From a virus, in the IMG/VR virus record IMGVR_UViG_3300027815_000003, positions 32,001 through 96,000 of that record: DNA of 64,000 nucleotides; one strand, 5' to 3'. Every line of letters starts with the position of its first letter. Position 1 is the stretch's first letter. This document shows positions 1 to 64,000 of the stretch, piece by piece. A program made the translations under genes and the position numbers. The notes beneath the pieces are model-generated. The model was not told the origin of the DNA. It saw only the letters and a program-made list of their open reading frames with translations, and ran no database searches.

Positions 1-930
1 AAAAATGATAGTTTTGTTTAAATATGGGGTACTTAATTTTTCTACTTCTGCATAGGCCGAAAGAAATCTAAATGGTAATTGTTTTGAATTCAAAACAGCT
101 TTTTTGTTAGCAACAGCCTTTAATATTTTATTAAAATGTATATCATCTACTTCTACCTGAAGTATATTTCTTAGATTTCTCAATAAAGCCATATAATTTT
201 TCACAACTAAATTTTGCCCATCATAAGTTACCCAGATATCAATCTGTTTTTCCCAAGCATCTTTTTTGAGTTCTATTTTTTCTTCTTCATTAAGATTTTG
301 TTCTTTGGCTACCTGCCCAACACCAGAAATATTTACTTCCCATGTTGTGTCAGATTGTTTAAGTTTACCATTCATTAAATCATTATATGTTTTTGACATA
401 GTATCATTAATGGGTTTAGGATGGACTAAATTAAAAACATCAACCAATGATACTTTTCTATTTTCTCCCCGATAATGTGAAAGCTGATATGTATCAAACT
501 TTATTAAGGCAGAAGCTACACCCTTTTTAACAGCATTAGGAACTGGTTTACCGACATAGGCAACCAATTCAGTTAAATCATCGACTCTTTCTGCACCAGC
601 AAAAATAGCATTTTTTACAATACTATCACCTTTATGAACTTTAGATAATTCCCCCATAATAACCGAAAAGGCAGAACGCATATGAAAAACATTTCTTACA
701 TAAATAGCTAATTTAGCTACAAATAATGGATCTCTTTTTGCTATTTCTTTAATTAATCCAGAAACCCTTTCTATTCTTGACTCTTTTGATTCATAATAGG
801 AATCTTCAAAAAATGAAGTTAAAACAGAAAAAATAAGTTCTTCTTTGGGAGTTTGTTTGTAACTTTCTTCTCCCATATAATTAGTTGTTAAATTTGTTCT
901 TGTTTCTTTCTTTTCATTAAATTTAGCCAT
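1..930 (-). CDS. rsr: TROVE-domain Ro60/Rsr RNA-binding protein, 3' end beyond left edge; missed by ORF track
   Basis: Manual translation from ATG at 930: MAKFNEKKETRTNLTTNYMGEESYKQTPKEELIFSVLTSFFEDSYYE...DPLFVAKLAIYVRNVFHMRS...FDTYQLSHYRGENRKVSLVDVFNLVHPKP...TWEVNIS; typical TROVE motifs. Confidence 0.92.
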   Translation of the reverse strand, partial: MAKFNEKKETRTNLTTNYMGEESYKQTPKEELIFSVLTSFFEDSYYESKESRIERVSGLIKEIAKRDPLFVAKLAIYVRNVFHMRSAFSVIMGELSKVHKGDSIVKNAIFAGAERVDDLTELVAYVGKPVPNAVKKGVASALIKFDTYQLSHYRGENRKVSLVDVFNLVHPKPINDTMSKTYNDLMNGKLKQSDTTWEVNISGVGQVAKEQNLNEEEKIELKKDAWEKQIDIWVTYDGQNLVVKNYMALLRNLRNILQVEVDDIHFNKILKAVANKKAVLNSKQLPFRFLSAYAEVEKLSTPYLNKTIIF

Positions 931-974
931 TTTCTTTTCCTTTCACTTTCTTTTATTTATTAGAAGATATTTTA

Positions 975-1077
975 TGTGGGTAGTGTAGGATTCGAACCTA
1001 CAGGAGAACCAACTTAACTAACGAATCGAACATTATTTCTGGGAATTACCACAGTGCAGCCAATTGCAAGACTACCC
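975..1077 (-). ncRNA. tRNA-like RNA with acceptor stem, D-like arm and two T-arms; no canonical anticodon arm
   Basis: GGGTAGT/ACTACCC acceptor stem; TGCA-ATTGGC-TGCA D-like arm; T-arms TAATG-TTCGATT-CGTTA (1019-1035) and GTAGG-TTCGAAT-CCTAC (985-1001). Confidence 0.7.
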
Positions 1078-1086
1078 ATATTTTTC

Positions 1087-1240
1087 ATAACAGAGAAAAA
1101 TATAATTAGTGTTTTCTATTTTCCGTTGCTCTTCCAATTGAGCTATATTGATTTTTGATTTCTATTATATCAAAAAGGAGACTCGAACTCCTAACCTACA
1201 GTTTGACTTTTCGATGAAACTAATTACTAACTTCTGTTAT
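1087..1240 (-). ncRNA. yrlA: YrlA-type Y RNA (circularly permuted tRNA mimic)
   Basis: Terminal stems ATAACAGA/TCTGTTAT and TAATTAGT/ACTAATTA enclose, in order, a T-arm (AGGAG-TTCGAGT-CTCCT), a closed acceptor-like hairpin (TTTTGAT..ATCAAAA) and a D-arm (TAGCTCAATTGGAAGAGC); adjacent to TROVE gene. Confidence 0.85.
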
Positions 1241-1247
1241 ATTTTTA

Positions 1248-1457
1248 TTATTTTGAGGCTTCTATTGCAGCAACCAAATCTTCATTATATCCACCCCTAC
1301 AAATATATAGTTCTTGTGCGGTTTCTGAAGCATTTGCACACCCTACAGCCCTCTGTGTAATATTTTTAATATTTGTTGTTACCATAATAGTAACAACAAT
1401 TAACGCTACTATAATAACAGAAGTAATACCCAATATAAGAACCTTATCATTATCCAA
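1248..1457 (-). CDS. small membrane protein
   Basis: Single N-terminal hydrophobic helix. Confidence 0.6.
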   Translation of the reverse strand: MDNDKVLILGITSVIIVALIVVTIMVTTNIKNITQRAVGCANASETAQELYICRGGYNEDLVAAIEASK

Positions 1458-1458
1458 T

Positions 1459-1716
1459 TTATTTTATTCCTTTCTCTATATTATCTAATTCAATAATTCT
1501 ATTTATATCTTCTTTAGTTTTTCTACTTCCGACATGCCATCCATTACAAAATGGACAAGGATATGCTTCTAAATTTCTTCCCTTTTTGTTATTTATCTCT
1601 AATGCTTTTTTATTTGCAGTTTCTTCACTCTTATAATTTATTTTTGATCCACAAGAATTTTGTTTACCACAAAGATAAGCTATTTTTAATTGTAAATTAT
1701 ATTCATCTATATCCAT
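1459..1716 (-). CDS. hypothetical protein with CPFC..WH zinc-binding motif
   Basis: YPCPFCNGWHVG. Confidence 0.65.
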   Translation of the reverse strand: MDIDEYNLQLKIAYLCGKQNSCGSKINYKSEETANKKALEINNKKGRNLEAYPCPFCNGWHVGSRKTKEDINRIIELDNIEKGIK

Positions 1717-1735
1717 ATATTTATTTTTGTCTCAG

Positions 1736-2437
1736 TTATTTTCCTGCCGCATTTTTCCTATCTTCGTCCGTCACTAATGAATCTAAAGTTGTATTACCAC
1801 CAGAATATCTTTGTCTAGCAATTGTAGCTGTAGAATAAGCTGCCGAAACACCTGCGGCACCAGAAGTGTTTAAGAAATTACTAGCAGTAGTTGTACCAAT
1901 AAAATTATTTACTTGGCTCCAGGCATCTACAGCTACACCAAGATACATAAATGCCCATCCTAGTGTTTCTTTATCTTTCATCATGGTTTTAAGTTTATCC
2001 AATGTCATTTCTTTACTGGAATTTTCTTGACCGTCAGTAAAAATAACAGTCAATACTTTATCACCAGATTTTACTTTATCTTCTATATTTCTCAAAGAAT
2101 GAGAAATTGCATCATATAAGGGTGTCATTGCTCCAGGGCGATATGATTTATTATCCAAATGATTTACTATAGATGGCAATACATCATCATAAACTTGCTC
2201 TAATTTTGTAGAATCAAACTTTAATAGACTAAATCTATATAATTCATCTCCATCAGCTTTTAAATCATCAATATATTTATTAAATCCAGTCATTACTTCG
2301 TGTTCTATATTAGACATAGAACCAGTTTCATCTAATACAAAATTGATATGAGTTAGCCCCTTTGTTATTTTCTTTTTTGCCATTTTATTTTTCTTTCTTT
2401 TTATATCTAGAAGAAACTTTAGTTTAGTATTTTTCAT
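1736..2437 (-). CDS. vWA-domain protein (start probably at MAKKK)
   Basis: MIDAS-like FVLDETGSM, TPLYDAI, FTDGQENSS. Confidence 0.85.
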   Translation of the reverse strand: MKNTKLKFLLDIKRKKNKMAKKKITKGLTHINFVLDETGSMSNIEHEVMTGFNKYIDDLKADGDELYRFSLLKFDSTKLEQVYDDVLPSIVNHLDNKSYRPGAMTPLYDAISHSLRNIEDKVKSGDKVLTVIFTDGQENSSKEMTLDKLKTMMKDKETLGWAFMYLGVAVDAWSQVNNFIGTTTASNFLNTSGAAGVSAAYSTATIARQRYSGGNTTLDSLVTDEDRKNAAGK

Positions 2438-2475
2438 AATCCGAAGTAACTAAACAATAACTATCTAGATTTTTT

Positions 2476-2698
2476 AATTGCAATTTAGATTCTTTCACTC
2501 TAAAACTATGGACTTGTTAGTAATGTGGTCTGATCGCTGACTTTTACAGCGTCATTTTATGCTGTTTCCCTACGTTATTTCTTTGGGTTGCCACATTCGG
2601 CCTTTTTTAGGCTTGCCTTGTTAATTCAGGGTCTGCGTAATAACTACACATTTGTCCATTCAACCGTTACCTTAGCGTCTTATTCCGCCATTGCAATT
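2476..2698 (-). ncRNA. candidate structured ncRNA A (~223 nt)
   Basis: Intergenic and relatively GC-rich; closed by AATTGCAA/TTGCAATT; internal helices ATGGAC/GTCCAT, AATGTGG/CCACATT, CGCTG/CAGCG; 3' hairpin identical to 49434-49457. Confidence 0.6.
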
Positions 2699-2707
2699 TT
2701 TTATTAA

Positions 2708-2875
2708 TTAGTCTACTTGATTTAGTAGAGAAATAAGATTTGCTTTTATTCTATCTATATTTTTTTCTGATAATTGCCCGCATCCAGAGCACATACCATT
2801 AATTTGGTATGTTTTTCTGGCACAATTATTACAGTTAGAAATTCTATAGTTTTTAATCATAATATTTCCTTTCAT
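2708..2875 (-). CDS. small CxxC..CxxC protein (55 aa), not in ORF track
   Basis: MKGNIMIKNYRISNCNNCARKTYQINGMCSGCGQLSEKNIDRIKANLISLLNQVD, directly downstream of a consensus promoter. Confidence 0.6.
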   Translation of the reverse strand: MKGNIMIKNYRISNCNNCARKTYQINGMCSGCGQLSEKNIDRIKANLISLLNQVD

Positions 2876-2907
2876 AATTTATCACCCTCTTTTTGTCTGT
2901 ATCTCTT

Positions 2908-2936
2908 AGTATATCACATTTTACTGTTCTTGTCAA
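2908..2936 (-). promoter_or_regulatory. sigma70/sigmaA-type promoter
   Basis: TTGACA-17 nt-TATACT with TG extension. Confidence 0.8.
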
Positions 2937-2987
2937 ACGGCGGTTATATCTGGTTATCAAATGATCTTTAGATAATAGTATCTATCT

Positions 2988-3886
2988 TTATGATAATATC
3001 TTTATCTCATAAATTTCTGTTAAATCTTTTTCTGTTACAGTATAGTATTCAAGACTTTTAGTTATATTTATTAACATTGATAAATAACCAGGTAAAGAAT
3101 CATAGTATAGAAACTTTTCTTTTGTTTTATTTATATCACAAAATTTGTTTTCTAATTTAACTATTTTATTTCTTGTGACAACGACACAAATACTTCTAAT
3201 AAAAAAGTATATAAGAATTATATTAATTATCCACATGTTAATTCTTGATAGTATTTAGCCTTTTCTTGCTTTCCGCAAAATTCACATATATTTGCCCAAC
3301 TTGTTAGTTCTCTACATCTAAAACAAACATCTATAAATTCTTCTGCAGGTATACTATGGCAACATACACTTCTCAACATAAAATTATGAGAACATTTATT
3401 TTCTATTTTATCCCAAATTTCTTCTGCTCTTTTTATATCTTTTTCTGATAGTGGTGATAAATCAATATAAATAAGTGCATATAATGGAGATAATTGTTCC
3501 GTAGAAACATTAAATTCATTTCTTATACAATCAGCAATTTCCAATAGATATTCTTTTTGTTCTTTTGTAAATGTTAAATGTTTTTCTTTATTTGGTATAA
3601 ACATTATATTTTACCATTCATTAAACTCTTTTCTATAATCTGGATATCCATGTGCTATATTTTCTCCAAAACTTTCTTTTAATTTTTCTTGTTCTTTTTC
3701 TAAAAATTCCCAATTATATTTCAAACCAGGATTTTCTTTTGTTATTACATAAATAGCAGGTTCCCCACCAGATATACTATCCTCAATCTCACTCACTGTC
3801 GCTTTACCGCCAACAAAATAATCTATCCCGTGACTTAAATAAAAAGAAGACGGTATATAAATAGTATCTCCAACTTCAGGTAACAT
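2988..3886 (-). CDS. three small hypothetical phage proteins (2988-3236, 3227-3604, 3611-3886)
   Basis: Tightly packed co-oriented ORFs; no recognisable family. Confidence 0.55.
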
Positions 3887-3905
3887 ATTTTTAATTCTTT
3901 CTTTA

Positions 3906-3993
3906 TGGCTGGGAATAATGGGGTCGAACCATTGTAGTATTTCTACTAATTTTAGTTTAGCAAACTAATACATTGCCTCTCTGTCAATTCCCA
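3906..3993 (-). tRNA. tRNA-Ser(GCT) with encoded CCA
   Basis: TGGGAAT/ATTCCCA acceptor, G discriminator, TTAGT-TTGCTAA-ACTAA anticodon arm, long variable arm, AATGG-TTCGACC-CCATT T-arm. Confidence 0.9.
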
Positions 3994-4017
3994 ACAGCCA
4001 ACAGTATATCATATCCT

Positions 4018-4365
4018 TCACAGATTGTCAAGCCCATAGACTGTCATTCCAGCAGCCCATTTATTTTCATTACATAATCCAGCATTCATTTCTATAATAA
4101 AGTTTGAACTAGGAAGAACAATCATTATTTTCCCTTTTTCTACGTTCTTTTCTATATGAATTATTTTCTTATCTCTTACACAAACAATATCTATAGGAAA
4201 AAGCATTTTTGTTGTATTAAAAAGATGTTTTGGAAGAGTATAAACAAACGGGAAAACAAGACATTTATCCATAGGTAATGATTCTAAATCTGACAGCCCT
4301 TGTGCTTGTTCTTCTGGTGTTCTAGCTACTATTATATCTAATTGTTTGTTACCTATTTTAATCAA
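4018..4365 (-). CDS. DUF192 family protein
   Basis: VARTPEEQAQGL..MLFPIDIV..IEMNAG. Confidence 0.8.
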   Translation of the reverse strand: MIKIGNKQLDIIVARTPEEQAQGLSDLESLPMDKCLVFPFVYTLPKHLFNTTKMLFPIDIVCVRDKKIIHIEKNVEKGKIMIVLPSSNFIIEMNAGLCNENKWAAGMTVYGLDNL

Positions 4366-5321
4366 TTATTTCTCCTTTTTTTGTATAGCTAATTTTTTAT
4401 TTTGTAAAATATTTTTTAAATGATATAGTGTATTTTCGTCATCAAAATCACTAGCAAATCCCTGTAAAATATAAAGTTTTTGCCAAAATTCTAATTCATC
4501 TTTTCCATTAATATAATCTACAGAATCTAAATATCTTTTTGTTATATTACCTATTACACCAGATATCGCACCATCAGGCCAAAATTCAACAGATAAATTA
4601 ATCCACTCGTATCCAATAACTATTGTATCTTTTAACTCATTTTTTAATAAATTAAAAAATGGATGAACTTGAATTTCTAATAAATCTTTTACTTCTTGTA
4701 ATAATTTATAATTATTTTTATCCATCGTATTCCTTATTTATTTTCATTTGCCTTCTATGTTTTTGTAATTCATTAATCGCTACATCTAAATTATCTAATA
4801 AAGTTTCCTCTATTTTATCATTATTAGTATAATCTTTATTATAATAGGGAATAGGTTGAAATGCAGCAAATCTTTCATTTCTTCTATCAGCAATATTAAT
4901 ATCTAATACATAATCATTGTCGCAATCTATTATATTATGTTCTATTCTCCAATTATACAATGACTCTAAAATTTGTTGTATTTGTTCATCGGTTATATCT
5001 TGCCAAGAATAAACTTGTTTAGTCATTTTTACCCCTAAACTTTTCTGGTAAACTATTTATACCAGTGTGTTCTTTTCTAAAATCAACATATTCATCTATT
5101 TCCCACATTTCGCCATCATTAATTCCACCTTCTGTACAAGAAGTATCATCTATATCTTTTATGTAAATATTACACCATTTACACCAGTAAGATATTAAAA
5201 AATCTCCGCCATCTTTTTGTACCAAATAATTAGCTTGTTCCCCTATATAAATAATATCTGGGCATCCAAAACATTTATGTTCTTTCCTAACTTTTACAAC
5301 ACTATCTCTAAATATTATCAT
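4366..5321 (-). CDS. three small hypothetical proteins (4366-4725, 4718-5026, 5019-5321)
   Basis: Overlapping start/stop packing; the last has CxxC pairs. Confidence 0.55.
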
Positions 5322-5352
5322 TTACCCCATCTATCTAAAGCGATTAGTTTAT

Positions 5353-6060
5353 TCATTCCCAATAATTTCTCCTTATATTAATAAGAAAATCGTTGACAGG
5401 TTCAAGGTTCTTTTCTTTATTTGGATTTTCTTGATATGCTTTTTCTAATTCAGCTTTTAATAATTCAGAAGTATTTATAATTTGTCCTATATCAATTACA
5501 CCATTTTTAACATCCATTAAATAAGCATTCCAAGCATGATGTTCTTTTAATCCGATTAAGACATCATATTTATTTAATACCTCTACTGAAAAAGTCCCAG
5601 TTCTTAGTAATTCAATACCCTGGATTAAAACACGCAAATGCGCTACAGCAAGTTTTGAACGTTCTTTAAAAGCATTTGATTCATTAAACATCCTCTTCTG
5701 CTGTGAATGTGAGTAGCCCGTATAGGCATTATATATACCCTTACTACTCCAAACATAAGGAAACAAACTTCTTAATTCTTCTGCCATTTTTATATTATCA
5801 GATTCAAGAATTGGAGATTTAAATAATTCTAAAATAGTGGGGTTGCTGGATAGTCCCAAACGCAAAAGATGTTCGACTTCCATAGACATATTATCCTCAT
5901 CTTCTCTTATTGTTTGTTTTATTTTTGGTTCTGGCCCAATTTCTAATAATCTAGATGTAGGCCAGAGAAATACAGATTTAGTATCTATATCGCTAAATTC
6001 ATTCGCCAAATTATAAGCCCGACTTCCAACAAGGCATTTCATTATTGTAAAATTTTTCAT
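5353..6060 (-). CDS. DNA polymerase beta-superfamily nucleotidyltransferase (RlaP/YcgL-like)
   Basis: GSRAYNLANEFSDID catalytic motif; NPTILELF; HLRVLIQGIELLRTG. Confidence 0.85.
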   Translation of the reverse strand: MKNFTIMKCLVGSRAYNLANEFSDIDTKSVFLWPTSRLLEIGPEPKIKQTIREDEDNMSMEVEHLLRLGLSSNPTILELFKSPILESDNIKMAEELRSLFPYVWSSKGIYNAYTGYSHSQQKRMFNESNAFKERSKLAVAHLRVLIQGIELLRTGTFSVEVLNKYDVLIGLKEHHAWNAYLMDVKNGVIDIGQIINTSELLKAELEKAYQENPNKEKNLEPVNDFLINIRRNYWE

Positions 6061-6063
6061 AAT

Positions 6064-7070
6064 TTAACTAAACGGCTCCCATTTTGATTTTAAAATAATA
6101 TCATAACAATCAGCACATATATCATCTTTTTTATCTAGATAAATAAGAGGAGATAAGGTATGATTATCTTTAGTTTTTACAAATATTTTAAATCCACTTA
6201 ATCTAACTTTAACCTCTTTATTGCAAATATCACAATTTATTATTTTCATTTTTTCTTTGTCTGTTTCTATACTCTTCTATTTTTCTATCTTCCTCTTCGT
6301 CTTCTTTCTCCCATTTTTCTTTTGTTTTTTTAATTATTTCTCTTAGTTTTTTCCCTAAATTTTCAAACAAAACATTTTCTGGTCGATAATAAACTGTCCT
6401 TTCATAATTAATAGAAATATAATATCTTACATTGATATTATCATTGTCTATATCAATATCTATATATAATGTTCTATCTTCATCACGACAAATTTTAATA
6501 CCATAAGAATTTTTATAAAAACTTATCCAACAATTATAATCCTCTTTTGCCAAATCAATAACAATAGATTCTATAGTTAATAAATCATGTTTTATTTCAA
6601 AATCACTAGGCATTAGCTTCTTTTACCCCATCTTCATAACCATAATCTCTACCATATTGATATTCTTTTTTTAGTTCTTTTTTATGGTTTTCTTTTAAAT
6701 CTTCAATTTGTTTTGTTAATTCATCTATTCGTTCTTGTGCCCTATATTCTATTTCTGCTATTTTTTCTTTCGCCTCTAATTCAGCTTCATTAAATCCTTC
6801 TTTATATCCCTCGTCTGAAGCATCATCAATCTCATCTCTCATTCCATCTTCACATTCATCATATCCTTTTTGCCATTCGTCTTGTATATTTTTCTCATAT
6901 TCATCTAAAGAATATAACACGAAATCAGTGCTATTTAAATGATCTACAATTTCTTTTATCTCTTCTTGCTCTAAATAAACGATATATCCATCATTTAATC
7001 TAATACTTATCCCACCATATAAACTTTCTGGTGTGGAAATTATACTATAATCTTTATTATTTATACGCAT
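6064..7070 (-). CDS. three hypothetical proteins (6064-6249, 6230-6613, 6606-7070)
   Basis: Packed ORFs; the last has repeated GY(D/E)EG motifs. Confidence 0.55.
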
Positions 7071-7102
7071 TATTTAATTTTCCTTTCTTTCATTTTCTTG
7101 TT

Positions 7103-7180
7103 TGGTCTGGGTAGAAAGCTCCGCCCTTTCAAGATTTCTAGAGTCCAAGTCTAGTGGCCTTCTAAATGGCCCTTACCCAG
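7103..7180 (-). tRNA. atypical tRNA-Pro(TGG) with encoded CCA
   Basis: CTGGGTA/TACCCAG acceptor, A73-CCA, CTAGA-CTTGGAC-TCTAG anticodon arm; T-loop GGCGGAG and D-loop without GG are non-canonical. Confidence 0.75.
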
Positions 7181-7388
7181 AAATATTAACTATTTATTCT
7201 ATTACTCATTTTACACCCCTAAAAATCATATTAAGAATTGTTTTATCGTTCCAATAACAATTGGGACATTCAATTGAATGTAAAGACATAATTATTTCAA
7301 AATTATTTTGTACTTCTTTTTCAAAAATTCTCCAACTTATTCCATAAACCCCCAAAACATTTTTATAATTTTCCGTTCTCTATCATAT

Positions 7389-8297
7389 CTATTTTTTATC
7401 CTGTAACATCCCATTTTTTGCCATTAACTCACAAATATATTCACATTTAGCAATTATATCTTTCTTTTCTGCTTCATCTAATTTTAAGTGCCAAATATCT
7501 ATTACAAGATTTTCTATAGCTTCTTCTACATCATTAAATTCTGATAATACCGCTTTTATTTGTTTTTGTGTTTTCTTACTCATATTTCATCACATCTATA
7601 ATCCCATTTAATACTGGTTGCCAAATCTGTTTCGGGTAATCATTGCCTATATTTTTAGCAAATGCAAACATTTTTGCCTCTCCTTGTATTCTAGAATCGT
7701 GATGAATTAAACTAAACCTTTTTATAATATCGTTGGAAATAGATTCACTAGAAATTGTTTCTATAAAATAATTGTGTGCCTTTTCGCACACATAGCATTT
7801 TTTCTTTTCAGTTGTACTTTCCATAAATTCCCTTTCAGTCATTATAGCACTTTCAGTTTCAGATGTCAAGTACCATTTTTCTTATTTTCTGAAACAAAAT
7901 GCATCGCTACTAAAAAAGTATCTGGGCCACTTAAAATAAAATCATCTGGAACAGAAGATAATGCCTCTTTAATTTCTTTTATATTTATATTTTTACTACT
8001 ATATAATTTGACAAAAACATCACCAGGCATATAATCTATTTCATACTTATCTGTTTTAGGTATATCTCCTCTTATTACTCTTGTATTCCTATATAATTTT
8101 ATATCCTCTTCGTTTCTTTTTGCTTTTTCTGGGTCAGGTTTACCATCATTAAGAAACATTTCTCTAAAACGTTTAGCATCGTTACCTGTTAAAACTGGAT
8201 TAGAGAAAGTGTCAAATTTTGCTTTATCATTTTTTAATTGATTATTTAGCTTTTTTACTTCTCTATCTAATTCTTCTTTTTGTGTATGCCTTTTCAT
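7389..8297 (-). CDS. three hypothetical proteins (7389-7583, 7576-7869, 7866-8297)
   Basis: Packed co-oriented ORFs. Confidence 0.55.
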
Positions 8298-8298
8298 A

Positions 8299-8697
8299 TT
8301 ATTTTATTCTTTCTACACATAATTTTTGAACACCCTTATCATTTATCAATATTGTCTTTATCCCCATTGTAATCGCACGATTTAAACAATCTTTCGTCCC
8401 GTTTGATTCTTCTATATTCGCACTATATCCAATTACGAGGTCTGGTATAAAAAACAATAACATCGCTTGGTTTCTTAAAAATCCAGCAGCTTTCATATGA
8501 TAATCCCATAAAGCATTACATTCAAAAACATAAATACCAAGAGATTGTGCAATTTCTTTAGATATACTATCTAGCCCTTTCGCTCCACCCTCGCACAGGC
8601 ATAAATCATCTTTATATTTCTCTTTTAGTTTTATTAGGACATCTTTAACTATATCTTTATTTGTCCAGGTACGACTGCCAGTGAAAAGTACCTTCAT
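8299..8697 (-). CDS. SLOG-family (DUF2493/YspA-like) protein
   Basis: LFTGSR, EGGAKGLD, AAGFLRNQAM, SNGT motifs. Confidence 0.8.
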   Translation of the reverse strand: MKVLFTGSRTWTNKDIVKDVLIKLKEKYKDDLCLCEGGAKGLDSISKEIAQSLGIYVFECNALWDYHMKAAGFLRNQAMLLFFIPDLVIGYSANIEESNGTKDCLNRAITMGIKTILINDKGVQKLCVERIK

Positions 8698-9557
8698 TTA
8701 CTCATCCATATCCCTTTCTAACAAATGTTTTATTAATGCCTTGTTTGCATTTTTATTTTCTTCAAAATATTTTTCTAATAACCATTGCATTAAACCAGTA
8801 CATTTCTCGCAGAATTGTTTATCAAGAATTTCTCCATCACTATTAGAGAAATAACCCCAATTTGCTTTTAGTGTAGCATGTTCTGCAGAAAAAAATGGTA
8901 ATGTCTCTTTTGTTACGCAACTTCTGCCACACCCATCACAGATTACATCTACGGTTACTTCTTGTTCAATTGATTGTATTTGTGTTTTAATCATCTATTT
9001 CTTATTATAAAATATATCCCCACAACATCCATTTTCTTTATCATATATTTTTCCACAATGACCACAATAATTAGAAAGCAACTCAACTCTTTGTTCGTCT
9101 GTCAGTAAAGTATCAACAAGATATTGTATTTGATCTAAAAAATTATCATTTTTGCCACAAGAACAACTTCCACAATCACATTCTTCTAATTCTGTCTTGT
9201 TTCCTGAATCTTCTGCTTCTACACATTCTCTATTCTTCATTATTCTTTCTCCTTTACAATAATTTTGAATACCTTTGTCTGACCAATTTCATCTGCATTC
9301 AATTGTACCATATCAAGGTTACAGTTGTCAAGTACCTTAAGAAATTGTTCTATTATTTCTTTCATAGTTTTTGGTTTTGTAGGCGAAAAGACAAATGATG
9401 GATAAGTATTTAAACACACGCATGAATTTTTAAAACATATCCCGCAAATATAATAATAATTACCACCAGTTGTCGTTACTGTTTGTAATGATGGTTTACA
9501 TGTACATTGAAAACTACCGCATGTAGTACAGGCTATTTGATAATAATAATTTGTCAT
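8698..9557 (-). CDS. three small Cys-rich proteins (8698-8994, 8995-9240, 9240-9557)
   Basis: Multiple CxxC/CxC clusters in each. Confidence 0.6.
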
Positions 9558-9558
9558 T

Positions 9559-10296
9559 TTATTCTTTTACCTCTTCTTTTTTATTTTCTATTATTTTCCC
9601 TTGTTTTTGTAATTCTAGCCTTATAAGAAAATCAATTATTTTTGTTACATCTTTTTCATTTAGAATTTCATCTGGGACTTGGGATAAAACATTAAGAGCA
9701 TTTACAATTCTATTTGCCAATTGAACACTTTTTTCATCTCTCCCAACTAAAAACTCATCATATCCAGTAATCTTTATATACGGTGCATCCCCACCAACAA
9801 ACATTGGTTTCATGTAAAAAGAAGCCAATTGACTTTTTGTAAAAATAAGTTTATCTAAAACTTCATTTACATTATTTGTTTTTGTAGAAACTATATTATT
9901 GTCAATATCCACAGAAGCCATTTCTTCTTGTATATTATATATCATCTCAAATGTTTTATCTTTACTTACTATATTATACATAACTAAAGTATCTGAAAAT
10001 GAATTTCCAGATGTAAGACAAAAATCAAACCATTCTTTGATTTTGTTTTTTAATAAAATAGAATCTATCTTTTTGACTAAAACAATTTGATATGGAGAAA
10101 ATCCTTGCGGTTGTAAATTAGAATAACTATTTTGTTCTTGCTGTTGACCTTGTAAGTTATTAATAAAATTTTGTCTTACTTCAAATGGATCAGTTCCCTC
10201 ATCAACAACTCTAGGCTGCACAGCAGCGTTTTGTGGGCCACCAGTTACAGCTAAACGTTTCTTTAATAATTGTTCTTTTAGTAATTCTATATCCAC
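9559..10296 (-). CDS. hypothetical protein
   Basis: 245-aa ORF, no recognised motif. Confidence 0.65.
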   Translation of the reverse strand: MDIELLKEQLLKKRLAVTGGPQNAAVQPRVVDEGTDPFEVRQNFINNLQGQQQEQNSYSNLQPQGFSPYQIVLVKKIDSILLKNKIKEWFDFCLTSGNSFSDTLVMYNIVSKDKTFEMIYNIQEEMASVDIDNNIVSTKTNNVNEVLDKLIFTKSQLASFYMKPMFVGGDAPYIKITGYDEFLVGRDEKSVQLANRIVNALNVLSQVPDEILNEKDVTKIIDFLIRLELQKQGKIIENKKEEVKE

Positions 10297-10318
10297 ATTA
10301 TTTCCTTTTCTTTATTTA

Positions 10319-10612
10319 TCATTTCTTTATTAAGAGTATACTTACGCTATTTTCTTTTATACTTGGACTTCCTGCTACCTTTGCGAACAATACAATTTTA
10401 CCCATTATATTATCATAACATAATTTAAGATTATTTGCGATTCTATCTCTTTGTGTTATAACAAGATTTATCTCACAATCTTTTTCTAACAATTGTTGTA
10501 TTTTTTTTATTTTTATTTCTAGATCGTGATTAAAAATACGACTTGAAATTTGAATTTCTTTACGTTTTTTAGTTTTTTGTCTTGGTGTCTGTACTATTAC
10601 TGACTGTTCCAT
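10319..10612 (-). CDS. translation initiation factor IF3 C-terminal-domain-like protein
   Basis: KEIQISSRIFNHDLEIKIKKIQQLLEKDCEINLVI..AKVAGSPSIKENSVSILL resembles the IF3-C pattern KEIKF....HD..K...FL..G..VKV. Confidence 0.7.
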   Translation of the reverse strand: MEQSVIVQTPRQKTKKRKEIQISSRIFNHDLEIKIKKIQQLLEKDCEINLVITQRDRIANNLKLCYDNIMGKIVLFAKVAGSPSIKENSVSILLIKK

Positions 10613-10970
10613 GTTCTCCTTTCTTTATTTGTTCTTTATAATAATTTTCCAAAGAATTAATAGAATCACTATATTTTCCTTTTAATAACTTTAATTCTTC
10701 TGTCTCTTGTGGCTTATTATTTGTTGCCATCCCAATATTTACTTGTTGTTTCATATCCGAACATTCCCACCAAGCATCACACAATTCTTTAAATCCAGAA
10801 ACATTCATTCTTTCTATTAAATTTTTTCTATCTTGTTCTATTCTTTCAATATCTTTTTTCTGTTCATTTTCCCAATTTATTCTCATGCGAGAATAAAGAA
10901 CATCATAAATTTTTTTATTCTTTAATGCGCTATTTCTTATCCATTTTATATTAAATATTTTCTCTAACAT
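10569..10970 (-). CDS. hypothetical protein
   Basis: ORF track. Confidence 0.55.
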   Translation of the reverse strand: MLEKIFNIKWIRNSALKNKKIYDVLYSRMRINWENEQKKDIERIEQDRKNLIERMNVSGFKELCDAWWECSDMKQQVNIGMATNNKPQETEELKLLKGKYSDSINSLENYYKEQIKKGEHGTVSNSTDTKTKN

Positions 10971-10988
10971 TTCCTATATCCTTTCTTA

Positions 10989-12659
10989 TTATTTTGATAA
11001 ATCCCTAAAGACTCTCTTTATTTTTTCTACATCATGTGGCTTATCTTTCTCGTCATAATTATTAGTTACAATGTTCGCATTCGGAAAATTATGCTTAAAT
11101 GGTTTACTAAAATCCTCTTCTTTTACATCTGGCATCCCCAATTCTTTTCTAAACTGTTCAAATTTCTCCATCCTACTTTCGTGGTCTTTTAGAATATTCC
11201 TTTCTTTTTCTTTTTTCTGTTTTTGTATCATTTCATTAAATACCTCTAAGGCATTTTTTGACATATCTATTGTCCCTCCATTTTTTATGTTCAGATTTTC
11301 TGAAACATCTACATAACTATTTGATTCATCAATACCAATAGGCTCTAATATTACTCTAAAAATAGGGATTTCTTCCCCAGTCATTAATTCTTCACTTAAT
11401 ATTTCTATCGGTATTTCTCCGTCTATTTCTTCTCTTATTTCACTTATTATATTTTCAATTAAAGAATTTGTTCTATCTGTTTTTATAATTATCTTAGGTG
11501 TTTCAGAATCATCTAAATAAACATAAAATCCTGGAACTTCTAAACCATGTTCACTAATTACATCTACTATTTCATCAATACTTATCTCTGTTTTTTCTTC
11601 TTGATTGTCATCACTTTTTATAATATTAAAAACAGCACCTTCATTCGCTGGATGAGAACATATACTCAATTCAAGGAGATCTAGTCCGCCAACTTTTGAA
11701 TAACTTTTCCCATTTTTTTCTATTTTTTCAATATCTTTTCCACTTCCAGCTATAGAATAAGAGCGTAATGACCCATTTTCTATTTCTTCTCTTACTTTTT
11801 TAGAAATAGAAACATCGTCACGTATCTCCCCTATACACCAAAGTTGTTTATCATCAACACCAGATTTATAAATATACCCACTTTTTGATATATATGCAGG
11901 TAAAACCCATCCACATTGAGCGTCAGAATGGAGAATATTTAAATTTCTACCTCTAAAATTTAACATAAAACGACGGAAAGCATCATCTAATACTTCAGTT
12001 GGGATTAGATGTCCTTCTTTATCAATCATTTCTACTGATGCTGGACCACCAATTACAAGAGGTTCACTCCCTGGTTGATCTAAGCCCATTTTTATAACCG
12101 CTTGTGCATATTTAGGTTCATCTGGATAAAATCTAAATAACGTTAATAATTCCGCTTTTGAAATAAGTCCAGCTTTAAATAAATTTTCATATTCTTTTAT
12201 TGCTGGAAGAATATCTTCTTTTATTGTACGCCCTACATGCTTTTCTTGTTTTTCTAGTTGAACAAATCCAGTATCTTCAGTAAAAAATGCATTAAAATAA
12301 CCTCTATTTACTTGTCTTACTGGACTTATTGCATCATTCCCAGCTAAAGCATCTAATTCTTTCTTTATAAATACATAATCTGCAGATGGATAAATTTTTT
12401 GTAAAATTTCTTCTCCGCCCTGATGAATAGCATGTGCTACAGAATCTATAGCAAGACTAGCATTTAAATTACTCGGAACTGATTCTACGAAATTTTTCTT
12501 TATTTCATGCGATTTGTTATGTTGTTTACAAATAAAATCTGGGATATTTCCTATTCTATTTTGTAAATCCCAATAAAGGTCAATAATTTCTTCATCTCTT
12601 ACTATTTTATTAGAAGCAATTTGCTTATAAATTCTAACAAATGAATTAGCGTTACTCAT
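10989..12659 (-). CDS. prohead (maturation) protease with N- and C-terminal extensions
   Basis: GGPASVEMIDKEGH, NILHSD, SYSIAG, LELSICSHPANEGAVF. Confidence 0.8.
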   Translation of the reverse strand: MSNANSFVRIYKQIASNKIVRDEEIIDLYWDLQNRIGNIPDFICKQHNKSHEIKKNFVESVPSNLNASLAIDSVAHAIHQGGEEILQKIYPSADYVFIKKELDALAGNDAISPVRQVNRGYFNAFFTEDTGFVQLEKQEKHVGRTIKEDILPAIKEYENLFKAGLISKAELLTLFRFYPDEPKYAQAVIKMGLDQPGSEPLVIGGPASVEMIDKEGHLIPTEVLDDAFRRFMLNFRGRNLNILHSDAQCGWVLPAYISKSGYIYKSGVDDKQLWCIGEIRDDVSISKKVREEIENGSLRSYSIAGSGKDIEKIEKNGKSYSKVGGLDLLELSICSHPANEGAVFNIIKSDDNQEEKTEISIDEIVDVISEHGLEVPGFYVYLDDSETPKIIIKTDRTNSLIENIISEIREEIDGEIPIEILSEELMTGEEIPIFRVILEPIGIDESNSYVDVSENLNIKNGGTIDMSKNALEVFNEMIQKQKKEKERNILKDHESRMEKFEQFRKELGMPDVKEEDFSKPFKHNFPNANIVTNNYDEKDKPHDVEKIKRVFRDLSK

Positions 12660-12749
12660 ATTTATTTTTGGGGGGCATTACAATTTGGACATATAAATAC
12701 CCCATCTTTAATCCTCCATGTACTCAAATGATTTTTTTGAGTACATTTA

Positions 12750-13400
12750 TTACAGGTTTTGTACATTATTTCCCAACATTGTTTTCATAGTTTCTCTGTC
12801 CATTATTTTGTCTGCAAGACCATAAGAAATAGTTTGGGATGCGTCAAAATAAGATTCATCAAGTAAATCTTTTTCTATTTGTTTTTTGGTTCTAATGATT
12901 CCATTTTCTAACATAACATTGACTAAAGAATCAGTTAAAATTCTTAAGTCTTTTGTTATTTTGTCCATTTTTTTAACATTTCCACCCTCAGTATGTGTAA
13001 TTTGGGGAAAATGCACCATTGACCATGAATTTTTAAAAATATACCTATGTCCAGGCTCCCCAGCAAGCAATAAAAATGCACCCATAGATAAACACATCCT
13101 ACCAATGGTATAAATTGGTGCTTGTGACGTTTTCATAGCATCATATAATATCATTCCTTGATTCACATCACCGCCAGGACTATTTATTATTAACCAAATA
13201 GGATCATTAGAAATCATATTTAATGCCATAATTGTATCGGCAATTACAGGCGCATTAAATATATCTTGTCTACTGTAATATTCTGGTGAACTATGACTTC
13301 CAACGATAGGGCCATCTAAAAATAGAATACGTTTTTCACCAAGAACCTCATAAAGTCCTTTAAGTTGATCCTGTCTTTCATTTCTCGTACCAAATATCAT
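12750..13400 (-). CDS. clpP: ClpP-like protease subunit
   Basis: INSPGG, CLSMGAFLL (catalytic Ser), MVHFP, YGLADKI. Confidence 0.88.
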   Translation of the reverse strand: MIFGTRNERQDQLKGLYEVLGEKRILFLDGPIVGSHSSPEYYSRQDIFNAPVIADTIMALNMISNDPIWLIINSPGGDVNQGMILYDAMKTSQAPIYTIGRMCLSMGAFLLLAGEPGHRYIFKNSWSMVHFPQITHTEGGNVKKMDKITKDLRILTDSLVNVMLENGIIRTKKQIEKDLLDESYFDASQTISYGLADKIMDRETMKTMLGNNVQNL

Positions 13401-13427
13401 TAATTATTTTCCCTTTCTTTCTTCTAT

Positions 13428-13658
13428 TTATTTTACAAACTTATTTAGAAATTCTTCTTCAAAACCATAAAGTTTTGAATTTAATAATGTCCTTACACTC
13501 GTCCATTGTCTATCATTGGTTGTTTCTGGAATAGAAGCCTGAACCACTTCTAAAATTTCTCTTATTAAATCTCTATAACGATAATCAAATTTTTCTTGAT
13601 TTTCAGTTGTTATTAAATGTGCTAATGAACTTGGTTTTTTCTTTCTTTCTTCTACCAT
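13428..13658 (-). CDS. hypothetical protein
   Basis: ORF track. Confidence 0.55.
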   Translation of the reverse strand: MVEERKKKPSSLAHLITTENQEKFDYRYRDLIREILEVVQASIPETTNDRQWTSVRTLLNSKLYGFEEEFLNKFVK

Positions 13659-13673
13659 ATTATCTACTCCTTT

Positions 13674-14171
13674 TTATTTTAATCCTGCTTTAAGATTTTT
13701 TCTTAAATCTTTTATAAAACTCTGAAACCCTTCTTGTATCGCCCTAGTTAGGAAAAATTTACCTTCTATTTTGGGCCATTTACTTATTACTCTGAACAGT
13801 GTTTTTCCACCTAGATGTAGTGGGATTAATCTTTTATTTTTATATGTTACTGTATATCCTGGGATTACAGATTCAGCTATTCTTACCCCATCCTTTCTAA
13901 GATAACCTTTTCTTTTATGAGATTTAACATTTATGGTCTGATTACCTTTTATCTTTCTTTCTGGTCTCCCAAATTCTTGTGTTGCAGCATACGGAGAATT
14001 ATAATTAATAATAGCACCATTGCTTATTACTGTATATGAACCACTTTTTTTAAGTTTTCCAGATTTTTCTGGTACATTTTGTTGTGACAAGTAAAATATA
14101 TTTTGACTTGTATTTTGTACAGTAGAAATAACTACCTCTCTTATTAATTTAATCAATTCTCTATTATTCAT
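13674..14171 (-). CDS. HK97 gp10-like head/neck protein
   Basis: VPEKSGKLKKSG..YNSPYAATQEFG..FFLTRA. Confidence 0.6.
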   Translation of the reverse strand: MNNRELIKLIREVVISTVQNTSQNIFYLSQQNVPEKSGKLKKSGSYTVISNGAIINYNSPYAATQEFGRPERKIKGNQTINVKSHKRKGYLRKDGVRIAESVIPGYTVTYKNKRLIPLHLGGKTLFRVISKWPKIEGKFFLTRAIQEGFQSFIKDLRKNLKAGLK

Positions 14172-14280
14172 TATATATATTATATCATATATTTATAAAT
14201 ATAAAATAGTTTTTTATCATATTATACTTTTCGCCCAAACAGAATCTATTCCCATAGGTAATCCCAAATCTTTTCTACTG

Positions 14281-15207
14281 TTATAAACCAGAATTATACG
14301 GTAAAACAGTCCCATTTCTATCGGTTTTTATATCCCAATTGGGAACAAGATATTGATATATACTTTTAAGCATTTTATAATTTTCTCTGTCTATTTTAAG
14401 AACTCTATTCCCTGTTTCCAAAATAAATTTATCTGTTTTTTCAAAAGACAATTCTTTCCCTTTATAATTGCCCTTGACCTCTATCCATAAATTAATTTTT
14501 TCTATATAGAAATCTGGAATATATGTTATTTCATTTTTTAAAATAAATACCTTTGGTTCATATTCGTAACTTAAATTATTAAATTTAATAATTCTTGCCA
14601 CGTTAGCTTCCCACATACTTCTTACATAATGACCTATATCTATGGCAAAAAACCCTAAAACAACTTTAGATGGTTTACCACCATTTTTACGCCATTCTAA
14701 ATTACCTTCTACCATTTTAGCAATTGAAGCATCAGTTTCTTTAGTTTTACCTTTTCTTGGATGTATTCTTTTACCCGTAGCATATTCTATTATCATTTTT
14801 TCTGATTTATCTATTTTTGATTGTTCAGTCCATTTTCTATCTTTACTTTTTTCACCGACATCTTTTCTCATTTTTTCAGTCCAAATTTTATTCTTATTAC
14901 GATATATTAAATTACACGAATGACATCTAGTAGCTTTAACTCCTATTTTTTTATTACAATCAATACAATTATTTATTTTTGTTTTAATATAATCTTCGCT
15001 TACATTAAATATTCCTAAACTTTTTGATTTGTTATAACATTCCATAGAACAATATCTATTATCTTTAGATTTTACAAAATTATTACAAATTAAACATTTT
15101 CTCATTTGTATTATTTTTAATCTATTATTACAACTTCTACATCTTTTAGATCTAAAATTTATTTCTATATTACAATTTATACAAAAATTTTTAATTTTTT
15201 CTTTCAT
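14281..15207 (-). CDS. free-standing endonuclease: CxxC repeats + PD-(D/E)xK domain
   Basis: RSMWEANVAR..YEYEP..YIPDFYI..WIEVKG. Confidence 0.8.
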   Translation of the reverse strand: MKEKIKNFCINCNIEINFRSKRCRSCNNRLKIIQMRKCLICNNFVKSKDNRYCSMECYNKSKSLGIFNVSEDYIKTKINNCIDCNKKIGVKATRCHSCNLIYRNKNKIWTEKMRKDVGEKSKDRKWTEQSKIDKSEKMIIEYATGKRIHPRKGKTKETDASIAKMVEGNLEWRKNGGKPSKVVLGFFAIDIGHYVRSMWEANVARIIKFNNLSYEYEPKVFILKNEITYIPDFYIEKINLWIEVKGNYKGKELSFEKTDKFILETGNRVLKIDRENYKMLKSIYQYLVPNWDIKTDRNGTVLPYNSGL

Positions 15208-16565
15208 TATTTTATATTATCTGCCCATATGTCTGGTAAAGCATCAACAAATTTATTATTAGACTTATCATATTCTTGTAAATAAATAATCTCTTTATCT
15301 ATATAACCTAAACGTGGATGCCAGGTTGTTAATATTTGTGTGGGTTTTGATATTGTATGTAATTTAGAGAAGGAATATTCATCTCCGCCTTTCATACAAG
15401 GGCAAATAAATAACGTCCCAGTTCCGATATCTATTTCTGAATTATTATGAAAATGGCCCACCATTACACTATCAAAAAATTCAGCCATTACACCCAAAAC
15501 ATCTTGTTCTGTTGCTTTATTCGCAACCAATTTTTCTATTTCATATTCAAGGCCCCTTCTAAACTGGAAAACTTGACGTAATTGTGCAATAGCCCTCAAT
15601 AAACCATAAAAAGGGATCCCGTTCCAGGCTTTAGCAGAATCTCCATGCATAATAAGTATATTTTTCCCAGCGACAGTAAATACATTCAAAAAACTTTTAG
15701 GGATAGAAAAATGTATATTTTTTTGATTTTTACAATAAGCAGCAATCCATTGATATAGTAAATAATCCCAAGAAGAATAAATCTCTTTAGCTGGTGGTTT
15801 TTGAGTCATTCTTCCATGATTCCCTACGACACATGGAACATATACATTTTCATAATTAGAAGAAATATAGACTAACGCCTGACTGATTAAATTAGCCCCT
15901 CGTATCATCTGCCCCATCGCATTATCCGCATTTGTTTTCATTAGCTCTAGATGAATATCCCCACTAATCATATCCCCAAGCATAGGAACATATAAATCTG
16001 GAACATTGGCATAAGTTCTTCTGAAACCAGTAAGCGTCACAACCTCTTCGGCCCATCCCCGTAAACGTTTATTAAAAATATCCATATTATAAGAATTAAG
16101 CCCAGCCATTTCTTCTCTATTTACTTTTTCTCCAATATGAGTATCACTTAATGGGGCTACAATATATTGTTTAGAAGACGCCTTTACTAATTTAGGTGTA
16201 TAAGTAACTGGGATAGAAGGAATAGCATTTGTTACTCTAGTGGCAACATCTATCATTTTATCTATAGCAGCAGCATCTTTTACTAAATTATTATATTGTT
16301 GTTTATAATAAGCTGCTTCATTTCTGGCAGTAACTAAATTTTTATCTAATTCAAACTGATTTTTGGAATTTATAAACTGTTCATTAACTGGTATATTTTC
16401 TTTCCCCTTTCTTTTTTCAAATCCGCCATTAAGCCAATCATTAATTGTACTTTGAGGAATTTTTTCCCCTGTTTCTGTTTCTATCAGTCTAGATAACATA
16501 CGATAGCTCATATGTTCTGTATCACGTTTTTTCTTTAATCCATCTATATACTCTTTAGTAATCAA
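15207..16565 (-). CDS. calcineurin-like metallophosphoesterase with N-terminal HTH
   Basis: SDTHIG, GDMISG, GNHG, HGD, GHFH motifs. Confidence 0.88.
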   Translation of the reverse strand: MITKEYIDGLKKKRDTEHMSYRMLSRLIETETGEKIPQSTINDWLNGGFEKRKGKENIPVNEQFINSKNQFELDKNLVTARNEAAYYKQQYNNLVKDAAAIDKMIDVATRVTNAIPSIPVTYTPKLVKASSKQYIVAPLSDTHIGEKVNREEMAGLNSYNMDIFNKRLRGWAEEVVTLTGFRRTYANVPDLYVPMLGDMISGDIHLELMKTNADNAMGQMIRGANLISQALVYISSNYENVYVPCVVGNHGRMTQKPPAKEIYSSWDYLLYQWIAAYCKNQKNIHFSIPKSFLNVFTVAGKNILIMHGDSAKAWNGIPFYGLLRAIAQLRQVFQFRRGLEYEIEKLVANKATEQDVLGVMAEFFDSVMVGHFHNNSEIDIGTGTLFICPCMKGGDEYSFSKLHTISKPTQILTTWHPRLGYIDKEIIYLQEYDKSNNKFVDALPDIWADNIK

Positions 16566-17287
16566 CTCTTTTTTATCCTTTCAATCTTATAATCATTATC
16601 TATCAGTAAACATAAATCATCATAATCTACCATTTTTGAGATTCTATTTTCATTTTTAGCTACATATAAATAATCTTCTTTTTCATCATCCCAACTTAAA
16701 ACTTCTGACTTCTTTAACATCTTTTTTAGAATTGCATTTATACCATTATACGACACTTTCTCTTTTCTGTCAAATACAAGTTCTAATTCATGCTTTGTCT
16801 CTTCAAACATATCTGATTTTTGCATTTTAGATAGTGAATCTTCCATAAGTCTTTTTGTTGGTTCTTCTGGTAATATTTTATTTGTTATTATAAAAAATAT
16901 TATATTATCTTTTTGTTTTTGATCTATCAAATCCCAAAAATCTTTTCTTTCCATTGTTTTTAATCTTTCATAATAATCTGGGAATTCCTTAAGATGCGCT
17001 AAAGCAATTTTAGCTACCATAACCAAATCATCTCCAACAACATCTTTATGTTCTGTTTCTATTTCTATCCCGTTTTTTAGTTGTTCTTTATTTATAACAT
17101 TCCAATCTATTCCTAAAACATCACCAACATATTCTAAATCTTCTATTGTAATATTATTTATAGATTTTTCAATTTGGGTATCTTCTTTTTGACCTAATAA
17201 TTGTTCAAAAAAAGATTGTTCAAAATTAGGATCATTTAATTCTTCAAACAAATAAGAAGAATTTTCATTAGATTTTTGTTGTTGCAT
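16562..17287 (-). CDS. DUF5661-containing protein
   Basis: QLKNGIEIETEH..KIALAHLKEFPDYYERL. Confidence 0.7.
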   Translation of the reverse strand: MQQQKSNENSSYLFEELNDPNFEQSFFEQLLGQKEDTQIEKSINNITIEDLEYVGDVLGIDWNVINKEQLKNGIEIETEHKDVVGDDLVMVAKIALAHLKEFPDYYERLKTMERKDFWDLIDQKQKDNIIFFIITNKILPEEPTKRLMEDSLSKMQKSDMFEETKHELELVFDRKEKVSYNGINAILKKMLKKSEVLSWDDEKEDYLYVAKNENRISKMVDYDDLCLLIDNDYKIERIKKS

Positions 17288-20200
17288 TTTTTCTCTCCCT
17301 ATATTGTTTCCCTATTCTATATCCCTCATTATCATCGCTAAGAATTTTTCTCCCTCTCCAGGGTGTATTTAATAACCATGCTTTCCCTATATGTTTACCC
17401 CATTGTGTTTTTGTGGGATTCCAAGAAGCAAATTCCCAAGAATGTGTAAAATTTCCAACTTCTTTAATCATTTTCTCAAATTGTACCTGATTTATAATAT
17501 TTTTTGATAATTTAATTCTTAATGTTTTAATAAAATGATTTTTTATCTTATCTAGATTATATTTACTAACAAAATCATATCCTTGTAATGCCCAAGCATA
17601 ACAACCTATTTCATCTGTATCTAAATCTATTGCATAAACACCGTTTTTTTTATATTCATCTTCCATACTATCCAATAATTTACTTGATATTCCTTTGCCC
17701 TGATAAGATTTTAAAAGACTTAATTGATCGTGTTTTATTATTATTCTTTGTATTCCTTTATTATCTAATTCTCTACTAAATGTTCTTACCATACTACCAA
17801 ATGGGCCACCACTAGAAGGTGTTCGTTCTTTAGTATTATCAAGTAAATCAAAAGAAATACTCATTTCTACATCTAAACTATTTGTTAATTGCGTCATTTC
17901 AACATCTACGTTGTCCATATTGGAGGCAAACATATTTTGTATCGTATCTAATCCCCAGTTTCCTTTTGAAAAACTTCGTATATCTTTGTCATACATACTT
18001 TTAGATGTTTGTAATGTACTATGTAACTGTACAGGTTTCTTCTTTGGTTCTTCTGTTTTTACACTTTCTTCTTTATATTTTTCTGCTTCTTCTGGTAAAA
18101 CCCATCTATCTGGGTGTTGCCAATCTCCGCTTTGTGGGACAAGTCCTGGTCTTGGCGGATTTTGATTTTCTATTTTTTCTTCGCTACCATCTTCTATTAA
18201 ATCTGGTAAATTTGGATTAAATATTCCAACACCTTTAGGGTCTATAAATATTTTCTTATTATCTTCGGATTTTAATATACCAGTAGATAAAAATACATCA
18301 TCTGCATCCCTAAAATACTCAAATATTTCATGCACAGCATCATACATCTGTCTATTTCTTTTTTGGAAATGTTTATTTTGTGTTACAAAAGAAGCATAAC
18401 ATTCTGCAAAAAATTCATAAGCATCTTCTCTTGCATAATCTGTAGGAAAACCAGAATCAGTATTAATACAATGATCATAAATAGACTCTATCTTATCAAA
18501 ATATCTATCTTTAACTTGTCTTCCTACTGTACCATGTAATAGAGAATGCCCTATTTCATGTATTAAATCAAATGAATCTGCACCTTTACTTAACCGAATA
18601 CTATTATTGTCTGGATAATATATTCCAGAAATAGATTTTATTCCTTTACCTAAATTTTTAACCACATCCTCTTCATTATCTAACCAATATTCATTACTTA
18701 TACTTATTTTTGATATTTTTAATAAATGACTGGCTGGTGGGCCACCACTTATTATATTTTTATAATGTGGCCCATTAAACATATCTTTAGAAAAATCATC
18801 AACAACAAGTTGTTTATAAAGAGTTTTTCTTCTCTCTAATTCAAATTCACTTGGTTTAAATAAATCCCCTCTATTTTGGACTTCTCCAGTTTTTCCTTGT
18901 TTTTCTTTCTGTTCTTCAAACCATCTTTGATGAAAATCTACACTAACTGGATGTAAAGGGAAAATCATATTCCCATCTGGATGATTTTGTGGATGTTCTT
19001 CGTGTGTGTGTTGTGCTAATTTACCACTTGTTTCATGTTTAAAGGCAGAAGTAAGAGTCCTAATAGGATTGAAATTTTTAGGAGTAAATTGTTTTTCAAT
19101 TTGCTCATCTTTTCCTAAATTTGGCAATCCCTCTTCAAATCTACCAACACCTTTTGGATCACCAATAGATTCTTTTTCTTTATTTTCTGATTTTGCAATA
19201 CCAAAATTCAAATAATTATCATCAATCCCTTTCATGTGTTCAAATACTTTTTCCATGAAAAGAAATGCTTTATAGTTTCTATCTTTAAATGAAGTTTTTG
19301 AAGTCAAATACGAAGCGTAACATTCGGCAAAAAATTCTCTTTCATTTGTTTTAGAATAATTAGACGGGAAACCCATATTTCTATCTGACGCTTCTTCAAA
19401 TAATTTATGATTTTCTTCCATCAAATCCATCCCTAAAATTCTTCCAATAGTAGAAAGATGGACTGCATGACCTATTTCATGGATTAAAGAAAAATAATCT
19501 GCATCACCATAAAGTTCTATACCATTATTTATAGGATGAAAAAATCCGATATATTGCATCTTTTTAATTTCACCTTTATAGATTCCAACTTCTTTTTCAA
19601 CAAAATCATTTGGATTTAATGATATCCCAGTGAATTTATGTAAATGGTCTGACGGAACCCAGGAAATAATAGCATCGTAGTTTTTGTCATAAAAAACTCT
19701 TTTATCCTGGTCTTGTATTTTATTTTCAAGAATATCTCTTCTTCTCCCTATTTCAAAGTCTTCGGTGTTTCCGTCCTTATCATATCTTTTTTCTGTAATA
19801 TGATGATCTAATTTATAATCATCATTTGACGGGACACCAAAATTAAAAACAGGACTATCTTGTGGTCTCACATTATTTTCTACTTTTCTAAAAAATATAT
19901 TCTCATCTTTAGTTAAATAAATATGATAGGTATCTCCATTAAAACCAAATGGTACAACTAATACTCGTTCTTGTTCATTTATACCAAAATCTTTATCATT
20001 TTTAGGATAATAAAATTGATAGTCCCAAGTAGCCGCGTTAAATATTCTTTCTTTTATTATAGTTTTGTCTAATTCTGAGAGATCAGTTTTATTTCCTATA
20101 AAATCTACTACTTTATTAAATAACCAATTAATTGGTAATTTTTGCTCACCATTATTTTTATACCTTAACTTATTTTTTTCTTCAAATCTTCTTAAAGATT

Positions 20201-22499
20201 CATCTAATTGTTTCTCTTTTATTTTATTAAAATATTCTTCATGGTATTTCACTCTTACTGGATGATATGACATTGGAATATTTCCATCTGGGTGATTTGT
20301 TGGTGTATTAGATTCTGTATGATTATGTAATCCAGAACCTTGCGCCTCTATTGCAATAAACTCACTTTTTTGTAATGGTACTTCTTCAAAAGTATCTCTA
20401 TTTATTTTATGTGTAAAATTTACACTATTGATATCAAAGGCAATTACCTCATTGGATGGAACAGAATTAGAATATTTATCATCTATAATATTGTTCAAAA
20501 TAAGACCGTCATAACCAGAACTTTTAGCCTTATCTATTAATTTTTTCATTGGCAAATTTAACCAAGATACATTTTTAACATCAATTACAAATGGATTTTT
20601 TAATGAAACTTCTCCAGAATAAATATTTTTGCCATACCCATGTGCAGATGTCCAATTATCAGTTAAAAATACACCCTCACCAGTTTCCGAAACATTTACT
20701 TTTGGATTTATGAAATCTGAATCAGAACCATGAAAAATTTTTGCAACAATAGGCTCCCCAGTTTTAGCTTTATGTAATTCTGGAATTTTTTTCGGTTTAT
20801 TTATATTTTCTTGTTTTGCCTGTTCTTTATATTTATTGTGTTGTTCAATAAAATAATCTGGATGATTTTCAACAGATATTGGATGCCTATACCATCCATC
20901 ATGTTCATGTGTTGGTGCAACGCCAGGAACCCCAGCTTCTATCTTAATACTTTTTTGTAAATATTTTTCCTTTACATATTTTAATGCTTCATCTTTATTT
21001 GTTAAAACACCATTTTCTTGTTTATCTTTTATATCTAAAAGAACATTACCTAATTCTTTCCCAGTTTTCATACCTAAGCCAAGTAGATCATTGCCAGTAA
21101 TTAATGGAATTACTTTACCACTTTCTGTCACACCAAATTGTTTAGAAACTTCTTCTAGTTTATTATTAAACCAATCTATTTCTTCTTTTCCAGGATTTAT
21201 TACTGTCCCGTCTTCATTTCTATGTAATCTACCCGTAACATCTGCCTCTGATACGGCAGATAATAATTGAAGTTTGTGCATTCCGTATTTATTTATAGCT
21301 TTTCTAAAAGCCGAATCAGAAGCTCCATCTCCATGAAAAGAAGCTGGCATTAAATGATGTTCTACTATAAATAAAACATTATCTACAATATCAGATTCAT
21401 TAGTTAATTTATCTAAAAATTTCTTAGCAGGTTCTACACCAGCCTCTTCGTGTCCTGGTTGAACTGGATAACCCTTATCACTTATTTTTGTAACTAGAGG
21501 TTTACCAATATCATGTAATAAAGAAGCATACATTATTATTTGTTTGTCTTTTAAATCTGTAAATCTTTTCGCAATTTCTGTAGCTTTATCAACAGTTAAA
21601 AGTATATGGTTCCATACATTTCCTTCTGCATGATAATCTGGTCTTTGTTCTGTTTCATGTAAAACATAAAATTCTGGATAATATCTTCTTAATACATCCA
21701 TAGAATCTAAAGCCTCTAATCCAACAGAAGGTTTAGGAGATTTTAATAATAATTTATTAAACTCTTCAAAAATTCTTTCTTTGGGAAGCTGAGATAAATC
21801 CATAGATGATGCTAATTTTATTGTTTCTGGAGCAATTGTAAATCCAAATCTAGCAGCAAACTGAGATGCACGATATACTCTTAATGCATCTTCCACAAAT
21901 GTTTTATCATCTATATGTCTGATAACTTTATTTTTTAAATCTTCTTCTCCTCCAAAAAAATCTAGCAATTGATTAGATTTTATATCAAACATTAATGCAT
22001 TTATTGTAAAATCACGTCTTCGTGCGGCACTCTCTGGTTGCATAAATGGATCTTCGGTTACTTCAAAATCTGTATGTTTTTCACCAATTTTTGATTCTTT
22101 TCTTGGTAAAGAAATATCAAAATTACCCACTTTAAATACAGCAAATTGAGCACCCACCTGCTCACTTTTTGCTCCCAATTCGTTATTTAATATATATCCT
22201 AATTTGTCTTTAGGAATTCCATAAACTTCTATATCAAAATCTTTAGGAGCAATTCCAAGTAAGGCATCTCTTACACCACCACCTACTAAACAAGGATTGC
22301 CATATTTTGATAAAACATTTGTTACTTTCGTTAAATCTACATCATTAAAAATAAATTGTTGTATATTTTTAACCGCAGTAAAAAAATCTTGATGATAAAC
22401 CACTCTTACAGGATGCTCTAACCAGCCATCATGTTTATGATAAGCAACTTTTTGCTTCATTATTAAGTTTTCCAGTATATTTAATTTATTTATTGTCAT
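17268..22499 (-). CDS. cca: 1743-aa polyvalent protein: CCA-adding enzyme/HD + ART-like + two zincin metallopeptidases + GNAT
   Basis: LVGGGVRD..DFDIE, RRDFTINA, EDALRVYRA..F, HD motif LLHDIGK (~20960-22340); FHGS..GEGVFLT..YG (~20410-20760); HEIGH at 19467-19481 and 18546-18560 each with EFFAE; QGKGI..GCYAWALQGYDF (~17540-17800). Confidence 0.88.
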   Translation of the reverse strand: MTINKLNILENLIMKQKVAYHKHDGWLEHPVRVVYHQDFFTAVKNIQQFIFNDVDLTKVTNVLSKYGNPCLVGGGVRDALLGIAPKDFDIEVYGIPKDKLGYILNNELGAKSEQVGAQFAVFKVGNFDISLPRKESKIGEKHTDFEVTEDPFMQPESAARRRDFTINALMFDIKSNQLLDFFGGEEDLKNKVIRHIDDKTFVEDALRVYRASQFAARFGFTIAPETIKLASSMDLSQLPKERIFEEFNKLLLKSPKPSVGLEALDSMDVLRRYYPEFYVLHETEQRPDYHAEGNVWNHILLTVDKATEIAKRFTDLKDKQIIMYASLLHDIGKPLVTKISDKGYPVQPGHEEAGVEPAKKFLDKLTNESDIVDNVLFIVEHHLMPASFHGDGASDSAFRKAINKYGMHKLQLLSAVSEADVTGRLHRNEDGTVINPGKEEIDWFNNKLEEVSKQFGVTESGKVIPLITGNDLLGLGMKTGKELGNVLLDIKDKQENGVLTNKDEALKYVKEKYLQKSIKIEAGVPGVAPTHEHDGWYRHPISVENHPDYFIEQHNKYKEQAKQENINKPKKIPELHKAKTGEPIVAKIFHGSDSDFINPKVNVSETGEGVFLTDNWTSAHGYGKNIYSGEVSLKNPFVIDVKNVSWLNLPMKKLIDKAKSSGYDGLILNNIIDDKYSNSVPSNEVIAFDINSVNFTHKINRDTFEEVPLQKSEFIAIEAQGSGLHNHTESNTPTNHPDGNIPMSYHPVRVKYHEEYFNKIKEKQLDESLRRFEEKNKLRYKNNGEQKLPINWLFNKVVDFIGNKTDLSELDKTIIKERIFNAATWDYQFYYPKNDKDFGINEQERVLVVPFGFNGDTYHIYLTKDENIFFRKVENNVRPQDSPVFNFGVPSNDDYKLDHHITEKRYDKDGNTEDFEIGRRRDILENKIQDQDKRVFYDKNYDAIISWVPSDHLHKFTGISLNPNDFVEKEVGIYKGEIKKMQYIGFFHPINNGIELYGDADYFSLIHEIGHAVHLSTIGRILGMDLMEENHKLFEEASDRNMGFPSNYSKTNEREFFAECYASYLTSKTSFKDRNYKAFLFMEKVFEHMKGIDDNYLNFGIAKSENKEKESIGDPKGVGRFEEGLPNLGKDEQIEKQFTPKNFNPIRTLTSAFKHETSGKLAQHTHEEHPQNHPDGNMIFPLHPVSVDFHQRWFEEQKEKQGKTGEVQNRGDLFKPSEFELERRKTLYKQLVVDDFSKDMFNGPHYKNIISGGPPASHLLKISKISISNEYWLDNEEDVVKNLGKGIKSISGIYYPDNNSIRLSKGADSFDLIHEIGHSLLHGTVGRQVKDRYFDKIESIYDHCINTDSGFPTDYAREDAYEFFAECYASFVTQNKHFQKRNRQMYDAVHEIFEYFRDADDVFLSTGILKSEDNKKIFIDPKGVGIFNPNLPDLIEDGSEEKIENQNPPRPGLVPQSGDWQHPDRWVLPEEAEKYKEESVKTEEPKKKPVQLHSTLQTSKSMYDKDIRSFSKGNWGLDTIQNMFASNMDNVDVEMTQLTNSLDVEMSISFDLLDNTKERTPSSGGPFGSMVRTFSRELDNKGIQRIIIKHDQLSLLKSYQGKGISSKLLDSMEDEYKKNGVYAIDLDTDEIGCYAWALQGYDFVSKYNLDKIKNHFIKTLRIKLSKNIINQVQFEKMIKEVGNFTHSWEFASWNPTKTQWGKHIGKAWLLNTPWRGRKILSDDNEGYRIGKQYRERKNATTKI

Positions 22500-22974
22500 T
22501 TAGATAAACAATCATATTATTGAGAGATTTTATATCTTCATTTAAAATACCAATAGCTTGATTACAATTGTTGCAAAGTAACCCACGTACCTTACCAGTA
22601 ATATGGTCATGATCAATACAACACCTTATTTTTTTTGTCAAAATATTTCCACATATAAGACATAAATTACATTGTTGAATTACCAAAAAATTATATTCTT
22701 CTATAGTCAAATTATATAATTTTTTAAGCCTATATTTTAAATATCTATCATCAGATAATTCAGAATGATTACTTCTTTTTGTGGCATCTTTACCTTTATT
22801 AGAAAGATAATATCTTAAATCTTTTTCTTTACCTTTATTACTTTTACGATATTTACTTCTGGTATTATAAAAACAAATTTTACATCTTAGACTTAGGATA
22901 TTATATTTAACTCCTCTATCATTATCAATATTTATTTCATGCATATTTTTACAATACAATATATCTTCAGTCAT
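22486..22974 (-). CDS. endonuclease VII-like HNH nuclease
   Basis: CIDHDHITGKVRGLLCNNCN. Confidence 0.88.
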   Translation of the reverse strand: MTEDILYCKNMHEINIDNDRGVKYNILSLRCKICFYNTRSKYRKSNKGKEKDLRYYLSNKGKDATKRSNHSELSDDRYLKYRLKKLYNLTIEEYNFLVIQQCNLCLICGNILTKKIRCCIDHDHITGKVRGLLCNNCNQAIGILNEDIKSLNNMIVYLNDNK

Positions 22975-23404
22975 TATTACTATCCAAATATTTTATAGCA
23001 TTATTTATAATTTCAGGATTTTCTTTAAATAAACCTAATCCAGTATTACAATCTTTACATAATAATCCTCTAACATTATTTCTAATATGATCATGATCTA
23101 TACAACAAATTATTTCTTTATCAAACAACCTTCCACAAATTAAACAAGAATTACACTGTGTCATAATTAAAACTAAATATTGTTCAAAAGAAATGTTATA
23201 TTCATTTTTTAGCCATGAATTAACCAAATTACCAGATTCTTTTCTTTTTAATACGTTCTCTTTTCCCTTTTCAGAATTATTATATTTATCAGATGATTTT
23301 TTCTTAGTTAAACAATAACATAGTTTACATCTATTGCTTAGTTCTTTATATTTTTCCCCTCTATCATTATTTCCATCTATTAAATGATTATGTTTACAAT
23401 ACAT
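22967..23404 (-). CDS. endonuclease VII-like HNH nuclease (paralog of neighbour)
   Basis: CIDHDHIRNNVRGLLCKDCN. Confidence 0.88.
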   Translation of the reverse strand: MYCKHNHLIDGNNDRGEKYKELSNRCKLCYCLTKKKSSDKYNNSEKGKENVLKRKESGNLVNSWLKNEYNISFEQYLVLIMTQCNSCLICGRLFDKEIICCIDHDHIRNNVRGLLCKDCNTGLGLFKENPEIINNAIKYLDSNND

Positions 23405-23422
23405 TTTAAGTTTTCTAGGATT

Positions 23423-24454
23423 TTAGTTTTTGAAAGCACCAATATAATACTCTAATTTTTCTTCATTTTCAGATATAATAGATTTGTTTATTTTCCACCA
23501 GTTTATTCTATCTATTAAATCCATTTTTCTTATTTCTTGTATTTCATTATTCCAATTACTTTTTTCTACATCTTTTGTAAAATCTTTTACTATTATTTTT
23601 TTATCTTTATCCCAAACTTCTATTCTATCAAATTCAAATTCGTCTTGTGGTATCTCTTTATTAGGTAATTCTTCATCTTTTTCTATATATTTTAATGTAA
23701 TATGTGGTGTAAAAATTGGGAAATCGTTACTTACAATTAATCTTTTTTCTTCCATTACTGGGATGAGTGCATTTCTCCATTCGTCTATTCCAGGAATAAC
23801 AAGTGTCGCAACTACTGCAGATTTAACATCACTTTCTTTTGTCCCAAATTTTTCTAACTTCCCAGTTAATTTACCAATAGAAGGGGGTAAAGAGAAACTA
23901 GATATAATTTCTACTACATTAGAATTCCAGGGATAAGGAAGAAAAACAAGAGTAACATGCATATTCTCTTTTTTCTCTCCACCATCTATATATAATTTAT
24001 CTTTTATGTTTTGTGGGGGGATTAATACAATAACTCCACCTTTATAATCTATTTTATTATCATCTTTTACTTTAGTTTGAGATAACTCATTACTTTTTTT
24101 TGGTTTATCTACTTTATTACCGCTTCCTATTTTAACCCATCTAGTTCCCCAAGTAATACCCTTTGCTGTTTTTATTGGAACTTTTCTTTTTATTAATTTT
24201 GATCTATCTCTATGTGGTGCGGAGTCTATTCTGGGTCTACCTTCCATAGTTTCTGGGATAGTATGTTGTTTATTCAAAGTTTCTACAAATTCATCTAGCT
24301 TTTTCTTTTTTTTATCTGGGCCAAGTCCAAATGTAGGGGTAAAAACATTACTATCTGTAGTTACAAAACTACCAGAATCACCACCATCTTGTTTTTGGAT
24401 ATCTTCTTCTTTGTTTTTTATTAATTCAATAAATTTATTTAACTGTTCTCCCAT
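23423..24454 (-). CDS. 2H phosphoesterase (2'-5' RNA ligase-like) with N-terminal extension
   Basis: Two HxT motifs: MHVTLVFL and TPHITLKY. Confidence 0.85.
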   Translation of the reverse strand: MGEQLNKFIELIKNKEEDIQKQDGGDSGSFVTTDSNVFTPTFGLGPDKKKKKLDEFVETLNKQHTIPETMEGRPRIDSAPHRDRSKLIKRKVPIKTAKGITWGTRWVKIGSGNKVDKPKKSNELSQTKVKDDNKIDYKGGVIVLIPPQNIKDKLYIDGGEKKENMHVTLVFLPYPWNSNVVEIISSFSLPPSIGKLTGKLEKFGTKESDVKSAVVATLVIPGIDEWRNALIPVMEEKRLIVSNDFPIFTPHITLKYIEKDEELPNKEIPQDEFEFDRIEVWDKDKKIIVKDFTKDVEKSNWNNEIQEIRKMDLIDRINWWKINKSIISENEEKLEYYIGAFKN

Positions 24455-24459
24455 ATTTA

Positions 24460-27400
24460 TTATTCCTCTTCAAAATAATCATTATCTAATGGTTTCTTGG
24501 GTATAAGTTTAGGTCTAATAGGTTGGGTCTGAACTGGTCTTTGTATATTAATTTCTTCAATTTTTATTAATTTACCAATAGCATCAAAAGAAGATACATA
24601 ATCTTTCCCATTCATTACAAAATAAACTCTATTCCCTTCATTATTAACATATTTTATTACTGGTGCGGTATACCCAGAACTAATTATTTGATTTATCCAC
24701 CCTCTTTGTTGTGTATCTACATCTGTAGAAAGGGCAATAGGAGGTGTAGATTCACCACCACCAATATCATCAGTACCAGTTGGATTAGTACCACCGAACA
24801 TAGCTTGTTGTGGATTCATTGCTTTACCAGAAACAATAAAATCAATATCATCAACACTACTTCCACTAGAGCGGATTTCCACATTAAATCCCATATTATG
24901 TAATTGGGAAGCTATTGCAGTTCTTTGTTGTGCAAAAGCAATTCTAGTCTGTTCTGATTTTTCTTCTGGTTGTGGTAAATATAATATCCAATCTGTTATT
25001 CCAAAAGCATAAAGAATTTTAGGGAATACTTTTTCGTGATATATTCTTTGATATCCTTCAACAACACGAGACATGACCACAAGCTGCTGGCTCTGTGAAC
25101 CGATACCACCACCAGAATCGGATGATGCCTGCCATACTGGAGTAACACCCCAAATTTCTGCAATTCTTTCTCTTATTTCTTGACGAACTGGTAAATACTC
25201 CATCTCTTGTAAAGTATGGAATAATCTTACCATATCAACACGACCTCTTTGATTTCTAGAGGATACCGCAACCATAGGGATATAATTATTATCCTGTCTG
25301 GTTTTGTTTTCCATTTCCTTTTGTGCTTTACGAACACTCTCAGGATCGTCCGTAAATACCATTATCATGGAATTTTTTCCCCAAACAGATTTACCATTTC
25401 TTCTTATAAATAAATTACCATGTGGAATTTCGACACAATAAACTTTACCATTATAATCTATCCATTCGTCATCATTTCTTTGTGTATTGACAGCTGCATT
25501 AAGAACTTTGGTAGAAAATTCCAAATAGTACATTCTATGCCAAGAAGGGTGCTCTGGGAAATCAATTATTCTATAATTACATGCCATTCCCAATTTAATA
25601 GCTATTTCCATTAAATCGTCTTTTAGCTGTATAGAACTTGTACAACAAACATCACCAAGTACCCAAGCATCAAATAATATTCTAAGTTGATCCTTAGATA
25701 ACGATAAATATTCTTTGGGAATAAATCTATCTACAGAATGACCAAATTGTTTTACATAATTTGATAATCTTACATCGTCGCAATGAAAACCACCTTTATC
25801 TACTCTCCATTTAAAAGGAAGTTCATTTAAATCTTTTTCTATTATAATTCGTTTATCTGGTGTTGTTTGTGCTATTGTAACACAAGTTTTTCTTACGCTA
25901 CCTTCTGATAAATAATAACCAAGAAATTTTAACCAAGAATTCATATTAATAATTAATTCTGGGTGATAGACTTCTTTATTAAAAGTAGGAAGAATAAATT
26001 TTTCATTATTATTAAATTCTTTAATATCATTATAAACATAATTATCAACACTTCTTTTTAATTCATTTCTATGTTTAGAATTATACTTAGAATCAATTTG
26101 TAAAAATGATACAGCAGTATCAACGAAAATCTTTTGAATATCAATTGGCAATAACTTGATATAATCTAATAGTTTTACTTTATCTATTTTATATAGAGAT
26201 AACCAATCATATAGTTGTTTACTACATGCTGATATTTTCGCATCACCATTTACCCAATTAAGTTTTATATTAGATATTATTTCCATTACTTTATCTAGAT
26301 AAACTTTATTTTTACCAGTAGATAAATAAACACGATTACCATTAACTATATAACCAAGAGAATACCAACAACCTAAAAATTTAGCCCAATCAACATAAGA
26401 CAAATTTATTTCATCCACATATCCATTAATATGGGAACCTTCTCTTAACACAAAATTATCTTTATTCTCTCCATTCCATTTAGCCCCACCACGAAGATGA
26501 TAAAGTTTTTTACCTTTTGCTTCTTCAGCCGTAATAGTAAAAAACTTTCCCACACTCCCGCTTTGTTTTTTAACCATCATTCTATGATTTGGTGTAACCA
26601 ATAAATTTATATAATGATTCTTTACAGAATACATTTTTCCATTATAATCATATTCATATACTTTATTGGGTTTTTCATATAATAAATTTTTATCATCATC
26701 TATTGTTATAAATTCACTATTATAATCAATATCTTTAAAATACTTCCAACCATCTTTTGTTAAAACTTCTGTTTGTTCATCATAACAGGCTGGCATTTTA
26801 CGGTTCCAAAAATAATTATACATATTTGAGTCCATCCCGATTAACGTCATCGCTTTATCCATGATAGTAAACACTGGACTTATACCCCAAAGTTCACCTG
26901 GGGTTAAATGTGAGGCATGTATAATCTCTGAATCAGTTAAATAGACATCTTTTCCCCTATGATGTAAGATATACATTGCTGGAACTAATTTTCTTCCGCA
27001 CTGTAAACAATTACCAGGTAATGAAGAAATTTCTTCATCTCTATGTAAATAACAAATAAAATGATTATTTTTAGGAAGTCCTTTTGCGTCTAGATCAAAG
27101 TCTATATCGGCTGGACTCATATTCCTTATTTCTATAACTTTAGAACGAACACTTCCCGTAATATCATCACTAAAATACTCTTTTACAACATAAAGGAGAC
27201 CATCATCTAATACCGCTAAATTAATATTAAATGCTTTTAATATTTCTTCAAACGAATTATCAAAAATATTAGCATCATTTAAATATAAATTAAATCTCTC
27301 TTTTTGTTTTTCATCTGGTTTAACTAAAGATTCGCTTCCGCATTTTTCGCATAATTCTTTTGTTTCACTATATTCTGTATTACAATTTTCACATTTTACA

Positions 27401-27708
27401 ACAAAACGAGGCTTCCAGGTTATCCCTCTTCTAAATACTTCCGAAGTTACATGCTGTATCGGGGCGCGAATTTCTGAAACTCTTGCATATAAACGAATAA
27501 ATTCTCTTAATGTCTGCATTCTTGCAGGCCCCTGATAAATACCATAAACACCCCAGTTCATGGTAACATCATTACCTATCGTTGGGGATTGAGCAGTTTC
27601 ATTTATAGCTTTTGTTATATTAACAAATTCAGTAATTTCATTTAACTTAGAAGTAGCCTTACTGAATTCTGACATTTCTGGAAATAAATCTTTTACCTTT
27701 TTAACCAT
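24460..27708 (-). CDS. portal protein with intein
   Basis: Portal-like IIHASHLTP..WGISP and RERIAEIWGVTPVW; zinc-ribbon insertions; intein at aa 308-779. Confidence 0.8.
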   Translation of the reverse strand: MVKKVKDLFPEMSEFSKATSKLNEITEFVNITKAINETAQSPTIGNDVTMNWGVYGIYQGPARMQTLREFIRLYARVSEIRAPIQHVTSEVFRRGITWKPRFVVKCENCNTEYSETKELCEKCGSESLVKPDEKQKERFNLYLNDANIFDNSFEEILKAFNINLAVLDDGLLYVVKEYFSDDITGSVRSKVIEIRNMSPADIDFDLDAKGLPKNNHFICYLHRDEEISSLPGNCLQCGRKLVPAMYILHHRGKDVYLTDSEIIHASHLTPGELWGISPVFTIMDKAMTLIGMDSNMYNYFWNRKMPACYDEQTEVLTKDGWKYFKDIDYNSEFITIDDDKNLLYEKPNKVYEYDYNGKMYSVKNHYINLLVTPNHRMMVKKQSGSVGKFFTITAEEAKGKKLYHLRGGAKWNGENKDNFVLREGSHINGYVDEINLSYVDWAKFLGCWYSLGYIVNGNRVYLSTGKNKVYLDKVMEIISNIKLNWVNGDAKISACSKQLYDWLSLYKIDKVKLLDYIKLLPIDIQKIFVDTAVSFLQIDSKYNSKHRNELKRSVDNYVYNDIKEFNNNEKFILPTFNKEVYHPELIINMNSWLKFLGYYLSEGSVRKTCVTIAQTTPDKRIIIEKDLNELPFKWRVDKGGFHCDDVRLSNYVKQFGHSVDRFIPKEYLSLSKDQLRILFDAWVLGDVCCTSSIQLKDDLMEIAIKLGMACNYRIIDFPEHPSWHRMYYLEFSTKVLNAAVNTQRNDDEWIDYNGKVYCVEIPHGNLFIRRNGKSVWGKNSMIMVFTDDPESVRKAQKEMENKTRQDNNYIPMVAVSSRNQRGRVDMVRLFHTLQEMEYLPVRQEIRERIAEIWGVTPVWQASSDSGGGIGSQSQQLVVMSRVVEGYQRIYHEKVFPKILYAFGITDWILYLPQPEEKSEQTRIAFAQQRTAIASQLHNMGFNVEIRSSGSSVDDIDFIVSGKAMNPQQAMFGGTNPTGTDDIGGGESTPPIALSTDVDTQQRGWINQIISSGYTAPVIKYVNNEGNRVYFVMNGKDYVSSFDAIGKLIKIEEINIQRPVQTQPIRPKLIPKKPLDNDYFEEE
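25372..26787 (-). mobile_element. intein (472 aa) in portal
   Basis: Starts CYDEQTEVLT, block B VTPNHRM, ends VYCVEIPHGNLFIRRNGKSVWGKN followed by Ser. Confidence 0.9.
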
Positions 27709-27714
27709 ATTCTA

Positions 27715-28128
27715 TTATTTTTGAACAGCATCCATACCAATTATTTTTAGAATACTATCCATTCCTCTCATTTTTAATTGTGCGCTTTCTGTTATAGTTA
27801 ATTTAGATTCTAATTCTAATATTTTTTTATCTTTAACTAATAATTCATTTTTTAAACTATCTACCTCTTCTGTGTTTTTTTCTTCATCTGAAAAATTCAT
27901 TTTTTGGAGTAAATTAAGATTTTTAGCCTCTTTCATTAATTCAAAAAATGCACTTTCAGTTAAGATGGTAACACAAGGATGGTCATCTAAAGGTAAATCA
28001 TCATCTTGTGACAATGTATCCCAAACAGGATCATTTAGATCATAAATTCTCCATGTTTTTGTAATTTTATCCATATCTACCATATATGGAGATCCTTTAC
28101 TTTTTGCTAATGCTCTCGCTTCTCCCAT
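27715..28128 (-). CDS. hypothetical protein
   Basis: ORF track. Confidence 0.6.
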   Translation of the reverse strand: MGEARALAKSKGSPYMVDMDKITKTWRIYDLNDPVWDTLSQDDDLPLDDHPCVTILTESAFFELMKEAKNLNLLQKMNFSDEEKNTEEVDSLKNELLVKDKKILELESKLTITESAQLKMRGMDSILKIIGMDAVQK

Positions 28129-28214
28129 TTAATTTATTCTCCTTATTATATTATACCATATTTTTTTAGTTATTTAAATCTAATCACATTTATTCCATCC
28201 GCATTTTTTACACT

Positions 28215-29147
28215 TCATAAAATAAATTCATTTAACTTACTCAATAATTTATCTAATAATTTGTCCGACTTAATTTCATTATACCACACAACTAATGTTT
28301 CATATCCGAATTTTCTAAAATGTTCTATTCTCTGTGTTTCTTCTTCTGGTTTGTGCCAATATTCTCCAAATAATTCAATCAATTTTTTATTATCATCATC
28401 AACAAAATCTGGACATTTTCCTCCCAAAATCAATTTTCCATCTCCAACAAATTTATATTTATTAGGAAAATTATAACTTAAAATTTTTAGTAGTAATAAT
28501 TCAGCTTTATTTGGGGAAATACTGCTTTTCCTGATTAAATTTCTAACATAATCCTCATCTTGCCATAATTGTTTTATACTAACAGATAGCAATTTTCTCG
28601 TTTTATCTGTTACTTCATGCCCCATATGTCCTTCTGAATTATGTCTCTTCCTCTCATCTGAATGTTTTTTACCCCTTTGTTTATTTGCTCTTTTTATAAC
28701 ACTTTCTATTGGCTGTTTTCTTCCTTTAGATTTTATCCCTATTTTTATTTTTTGCGCTTCAGATTCTTCTCTCCCTCTACATCCATGTCCAGATACATAT
28801 TTGTTTTTGCAATAATTTCCACAACCACATTGGCATAAATTATTTTTAACCTGTTTACTTCTTAGTTCTCTTATCTCTGCCACTCTACAAAATTTACAAT
28901 TATAATTTAATCCATCTTTTGTATTTTTAAGTTTACCAAATTCATTCTTACTTTTTATAATTTTACATTTAGAACATTTTTTAAATCCATCTAATATGAT
29001 TGGTTTTTCTGGGATAAAACCATATTTTTTGATATATTGATAATTAGATTTACATATTTTACAACAAGATCTAGTGCCATTTTTACCATTTCCTTTATTA
29101 AACTCGCTTTCATCTTTTTCAATTTTACATTTTGTACAAACTTTCAT
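28215..29147 (-). CDS. cassette 1 endonuclease: Cys repeats + Vsr-like domain
   Basis: MKVCTKCKIEKDESEF repeats, CQCGCG, CPDFVD..IELFGEYWH. Confidence 0.85.
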   Translation of the reverse strand: MKVCTKCKIEKDESEFNKGNGKNGTRSCCKICKSNYQYIKKYGFIPEKPIILDGFKKCSKCKIIKSKNEFGKLKNTKDGLNYNCKFCRVAEIRELRSKQVKNNLCQCGCGNYCKNKYVSGHGCRGREESEAQKIKIGIKSKGRKQPIESVIKRANKQRGKKHSDERKRHNSEGHMGHEVTDKTRKLLSVSIKQLWQDEDYVRNLIRKSSISPNKAELLLLKILSYNFPNKYKFVGDGKLILGGKCPDFVDDDNKKLIELFGEYWHKPEEETQRIEHFRKFGYETLVVWYNEIKSDKLLDKLLSKLNEFIL

Positions 29148-29206
29148 ATTTCATTTCACTCTCCTTATATATATAATATCATACTTTTTATATATAAGAA
29201 ATGTTT

Positions 29207-29359
29207 TTATTGATATTTTTGTACTAAATCATAAATTGCTTCATCAAGAAGTCTGGACATCGGAATTTTTAATTGTTTTGAAAGTTGTTGTAAAAGAAGA
29301 ACGGTTCTTTTATCAAGGGTATTACTAACTCGTATTCTGGTTTTTAGATCATTTTTCAT
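29207..29359 (-). CDS. cassette 1 ribbon-helix-helix protein (50 aa), not in ORF track
   Basis: MKNDLKTRIRVSNTLDKRTVLLLQQLSKQLKIPMSRLLDEAIYDLVQKYQ. Confidence 0.88.
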   Translation of the reverse strand: MKNDLKTRIRVSNTLDKRTVLLLQQLSKQLKIPMSRLLDEAIYDLVQKYQ

Positions 29360-29361
29360 AA

Positions 29362-30534
29362 TCAATCACAACGAGACCAACCGCATTTCTTGCACCTCAT
29401 ACATCCCTCTTCAAATACTAATTTACTATTACACTGTAAACAAACCTCTCCTTTAGGAACTTCTGTACCATCTTTTATGTATTTTTTAAGTGTCCTTGCG
29501 ACACCAGATTGCCAAGAAGATAATGGACTTTCTCCATTAGTAAATGAAAGGGACTGTACGGTTGATATAACATATTGTAATGGTTGTCCATGTCTTAATG
29601 CCGCCGAAATTAATTTACCGTATCCCCAGTATTCTTTATTAAAAGCTGTCCCTAAGCCCTTTATAGATATTTCATTCCCATTTTTATCTATATAAATAAA
29701 CTCATATCTCCCTTCCCCCTGTATCCCGCTATTTTTTCTTATTTTACCTTTTTCTACATAAAGAGGAATTGGAAATTGCTCTAATTTACCAGTAAATATC
29801 TCATATGGCTTATTATTTAAAAGTCCCGTAAAAGCAACCCATTTTTCTTTATTATTAATAAATCTATTTACATCAGCATCCAAAATTTTAGGACGTTTCG
29901 GAGCATTATTTTCTTTAAAAATATTTTCTATTTGCACAATTCCAGTATCATTTTCATCTACCAATACACCAGATCTAGAACCATCTCTATAAATAGTAGC
30001 CCCTTTACAACCAGATTCCCAAGCAAAAAAATAAACATCACTAACCATTTCTGGTGTAACTGTTTTAGGTAAATTTTGGGTGCTGCTTATACTATGTGTA
30101 ATTTTAGATTGTATTGCCGACTGTATTTCAATTCTTTTTTTCCAATCTATATCCATAGCTGTAGATTTATAATATGGACTGTCTATTATATTATTTTTAC
30201 CAGTTAAATCCATCCATAATTTTAACTTATTGTGATAAACAACATACTCTTGCCAAGAATCTCCATTTTGGTCTACAAAATCAATTTTTATATTTTTATC
30301 ACTAGGATTTATTTTTCTTCTACGTTTATAAGAAAGAGAATAAACTGGTTCTATTCCAGAAGATGTCTGAGAAAGAATTGACAAACTATTATGAGAAATT
30401 ATTTTATTTTCTAATAAATAGTTATGTGTATTCTCAACTTCTATATCCATAGTATATTCTATACAATCTTGTTTACTTATTATTTCTATTTCTTCGTATT
30501 TTAAATTTGAAATATTAATTATGTTTTCCATCAT
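29362..30534 (-). CDS. nrdJ: IntC half + C-terminal part of class II ribonucleotide reductase
   Basis: DIEVENTHNYLLENKIISHN|SLSILSQTSSGIEP; GCKGATIYRDGSR; C-terminal zinc ribbon. Confidence 0.9.
   Translation of the reverse strand: MMENIINISNLKYEEIEIISKQDCIEYTMDIEVENTHNYLLENKIISHNSLSILSQTSSGIEPVYSLSYKRRRKINPSDKNIKIDFVDQNGDSWQEYVVYHNKLKLWMDLTGKNNIIDSPYYKSTAMDIDWKKRIEIQSAIQSKITHSISSTQNLPKTVTPEMVSDVYFFAWESGCKGATIYRDGSRSGVLVDENDTGIVQIENIFKENNAPKRPKILDADVNRFINNKEKWVAFTGLLNNKPYEIFTGKLEQFPIPLYVEKGKIRKNSGIQGEGRYEFIYIDKNGNEISIKGLGTAFNKEYWGYGKLISAALRHGQPLQYVISTVQSLSFTNGESPLSSWQSGVARTLKKYIKDGTEVPKGEVCLQCNSKLVFEEGCMRCKKCGWSRCD
30388..30534 (-). mobile_element. split intein C-half (49 aa)
   Basis: Ends HN followed by Ser. 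Confidence 0.9.
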
Positions 30535-30535
30535 A

Positions 30536-31726
30536 TTAATTACCCCTTTTTTGATAAATTTGTTTCAATAAACTATTTATTACAATTTCTGGTTCTTTTA
30601 CAAAATCACTTTGCCAAATTATAATAAATTCAACACCAAATTTTTCTTGTGCAATTTCAATTCTTTTTTTATCTTTTTCTCTTATTAAGATATCTTCATC
30701 TTTATTAAATTTTTGTGGATTTCTATGCCAATAATCTCCATAAAATTCAATAGCTAAATTTATATCTTTTATATAAAAATCTGGTTTTATCATTTTAATT
30801 TTTTCACTATTAATAAAAAACATATATTCATTTTTACCATAATATATATATTTAAAATCACTAATTATTAAATCAAATAACCAATTAAATAATTCTAAAG
30901 AAATTTTAGATACTGGTAATATTCTGCTTCTTAACCAGCTAATATATTTATCAAGCCCATTCTTATCCCCATATTTTTTTATTAATTTTTCTAAAGTAAT
31001 TGCATGAGATTTACATATTTCATTATATTTAACTATACCATATTTTTTAATTAAAACTTCTCTATTTTTAGATTGTTTTTGTATCTCCAACCATTTTAAA
31101 TATTTTTCATCACCTATAATTTCACCGTATTTATCTATAAAATTTTCAAGAGAGTTTGATTTTTTCTTATTAGTTTCTATATATTTTTCTTTTCCTTTTT
31201 CTTCGCCGTATATATTAATAAATTTTTCTAAAGTAGACGTACTTTGTCTTTCTGCTAATATTTTTTCTGATTCTTCTTTTGAAAATCCTTTTTCAATATA
31301 ATAACATATTCTGGTGTTATGTTTTCTGTTATTATATTTAGAGTCTTTATTTATTTTTATTTCATCTTTAACTATACATTTCTTACAAAAATCATCATAT
31401 TTTATTTTACCTAATTCTTCGCCATATCGTTTAATAAAATTATCCAAAGAACCAGCTACATTTTTTCTCCAATTATTATAAACTTCTGTCCCTTTTTTAA
31501 TGCCATACTGCTTAATACTTCTTTCTAAAGACATACCAAATTCTCTTTTATTCCTTTTTTCTAAATATAATTTTTCTCCTTCTTCTTTACCATATTTTAA
31601 AATATATTTTTCTAATAAAAAAGCTCTACAAAATTTCCAATATTTTTCTATTGCTTCTTCTTCGCCAAACTCCGATAATAATGCTGCCCATTTTGTTGGA
31701 TATAAAGATATATTTATTTTTCTCAT
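30536..31726 (-). CDS. free-standing Vsr-like homing endonuclease between the nrdJ halves
   Basis: KYG.E.G repeats; KPDFYI..IEFYGDYWH. Confidence 0.85.
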   Translation of the reverse strand: MRKINISLYPTKWAALLSEFGEEEAIEKYWKFCRAFLLEKYILKYGKEEGEKLYLEKRNKREFGMSLERSIKQYGIKKGTEVYNNWRKNVAGSLDNFIKRYGEELGKIKYDDFCKKCIVKDEIKINKDSKYNNRKHNTRICYYIEKGFSKEESEKILAERQSTSTLEKFINIYGEEKGKEKYIETNKKKSNSLENFIDKYGEIIGDEKYLKWLEIQKQSKNREVLIKKYGIVKYNEICKSHAITLEKLIKKYGDKNGLDKYISWLRSRILPVSKISLELFNWLFDLIISDFKYIYYGKNEYMFFINSEKIKMIKPDFYIKDINLAIEFYGDYWHRNPQKFNKDEDILIREKDKKRIEIAQEKFGVEFIIIWQSDFVKEPEIVINSLLKQIYQKRGN

Positions 31727-31756
31727 AACTAAAGCTCCTATAATATTCTTAATTAT

Positions 31757-31785
31757 ATTATATCATACTTTAGTGCTTTAGTAAA
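31757..31785 (-). promoter_or_regulatory. promoter for endonuclease and IntC-nrdJ
   Basis: TTTACT-17 nt-TATAAT with TG extension. Confidence 0.65.
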
Positions 31786-31797
31786 CATTTTATTATT

Positions 31798-33639
31798 TTA
31801 TTGAAGTTTTAATATTTTATCACCTATATTTAAATCTTTTGATTCTTTCCAAATTGCTTCTTTATCGTTTATCTTAACTAAAAATTTATGAGTTTGAGAT
31901 GTCTTTATTACAGAAAAATCATCAAATTTAAATTGATAACCTTTTGTTATCCCATTCCAATATAATTTTGTTATTTTTTGTTTTTGATTATTAAAATCAA
32001 AAACAAATAAATCAATTTTATTATTAAACCACAAATTATTAAAATTTTTTAAATCATTGATATCTATGTTATTTATTTCAAAAATTTCTTTTAATGAAAC
32101 ATTTCCCATATCAGTAATTATTTTCGTCTCCGCATCTAAACACCCCGTAGGGGCACAAGTTGAAATAGAAACATTTCTACGTCCATATTTCATCATTCTC
32201 CCGTACATTTCTGGATATTCATTTTTTAACATTTGAATAAATAAAGATGTATTTTCTATTTCTGAATCAAATCCATCAAATGATCCTCTTTCCACTGCCA
32301 TATCTATAGAAGATTCAAATTCAGATTGACATTTTATAAACATCATTTTATTTATGAATTCTAAAGATTCTTTAGAATCATATTTAAACCCTAATGCAGC
32401 AATAGCGTCAGCCAAAGCGGTAAAACCTAATCCTGTTCTGCGTCCAGATTTACCATTTTTATACAATAATTTCCATGTATCCCTTTCTACACTTTTGATA
32501 TAATCTGGCTCTGTATCTGAATCTATTTTATTTTGTATTCTATCAATTGATTCTAATTCTAAATCTACCAAATCATCCATTAATCTTTGAGATTCATAAT
32601 TATCTTTATAAAATTTTTCATAATCAAACCATGCATTTTTTGTAAACGGATTCCTAATATATCCAAATAAATTAATAGCAATTAATCTACAACTATCCCC
32701 ACCCTGCATCATTATTTCGGAACAGGGGTTCGAAACAAGATTTTTAAATTGTGGATAAACAGAAGAAGTAGAATACCAATGGTGTTTATCTCCAAACATT
32801 AATCCTGGTTCTGCTGATGTCCACGCACACTTGATTATTGTATCCCAAAGTTTTTTTGCATTGATTTTTTTTACTATTTGTGGATTATCTGAATCCACAG
32901 GCCATTGTTGAGTAAATTCTTTATTTTCTTTTACACAATTTAAAAATTCATCAGAGATAATGATAGATACATTAGCCCCAGTAACTTTTTTTAAATCTTG
33001 TTTAATTAAAGCAAATTGTTCTACATCTGGATGTTTTATATCTATAGCAATCATCAATGCACCTCTTCTTCCGTTTTGCGCCACCTCCCGACAGGTATTG
33101 GAAAACCGTTCCATAAAAGAAACAGCACCAGTGGAAGTCATAGCAGCATTAGTCACATTACTTCCTTCTGGTCTAAGAGAAGATATATTAATTCCAGCGC
33201 CCATCCTTCTTTTCATTGCCTGTGCCAATTGTTGATCTGTATAAAAAATACCACCATAAGAATCAAATATTTCTGGAAAGGTAACGCAGTTACTTAAACT
33301 TCCGAAAACATAAGGATTACCTAATAACGCCATAGGGGATCCTTGTGGAATCGGGCCATTAAAATGGTCAAACATATCAAATATTTTTTGTTCTGTTAAT
33401 TCTTCTCTTTCTTGCCCATATTTAGAAAGTTTTGATTTATCTTCTTCTTTTACTTTATAATTTTTCTCTATTCTTGCAAATTCTTTTGCCATACGTCTAT
33501 GCATTTGGGATGGATTTGTTTCTACAAATTCTCCTTTTTCATTACGCATTGCATATTTATTTACAAATACATCTGCTGCTAATTCATCACCATTAAAATA
33601 TTGTAGGCTATCTTTAATAGCATCCTCATAAGTCGCCAT
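31798..33639 (-). CDS. nrdJ: N-terminal part of class II ribonucleotide reductase + IntN half
   Basis: SLSNCV, RRGALM, NPCSE, GLGFTALAD, CAPTG|CLDAET. Confidence 0.9.
   Translation of the reverse strand: MATYEDAIKDSLQYFNGDELAADVFVNKYAMRNEKGEFVETNPSQMHRRMAKEFARIEKNYKVKEEDKSKLSKYGQEREELTEQKIFDMFDHFNGPIPQGSPMALLGNPYVFGSLSNCVTFPEIFDSYGGIFYTDQQLAQAMKRRMGAGINISSLRPEGSNVTNAAMTSTGAVSFMERFSNTCREVAQNGRRGALMIAIDIKHPDVEQFALIKQDLKKVTGANVSIIISDEFLNCVKENKEFTQQWPVDSDNPQIVKKINAKKLWDTIIKCAWTSAEPGLMFGDKHHWYSTSSVYPQFKNLVSNPCSEIMMQGGDSCRLIAINLFGYIRNPFTKNAWFDYEKFYKDNYESQRLMDDLVDLELESIDRIQNKIDSDTEPDYIKSVERDTWKLLYKNGKSGRRTGLGFTALADAIAALGFKYDSKESLEFINKMMFIKCQSEFESSIDMAVERGSFDGFDSEIENTSLFIQMLKNEYPEMYGRMMKYGRRNVSISTCAPTGCLDAETKIITDMGNVSLKEIFEINNIDINDLKNFNNLWFNNKIDLFVFDFNNQKQKITKLYWNGITKGYQFKFDDFSVIKTSQTHKFLVKINDKEAIWKESKDLNIGDKILKLQ
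31801..32142 (-). mobile_element. split intein N-half (114 aa)
   Basis: CLDAETKI..TSQTHKFLV..DLNIGDKI then stop. Confidence 0.9.
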
Positions 33640-33657
33640 TTAATTATTTTTCTCCAT

Positions 33658-36321
33658 TTATATTATTATCTTCCTTTTTATTTCACCATTTACCATTATT
33701 CTCCCGTCATACCCACAAACGAGACACAATTTATTATCCTTTATATATGCAGGATATCCTAATCCACAATCTGGGCAAAACTCTTCACCAGCACCACTTT
33801 GAACTTGTTTTCTTATCGCTGGAATATTATTTTCTATTACATTAGCAAAATCTTGTACATTACCCATAATCTGTGTACCGACATTCCCAACCAATTCACT
33901 ATATGCCTTACAAGCAAGCAAAGAACTAAAAAAACTATTTCCAGAAAATACAGCCTTACCGTTTCTTCTCACCAATAAAATATGATTTGAAACGGTTGCA
34001 CAATATATTTTACCATTATAATTTTCCCAACAGTCTGTTTTAACTTTGTTAGAATAAGGCATATTTTCTTTTTTCAAAACAGCTATTTCATATTTTAAAT
34101 GTTTTACAAAGCCATGTGGAGCTTTTTTACCAATATTATTTATCATATAAATATTTGATCCATAATTTAATTTTATACATAATTCCTGAAATTGATCAGC
34201 TAATAATTTAGATGTTGTACTATATCTTATATTTGTATAAAGTTGAGTCCCGTCCCCTAACATTAATGCATCAAAAATAATTTTAAGTTTATCTGTAGAT
34301 AATTCTAAACACCATTCTGGTATTTTTTTATTCCAAGAATATCTTCCAATTAAATTATCTAATTCTAAAGATAACCTAGTATTATATATCTCAAAATATG
34401 GGGCATCTTTATTTTTATAATTATGCTTTGTATATTTCCAGGGAAGTTTATTGAAACAATTTTCTATTTTTTCGCTTTTCCATCCATCTTTTTGATCTAT
34501 TCTAAAATATGCATTTTTAATACTTCCGTCTTTCTTTTTATGATAAGATGAATATCCTTCTGAGATAGAATATCCTAAAAATTCTAAAAATAAATCAATA
34601 TCTAATAATTCACCAGCCAATTCAACTTTATTTTTTTCTTTACCCCTCCATAATGCAGATTTTTTATATCTATATTGTTTACCTATTATATTTGACGCTT
34701 TTTTAAAATTAAAAAATGAAAAATCTTTACTGTTCCGTGAAACTAACATATTATGATTTGGTGTAACTAATAAATCAACATGATTGTTTTTTTGATGATA
34801 CATTTGGCCAGAATAATTTTCTGAAATAAGTTTAGATGGTTTTTCATATATCAAATATCCGTCTTTATCTAACGAGGCTAATTCATCTTCATAAATGACT
34901 TCTTTCCAAAATTTCCATCCCTTTTTTGTTAAAACTTCTGTTTGTTCATCGTAACATTCTCCGTGCCCATATTTTTTAGTTCTTGGCGCATCATAATTTC
35001 CATTTACACTTATTATCTGTGTATGTTGCATTATATCAAACATATATTCTATTTTTTTAGTATTTATTATTTTACTATAATTAGCTGCAAGAACACCAAT
35101 ATTTGTCCTTCCAAAAACATGACCGTGCCAACAAGATGTTAAACCTCTATCATCTAATTCTGGTCTTGTAGAATCCCAATAACCTCTTGTTATATTAAAA
35201 TTTTCTGACAATAAATTAAAATATTCAACTTGATCATTTGGTTCCCAATTCCATAAAAGTTTTTGAAAAATTTGTATCATTTTTCCAGTTTTTTCATTTA
35301 CCTTAAATATACTTACATGTGTCGGGTCTATTTTTACTCCTATATCAGCACCAGCAATAATAAACCAATCATCACCAAATTCGTGCTTTTCATATTCATC
35401 TAAATTTTTCAAATCATAATTTTCACATTGTTTAAGTGATTCTTCTGTAATATATGAATTTGCAGTAGAATATGGCATCATCATATATTCTGTAGCAAAT
35501 TCTCTTGGATTATTTTTTTGATAATCAAGTAAATATTTTTCAGTTGTTAATTCTGGACATAAAATCTTTCTATCTGGTGTTGGATTTAATGCGGTTAATA
35601 CTATAGGGACAAATCTATCATCATCTACAGCTTTCATCAACATATCATCTTGTGCCATTGGAGTTCCAGTAAGAATACGGATAATATGATCCCCAGTTGG
35701 AATATTATACGCCTCTCCCCAAAATCTATTCTCTATTTTTTCAAGTTGAGATGTATTAAGTGGGTTTTGGGGATCTTTTAAAATATCATCAAATACACCA
35801 AATCTATTTGTATGAACACCACGTTTAGCAGTAAATATTCCACCAGACATTATTTCACATCGTTTATTCCCAACCATATAACGAAATAAATATTCTGCAT
35901 CTTTCTCTGTATCTTTGAACCACTCTCCTAGTTGTTCATTATCAGATATTTGTCTACGCATTTCCCTTAAATGATATTGAGCAAGAGGTTCTATATATGA
36001 CATAAATATGCCACTTAAATTTTTAGTATCTTTTAATGTTTTTAAAAATATCCAGAGAGGAAATGCCTGGCATAATATACTTGTTTTCCAATGATATCTT
36101 GGAGCCATACAAACTATATCTTTATGATTTTCCCAAGCATATTCTGCTTTTTCTGCGATATATCCACAGTGCCATAATTTATAATATTCTGGTTTATCAA
36201 AACTTTTTGAAAAAATATTTACAAGAAATTCTTCAAAACTCCCAACTTTAATACTTGGCCTATTAACCAATCTATCATTTATTAATTTTGTTGCATCTTC
36301 AACTGTTATTAAATCAGACAT
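33658..36321 (-). CDS. terL: terminase large subunit with intein
   Basis: PRYHWKT Walker A-like, VFDDIL Walker B, GTPM, GADIG nuclease motif; C-terminal zinc ribbon. Confidence 0.85.
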   Translation of the reverse strand: MSDLITVEDATKLINDRLVNRPSIKVGSFEEFLVNIFSKSFDKPEYYKLWHCGYIAEKAEYAWENHKDIVCMAPRYHWKTSILCQAFPLWIFLKTLKDTKNLSGIFMSYIEPLAQYHLREMRRQISDNEQLGEWFKDTEKDAEYLFRYMVGNKRCEIMSGGIFTAKRGVHTNRFGVFDDILKDPQNPLNTSQLEKIENRFWGEAYNIPTGDHIIRILTGTPMAQDDMLMKAVDDDRFVPIVLTALNPTPDRKILCPELTTEKYLLDYQKNNPREFATEYMMMPYSTANSYITEESLKQCENYDLKNLDEYEKHEFGDDWFIIAGADIGVKIDPTHVSIFKVNEKTGKMIQIFQKLLWNWEPNDQVEYFNLLSENFNITRGYWDSTRPELDDRGLTSCWHGHVFGRTNIGVLAANYSKIINTKKIEYMFDIMQHTQIISVNGNYDAPRTKKYGHGECYDEQTEVLTKKGWKFWKEVIYEDELASLDKDGYLIYEKPSKLISENYSGQMYHQKNNHVDLLVTPNHNMLVSRNSKDFSFFNFKKASNIIGKQYRYKKSALWRGKEKNKVELAGELLDIDLFLEFLGYSISEGYSSYHKKKDGSIKNAYFRIDQKDGWKSEKIENCFNKLPWKYTKHNYKNKDAPYFEIYNTRLSLELDNLIGRYSWNKKIPEWCLELSTDKLKIIFDALMLGDGTQLYTNIRYSTTSKLLADQFQELCIKLNYGSNIYMINNIGKKAPHGFVKHLKYEIAVLKKENMPYSNKVKTDCWENYNGKIYCATVSNHILLVRRNGKAVFSGNSFFSSLLACKAYSELVGNVGTQIMGNVQDFANVIENNIPAIRKQVQSGAGEEFCPDCGLGYPAYIKDNKLCLVCGYDGRIMVNGEIKRKIII
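33937..34956 (-). mobile_element. intein (340 aa) in terminase
   Basis: CYDEQTEVLT..VTPNHNM..FLGYSISEG..LMLGDG..RRNGKAVFSGN followed by Ser. Confidence 0.9.
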
Positions 36322-36323
36322 TC

Positions 36324-36659
36324 TTATCTAAAAAATTTATTCATAGTCCAGAGTTTTACCCGCCCACCACATTTATGAATTAAATCCCCATCCTGTATTT
36401 TAAATTTTAATACCACACTATTTCTTTTTATCCAAGATTCAAATACTTCGTTTGGCATTGAGCCATATTCAAAAAATGTAAACAAAAAAGGCTCTATACC
36501 TTCTATATCATCTATATACATTGAAAAAATATCTAAACAAAAAGAACATTGTCCTATATAATGTATAGGATTATATTTCCTCTTGTAAAATCTTTTGTAG
36601 CTTGATCTGTATCCTTTTGAGTAATTCTGGATCATCTGGGATTTCCTCCAATAATACAT
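36324..36659 (-). CDS. hypothetical protein
   Basis: ORF track; start uncertain. Confidence 0.5.
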   Translation of the reverse strand: MYYWRKSQMIQNYSKGYRSSYKRFYKRKYNPIHYIGQCSFCLDIFSMYIDDIEGIEPFLFTFFEYGSMPNEVFESWIKRNSVVLKFKIQDGDLIHKCGGRVKLWTMNKFFR

Positions 36660-37071
36660 TAATTAAAGCTTCAACGAATTTCATTTCTATTATCCCTTTT
36701 GCCAACTTATTATATGCTTGTGATGCATCAACAATTGCTTTTGCCGCACCTTCAGCTTTTTCAAAAGGTAGGTATTCTAATTCTTCGTTAGCTTTAACCG
36801 TTATTTTGTTTAGCTTATCCATATGCTCTAATTGATTACGAGCATAATCAGCTAATGTTTGTGTTTGTTTGGTAGTTACATCATTATATGCATTAGCTCT
36901 TGCTAATGCACGGGTTGTTTTCCAATCTCCTTCTTTTGCCCAAGAATTTATTGTTTCTGATTTTATGATAGCATCAAATTCTTCATCTATCTTACTAATA
37001 ACTTGCTGATTATTAATACCTTCTATATATAATTCATAAGCTCTTTTTTTTATTTCTTCTGGATATTTCAT
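36571..37071 (-). CDS. HTH protein, possible terminase small subunit
   Basis: KKRAYELY..TINSWAKEGDW; located upstream of terL. Confidence 0.5.
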   Translation of the reverse strand: MKYPEEIKKRAYELYIEGINNQQVISKIDEEFDAIIKSETINSWAKEGDWKTTRALARANAYNDVTTKQTQTLADYARNQLEHMDKLNKITVKANEELEYLPFEKAEGAAKAIVDASQAYNKLAKGIIEMKFVEALINVLLEEIPDDPELLKRIQIKLQKILQEEI

Positions 37072-37074
37072 TTT

Positions 37075-37524
37075 CTATGTAATTGGTTTAAGTTTTTCTT
37101 CAACGCTAGGACGTGGATATAAATCCCCAGTTATCCCGTCTATGTTAGGTGCATTGGATATGTTGCCGCCATAGGGCATTCCTGAATGGTCTAAAAATCT
37201 ATCTAAATTTACACCTTTACCCCATTTTTTCATACTTCTAAAATTACAAACCACATCTCCATTTTCTTTAGTTGTAAAGCCAACTTCTGGTCTTATACAT
37301 ATACCTTTATATGGTGCTTCAAATTCAGAATAATGACCACCACCAACAACCATTCCACCACGTTTTATTCTTTTACCCTGGTCTAAATCTTTATTATAAA
37401 CACAACCAGATTCTTTACAAAAAATTATTTTGCAATTATCCCAGAATAACAAATTACAAGTTTCATGTGTCGGTAATTTACATTCTTCCCCATATAATAA
37501 ACATTTGTTTTCTTCTTTATTCAT
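37075..37524 (-). CDS. Cys-rich hypothetical protein
   Basis: ORF track. Confidence 0.55.
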   Translation of the reverse strand: MNKEENKCLLYGEECKLPTHETCNLLFWDNCKIIFCKESGCVYNKDLDQGKRIKRGGMVVGGGHYSEFEAPYKGICIRPEVGFTTKENGDVVCNFRSMKKWGKGVNLDRFLDHSGMPYGGNISNAPNIDGITGDLYPRPSVEEKLKPIT

Positions 37525-37587
37525 ATCTTAATTTTTATCCTTTTGTACTTTCTATTATAACATACTTTTAGTCTATTGTAAAGTAAA

Positions 37588-37806
37588 TTATCTAATCATC
37601 CCACTTGGCCCACTATCTGGAGTCCAAATTTGAACTTCTTTCTTTTCTTCTATTTTTTGTTCTTTTGGTTTCTCTTTTATATCAAGAATTTGCGGTAACA
37701 TCCAAACTAGGAAATGTGTAAAATCTGTATGCCTAAAACACATAGAAATTTTACTTTGTTGATAAATTGTATTATTACAATCTGGGACAATACATTTATT
37801 TTTCAT
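37588..37806 (-). CDS. small zinc-finger-like protein
   Basis: KCIVPDC..MCFRH. Confidence 0.6.
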   Translation of the reverse strand: MKNKCIVPDCNNTIYQQSKISMCFRHTDFTHFLVWMLPQILDIKEKPKEQKIEEKKEVQIWTPDSGPSGMIR

Positions 37807-39091
37807 TTATTAATTCTTTTTTTATCCTTTCATATCCATTTTTCAATATTATCATAAGTGTTTCTTTGGGATATAACAATTCAAATTCATCTATTTTATT
37901 TTTACTTCCTTTATCCATATATCCTTTTATCTCTAAATATATCCCTAATTCTGGTAAATAAAAATCTGGAAAATAACGATGTCCATTATTCAATAAAAAT
38001 CCTTTTGGTTCATACAACCATTTAATATTAAACTTATTAAAATAGTCTATCGTTGTTGTTTCCCAAGAACTCCTTGTTAAAATTATTTTATTTTGTTCTT
38101 TTGAAAATCTATAATCTTTTTTGTAAAAATTTCCCAAAGGATTATTTGGGGGTGGATTATTTTTATAAAATTCTTTCATTCTTTTAGACATAATTTCTTT
38201 TAAATAACAACCACAACTAATCGTAATACCATCTAATAAATTTTTTGTTCTTACAAAACTTATTTTTCCACAATCACATTGACATTTCCATCTCACAATA
38301 TTCTTATTCATATCTATATCTATTACTATTAATCTACCAAATTTTTCTCCTATTAAATATCTTTTTCTATCAATAATTGGTATTTTTATATTTTCGTTTT
38401 TACAAAAATAATTTATACAACCAAAAGAAAAAGATAAAATTTTAGATAATTCCATTAAAGAATATTTACCGCTTTTTATTAGTTCTATATTTTCTTTTGT
38501 TAATTGACTTACTTTATTATATTTTACTTTTTGTCTTTCTCTAGTTTTTCCGTGACCTGGGACATAATAACGCAAACATCTTTGTCCACATCCACACTTA
38601 CAATATTTTTTTATTCTTTTTTGTTCTCTATATATATTGGAACTATTATTTTTACAATCTTTGCATAGATAATTTAAACCATCAACAGACATCTTCAATA
38701 TTCCAAACTCATTTTTATTTTTTATAATTTTACATTTATAACAAATTTTAAATCCTTCTGTAATAATTATTTTTTCTGGAACAAAACCATACTTTCTTAT
38801 AAAACAATAATCACTATAACATTTTTTACATATTCTCTGTAAGCCATCTATAAATTTTTTATTTTTTGAAAATTCTGGCTTATTTTTTTTAATATGACAT
38901 TTAGAACAAATTTTAAAATCACTTTCAACTATTATTTCTTGTTCTTTTAATTTTATATATCCATATTTCTTCAAAGAATAATAATCATAATTACATTCTC
39001 TACAACTTCCATATAATCCATCCTTACTTCTTTTTAATTTACCAAATTCACTTTCTTCTTTTTCTACTTTACATTTACTACAAACTTTCAT
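37796..39091 (-). CDS. cassette 2 endonuclease: Cys repeats + PD-(D/E)xK domain
   Basis: MKVCSKCKVEKEESEF; WKCQCDCG; RSSWE..YEPKGF..YFPDFYL..LEIKG. Confidence 0.85.
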   Translation of the reverse strand: MKVCSKCKVEKEESEFGKLKRSKDGLYGSCRECNYDYYSLKKYGYIKLKEQEIIVESDFKICSKCHIKKNKPEFSKNKKFIDGLQRICKKCYSDYCFIRKYGFVPEKIIITEGFKICYKCKIIKNKNEFGILKMSVDGLNYLCKDCKNNSSNIYREQKRIKKYCKCGCGQRCLRYYVPGHGKTRERQKVKYNKVSQLTKENIELIKSGKYSLMELSKILSFSFGCINYFCKNENIKIPIIDRKRYLIGEKFGRLIVIDIDMNKNIVRWKCQCDCGKISFVRTKNLLDGITISCGCYLKEIMSKRMKEFYKNNPPPNNPLGNFYKKDYRFSKEQNKIILTRSSWETTTIDYFNKFNIKWLYEPKGFLLNNGHRYFPDFYLPELGIYLEIKGYMDKGSKNKIDEFELLYPKETLMIILKNGYERIKKELINEK

Positions 39092-39160
39092 TTTTATTCT
39101 CCTTATACAATCTTATGTATACTTATATTATACCACATAATTATAAAAGAAGAAATGTTT

Positions 39161-39310
39161 TTATTTATATTTTTGTATTAAATCCAAAATTGCTTCATCA
39201 AAAAGTTTTGACATTGTTATTCTGGTCTGTTTTGAAAGTTCTTGTAAATTATTAATAATTCCAATATCAATTGAAGTGCAAATTCGTTTTCTGTTTTTTA
39301 AATCCGACAT
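39161..39310 (-). CDS. cassette 2 ribbon-helix-helix protein (49 aa), not in ORF track
   Basis: MSDLKNRKRICTSIDIGIINNLQELSKQTRITMSKLFDEAILDLIQKYK. Confidence 0.88.
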   Translation of the reverse strand: MSDLKNRKRICTSIDIGIINNLQELSKQTRITMSKLFDEAILDLIQKYK

Positions 39311-39390
39311 ATTAAATATACCTTATTCCCAGAGACTGCTTTACTTGTGCAATATGGGTTTATACATTTTAGTTTATTATTTGCCATTAC

Positions 39391-39785
39391 TTATTTCTCC
39401 TTTTCCATTGATATATCTAAAACCTTAAAATCTTTAGGAATTATAATCTTTATATCTTCCCATTTTATTTCTTGTGATTGTAATTTTAATATATTATTTA
39501 TTAAATTATCTCTTATATGCGGTAATCTAAAAAACGCTTCTAAATCATAATCATCTAAGATTATATTAGTATCTTTTATTCTCATTAAATAATTATTTTC
39601 CTTTTGATTTCCCCATCTTCTGTAACTGGTATTTCTGGTTCTTTTATTTTATCCTCTTCTTGTTTTTTATCTTCCATAAGTTCAATTAACTTCTCTGTAT
39701 AAGAAGCACTACTATTAGTATTATTTGTAGTAATAGTTACATAATATATTATTTGTCCTTTTTCATTTACAAAATAATTATTCAT
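39391..39785 (-). CDS. two small hypothetical proteins (39391-39585, 39585-39785)
   Basis: Packed ORFs. Confidence 0.5.
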
Positions 39786-40240
39786 TTTATAACTCCAGAT
39801 AAAGCAATTAATGCACTATCATAAAAATCCTGATCTAAAGATTCTGATAAACCAAAAATTTCTATTGCTTTTTTCTTTATATCGTCCTTTTTACAATTAC
39901 CCTTTAGCCCAGGAATTAATCTCTTCCATGTTGTGTTCCCCACTTCTTCTACCAATATCCCTCTATTTTTTAATGTAAGTTTTATCCCAGAAATTATCTG
40001 TATCAAACTTCTTGATGTAAGAAAATTTTGAATATAAATAGGTGCTTCTATTAAAACTTTTGCGTTATCAAAAAATCCATTATTTACATCAACTTCCAAT
40101 TTTTCTATTAAGTCATAAAACTTTTCATTTATATCTTTTTTGTTTGTCTCCCATTTTTTTTGTAAAAGTAATTTCCCATTTTCATCCAAAACTGTACAAT
40201 GTATCCTATTACTAGCCGAATCAATCCCGATTACGTTCAT
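39782..40240 (-). CDS. ruvC: RuvC-like Holliday junction resolvase
   Basis: VIGIDSA, LIEAP, DQDFYDSALIA. Confidence 0.8.
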   Translation of the reverse strand: MNVIGIDSASNRIHCTVLDENGKLLLQKKWETNKKDINEKFYDLIEKLEVDVNNGFFDNAKVLIEAPIYIQNFLTSRSLIQIISGIKLTLKNRGILVEEVGNTTWKRLIPGLKGNCKKDDIKKKAIEIFGLSESLDQDFYDSALIALSGVIK

Positions 40241-40246
40241 CTTACT

Positions 40247-40525
40247 TCAATAAAATAACCAATTTACCAAGACATCCATTAAGATTGTATCCAAATAAAT
40301 ATATAAATTATCCCTATTTTCAAAAATTTCTTTTTGCGCTATTTTTAATTCTGTTTTTATATTTGAGTTTTCTTTTAGTTCAAATATTATTATTATCTGA
40401 CTCGTGTTTATATCATTTATAATATAAAAATTTAACAAAAACCCTATGTTACGACTTTTTAACCAATTTTGTATAATATAGAATAGAGAATCTTTATCCA
40501 TAGTTTCTGTATTAATATTTATCAT
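40247..40525 (-). CDS. hypothetical protein
   Basis: ORF track. Confidence 0.5.
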   Translation of the reverse strand: MININTETMDKDSLFYIIQNWLKSRNIGFLLNFYIINDINTSQIIIIFELKENSNIKTELKIAQKEIFENRDNLYIYLDTILMDVLVNWLFY

Positions 40526-40834
40526 TTAATCTTTATTAGCAACTGCTAATAAAATTTCTCCATGTCAGGCTAATGGAACACAAAAACAAATTAAATCTTT
40601 TCCCTTTAATTCTTCTTTTACTGCTTTCAACAATTCTGGATTTCCCATAATATATTCTCTATATCTATCTATAGCTTCTTGTCTGGTTTTAACTTTATAT
40701 TTAGCTAGTGTCCCAGATAAATGAGAATACAAATTACCAAATTTTGTTGGACGCCCCACATAAATAGCCTCTTTAGGGATATCTTTATTAATATTTTTAT
40801 TATAAAGTTTGGGCATTTCTATAATCCTAACCAT
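40526..40834 (-). CDS. DUF4326 protein with in-frame TGA at a conserved Cys (candidate selenoprotein or nonsense allele)
   Basis: VYVGRPTKFGN-type motif (AIYVGRPTKFGN); ELKGKDLICFCVPLA[TGA]HGEILLAVANKD; reading through TGA ends at TAA 40526-40528 abutting the next ATG. Confidence 0.8.
40532..40553 (-). promoter_or_regulatory. SECIS-like hairpin downstream of in-frame TGA
   Basis: TTTATTAGC-AGTT-GCTAATAAA, perfect 9-bp stem starting 12 nt after TGA. Confidence 0.5.
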
Positions 40835-41325
40835 TCCATCATTTGTTCTCTATTTATTAAACTCTTACATTTATAATTTCCACGATTTAATAAACAAATT
40901 TTCCCGCTCACAACAAAACCATTATTTTCTAATATTTTCTGTGCGCTATCCATTGCATTACCAGTTGTGACAACATCATCAATCAGATAAACATTTCTGT
41001 TTTCTAATGAAATATTATAACCAAATGGTAGATATAAATTAAAATCAGGAATATCTGGATAGATTTGTATATGTTTTGTTCCCTTTTTAATAAATCTAGA
41101 CGCACCACTCATTATCACACCTGGAATATAAACATTATTACTCATACCATAAATAAAAATATCTTCGCATATTTCTTTATCTAGCTTATCTATATCAAAT
41201 TTTAATAATGCCTCTTTGCCCGAATGTAATCTAAAATTATCTACAGTAATCATCTGCTTTAATATTTCTCTTAAGTCTATATTTGCACCACCATTATACA
41301 TATTAATAAATCTATTCTCATCCAT
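40819..41325 (-). CDS. phosphoribosyltransferase (type I)
   Basis: PRPP-binding VYLIDDVVTTG. Confidence 0.8.
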   Translation of the reverse strand: MDENRFINMYNGGANIDLREILKQMITVDNFRLHSGKEALLKFDIDKLDKEICEDIFIYGMSNNVYIPGVIMSGASRFIKKGTKHIQIYPDIPDFNLYLPFGYNISLENRNVYLIDDVVTTGNAMDSAQKILENNGFVVSGKICLLNRGNYKCKSLINREQMMEWLGL

Positions 41326-41328
41326 AAA

Positions 41329-42528
41329 TTAAAATCCCATCTTTCCTTTCACTTCATTTAAACTATTTGGATCTTCTCCGTTTTTTATTTGATATATTTC
41401 AGCTAGAGTGTACTCTCTTTTAGATAATTTTATATCACCTACCAATTTTTGTGAATGCTCAAAAGATAAATTTCCAACCTCTATATTAGCCAAACATCTA
41501 CCAGGACGAATTATAGCTGGGTCTATTTTTTTAATATCTGTATTAAATGTAATAAGAATAATACTATCTGCAACTAAAGATAATAATCCTTCACTAACAT
41601 TAAGAAGATTTGCTCTTGCATCAATATGATTTGATGACGAATCCATTGTTAGTAAATCACCAATATCTTCAAAAACAAGTAAAGATTTTTTAAAATTAGA
41701 CATTACATTATCTAACTTACCCGCATCATTAAGAAATACCATAGGAGGGGAGCAAACAACTGCACGTCTTTTTTTCATTTCAGTTAATATAGAACGTACT
41801 AACCAAGTTTTCCCAGAACCTTGTATCCCATGTAAAACAACTATCCCATTTTGAGTATCTTCTAATTGTTTAAATAATTTTTCTATTTTATTTATTACAT
41901 TCGTTTCATAGTTCTGTTTTATAGAAGCAAATGGGACTTTATCAAATTCGTGAGTATTATAAACAATACCATCTGGTTTTAAATAAGCAAATGTGATTGG
42001 GACAAAACCACCTTGATATGAAAAAGAATTTATTATTTTAAATCCATATTCTGTTAGTTTCTGTTTTATATCTTTAAATAAATTTTTATCTTTTGTACAA
42101 AGCTCAAAATCAAATTCACTGCTATCTTCTAATTCTTTTTGTTCTTGTACAACATAAGGCTCATTTTCATCATAATAATCTGATTTTGTTTTATTTTTTC
42201 TAGAAAAATAAAAAATATTATACAAAGAAGATAAACAATATTGTTCATTATTAGAAATAAAAGATGTCTTACATATATAATCTTTTTTTATTTTATCAAA
42301 TATATCTTGAATATCACCAGATTCTAATTTTACATGAAGTCTTTGCCATAAAACCTCACCATAATTTTGTCTTACCATATCTTCTTTTATTAAATTGTAT
42401 TGTAAACTAAAAACATCATAACTAAGATGAGTTCTATGACTAAATATATCTATTTCTTTTCTCATTACCATTAATACACCTGCTTCTCTAAAGCTCTTAG
42501 AGAAATAATACGAGAAACTGTTTCCCAC
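41329..42528 (-). CDS. AAA ATPase
   Basis: HGIQGSGKT, LVFEDIG, DPAIIRPGRC. Confidence 0.88.
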   Translation of the reverse strand: MGNSFSYYFSKSFREAGVLMVMRKEIDIFSHRTHLSYDVFSLQYNLIKEDMVRQNYGEVLWQRLHVKLESGDIQDIFDKIKKDYICKTSFISNNEQYCLSSLYNIFYFSRKNKTKSDYYDENEPYVVQEQKELEDSSEFDFELCTKDKNLFKDIKQKLTEYGFKIINSFSYQGGFVPITFAYLKPDGIVYNTHEFDKVPFASIKQNYETNVINKIEKLFKQLEDTQNGIVVLHGIQGSGKTWLVRSILTEMKKRRAVVCSPPMVFLNDAGKLDNVMSNFKKSLLVFEDIGDLLTMDSSSNHIDARANLLNVSEGLLSLVADSIILITFNTDIKKIDPAIIRPGRCLANIEVGNLSFEHSQKLVGDIKLSKREYTLAEIYQIKNGEDPNSLNEVKGKMGF

Positions 42529-43115
42529 AATATCTTATAAGATATAGCTAGACCATTAATTCTAGTATATAATCCTTCACATTCTATTAAATCTTGTCTT
42601 ATTTTTTTAAGTTGAGGATTTTTATCTATTGCCTCTCCCCTTAAAAGTTCTTTTGTTTTCCTTTTTTCGCTTTCTTCTAATGACAATAAATAAGTTGCTT
42701 TATTTAACATTTCTTCAAATGTAGCTTCTAAAACACCTTTTTTACTACCGACAAAAGATAACTGACTCTCTATGTATCCCCTAAAAGCACCATACTGTAT
42801 CAATAGTTTTTCTAATTCATCATTCGAACATTCAGCAAAATTATTAATATCTAAGAGTTCTTCATTATCTTTAGGTTTAGTTATTTCTGGAACTTTTAAT
42901 TGATTTACAAATTTTTCTATTCCATTTAAAACAGTATCTATGTTCCATTTTTTAAGAGAAGATATTTGTGGGTAAGATAAAACTATATTACCTTCTTCAT
43001 CTTTCTCTCCTCTTCTCATCATCAAAGCCATATCTTCACTATCTGAAATAGTATAAACTAATTTCTCATTAGTCTCTTCATTCTTTACTATTACTTGATT
43101 TTCAGCTAATTTCAT
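42471..43115 (-). CDS. helical protein, possibly UvsY-like recombination mediator
   Basis: Coiled-coil C-terminus; near the recombinase gene. Weak assignment. Confidence 0.35.
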   Translation of the reverse strand: MKLAENQVIVKNEETNEKLVYTISDSEDMALMMRRGEKDEEGNIVLSYPQISSLKKWNIDTVLNGIEKFVNQLKVPEITKPKDNEELLDINNFAECSNDELEKLLIQYGAFRGYIESQLSFVGSKKGVLEATFEEMLNKATYLLSLEESEKRKTKELLRGEAIDKNPQLKKIRQDLIECEGLYTRINGLAISYKILWETVSRIISLRALEKQVY

Positions 43116-43813
43116 AAAACGTCGTCAAAACTTTCATTATTTTGGTAATTTATACATCTGCAAAACCTAGCATCATGTATTACGGATTTTATATCTGGAA
43201 TTTCTTTTAGCCCCATCACATAATTGCATTTTTCTACTATTTTGTTCCATTTTTCTTTATTTTTTCTTTGAGAGAAAGCCTTTATTTCCTGTGTATTTTT
43301 ATCCTCATATAATACACTTCCCTTTTCTATATCCAGGACATTAAGATAAACCTGTAATTGTATTTCATGCTCTGGTTTAGCCATTTTATCTAATTTTCTA
43401 AATTCCGCATCATTTATGGTCTTAAGTTCTATAATATATCTTTTGTCATTTATATTAAGAATAAAATCTGCTCTACCGTGTAAAGGAGGATTTTCTATAT
43501 TTGCATCTACCTCTTTATCTTCATAATAACCCATTTTTTTGAAATAGGCTTCATATCTATCTTGGGTTATATTACCATGATCAAATATTCTTTTAGTCCT
43601 ACCATTTATTTTTTCTGGTAATAAAAGTCCATGATAATGAAGATACAATAATCTATGACAAGAATAGCCAATAGAACTTACTTGAAAATAACCCCCTCTA
43701 GGGATATTACCATTTTCCGATAACGCATCTTCTATTTGTTTCTCTAACCATATTTCTCTTGACTCATCTATTTGACTGTATCCATTTTTTTGGCGTAATG
43801 CCTTAATTCCCAA
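43112..43813 (-). CDS. Cas4-like PD-(D/E)xK exonuclease
   Basis: SSIGYSCHR, HGRADFI..IELKT, QLQVY, C..CRC. Confidence 0.8.
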   Translation of the reverse strand: MGIKALRQKNGYSQIDESREIWLEKQIEDALSENGNIPRGGYFQVSSIGYSCHRLLYLHYHGLLLPEKINGRTKRIFDHGNITQDRYEAYFKKMGYYEDKEVDANIENPPLHGRADFILNINDKRYIIELKTINDAEFRKLDKMAKPEHEIQLQVYLNVLDIEKGSVLYEDKNTQEIKAFSQRKNKEKWNKIVEKCNYVMGLKEIPDIKSVIHDARFCRCINYQNNESFDDVL

Positions 43814-44144
43814 AATAAATTTCCAACTCTTTCTTTATATCTTCTTTTTCATAAGAGACTATATGTATTATTTTTTCTACACCTAAAGATAATAATTCTT
43901 CGTCTCTTTTTTCATTAGCTTTTTTAGAATGATTTGCTGTTTTACCATCACACTCTATAACTGCATTATCATCTGATAAGAAAATATCAACAGATAAAGG
44001 ATTTTTAGGTTTCCCAATTTTATTTAGTTCTTTTCTATAAAATCTTTTTTGTTGTTGATATCTTATTCCCATTTCACTAAGAACTTCAGCAACCAATTTC
44101 TCTTGTTTTGTAAAATCTTTATTCGGACGGTTCAATTGATTCAA
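43803..44144 (-). CDS. small DUF559/Vsr-like nuclease
   Basis: QEKLVAEVL..VDIFL..VIECDG..H..RDEEL. Confidence 0.7.
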   Translation of the reverse strand: MNQLNRPNKDFTKQEKLVAEVLSEMGIRYQQQKRFYRKELNKIGKPKNPLSVDIFLSDDNAVIECDGKTANHSKKANEKRDEELLSLGVEKIIHIVSYEKEDIKKELEIYFGN

Positions 44145-45087
44145 CTTCTTTTTTAAGTAATTCTAAAGCATTTGGATTTGAAATAAAATATTCTTTCAGT
44201 CCAGTTCTTCCCTGTTTTTTTGTCCCATCTTTTAATAAATACCAAGTTCCACCTTTTGTAATCAATCCTTTATCTATAAAATCATCAATTAAAAGTTCAA
44301 TTAAATCAATTCCACCCTTAAGTCTAAAAGCAATAGCTACATCATCGTAAGATGCACCCCTTACTTTACTTTTTCTTTGACGGATATTTATATTAAACCC
44401 TACTCTAGTTTTCTCTCCACCAATTGTTTCTTCTATCCAACCATCTCTGCGTACCTGCAATATAATATGAGCAAAAAACGTCTGTGCAAGGCCACCAGGG
44501 GTAACATCTTGTGCATAAGGGCCAATTCCCTCTCTTAATTGATTAATAAACAGTAATGTCGTTCCTTCGCCTAAACTTGATATTAAACGAGATATACCGT
44601 CATTTACCATTCTTGCCCTATTTGCCATAGGGGAATGAGCTAGTGCCTCTTCATTTAGTGCTGTTGGCACTAATGCAGCGACACTGTCTAAAACAACCAA
44701 ATCAATTTTATTTCTCATTAGTTCACGGATTATATCAAATGCAACCTCTCCGCTTTCTGGTTGAGAAACTAAAACATCATCTATATTAACTCCATTTTCT
44801 TTTGCCCATTCTGCATCCCAACTCCATTCAGCATCAATCCAAGCAGCAGTACCACCTTTTTCTTGAATAGATTTTACCGCCTTAAATGCCAGAAGAGACT
44901 TACCAGTATTACTATCACCGATTAATAATGTAAGTCTTTTTGTGGGTAAACCACCACCAATAAGTTTATCTAATGGTTCTATATTAAAAGGTATTCTTTC
45001 ATATTTAAAATAATCATCATTACCTTTTCTTAAAGCACCACTTTTAAACAATTCATCTAAATTAACTTCTTTTTTCTTAGGTGGCAT
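44119..45087 (-). CDS. recA: RecA-family recombinase
   Basis: GDSNTGKS, WIDAE, VVLDSVAAL, FINQLR. Confidence 0.9.
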   Translation of the reverse strand: MPPKKKEVNLDELFKSGALRKGNDDYFKYERIPFNIEPLDKLIGGGLPTKRLTLLIGDSNTGKSLLAFKAVKSIQEKGGTAAWIDAEWSWDAEWAKENGVNIDDVLVSQPESGEVAFDIIRELMRNKIDLVVLDSVAALVPTALNEEALAHSPMANRARMVNDGISRLISSLGEGTTLLFINQLREGIGPYAQDVTPGGLAQTFFAHIILQVRRDGWIEETIGGEKTRVGFNINIRQRKSKVRGASYDDVAIAFRLKGGIDLIELLIDDFIDKGLITKGGTWYLLKDGTKKQGRTGLKEYFISNPNALELLKKEVESIEPSE

Positions 45088-45317
45088 TAATTTCTCTTTT
45101 CCGTTTTTAGTTTAAATTCTTTTTCAAGATTATCAAAACTTTCATCAACTTTTTTTATTACTACATCCCAAACATTAGGAAAGACATCTTTTACTTCTTT
45201 TAATTGTTCATCTATTGGTTTACTAGTATCTATTCCACCAACTTGTATATTTATCTTTCCACTCTGGTAAGAACCAAAACTTAATGTTAATCCAACTTCT
45301 ACAGACAATTGTGGCAT
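45087..45317 (-). CDS. hypothetical protein
   Basis: ORF track. Confidence 0.6.
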   Translation of the reverse strand: MPQLSVEVGLTLSFGSYQSGKINIQVGGIDTSKPIDEQLKEVKDVFPNVWDVVIKKVDESFDNLEKEFKLKTEKRN

Positions 45318-45380
45318 ATTTCAATTTCCTTTCTCTATTTAGTAACTCAAATTATATCACATAATCTTATAATTGTCAAA

Positions 45381-47996
45381 TTACACTTCTACCTTTACAA
45401 ACGCATCATTTTCTTTCAAAATTTCAAATGTACGTTTTGTTACCGCTCTATATTTCTTTGTTTCAAAATCTTGTTCTGTAAGATAATTTCCAGAAATCAA
45501 ACCCTGCGCTGCTTTTTCACCAATACCTTTTAGATAAGTAAGTCCAGCACGTAATGTTTTATCATCTTCAATCTTCCAATACATTTCGCTTTTACCCAAT
45601 CTAGGCTTTAGAACTCTTAGTCCTTTTCTTTTTGCTCCTTGTGCTATAGCCTTTATCTTTTCTTCATCTTTTTCTTTAGAAAGTCTAGCCCAATAATATT
45701 GGATTGGATAATGTTGTTTAAAATACATTCCCCAAAATGCCACCAAAGCATAACAAACAGCGTGAGATTTATTAAAAGCATACCCACCGAATTTCTTAAT
45801 ATCATCCCAAAGTTTTCTTGCCTGTTCTTCAGTTACCCCATTTTTAGAACAACCATCTCTAAATTGTATAAACCATTTTTCAAAATCTTCATCACCATAT
45901 TTTTTACCCATTAGTTTTCTAATTTTATCAGTATCAGACCAGTTCATCCCAGCTAATCTATTACAGACATACATAATCTGTTCTTGATAAACAAGAACAT
46001 CATATGTGTCTTTAACAATTTCTTTCAATATAGGATTCCAAGTATAACTATTATCTTTAAAACCATTAGCACCGCTAATATATTTTTCTGTCATTTTAGA
46101 CTCTAATGGGCCAGGACGACTTAAGGCTACTGTTGCGACTAATTGATCAAAAGAATTAAGATTTTTAAACCCCTGTAAAACTTTTTTAGTAGCATACCCA
46201 CTAAATTGGAATATTCCATCTGTATCTATTTTTTTAAATCCTAATAAAGTTTCTTTATCATCTATTGGAATTTTGTATAAATCATCAAGTGATATTCCTA
46301 TAAGTTTACATATATCAGAAATAACAGTAAGTTCAGTAATACCCAAAATATCAACCTTAAGAAGTCCTAAATCTGCACTATCATTCATGTCAAAACAACT
46401 AAATTGTGTTATTTTATCATCTTTTTCTCGTTCATAAATAGCAATAATATCTGTAAGTGGAATATTAGATATAACGACACCAGAAGCATGTTCTCCCATT
46501 TGTCTTACATGACCATCTATATATTCAGCCTTTTTAAGCATAGGATATTTTTTAAGTAATTCTTTTGCTTTATCAGAACTTGAAAACATTTCTTTTATAG
46601 TAGAATTTCCACGTTCATCACTTTCGTTGTATTCTGGTATTTCTGGCTTAATAAAATTTATTTCTTCTGTTGGAAGTTCATAAATTCTTCTGATATCATC
46701 TAAAGCACTTCTACCTTTGAAAAATCCAAAAGTCCCAATATTACAAACATTATCTTTCCCATATTTAGAAGAAATATATTCTTTGACATCATCACGTCTA
46801 TCCATGTCAAAATCAACATCAATATCAGGAGGCTCCTTCCTTCCTTCTTGCAAAAAACGTTCAAATAACAAATCATGTTTTATTGGATCTATTGTTGTGA
46901 TACCAGTCAAATAACAAATAAGACTACCTGCAGAGCTCCCCCTTCCTGGGCCTGTAAATATATTTTGAGATTTAGCCCATTTTACAATATCTGCGATTAC
47001 TAAAATATAATCACAAAAACCATATTTAGCTATTACATCTAGTTCTTTTTCAAATCTTTCTTTATATATCCCTTCGTTTTTTATACTAAGTTTATTAAAT
47101 CCTTCTAAAGACCATTGTTTGAGTAATTCATAACTATTGTCTGTGTTATATTTAGGCGAACCACCCTTTATCATAGGTATAACATCTATTCTTTGTGAAA
47201 CATTATATGTGTTCTCAAAATATTTTTCCCAAGATGAATTAGGAGATAAAGTTTTTACCGCTTCAAATAACTCTTCTGCGGGCCATTGATAAGCACCATA
47301 AATTATTTGATTAGCATCAAAAGTTCTTCTATCTCTAATAGCATGAAGAATTTCTTGCACTTCTGCTTGATCAGCGGTCAAATAATGAGGATCACAAGTT
47401 AATACAATTGGTATATCTAATTGTGCAGAAACATATTCTAGTCCATTTATTGTGTCTTTAAATAGTGGAAAATGTTGTGTTTCTAAATAGTATCTATCTC
47501 CAAATACAGATTTAAACTCCTGTGCAATTTTCGTAGCACCATTTATATTATTTTCTCTTAATTCTTTTTGAACAAATCCAGTCCAACATCCAGACAAAAC
47601 AATAAGCCCCTCTTGATGTTCAAAAAGCATTTTAGTATCTATTGTACTTCTATAATAAAACCCCTCAGAAAAACCTAAAGAAGCAAGTTTAAGGATATTT
47701 CTATATCCCTTTTCGTTTTGCGCCAATATAGTAATATGAGATTTTTCTCTTATTTTATCTTCTCTCATTTTTTCTATATCTGTAACAATATAACTTTCAA
47801 TTCCAAAGATATTTCTTATTTTATTTTCTTTACACGCCTTATCAAATTGTACCCAACCACTAATCGTCCCATGATCGGTAATAGCCAAACTATCACGTCC
47901 AATTTCTTTAGCTCTTTTTACAGATTCTAAAGGACTGGGGTGGGAATCGAGACTAGAAAACATGGTGTGGTTGTGTATGTCTACAAATTTTATCAT
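45381..47996 (-). CDS. dnaE: DNA polymerase III alpha-like (family C)
   Basis: PHP domain (HNHTMFS, ITDHG), GRGSSAGS, PDIDVDF, KVDILG, YAFNKSHA. Confidence 0.93.
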   Translation of the reverse strand: MIKFVDIHNHTMFSSLDSHPSPLESVKRAKEIGRDSLAITDHGTISGWVQFDKACKENKIRNIFGIESYIVTDIEKMREDKIREKSHITILAQNEKGYRNILKLASLGFSEGFYYRSTIDTKMLFEHQEGLIVLSGCWTGFVQKELRENNINGATKIAQEFKSVFGDRYYLETQHFPLFKDTINGLEYVSAQLDIPIVLTCDPHYLTADQAEVQEILHAIRDRRTFDANQIIYGAYQWPAEELFEAVKTLSPNSSWEKYFENTYNVSQRIDVIPMIKGGSPKYNTDNSYELLKQWSLEGFNKLSIKNEGIYKERFEKELDVIAKYGFCDYILVIADIVKWAKSQNIFTGPGRGSSAGSLICYLTGITTIDPIKHDLLFERFLQEGRKEPPDIDVDFDMDRRDDVKEYISSKYGKDNVCNIGTFGFFKGRSALDDIRRIYELPTEEINFIKPEIPEYNESDERGNSTIKEMFSSSDKAKELLKKYPMLKKAEYIDGHVRQMGEHASGVVISNIPLTDIIAIYEREKDDKITQFSCFDMNDSADLGLLKVDILGITELTVISDICKLIGISLDDLYKIPIDDKETLLGFKKIDTDGIFQFSGYATKKVLQGFKNLNSFDQLVATVALSRPGPLESKMTEKYISGANGFKDNSYTWNPILKEIVKDTYDVLVYQEQIMYVCNRLAGMNWSDTDKIRKLMGKKYGDEDFEKWFIQFRDGCSKNGVTEEQARKLWDDIKKFGGYAFNKSHAVCYALVAFWGMYFKQHYPIQYYWARLSKEKDEEKIKAIAQGAKRKGLRVLKPRLGKSEMYWKIEDDKTLRAGLTYLKGIGEKAAQGLISGNYLTEQDFETKKYRAVTKRTFEILKENDAFVKVEV

Positions 47997-48331
47997 TATT
48001 TTTCTATAACTTTCATTTCAGTATTAATAAAATCTCTATCATAATCTATTATATAACTATTTTCTATTTCTATAGCAAAATCTTTCATATCTTCCCATTT
48101 CATACTATTTGAAGCCCACTCTTTTATTTCATAATCATCATCCATTATCGCATTAAAATTATCGTCATACATTTTTTGTATATCTATATCATTAGGATAA
48201 TGTTTTGATTTTCTTTCTCTTTCCAAATCTTTTTCAGTCCAATATTGGGCTTTAGGTTTTACTATTATATATGCTGGAATTAAATATGTTTTATTATCAC
48301 TAAAAGTTATTTGTAAATATTTAGTTAACAT
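47996..48331 (-). CDS. hypothetical protein
   Basis: ORF track. Confidence 0.55.
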   Translation of the reverse strand: MLTKYLQITFSDNKTYLIPAYIIVKPKAQYWTEKDLERERKSKHYPNDIDIQKMYDDNFNAIMDDDYEIKEWASNSMKWEDMKDFAIEIENSYIIDYDRDFINTEMKVIEK

Positions 48332-48854
48332 AATTAGGTTTTCTTATTTTTATACCGCAATTTTTATATATATCTATTCCACTAAAACCATACCCTTCAT
48401 AACTATCTAAACTATCCATAATAACCTCTATTATACCAGCACCAACCACACTATTTGCACATTCCATACAAGATGAAACTTCTGCATAGATATAAATAGA
48501 ACAATTGTTTATCGCTCTTCCTAATTTAGCAGCATTAGATATTGCATTTTTTTCTGCATGGCTGCATGGACAAAAATTAGTTCCTTCTCCAGACGCATAC
48601 CCAATTATTTTTCTTGGACATATTCCTTCTTCTAGTTTATTTATTTGTCCTGGTCTTAAATTATATTTATCAATAAAAATATTATTAAACTCTTTTGTCC
48701 CAGGATTTGGAAAATCTTTTTGAGGCCCGTTAAAACCAAAAGAAATGGGATCGTTTCCAAAAGCAATAACAGCCCCACATTTTCTAGATAAACATCTAGA
48801 TTGGTCTGCTGCTCTCTTAGCTAAATCCATAAAAAAACTATCTGAATTTTTCAT
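48321..48854 (-). CDS. dCMP deaminase
   Basis: HAEKNAI and SCMECA zinc motifs. Confidence 0.88.
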   Translation of the reverse strand: MKNSDSFFMDLAKRAADQSRCLSRKCGAVIAFGNDPISFGFNGPQKDFPNPGTKEFNNIFIDKYNLRPGQINKLEEGICPRKIIGYASGEGTNFCPCSHAEKNAISNAAKLGRAINNCSIYIYAEVSSCMECANSVVGAGIIEVIMDSLDSYEGYGFSGIDIYKNCGIKIRKPNYVN

Positions 48855-49361
48855 CTATCCTCTAAGATTTTGTGGTGGGCTAGAATGATCATCACCAGCC
48901 ACCCAATTTAAAAATACCAATACATTATCTGCAGAAACCCAACCTTCTACACTATCACCATTTTGTAAATCAATCATTTTACCATTTTTAGGCCATGCTG
49001 CGATCTCCGCATCATATGATTCCCATCTATCAGATTTTTTTGGAGCATCAAAATCCCAATTATCGTGATTTGAACAATAATTTCCAGCACCAAACTGTAC
49101 CGATGCTGTCCAACCATTTTCAAATGTTATATGAAATCCTCTATGTCCTGTTATTTTAACATTATTTTTCCTTTCCAATATTTCTAAATCTTTTTTATAT
49201 GCCTCTTCTAACTCCTCTTCGGCATGTGTCAAAACATCCAACAACAATAAGAGAAAATTACGTAAATTTTCATCATCTTTACACTGAGATAGACTATCTT
49301 TTACCGTAGTTATCCATACTTCTTTATTTATCCATACTTCTTTATTATAATAATCGTCCAT
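48855..49361 (-). CDS. hypothetical protein
   Basis: FENGWTASV..EIAAW conserved-looking phage motif. Confidence 0.6.
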   Translation of the reverse strand: MDDYYNKEVWINKEVWITTVKDSLSQCKDDENLRNFLLLLLDVLTHAEEELEEAYKKDLEILERKNNVKITGHRGFHITFENGWTASVQFGAGNYCSNHDNWDFDAPKKSDRWESYDAEIAAWPKNGKMIDLQNGDSVEGWVSADNVLVFLNWVAGDDHSSPPQNLRG

Positions 49362-49428
49362 ATTTTATATTCAGCCACACCTTAAAATACGATAACAAAA
49401 GTTTTATATCATTTTGGAATGATATTAT

Positions 49429-49629
49429 ACTGGTTTAGATTCTTTCACTCTAAAACTGTTATCTCTGTACGGCGTTTCGTAAGACAACTCACGCCTTTAA
49501 TTTACTGTATTATTCCAGCACCAATATTTTTTAAATAAATTGGCTGTCTACTCGTGCAGCTATTTAATGTTTCCTTAAGATATTAGATTGTGATAAGAGC
49601 TAATACATCAAAACGACTCACACACCAAT
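49429..49629 (-). ncRNA. candidate structured ncRNA B (~200 nt)
   Basis: Intergenic; closed by ATTGG/CCAGT; 3' hairpin identical to 2484-2507. Confidence 0.55.
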
Positions 49630-49634
49630 TTTAT

Positions 49635-50366
49635 TTAAAATAAAGATTCTGTATCTTCTATAGTTTCTTCATTAGTTGAATCTCTGCCTTCCTCTGTTTT
49701 CTTTGAAGAAACCCACTCCACCAAATGTTCTTTTGCATATTCAATAACAGATGGTAAATTTTTAGCTTCCCCCATTTTTTCTTCTGGGATATTAGTTTTA
49801 TCTGACGTTTCTTTCAAGGCATAAACGGTACTATCACCAGTTTTTATTTTTCTTAAACTGGTAACAATACTAGGTAAACTAAATTCCATATCAATAGAAA
49901 TTAAGCTACTTTCAAATAATCTATCTTTACCTACACCACCAAAATAAATTCTAAAATCATTTACTTCTTCACGATATCTATCTAAATTTCCACGTTTAAC
50001 TTTCTTCCATTCCTCTATTACCTTACCTTTTATTACATTTGTTTCGTGTAAAATGTAATAAACATAACACCAAAAACCTAATTGTTCTGCAACAACACCT
50101 TTTTGTTCTCTATATTCTTGTGGAATATCTTCTCTTTTTTCAACTAGAAAATATTTCTTATCATAACCATGATCATCTTTTGCACGTCTCACATAAAATG
50201 ATGCGAAATATCTATCTTCTACAACTTTACCATTTTCATCTTCTTTTTCATCTGTTAAAATACTTATTCTAGCATCATCACCATTTTTTAACCATAAATC
50301 TTTACGTTTTGTTGTTTTTGCATTTGCTCTTTCTTCAGCCTTTTGTTGTAAGTTTTTAATTCCCAT
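49635..50366 (-). CDS. probable single-stranded DNA-binding protein (gp32-like)
   Basis: LWLKNGDDARISIL N-terminus, acidic C-terminal tail ending SLF; next to primase. Confidence 0.6.
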   Translation of the reverse strand: MGIKNLQQKAEERANAKTTKRKDLWLKNGDDARISILTDEKEDENGKVVEDRYFASFYVRRAKDDHGYDKKYFLVEKREDIPQEYREQKGVVAEQLGFWCYVYYILHETNVIKGKVIEEWKKVKRGNLDRYREEVNDFRIYFGGVGKDRLFESSLISIDMEFSLPSIVTSLRKIKTGDSTVYALKETSDKTNIPEEKMGEAKNLPSVIEYAKEHLVEWVSSKKTEEGRDSTNEETIEDTESLF

Positions 50367-50388
50367 TTTTTATTTTACTCCTTCTTTC

Positions 50389-51312
50389 TTAATATACTAA
50401 TTTTCGTTTTTCAATAATATCTACTAATTGTTTTAAATCTCTTATGTCTTGTACATCTTTTTTATCTTCTGGTAAATCTATTACACTTAATAAACCATAT
50501 TTTTTCATTTTTGATATAAAACCAGGATGATATTGTTTTTGTTTATCTCTATAACCATAAATACCAGTTCTCCCTGCTTTATCATTATCCAGGCATATAA
50601 TATATTCCCCCTTTTGTAAATTTATTAATCTTCTTTGTTGAGTTTCCGAAAGTTGCATTCCTAAAATTGCAACTGCATTATATCCGTGCTGGTCTAACCA
50701 AATTGCATCTAGTGGCCCTTCACAGACACAAACAAAATTTTGTTCTTTTCTTAGTAAGTGTTCCCCAAACAATACTTTTGATTTCTCAAATCCAACAGGT
50801 GAATATAAATACTTAGGTTCTATACCGTTTGGCCTTCTTGAAACCCAACCGACAATTCTTTTGTTAGAATCTCTTATAGGAAGTATCAAAGAACCAGTTG
50901 ATGTATTATAGCACATCTCAAATCGTTTGTCAATATAACCTTTGGTAAAGCCCCTTTCATATATAAATTCTGGGGCATCTCCTGTTATTTGAAACGGGAA
51001 TTTTACTTCTGGTAATTGAATATTAATATCTTCTACTTCTTTATAGTTATCTTCTTTTATATCAAATAAACTTTCTGGTTGGATATTTTGAAAATCATTA
51101 CCAATCTTAAAACCAAGTCTTATAGCAAGTTGTTCTAAAGTTCCTCCTCCACAAACGAAACAATTATATAAATTTTTATCTATATTTATAGAACATGATG
51201 GATTATTATCCTCATGTTCTGGAAAAGGACACCGACACAATATTTCATTATTTGTAATATTAACAATTTCAATTCCCATAGATACAATAAATTCTATTTT
51301 ACTATTATTCAT
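50389..51312 (-). CDS. dnaG: DNA primase (CHC2 zinc finger + TOPRIM)
   Basis: CPFPEHED..CFVC, VCEGPLDA, LDNDKAG. Confidence 0.9.
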   Translation of the reverse strand: MNNSKIEFIVSMGIEIVNITNNEILCRCPFPEHEDNNPSCSINIDKNLYNCFVCGGGTLEQLAIRLGFKIGNDFQNIQPESLFDIKEDNYKEVEDINIQLPEVKFPFQITGDAPEFIYERGFTKGYIDKRFEMCYNTSTGSLILPIRDSNKRIVGWVSRRPNGIEPKYLYSPVGFEKSKVLFGEHLLRKEQNFVCVCEGPLDAIWLDQHGYNAVAILGMQLSETQQRRLINLQKGEYIICLDNDKAGRTGIYGYRDKQKQYHPGFISKMKKYGLLSVIDLPEDKKDVQDIRDLKQLVDIIEKRKLVY

Positions 51313-52234
51313 ATATAAAATCTAATATTATTCCACTATCAAATCTACCAATAACAGATATTTTATTAAAAAAAATAAAAATATTGTTTTGTAATTTATA
51401 TTTTAAAAGCTCTAATATCTTTTCTTTATCTATATTTTTATAAATTTCTCTAAGAATAAATCTCAAATTGGTAACAGTTATTCTTATTTCATTCCATCCC
51501 AACAAATTTATATCTTCTTTACGTTTTTTATCATGCAAAATATGTTTTTCATCTAAATGAAATTTTCCGTCAATTTCAACATAAAAATTATATTTTAAAA
51601 AAGCAAAATCCAACGAATATCTTAATAAATGATACTCTCTTGTAAAATCAATATTTTCTTGTAACCCCAAATCAGTCAAAAAATTTTTAAATAGGTTTTC
51701 TGGATATGAACCTTCTTTGGCCTGTCTTGTTAATTGCCATCCTATTTTACCCTCTTCTAACATTTTTATTGTCATATCACGATTTTTTAATGCCATATCC
51801 CCACTTAGCATAAACTCTCTTTGTTTTTGTTTCCATTCTTCTGTATGTCTTTTGCCATACATAGGATTTTTACTACCCAGTTTAGATTCAGAACTTTTCT
51901 TTTTTGTCTCTTCTGTTATATTTCTTACTTTTGCATTATGCCCTTTTACAAATCTTTCGTTTTTTGTTAATTCTTTGCAACCACATTCACAAGGATGTTC
52001 AATTAATTTTACACTCTCTCTTAACCATTTGTGATAATGTTTTTTATTTAAAAATCTAGCATTAACCTTTGTTATTGATCTTTCTCCACAACCACACAAA
52101 CAACAAAACTCCTTACTTTCTTTATTTTGATAAGAACATTCTTTACATAAGTTTTTTAATCCATCTTTTTTATTTTTATGTTTATAAAATTCACTTTCAT
52201 CTTTTTTAATTTTACATTTACTACAAACTTTCAT
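51305..52234 (-). CDS. cassette 3 endonuclease: Cys repeats + DUF559 domain
   Basis: MKVCSKCKIKKDESEF, CECGC, RYSLDFAF..VEIDGKFH. Confidence 0.85.
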   Translation of the reverse strand: MKVCSKCKIKKDESEFYKHKNKKDGLKNLCKECSYQNKESKEFCCLCGCGERSITKVNARFLNKKHYHKWLRESVKLIEHPCECGCKELTKNERFVKGHNAKVRNITEETKKKSSESKLGSKNPMYGKRHTEEWKQKQREFMLSGDMALKNRDMTIKMLEEGKIGWQLTRQAKEGSYPENLFKNFLTDLGLQENIDFTREYHLLRYSLDFAFLKYNFYVEIDGKFHLDEKHILHDKKRKEDINLLGWNEIRITVTNLRFILREIYKNIDKEKILELLKYKLQNNIFIFFNKISVIGRFDSGIILDFIYE

Positions 52235-52326
52235 TTTTGATATAACTCCTTGTAATTTTTTATTACAATTACATTATATCATATTATATGTTAGTATATG
52301 ATACTTTTTAGATAATATATAAAAGT

Positions 52327-52482
52327 TCAATGAGATTTATGTTTTACAATCAAATCTTCTATAGCTTCGTCTAAAAATTTTGAAACTGGAATTCTGGTCA
52401 TTTTTGAAAGTTCACGAAGATCAGTAACAATCTTAGTATTAATTGTACTACAAAGCCTAGTTCTGTTTTTTAGTTTATTCAT
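52327..52482 (-). CDS. cassette 3 ribbon-helix-helix protein (51 aa), not in ORF track
   Basis: MNKLKNRTRLCSTINTKIVTDLRELSKMTRIPVSKFLDEAIEDLIVKHKSH. Confidence 0.88.
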   Translation of the reverse strand: MNKLKNRTRLCSTINTKIVTDLRELSKMTRIPVSKFLDEAIEDLIVKHKSH

Positions 52483-53775
52483 TTAAAATTCCTCTTCAGG
52501 TTTTTCTTCTATTATGCCTTCATTAACATTAAATTTTAAATAAGTTACATCATTAGGAGTTTCACGCTTGTTGAACTTAGCCTCTCTACTTCTCGCCGTT
52601 TGAAATTGTACCAACCTTTCGTCCGTCCCATCCACCAAACAGGCAGAAAACAGCATGTCACAAGATTGTAATGCACCATCACTAAAAGAAACATCACTTA
52701 CGGTTGGCGGAATAAATAAATCATTAGCATTTCTATTAGCTTGTGTTGTAACTAAAGCAACAATATTTTTAGAGAGGCAAATATTCTTTACACCATAAAA
52801 TAAACTTGTCATTTTCTCCCAGACACTTTTTTCACCAGAACCAAAAAGTTGTATTGCATCTATCACGACAAAACTTGGGGAATATTTTGATATAAGATTT
52901 CTTACGCTCCCTATATTAAATGTATCTTCTCTTAAATGATCGCAAGCAAACATGTTCTTTTTATCATATTCTTTTAGAAATCTTTTATATTCCGTTTCTT
53001 CTTCTCTAGAGAGAGTTCCATTTTCTATTCCATTGTAAGAAAATTTATAACCAGCAGAATTACCAGCTATTACCTCTGTTCTTGTTTTTATTTGTCTAAG
53101 TGGCATTTCTGCAGAAATAAACAAAGTTCTATACCCCGCATTTGACGCTATGACCGCACTTTTAACAGCTATCCATGTTTTACCTACTTTCGGTCTAGCA
53201 AAAAATGTAATAGATTCTCCTGGCATATACCCAGTGCCAGTGGAATTAAGACTCCTAAATATCGTTGGTATCCCGAATGTCTTAATTCCACTATTTCTTA
53301 GTTCTTTTCTCTTGCCATACTCATCATATCTATCTTCTGAACCAGAGTCAAATACTTCTATATCTTCTTGAATATCTATATTTACATTATTAAGACTATC
53401 CATTATTTTCGGAAACGCTTGAAATGGATTTTCTTTTAATAACTTTTCATTATTTTTAAACGATAACATTACTTTTCTAAATAACACTTGTTGCCCAAAT
53501 TGTTCTATTGAATAATCAAGAGAGACATCAACCGCATTTGGGTCTAATCCATATATTATTTTGCCAGTATCTTTATCTTCCTTTGTTGGAAATTTTTTAT
53601 AAAGTAATGCTCTGGGAGGGAACGACTGATTTTCTTGAAAATAATCAGATAAAAATTCAAATGCCTCACCAAACACACTAAAATCTTTTTTAGAAAATCT
53701 TACCTTTTTGTAATCCTCTAAATTATTAATGTTGAGAATTACTGCCGACTCTATATAAACATTATTATTGTCCAA
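52483..53775 (-). CDS. dnaB: DnaB-like replicative helicase
   Basis: ARPKVGKT, ISAEM, VIDAIQL, TTQANR. Confidence 0.88.
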   Translation of the reverse strand: MDNNNVYIESAVILNINNLEDYKKVRFSKKDFSVFGEAFEFLSDYFQENQSFPPRALLYKKFPTKEDKDTGKIIYGLDPNAVDVSLDYSIEQFGQQVLFRKVMLSFKNNEKLLKENPFQAFPKIMDSLNNVNIDIQEDIEVFDSGSEDRYDEYGKRKELRNSGIKTFGIPTIFRSLNSTGTGYMPGESITFFARPKVGKTWIAVKSAVIASNAGYRTLFISAEMPLRQIKTRTEVIAGNSAGYKFSYNGIENGTLSREEETEYKRFLKEYDKKNMFACDHLREDTFNIGSVRNLISKYSPSFVVIDAIQLFGSGEKSVWEKMTSLFYGVKNICLSKNIVALVTTQANRNANDLFIPPTVSDVSFSDGALQSCDMLFSACLVDGTDERLVQFQTARSREAKFNKRETPNDVTYLKFNVNEGIIEEKPEEEF

Positions 53776-54583
53776 AATTATCCACCTCTACATCAATATC
53801 ACATTCAGTTTTAAATCTTTTTTGTACAAGTTCGCAGTATGTTTTATTAATTTCTATCATAATAAAGTTTCTTCCAAGTTGCTGTGCGGCAATACCTGAT
53901 GTACCACTACCAGCAAACGGATCTAAGATAATATCTTCTCCCTCATTACTCCAGCTTTTTATATGATCTTCTGCTAACTTAACTGGGAAAGTTGCTGGAT
54001 GAGAATACGCCAGACTATTTTTCTTCTGTGAGAAGCCAGCACCAATATTATAAAGCCATACATTCCACCTAACCCCAAAATCATTATATGTTTTGCTCAT
54101 TTTTGTAGGAACAAGCGAACCATCCTTTGCTCTTTTTGTTGTTTGTCCCCAGGGTGTTTTCCATTTATTTTCCCTATCCTTAATTAGATTAACTGTTTTT
54201 GGTTTACCTTTACTAAACACAAACATATATTCCCATACCTGATAATATCTATTAGATGAAGGAAAAGCGCAAGAATTCTTCATATATATCATTGTATCGT
54301 GGATTAAAAATCCCTGTTCCTGAAAATATAATGCCTGTCTAAAAGACGTACCAGACTCTCCACCCTTTATTGTCTGGTCTGCCACAACCCAAACGATAAC
54401 TCCACCTATTTTTGTTACACGATATAATTGTTTTACCAATCCCTCAAAATCAAAAATACTGTTATATGCCCCATCTCTTATAAGGTCGTATGGAGGACTT
54501 GTAACAGTTAAATCAATACAATTATCTGGAAGGGTTTTTAATACTTTAACATTATCGCCACAAATTATTTTATTAACTTCCAT
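53765..54583 (-). CDS. N4-C/N6-A DNA methyltransferase
   Basis: TSPPY, HPATFP, LDPFAGSGT. Confidence 0.9.
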   Translation of the reverse strand: MEVNKIICGDNVKVLKTLPDNCIDLTVTSPPYDLIRDGAYNSIFDFEGLVKQLYRVTKIGGVIVWVVADQTIKGGESGTSFRQALYFQEQGFLIHDTMIYMKNSCAFPSSNRYYQVWEYMFVFSKGKPKTVNLIKDRENKWKTPWGQTTKRAKDGSLVPTKMSKTYNDFGVRWNVWLYNIGAGFSQKKNSLAYSHPATFPVKLAEDHIKSWSNEGEDIILDPFAGSGTSGIAAQQLGRNFIMIEINKTYCELVQKRFKTECDIDVEVDNFGQ

Positions 54584-55016
54584 ATTCCTTTTCTATCCAT
54601 TCCTCAATTTCTTTTATTAATTGTTTTTGTCTTTTCTGTGTTTCTATATCTGGAACCCATTTTGAGAAACAAAGAGTAAGATGTAACCAATTTTTCTTTT
54701 GTTTCTCATCCCCAAAATGTCCCACGTAAAACTGTAATTTTGAATAATCAGAAAATTTTGGATTATACTTTTGAAAATTTTGTACAAAATATCTTATATC
54801 TCTTACGTTTTTATTTATTGCATCATCTATAGATAATAGAATAACATAAATATCTGCCATCTCAAATAATGCTTTTATTAAAGCTAACTCATTACCACCT
54901 GTACTGTGAACTTGATAGTGTGTTTTATTTTTTCCAAAATATACCTCACACCAATAGTTTCGTATATCTGTGCTTTTATATTCTTCGTATTTTTTAGTTT
55001 TTATCATTTTTCTCAA
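54573..55016 (-). CDS. hypothetical protein
   Basis: ORF track. Confidence 0.55.
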   Translation of the reverse strand: MRKMIKTKKYEEYKSTDIRNYWCEVYFGKNKTHYQVHSTGGNELALIKALFEMADIYVILLSIDDAINKNVRDIRYFVQNFQKYNPKFSDYSKLQFYVGHFGDEKQKKNWLHLTLCFSKWVPDIETQKRQKQLIKEIEEWIEKEYGS

Positions 55017-55710
55017 TAATAATTATTTCATCTTTAGGATTTATTTCAACCGCTCTAGTTAACCCATAATTTACTTTACTTTCTTGTTTCTTAAAAATCA
55101 AAAAATAACTATGATATTTTCTTGCATGTTGTTGGATGTTGCTGTTTGACCCTATGATACGAGTTTTCGCCAATAGAATAAATAAATCTTTTGGATAAAA
55201 ACCTATCTCATTTGCCATATTTACTATTTCAATATGTGATAAACATTGTTTACCACCATCAACTGTATCTTGACATTTAAAAACTAATATCCCATTTGGC
55301 TTTAATATTCTATAAAATTCACCTAAAGAATCATAATAAAAATCCCATAAATCATGTTGTATATTTTTAAAATAACCAAATCTTTTTTTTATTATTCCTG
55401 TTGGTTCTTTATTATCTGCTGGAATACCAGCTAAAAATGGTGGATCAAACATAATGGTAGAAATAGAATTATTTTCTAATAACAACTTTCTACAATCTGC
55501 TTGTATAGTATCTTCTGTTTGTGGCTTTAAATCAAATTTATATTTTGGCTGTTGTATATTTTTGTAAAAATAACCCTTACTGTATGTTGGGTCTAATTCA
55601 AAACCATTTGGACAATACAGTTTAATAATCCAATTTAATATTTCATCTTGATCATAAGATATAGATTTTATTATATTAGCATTAGTCAACCTATCCATCA
55701 AATTCCCCAT
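54994..55710 (-). CDS. DNA adenine methyltransferase-like
   Basis: LDPTYSKG, FDPPF, ILKPNGILVFK. Confidence 0.8.
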   Translation of the reverse strand: MGNLMDRLTNANIIKSISYDQDEILNWIIKLYCPNGFELDPTYSKGYFYKNIQQPKYKFDLKPQTEDTIQADCRKLLLENNSISTIMFDPPFLAGIPADNKEPTGIIKKRFGYFKNIQHDLWDFYYDSLGEFYRILKPNGILVFKCQDTVDGGKQCLSHIEIVNMANEIGFYPKDLFILLAKTRIIGSNSNIQQHARKYHSYFLIFKKQESKVNYGLTRAVEINPKDEIIIIEKNDKN

Positions 55711-57283
55711 AAATCAATCTCTCAAAATCTTTCTTAGATAATTTAGCTAGACTCATACAAATATCCCCATTGATAAATTCCTTAACAAATTTATCTCTAT
55801 TGGTATAAATTTGCATTATTCCTTCATCTATACTATTTTTATAATAGGGTTCTACAATATAGGTATCTCTATTACGCCACATTCTTCTTAATCTTCCGTT
55901 TCTTTGATTCATAGTGGCTGGATTATAGAAATACCCAAAATGAATAATATAATCTGCACTTGTAAAATTTACACCAAATCTACCAGCATCAGTACAGACT
56001 ATTGGTTTGTTATCATTATCAAACTTCTTAATAGTCTCAAATCTTTCTTTACTATCCACATCACTTGTAATTTTATATGGTGTATCTAAATATTTACAAA
56101 GTAAATCTGCACTATCTTTAAAGTAAGTAAAAATAACGACCCTTCCTTTATCTTTTATAAATTCTCTTAACCATTGTAATTTTTGGCTTTCAAAGTTAAA
56201 CCCAAGTATTTCTGGAAATTCCACAAATTGTCTAAGCCTTATTGTCTTTTCTAACGCTGTTTTTAAACTAAATTTACTATTAGATTTTAACCAATCCATA
56301 AACTCTCTTACAATTGCATTATACGCTTGTTGATGTTGTTTGTCAAACACTATTTCCACTGGGATATGTTTTTGTGGTAATAAATTAGGTGCGACTTCAT
56401 CTTCTGTTCTTCTAAGTAAAAATGGAGAAGTTAATTGATGTAATTCATCTAGATTTTTATATCCAACTATACCTCCCCAAAAATCTAATTCACAATATCT
56501 ATATTTAAATTGATAAGCAGATGGAAGTAAATCCTTTCTCACCCACTCCATCATTGATTGGAACTCCATCAAATTGTTTTCAATATAATATCCAGAAAGA
56601 CCAAATTTATAATCAGCTTCTAGTTTTTTTGCCTTCTTAGTTCTTTCGGCTTTACCAGTTTTTAAAAATGTCGCTTCATCGGCAATAATAATATCCCAAT
56701 CTTTAGGGTAGATATCTTTATCGTTTCTTAAAATATCATAAGTGGCAATAGTAAATTGAGATTTAGTTTTCCACAATATTTCTCTTTTCTTTCTTATCCC
56801 ATCTATTACCAAAGGTTCTATATTATAATGTTTTTTAAATTCATTTTCCCAATTATATCTAAGGGAACTAGGACAAAGTATCAGGCATTTTTCTGGTGTT
56901 TTTTCTTTAGCAGCAGTAATTGCCTGGAGACTTTTTCCAACACCCAATCCATCCGCTAATAATGCCTTTTTAGCTGTTTTTAAATAATCAGCACCCACTC
57001 TTTGATGAGGTAAAAGAAAATTATTTGATTCACCCTTTTTAAACTTATAGTCAACTAAAGACAATAAAGCTCTATTTATTTTATCTCTTTGGAATTTTGC
57101 TTCTTCTGTCCATTCAGAATTTTTTAGATTCTCTAAAGTTTTTACAGTTAATTGTGGTACTTTCCAAACCTTTTCTTTTTTATCAAATTCCCTTACTGGA
57201 AGATTTCTTACTATTTCTAAATCTTGTTCGTTATAGGAAAAAGAAAGTAAAAATTTACCATCTTTATGTGATATTGTTATCAT
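55691..57283 (-). CDS. SNF2-family helicase
   Basis: ADGLGVGKS, IADEAT, FLLRRT, GVNFT..NQRNGRLRR. Confidence 0.88.
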   Translation of the reverse strand: MITISHKDGKFLLSFSYNEQDLEIVRNLPVREFDKKEKVWKVPQLTVKTLENLKNSEWTEEAKFQRDKINRALLSLVDYKFKKGESNNFLLPHQRVGADYLKTAKKALLADGLGVGKSLQAITAAKEKTPEKCLILCPSSLRYNWENEFKKHYNIEPLVIDGIRKKREILWKTKSQFTIATYDILRNDKDIYPKDWDIIIADEATFLKTGKAERTKKAKKLEADYKFGLSGYYIENNLMEFQSMMEWVRKDLLPSAYQFKYRYCELDFWGGIVGYKNLDELHQLTSPFLLRRTEDEVAPNLLPQKHIPVEIVFDKQHQQAYNAIVREFMDWLKSNSKFSLKTALEKTIRLRQFVEFPEILGFNFESQKLQWLREFIKDKGRVVIFTYFKDSADLLCKYLDTPYKITSDVDSKERFETIKKFDNDNKPIVCTDAGRFGVNFTSADYIIHFGYFYNPATMNQRNGRLRRMWRNRDTYIVEPYYKNSIDEGIMQIYTNRDKFVKEFINGDICMSLAKLSKKDFERLIYGEFDG

Positions 57284-57403
57284 TTAATTTATACAATCCA
57301 AATCTATTCTATTTTTATCTGATAATGTTAACATTTTTCTCTTTTCTAAAACAAAATCTCTAACAATTTTGTTAGAGAAAATATGTCTTTTATTTATTAT
57401 TAT

Positions 57404-57988
57404 TTATTCTTTATAAGAAAGTTCTGGTGTTACAAACCAACCATTTCTGTTAGAGTTTCTAATTATAGAAACCTTATCTTTTAAGTCGTTATTAAAAGAT
57501 ATATAAATTGGAGATAAATTATATTTCTCTTGATCTTTTTGAACTCTATTTAGTTCATATTTAGAACTAATATTAAATAAAAAATGCGCTCTTTTGTATT
57601 CTGAAAGAACTTTATATTCCTTTAAAGTTTCATCAAACTTACGTCTTTTATCGGTGTTAAGTATAACACAAAAGTTAACGTGTGTCAAGTCAGATAAGCC
57701 TTTAGGTGAAATAGTTCCGTCTGTCTCTATTTCTACTATATATGGTAAATAACGAACTAAAGAAATAAGCTCATTTTTAAATGACATACAAGAACCAGTG
57801 ATTAAAAGATAATCACAAAGATAAATATCTCTATTTAATAATGATATAATTTTTTCTATATTTCTATCTATTCCATCTTCTCCGATATCTAACTTTATAA
57901 TTGGTCTACCATATTGTATTCCTTTTGTTTTTATTGATTCTTGGATATTATTAACTTTCAATGTATTATATTTATAACCTCTCAACAT
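57404..57988 (-). CDS. degenerate QueE/radical-SAM-like protein lacking CxxxCxxC
   Basis: KVNNIQESI..GRP, LITGS, VEIETDGT echo QueE motifs; the 4Fe-4S motif is absent. Confidence 0.5.
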   Translation of the reverse strand: MLRGYKYNTLKVNNIQESIKTKGIQYGRPIIKLDIGEDGIDRNIEKIISLLNRDIYLCDYLLITGSCMSFKNELISLVRYLPYIVEIETDGTISPKGLSDLTHVNFCVILNTDKRRKFDETLKEYKVLSEYKRAHFLFNISSKYELNRVQKDQEKYNLSPIYISFNNDLKDKVSIIRNSNRNGWFVTPELSYKE

Positions 57989-58049
57989 ATACTCTTCTTA
58001 TTTGTTCCTGTTTTCTTTATTATTTATATGTTATAGACTTATTTAAGGT

Positions 58050-58400
58050 ATAAATGCCCCTTGCAAAATTTTGCAATTTATATTTAAGTATACAGGGTTA
58101 TTTAATACCCAACACCTATACGGCTGTATTTTTTATATTAGCTATGCAATATAAAGAAACCATCACCACACCCCCACAATCCCGATAAAAGGGTGTATAG
58201 AGAACATCTATTATTTAGTGTCAATGCCGCAGTGGAAATACTGCACGGAGATCGCTTCAACCTCTTTTTAAATTAGAAAAGGCGATAGTCATTAACTACG
58301 ACTGTGCAAGATTTAGTGCTAAACCAAGAAAAGCATAACACACCATTATTGTAGGCTATTTAGCCAACTAAGGAAATGGACGACCTTATTTTTTATGTTA
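58050..58400. ncRNA. hairpin-dense intergenic region: candidate large ncRNA or cis-element
   Basis: At least seven short inverted repeats and a local C-rich tract in a 460-nt gap. Confidence 0.4.
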
Positions 58401-58450
58401 ATTATTGTTCTGTGTTATTTATAAACAAATAATCTTTTTAATCTTATAAT

Positions 58451-59509
58451 TTAGCTAATTTTTATATGTTTATTTCTAATAATTGATGTACCAGGGATAT
58501 CAATTCCTTCTCTATTTTTTTCTAATATTTCTTTTTTATCTATTGTCTCATCTGTTCTAAATTCTAACAAATCTTCTGGTACTTTATTGCTTGGTATTTT
58601 TAGAATTGTTGTTTTAAAATTGCTAGGTATTTTCTGTTCATCTGAAATTTGTGATAAATAAATAGTTGCTTTGTTTAATAAAATAATAGAGTCGTTAAAA
58701 AGACCAATTCCCGTATTACATTTCCGACATAATAAACCTCGTATTTTACCAGTTAAATGATCATGATCTACACAAATTTTTGTTTTTTGAAAACTTATAT
58801 TACATATTTTACATGAATTATTTTGTAAAATTAATATATCGTTGTATTTTTTAATATCTAGATTATACAAATATTTCAATGAACGTTCTTTATTTTGTTT
58901 TTTATATTCTTGTGTTGTTGTTGATTCTTTAATTTGTTGTTTATGTGACTCTCTATATTTTTTACTATAATTTTTAATACGTTCTTTATTATTTTTTCTA
59001 TATTTTGTTTTTATATCTCTATCACATATTTTACAATATCTAGATAGATTATCTTTACTTGTAGACGAAGTATAAAATTCATTTTTGCTTTTTTTAATAA
59101 GACATTTTATACAAATTTTATATTCTGTTATTTCTTTTATTGTGTTTTTTAATTTTTCTCTATCTTTTGTCTGACATTCTTTACAATGACTTTGTAAACC
59201 ACTTTTTATTCCATTTCTTTTATTAAATTTATCTATTGATTTTTCGGTTTTACAACTTGGGCATAATTTAACTTTATCTCCAAATTTATTAATTTTAATA
59301 CATATTTTTGCATTGTGCCCTTTGACAAATTTTTTATTTGTTGTTAACTTTCCACACCCACATTCGCAAAAATGATACAAACCTCTTTTATTTTCAGAAA
59401 TTAGACGAAAACAACTTTTACACCATCCTTGTAATCCATTTTTACTACCTTTATCTTTACAAAACTCGTTTTCGTCTTTTTCGATTTTACATTTGGTACA
59501 TATTTTCAT
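58451..59509 (-). CDS. cassette 4 endonuclease: Cys repeats + EndoVII HNH, fused to a Gp157-like C-terminus
   Basis: MKICTKCKIEKDENEF; CVDHDHLTGKIRGLLCRKCN; tail ISDEQKIP..IDKKEILE..GIDIPGTSII. Confidence 0.85.
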   Translation of the reverse strand: MKICTKCKIEKDENEFCKDKGSKNGLQGWCKSCFRLISENKRGLYHFCECGCGKLTTNKKFVKGHNAKICIKINKFGDKVKLCPSCKTEKSIDKFNKRNGIKSGLQSHCKECQTKDREKLKNTIKEITEYKICIKCLIKKSKNEFYTSSTSKDNLSRYCKICDRDIKTKYRKNNKERIKNYSKKYRESHKQQIKESTTTQEYKKQNKERSLKYLYNLDIKKYNDILILQNNSCKICNISFQKTKICVDHDHLTGKIRGLLCRKCNTGIGLFNDSIILLNKATIYLSQISDEQKIPSNFKTTILKIPSNKVPEDLLEFRTDETIDKKEILEKNREGIDIPGTSIIRNKHIKIS

Positions 59510-59565
59510 GTTTTATTTTCTCCTTACATATATTATACCACACTTTTTATATAAGGAGAACTATT

Positions 59566-59718
59566 TTATTGATATTTTTGTACTAAATCAAAAACCGCCT
59601 CATCTAAAAGTTTTGACATAGGTGTTTTTAATTGTTTTGATAATTGTTTAAGAAAATAAATAGTTCGTTTATCTAAAGAACTACTAATTCTAATTCTGTT
59701 TTTAAGATCATTTGGCAT
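59566..59718 (-). CDS. cassette 4 ribbon-helix-helix protein (50 aa; start at MPND)
   Basis: MPNDLKNRIRISSSLDKRTIYFLKQLSKQLKTPMSKLLDEAVFDLVQKYQ; aligns end to end with the other four copies. Confidence 0.88.
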   Translation of the reverse strand: MPNDLKNRIRISSSLDKRTIYFLKQLSKQLKTPMSKLLDEAVFDLVQKYQ

Positions 59719-59827
59719 TTTCAAACTCGTCTTGTAAATTTTGTAAAGATTCTTCAAATCCTTCTCCATTACTAGATAATTCTGAAATCACTCTATAGGC
59801 TTCCGAAAGTTCAAACAGTCTTGTCAT
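59708..59827 (-). pseudogene. N-terminal fragment of Gp157-like gene
   Basis: MTRLFELSEAYRVISELSSNGEGFEESLQNLQDEFENAK*, translationally coupled to upstream stop. Confidence 0.7.
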
Positions 59828-60078
59828 TATTTTCCTTTCTTTTCTCTTTTTCTATCTATAAAAATAGCTAAAGCAAAAGCAGCATTAGCTAAATCTAAAG
59901 ATTCTAGATATATTTTATCTAAATCTTGTTTTTTTATTACTATTTCTTGTTTTAGTTCATCAAACTCTTCTAAAATTACACCTAATGCTTCGTGTGTAGA
60001 ATTATATATGGTTGGATATGTATTTTTTGTTTTTGCATATCTTTCCATAAAATCTTGAATAGCTTTATTTTCAGACAT
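59827..60078 (-). CDS. MazG-like helical protein
   Basis: STHEALGVILEEFDEL..ESLDLA. Confidence 0.55.
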   Translation of the reverse strand: MSENKAIQDFMERYAKTKNTYPTIYNSTHEALGVILEEFDELKQEIVIKKQDLDKIYLESLDLANAAFALAIFIDRKREKKGK

Positions 60079-60081
60079 TTA

Positions 60082-60882
60082 TTATTCTAACTTTCTACCG
60101 TGATGTTCGTCTTTAAAAGATTTTCTTAACTGCCTCCAGCCAAAAAAATTCCCATATCTTTTATCACTTGCAGAAGAAGCAACATGTTCTAATGGTGAAA
60201 AATGTTTTGAACTTACTAATTTATCAAATAGATTTATGTCGGATATTATATCATGTCTTTCATTCATAGTCAAATATGAAGCTCTGGCACATCTAGCTGC
60301 AGAAATTTTTCTTCTATCCCAAATAGTTCCATCTTCTTCTGTTGTAAGAGGTAAATGCCAACTATCATATTTTATATATTTTGGTTCGTTTTTATCATAA
60401 ATTTCTTTCATCATATCTGCTATTTTTTTTATTTCTGGTTGTGCATCTTTAGCACATCTAAGATAAAAGAAATTATCCCATTCTGTCGCAGAGACGATAA
60501 CGGTGACAAACATCCAAGGTTCCAGTAGTCGATTAATAATTTGTTTATGGACACCTAATTTTGATAATTCTTCTGTATATTTTATCACTGAATCTCTTGC
60601 TTGTATCCAAATTTTATTAGCACTATCTATATCTTCTATTTCTTTTTCTGCAGACATTCCAGGTTGATTTTTACCCCAAAAAACTGGATAAACAGGATCA
60701 TTTTTTATTGCATCTAAAAGTTTTTTATTAGGAATAGCCCGACTGCTTGAAACAGAAAAAGACATTATTCTGTGTCTAAGGTGTTCTGAATGAACAAATC
60801 TCGGATATTGGACTAAAAATGTTGTAAGTCTATTATCAAATTGATTTACACTATCTAATAATATCTCTGCTTTGTAAGGCAT
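60082..60882 (-). CDS. thyX: flavin-dependent thymidylate synthase
   Basis: EHLRHRIMSFSVSSSR; HFSPLEH. Confidence 0.88.
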   Translation of the reverse strand: MPYKAEILLDSVNQFDNRLTTFLVQYPRFVHSEHLRHRIMSFSVSSSRAIPNKKLLDAIKNDPVYPVFWGKNQPGMSAEKEIEDIDSANKIWIQARDSVIKYTEELSKLGVHKQIINRLLEPWMFVTVIVSATEWDNFFYLRCAKDAQPEIKKIADMMKEIYDKNEPKYIKYDSWHLPLTTEEDGTIWDRRKISAARCARASYLTMNERHDIISDINLFDKLVSSKHFSPLEHVASSASDKRYGNFFGWRQLRKSFKDEHHGRKLE

Positions 60883-60906
60883 TACTGTTATCTCTTCCTG
60901 TTTCTT

Positions 60907-61926
60907 CTATGTATTCTTTATGGTCTCTGTAAAAATGGGATAATAAATAAATTTTTTTAATTTCTCTATTATTTTTTGTTCTGATTTTATTTCTTTTTCC
61001 CAAATAATTAATGTTTTATAACCAAATTTTCTAAAATGGTTTGTTCTAATTTGTTCATCTTCTGGTTTATGCCAATATTCCCCAAAAAACTCAATTATTT
61101 TTTTATCTTTTTCGTCTATAAAATCTGGACATTTTCCATCAATTGTTATTTTCCAATTTCCAACAAATTTATATTTACCTGGGAAATTTTCTTCTAATAA
61201 TTTTATTATATATTGTTCACATTTATTCGGAGAATTTTGAGACGAAATAGATTGTTTTCTTATATAATCTTTATTTTTCCAAAGTTCTTTTATGCTTTGT
61301 GATACCTTTTCATTAACTTCTAAAGGTCTTTGTTTACCTCTAAATTGCGATACCCTTTTTTCTATAGTTTCGGAAGATTGTTTTATACCTAAATGTGATT
61401 TTATTAGTTTTAATTTTGTATTTTCGTTCATAGGTATCCCAATATGAGATTTTGCTATGTTATCTGCCCATTCTTCAGGAAGAGACTTACCCCTTCCACT
61501 ATGCCCTTGTTTATAATTTTGTTTACATAACTCCTCACAACCACATTTGCATAAATTTATCTTTATCTTTTTGTTATATTCTTTTTTATATTCTTCTACA
61601 CATTGTTTACAAGAAGAATATAATCCGTCTTTTTTACCTTTATCTTGATTAAACTCATTTTCTATTTTAGATATTTTACATTTTGTACAAACTTTATAAT
61701 AGTTTTCTTTATTTACAGAGATATAACATTTTTTACCATTATGACCTTTAATAAATCTTTTATTTTTAGTTAATTTATTACATCCACATTCACAAAAATG
61801 TTCTTTTAAATGTTTACTTTCATAAATACATTTTTTACATTGATAATTAAATCCATCTTTAGTTATCCTATCTCTATCAAAATCTTTTTCTTCTTTTTCT
61901 ATTTTACATTTGCTACATATTTTCAT
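60907..61926 (-). CDS. cassette 5 endonuclease: Cys repeats + Vsr-like domain
   Basis: MKICSKCKIEKEEKDF; CPDFID..IEFFGEYWH. Confidence 0.85.
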   Translation of the reverse strand: MKICSKCKIEKEEKDFDRDRITKDGFNYQCKKCIYESKHLKEHFCECGCNKLTKNKRFIKGHNGKKCYISVNKENYYKVCTKCKISKIENEFNQDKGKKDGLYSSCKQCVEEYKKEYNKKIKINLCKCGCEELCKQNYKQGHSGRGKSLPEEWADNIAKSHIGIPMNENTKLKLIKSHLGIKQSSETIEKRVSQFRGKQRPLEVNEKVSQSIKELWKNKDYIRKQSISSQNSPNKCEQYIIKLLEENFPGKYKFVGNWKITIDGKCPDFIDEKDKKIIEFFGEYWHKPEDEQIRTNHFRKFGYKTLIIWEKEIKSEQKIIEKLKKFIYYPIFTETIKNT

Positions 61927-62026
61927 TCTTGATATAACTCCTTGTACTTTTTGTACAGTTATATTATATCATAAATTATCATAATGTGCTATTTTTTTAC
62001 CTAATAATTCGTATCTGAAAAACGAA

Positions 62027-62176
62027 TTATAAACGAGTTTTTATAAGATTTTCTATTGCTTCATCTAAAAGTTTAGAAATTGGAATTTTTGTTTGCTTTG
62101 AAAGAAGATGAAGCTGTTCAAAAAGTTTATTATCAATTGAACTTCCAATTCTAGTTCTATTTTTTAGTGTATACAT
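62027..62176 (-). CDS. cassette 5 ribbon-helix-helix protein (49 aa), not in ORF track
   Basis: MYTLKNRTRIGSSIDNKLFEQLHLLSKQTKIPISKLLDEAIENLIKTRL. Confidence 0.88.
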   Translation of the reverse strand: MYTLKNRTRIGSSIDNKLFEQLHLLSKQTKIPISKLLDEAIENLIKTRL

Positions 62177-62306
62177 TTATATCTTCTTGTTGTTTATGCT
62201 GGGAGTAATAATGATTTAATAGCCAAGCATAACTTAATGATTTCTTAGGACACCCATTTACAATACAAACATAAAATTCACTGATATTGTATCCATCTTT
62301 ATTCAC
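62157..62306 (-). CDS. small C2H2-type zinc-finger protein (GTG start), not in ORF track
   Basis: VNKDGYNISEFYVCIVNGCPKKSLSYAWLLNHYYSQHKQQEDINVYTKK; overlaps the groES stop. Confidence 0.5.
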   Translation of the reverse strand: MNKDGYNISEFYVCIVNGCPKKSLSYAWLLNHYYSQHKQQEDINVYTKK

Positions 62307-62649
62307 TTTTAGTTACTTCGTCTTTTTTGATATATGCTAAAACTGAATTTTCTGCTACAAAATAATAATCTTTATTGTCTTGTAAAACCTGTTGTGGTGC
62401 TGGCTGAAGTAATAAATGGAACATTACTACATCTCCAACTTCTAAATCAAGTTTTTGTCTTTCTCCATAAAAATTATATCTTCCTGGGCCGACAGCAACA
62501 ATTGTCCCGAATCCAGTCATTGTCTGTCTTGTTTCTGGTATTAGTAAGGCTGTTTTTTTACTACCATTATTATCATAATCTCTATTTACTTTTACGATAA
62601 TATTTGTCCCAGTTGGCTGCCATTTGAATTCTATATTGTTTTCTTCCAT
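62299..62649 (-). CDS. groES: co-chaperonin GroES-like
   Basis: QPTGTNIIVK..LLIPET..GTIVAVGPG..LEVGDVVMF. Confidence 0.88.
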   Translation of the reverse strand: MEENNIEFKWQPTGTNIIVKVNRDYDNNGSKKTALLIPETRQTMTGFGTIVAVGPGRYNFYGERQKLDLEVGDVVMFHLLLQPAPQQVLQDNKDYYFVAENSVLAYIKKDEVTKSE

Positions 62650-62676
62650 GATTTTTCCCTTTCTTTCTATATTTAT

Positions 62677-62705
62677 ATTATATCATTTATTTTATATCTT
62701 GTCAA
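62677..62705 (-). promoter_or_regulatory. consensus sigma70/sigmaA promoter for groES
   Basis: TTGACA-17 nt-TATAAT with TG extension. Confidence 0.85.
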
Positions 62706-62719
62706 ATATAGAGATATAA

Positions 62720-63130
62720 CTATTCATATAGTATACTCTCTTTTCGTTTTTCTGTCAAATACAAATTAACGTGCTCTCTACTACAAAAGGCACGTTTTTG
62801 ACGTAATCTAAAAAAATTCTTTTTGAATAAATATCTATACATTGCAATTCTTTTATTACAATAAGCGCAACGTAAGCGTACTCTAAATTTTAATCTTCTA
62901 CATTCATCACTACAAAGAGTTTTTGTCCCAGTCATGGGTTTTAAACAATAAACACAGGGGTGTGTTTTAATAACTGGTACATGAATTGTTTCTTGTTTAT
63001 AACGTTTTAATGTTTCCCAAACAGACCAACGATTTATTTTTATCTCATCGGCAATTTTTTGTAAAGACCATTCTGGATGAGATAAACGTAACTCTATTGT
63101 TTGTCTTACTGTGGATTTATGTGGGCGCAT
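62720..63130 (-). CDS. HTH + Cys zinc-finger protein
   Basis: HPEWSLQKIADEI; CxxC..CS..C repeats. Confidence 0.65.
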   Translation of the reverse strand: MRPHKSTVRQTIELRLSHPEWSLQKIADEIKINRWSVWETLKRYKQETIHVPVIKTHPCVYCLKPMTGTKTLCSDECRRLKFRVRLRCAYCNKRIAMYRYLFKKNFFRLRQKRAFCSREHVNLYLTEKRKESILYE

Positions 63131-63132
63131 TT

Positions 63133-64000
63133 TTAATTTGCTACTCTTAAAACACGGAATCCAACTCCACCAGAATCAGCAGCTCCTAATGAAACTAAAG
63201 CTACATTTACACCAGAATTATTATTTAGTCTTATTTCTAGGTTTGTTGTATTAGCTGCGGCATCTTCATCTTTTAATGTCATAGTTCTGTTTCCAGCACC
63301 ATAAAATTCCATATCTCCACTATTACCAGAAATATATCTATCTACAGCATCTACACCAATAAAAAGTTTTTTAAATGGTAAAGAGGAAGTTCCCAAATCT
63401 ATTGAATTGGCAGCATTTGGCTTTAATATATTTCTAAGTGTAATCCCTGTTCCTGTTGAAGCCTCATATAAATTATCAAAAAATGCATTTGTAAATCCAG
63501 CATTAGAAGCGCCAACATTTCCACCAGCAGTACCTGCACGTCTTGTTACAGCATCTATATATAGGTTTACCCCATAAATATCGTCCCAATACTTTGTAGC
63601 ATCACCTAAATCGTGATTTCCTGCTAAACCAGGTATTATTTTTCCCCCACTAGCCAAACTAAACGTAACTGTTGTAGGTGTAGTTATGGACTGAAAGGTA
63701 AAATGACTAGAAAATTCTAATATATTTAAATAGGATGTTAATTTTGTCACATTTGTTGCAGCAGTTACAGATGGTGAAATAACTAAACTCCCAGCAGCAT
63801 CATTATAAATATAAACAGTTTCATACCCAGTATTTTCAAATTGTGCTGCCGATAAACTTAAATTTCCCTTAAAATGGATACCAGTGCTATCTAATTCAAC
63901 CGCTCCAGCGCCAGCATAAAATTTACCATTACTAGAACTTAATTCTGTTTGAAGAACCCCCGCTGCATATCCTCCAATTCTGTCTCCATTTAATGTAAAT
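63133..64000 (-). CDS. C-terminal part of a virion structural (tail/fibre-like) protein; start beyond right edge
   Basis: Frame stays open from 63750 to the window edge (FTLNGDRIGGYAAG..VTAATNVTKL); Gly/Ala/Thr/Asn-rich with repeated P....DLG....W/F motifs. Confidence 0.65.
   Translation of the reverse strand, partial: FTLNGDRIGGYAAGVLQTELSSSNGKFYAGAGAVELDSTGIHFKGNLSLSAAQFENTGYETVYIYNDAAGSLVISPSVTAATNVTKLTSYLNILEFSSHFTFQSITTPTTVTFSLASGGKIIPGLAGNHDLGDATKYWDDIYGVNLYIDAVTRRAGTAGGNVGASNAGFTNAFFDNLYEASTGTGITLRNILKPNAANSIDLGTSSLPFKKLFIGVDAVDRYISGNSGDMEFYGAGNRTMTLKDEDAAANTTNLEIRLNNNSGVNVALVSLGAADSGGVGFRVLRVAN

Follow-up and report, generated by a model that had tools for sequence, protein, structure and literature searches.

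The window analyzed here, a stretch of 64,000 nucleotides, belongs to a viral contig of 190,284 bases with a G+C content of 30%. The ends of this contig (G000:C1) overlap, with the last 11 kb repeating the start, and a record of 179,140 bases also exists; the phage genome is probably a circle of 179,140 bases. The minus strand of the window is the coding strand of a DUF4326 gene that contains an in-frame TGA, and the locus comprises the following features:

40526–40816, minus strand: DUF4326 gene (PF14216; T4 NrdA.1-like; phrog_464), 96 codons from the probable start, with one in-frame TGA
40565–40567, minus strand: proposed selenocysteine (Sec) codon TGA at the third invariant Cys of CxCxPxxCH, residue 84 (90 in the 102-aa frame)
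40526–40564, minus strand: read-through tail of 12 codons, encoding the invariant His and the C-terminal helix, with TAA at its end
40532–40553, minus strand: SECIS-like hairpin, 9-bp stem from +12, loop AGUU at 40544–40541, G at +22 (40543)
40247–40525, minus strand: downstream ORF of 92 aa with no known family, beginning directly past the TAA
40819–41325, minus strand: upstream phosphoribosyltransferase-like gene (weak PF00156), which served to locate syntenic sister phages

When TGA is read as U, the frame from 40834 to 40526 is open over 102 aa and contains a single TGA (40567–40565), the one that the first-pass annotation of this DNA had described. Its start, on the other hand, is better placed at ATG 40816 than at 40834, because homologs begin there and this codon lies 2 nt past the upstream stop with AGGA in front; the predicted product would then probably be 96 aa long, with Sec84. 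The 102-aa translation matched PF14216 with 62.9 bits (curated cut-off 25) over residues 16–96, which covers both sides of the UGA, and the read-through tail could be aligned with homologs, so that coding is conserved on both flanks. One DUF4326 homolog is labelled T4 NrdA.1-like in a GenBank phage. The NCBIfam search returned no match for the gene, and no homolog of solved structure was found by sequence for the protein. Across 100 DUF4326 homologs, all three Cys of the motif, of which the third is the TGA column, were invariant, as was the His next to the third, and Trp never occurred at the TGA column; the earlier claim that UGA occupies a conserved Cys of this family is thus well supported. 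Termination at the TGA would deprive the product of two invariant residues and of its last helix. Read-through restores this C-terminus and ends at a TAA (40528–40526) that directly abuts the next ATG (40525), also as claimed before. If the 92-aa ORF that begins there is translationally coupled, its output could track Sec read-through, which is speculative; the sister phage L166 carries a 91-aa ORF with a similar start behind its DUF4326 homolog.

TGA is an ordinary stop in the phage genome, where it ends 29 of the 199 minus-strand ORFs. Global TGA recoding was therefore rejected, as it had been in the first-pass annotation. Neither selB, selD, nor a tRNA with a UCA anticodon (tRNA-Sec) was found in the phage genome. 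One tRNA gene outside the window (G000:C1:15690–15783, minus strand, equal to L143:1501–1590) scored 46.1 bits against the Rfam tRNA-Sec cut-off of 47. Judged by the UCA anticodon and the 8/5 acceptor/T-stem fold, it was rejected as tRNA-Sec, given its CCA anticodon, Trp identity elements, and 7/5 fold. It is a 94-nt tRNA-Trp(CCA) that has a U11:A24 pair and whose variable arm is long, and a 93-nt tRNA-Ile(UAU) at G000:1867–1959 apparently has a long arm too. A search for the host via RecA matched only viral clusters. A single 37-nt CRISPR-like repeat, also outside the window (G000:C1:174992–175028, minus strand, equal to L168), represents a class known from arrays of Bacillota (10 of 401 genomes) and Deinococcus (plasmids) and from papers on Thermus; none of the matches listed was exact, and no host was assigned. 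Elsewhere in the window, an 887-aa terminase-like ORF (33658–36321, minus strand) contains what by eye resembles an intein-like insertion, with no Pfam match at E 0.001.

The arms of the hairpin lie at 40553–40545 (+12 to +20) and 40540–40532. This agrees with the 9-bp stem, 12 nt past the TGA, with a 4-nt loop and a G at +22, that had been reported from the sequence, and the bulged U of the E. coli element was not seen, as also noted then. The hairpin has an MFE of −8.9 kcal/mol in a fold that begins at the UGA, with z between −2.4 and −3.0 relative to dinucleotide shuffles, and persists when folded in a context of 121 nt. All constraints of the published bacterial SECIS model, namely a stem of 4–16 bp, a loop of 3–9 nt with G in the first two places, a distance of 16–37 nt from the UGA, and an MFE of −7.5 or below (PMC13188914), were satisfied, as scored with an own implementation rather than bSECISearch. 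The Rfam SECIS models gave no match at the hairpin. A hairpin of this quality was found at only one of 627 Cys codons in the long ORFs of this genome, and the hairpin of this gene ties for best among the 158 TGA-ended ORFs. Two other ORFs at the same level are short and lie on the plus strand, opposite the main coding strand of the genome; no other credible gene with TGA and hairpin, and no second selenoprotein candidate, was identified in the phage genome. When the gene was shuffled synonymously, 30 of 400 sequences (7.5%) folded as well and 152 of 400 passed −4 kcal/mol. This rate reflects a peptide whose codons are nearly palindromic, and the peptide alone accounts for part of the hairpin in this gene.

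A pattern scan, limited to the CxCxPxxCH[GA][DE] spacing, identified five further DUF4326 genes from metagenomes in which the third column is TGA (L007, L008, L009, L010, and L014) and a sixth in a Blastocatellia MAG (L019). This MAG is the only cell genome with a third-column TGA and contains selA and tRNA-Sec, and the hairpin of its gene is weak. Nine of the 15 pattern matches in metagenomes and genomes were chance frames and not DUF4326. The IMG/VR scan for third-column TGA, which did not include the genome of this phage, gave no DUF4326 match, and a wider first-column scan of IMG/VR gave no additional genes. Stops within the motif in IMG/VR were TGA at Cys columns in three cases (first Cys in L004 and L005, second Cys in L003) and no TAA or TAG at the Trp column, although counts were small. 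Five of these TGA genes have hairpins of their own:

L004:821–823, plus strand: first-Cys TGA from IMG/VR, hairpin of −9.7 kcal/mol, matched by 2 of 400 synonymous shuffles
L005:3509–3511, plus strand: first-Cys TGA from IMG/VR, hairpin of −7.7 kcal/mol, matched by none of 400 synonymous shuffles
L008:346–400, plus strand: third-column TGA gene with a GGUU-loop hairpin in the E. coli fdhF register, matched by 2 of 400 shuffles
L009:1203–1257, minus strand: third-column TGA gene with hairpin, matched by 9 of 400 synonymous shuffles
L014:3489–3543, minus strand: third-column TGA gene with hairpin, matched by 3 of 400 synonymous shuffles

The first Cys of the motif is thus a second candidate Sec position in DUF4326. 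The neighbours of L008 and L009 are phage-type genes encoding RNase H, a resolvase, a Cas4-like exonuclease, and dCMP deaminase. In L008 and L014, an unconstrained fold favours a different hairpin. No convincing hairpin was present in L003, L007, L010, and L019, and therefore nonsense changes or errors do occur in DUF4326. The homologs with TGA at this column that the first-pass annotation had called for do exist, three of them with hairpins, but none of the six is close to this gene.

The association between TGA and hairpin was scored by the best hairpin whose loop of 3–7 nt carries GU in its first two places, between +18 and +24. Among third-column genes, 4 of the 7 with TGA had a hairpin of −4 kcal/mol or below, compared with 3 of the 121 with Cys (Fisher p 1.1e-4); the difference remained when this gene was left out (3/6 vs. 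3/121, p 1.1e-3). None of the 47 AT-rich Cys controls reached −4 kcal/mol. At the first column, both TGA genes were below −6 kcal/mol (−7.7 and −9.7), as against 5 of 127 at −6 kcal/mol or below. A looser own version of the published SECIS model was passed by 4 of 7 TGA genes and 27 of 121 Cys genes (p 0.06). The narrow criterion was fixed partly after several sequences had been inspected, and the Cys controls came from IMG/VR whereas most TGA cases came from other collections. The nearest Cys relatives of L009, L008, and L005 (L022, L058, and L037, respectively) have no hairpin, and the hairpins of the TGA genes differ in register.

The upstream gene led to two syntenic sister contigs with 27–28% G+C (L166 and L167), whose DUF4326 genes, 41% and 58% identical to this one, carry TGT without a hairpin. 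Compared with L167, the substitutions past the codon turn out to be the ones that form the stem and supply the loop G. The first-pass annotation would have been refuted by close homologs with TGT and no hairpin; this is met only in part, because the sisters are not close at these identities. The searches turned up no close relative that shares this TGA, and hence no conserved, covarying hairpin. The other TGA genes are 34–45% identical to this gene and each is nearer to Cys genes in the tree, which suggests separate gains, although the tree is too poorly resolved to count origins. On this weak tree, the Cys-to-Sec change seems to have arisen separately here and in several lineages, at either of two positions. 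The TGT without hairpin in the syntenic sisters also fits a lineage-specific gain.

The structure model of the protein (pLDDT 95.6) has a strand at 81–83 and a helix at 91–99, and its predicted fold agrees with viral DUF4326 models (TM 0.80). No Foldseek match was obtained at E 0.001; weak structural matches included the RapZ C-domain (Z 5.0, rmsd 3.2–3.4) and many dual-specificity phosphatases (Z 2–3.2). DUF4326 has been assigned to the rhodanese-phosphatase superfamily and proposed to act on ADP-ribose phosphates (PMC9503650; PMC7824862), and the weak matches are in line with the assignment of PMC9503650. The protein would be a small enzyme whose fold is probably phosphatase/rhodanese-like; its activity, as for the whole family, is only predicted. 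In the model, a strand terminates with the first Cys, and the next helix begins at Sec, seven residues further along. In PTP-type phosphatases, the residue seven past the catalytic Cys (Ser/Thr) contacts the thiolate; therefore, the two columns at which TGA and hairpin occur probably adjoin each other in a single site. The most likely place for Sec is in the active site, next to the first Cys, where its inferred role may be that of a nucleophile helper, redox partner, or metal ligand. A possible alternative is a zinc site formed by the three Cys and the His.

Site-specific insertion of Sec by host machinery is favored because TGA and hairpin occur as a pair in unrelated DUF4326 genes and because the phage itself lacks Sec machinery. 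A lineage-specific Cys-to-Sec change in a phage DUF4326 gene, with UGA decoded by host SelB, is considered the likely explanation, in which both Sec insertion and the host machinery are inferred. The first-pass annotation had proposed such insertion through host SelB and tRNA-Sec; it gained support at the level of the family, but remains unproven for this gene. Decoding of an in-frame UGA by host SelB via a hairpin is an established bacterial pathway (PMC13188914). In a Sec-using bacterial host, SelB with GTP and Sec-tRNA(Sec) would bind the hairpin just 3' of the UGA and insert Sec, after which the ribosome would melt the hairpin, read 12 more codons, and stop at the TAA to release a 96-aa selenoprotein. 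In the absence of selenium, the UGA would terminate translation and leave an 83-aa piece without the invariant Cys-His and the last helix. A broader interpretation can be offered with only a slight leaning in its favor: DUF4326 may be a selenoprotein family that has escaped notice. In it, phages would have converted either of two neighbouring active-site Cys to Sec on several occasions, each time building an in-ORF SECIS, and would have made a predicted ADP-ribose-processing enzyme dependent on host SelB and selenium.

The most serious competing explanation, though a rather unlikely one, is that the gene was dispensable and was recently inactivated by a TGT-to-TGA nonsense mutation, and that the hairpin is a by-product of the nearly palindromic Leu-Ala-Val-Ala-Asn codons. 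A single transversion is enough for this change, no relative shares the TGA, and a young mutation would also leave an intact tail and a flush stop. The proportion of synonymous shuffles that match the hairpin and the occurrence of the same peptide in some Cys homologs are consistent with a by-product, as is the existence of TGA without a hairpin within DUF4326. However, of the 57 single-base changes that would create a stop in this gene, only one yields a TGA at this codon, such a hairpin is present in none of the 121 Cys genes and at the single Cys codon of the genome mentioned above, and the pairing of codon and hairpin recurs in unrelated homologs. The recurrence in databases is less informative on this point, since the assemblies that bear the TGA may share one sample and argue more strongly against an assembly slip than against a nonsense allele. 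That the TGA is a sequencing or assembly error is very improbable: over 10,270 bases, TGA included, the sequence has an exact counterpart in a Logan contig from ERR2108713, an accession that none of the papers searched mentions, and the truncated product is recorded in four sources (NCBI, JGI/IMG, Logan, and ENA) and, with another start, on an 18-kb JGI contig, although read-level evidence is absent.

Read-through of the UGA without Sec also appears improbable. Here, the codon would be read by a near-cognate tRNA-Trp, maybe the odd one of the phage, or as Cys through SelB-linked or leaky decoding in the host. A C directly behind UGA makes for a weak stop, and C follows only 3 of the 29 TGA stops of this genome; at this site, however, the C is forced by the His codon. 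The long variable arm and U11:A24 pair of the phage tRNA with its CCA anticodon could be taken in favor of Trp insertion, but this tRNA has Trp identity elements and a 7/5 fold, the genome contains no UCA tRNA, and Trp is absent from the TGA column.

No Sec form of DUF4326 has been described in the literature, and DUF4326/PF14216 is absent from the 2026 table of 119 prokaryotic selenoprotein families and from the deep-Sep supplements; the papers concerned (including PMC13188914) do not mention phages. No published phage selenoprotein was found in the literature searched. In one paper, phage selenoproteins are merely inferred, from phage tRNA-Sec calls (PMC10747093), and a 2019 review gave two poxvirus proteins as the only proven viral selenoproteins. 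If Sec insertion at this site is true, phages draw on the Sec machinery of their hosts to express genes of their own, such products are cut short by gene callers (pieces of 83 and 89 aa are stored in databases for this gene), a SECIS in a phage is a clue to its host, and the position of Sec points to the active site of a domain that is widespread but of untested function. The scattered gains at two columns would also offer a natural model, on a small scale, for the origin of Sec from Cys.

The candidate resembles the E. coli fdhF-type genes with an in-ORF SECIS (PMC13188914) in having an in-frame UGA at a conserved Cys column, a stem that begins about 11–12 nt past the UGA, a small loop with G then U, and widespread Cys homologs. 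In contrast to these genes, it is located in a phage without Sec machinery in cis, its loop G is at +22 and not at +20 as in E. coli fdhF, and it lacks the bulged U. Unlike known bacterial Sec families, the TGA members of DUF4326 are scattered singletons and not a clade. Reliance of a viral gene on host Sec machinery is shared with MC066L of the molluscum contagiosum poxvirus and fowlpox GPX4 (PMC6769590). However, the poxvirus proteins are captured host glutathione peroxidases with eukaryotic SECIS elements, whereas DUF4326 is a mainly viral family in which a bacterial-type SECIS was apparently gained in place. Within DUF4326 (PF14216, phrog_464; PMC9503650, PMC7824862), the protein has the full domain, the invariant Arg, the Gly-Asn, and the CxCxPxxCH motif, and it differs from the other members of these viral NAD+/ADP-ribose systems in that its third Cys is coded by UGA.
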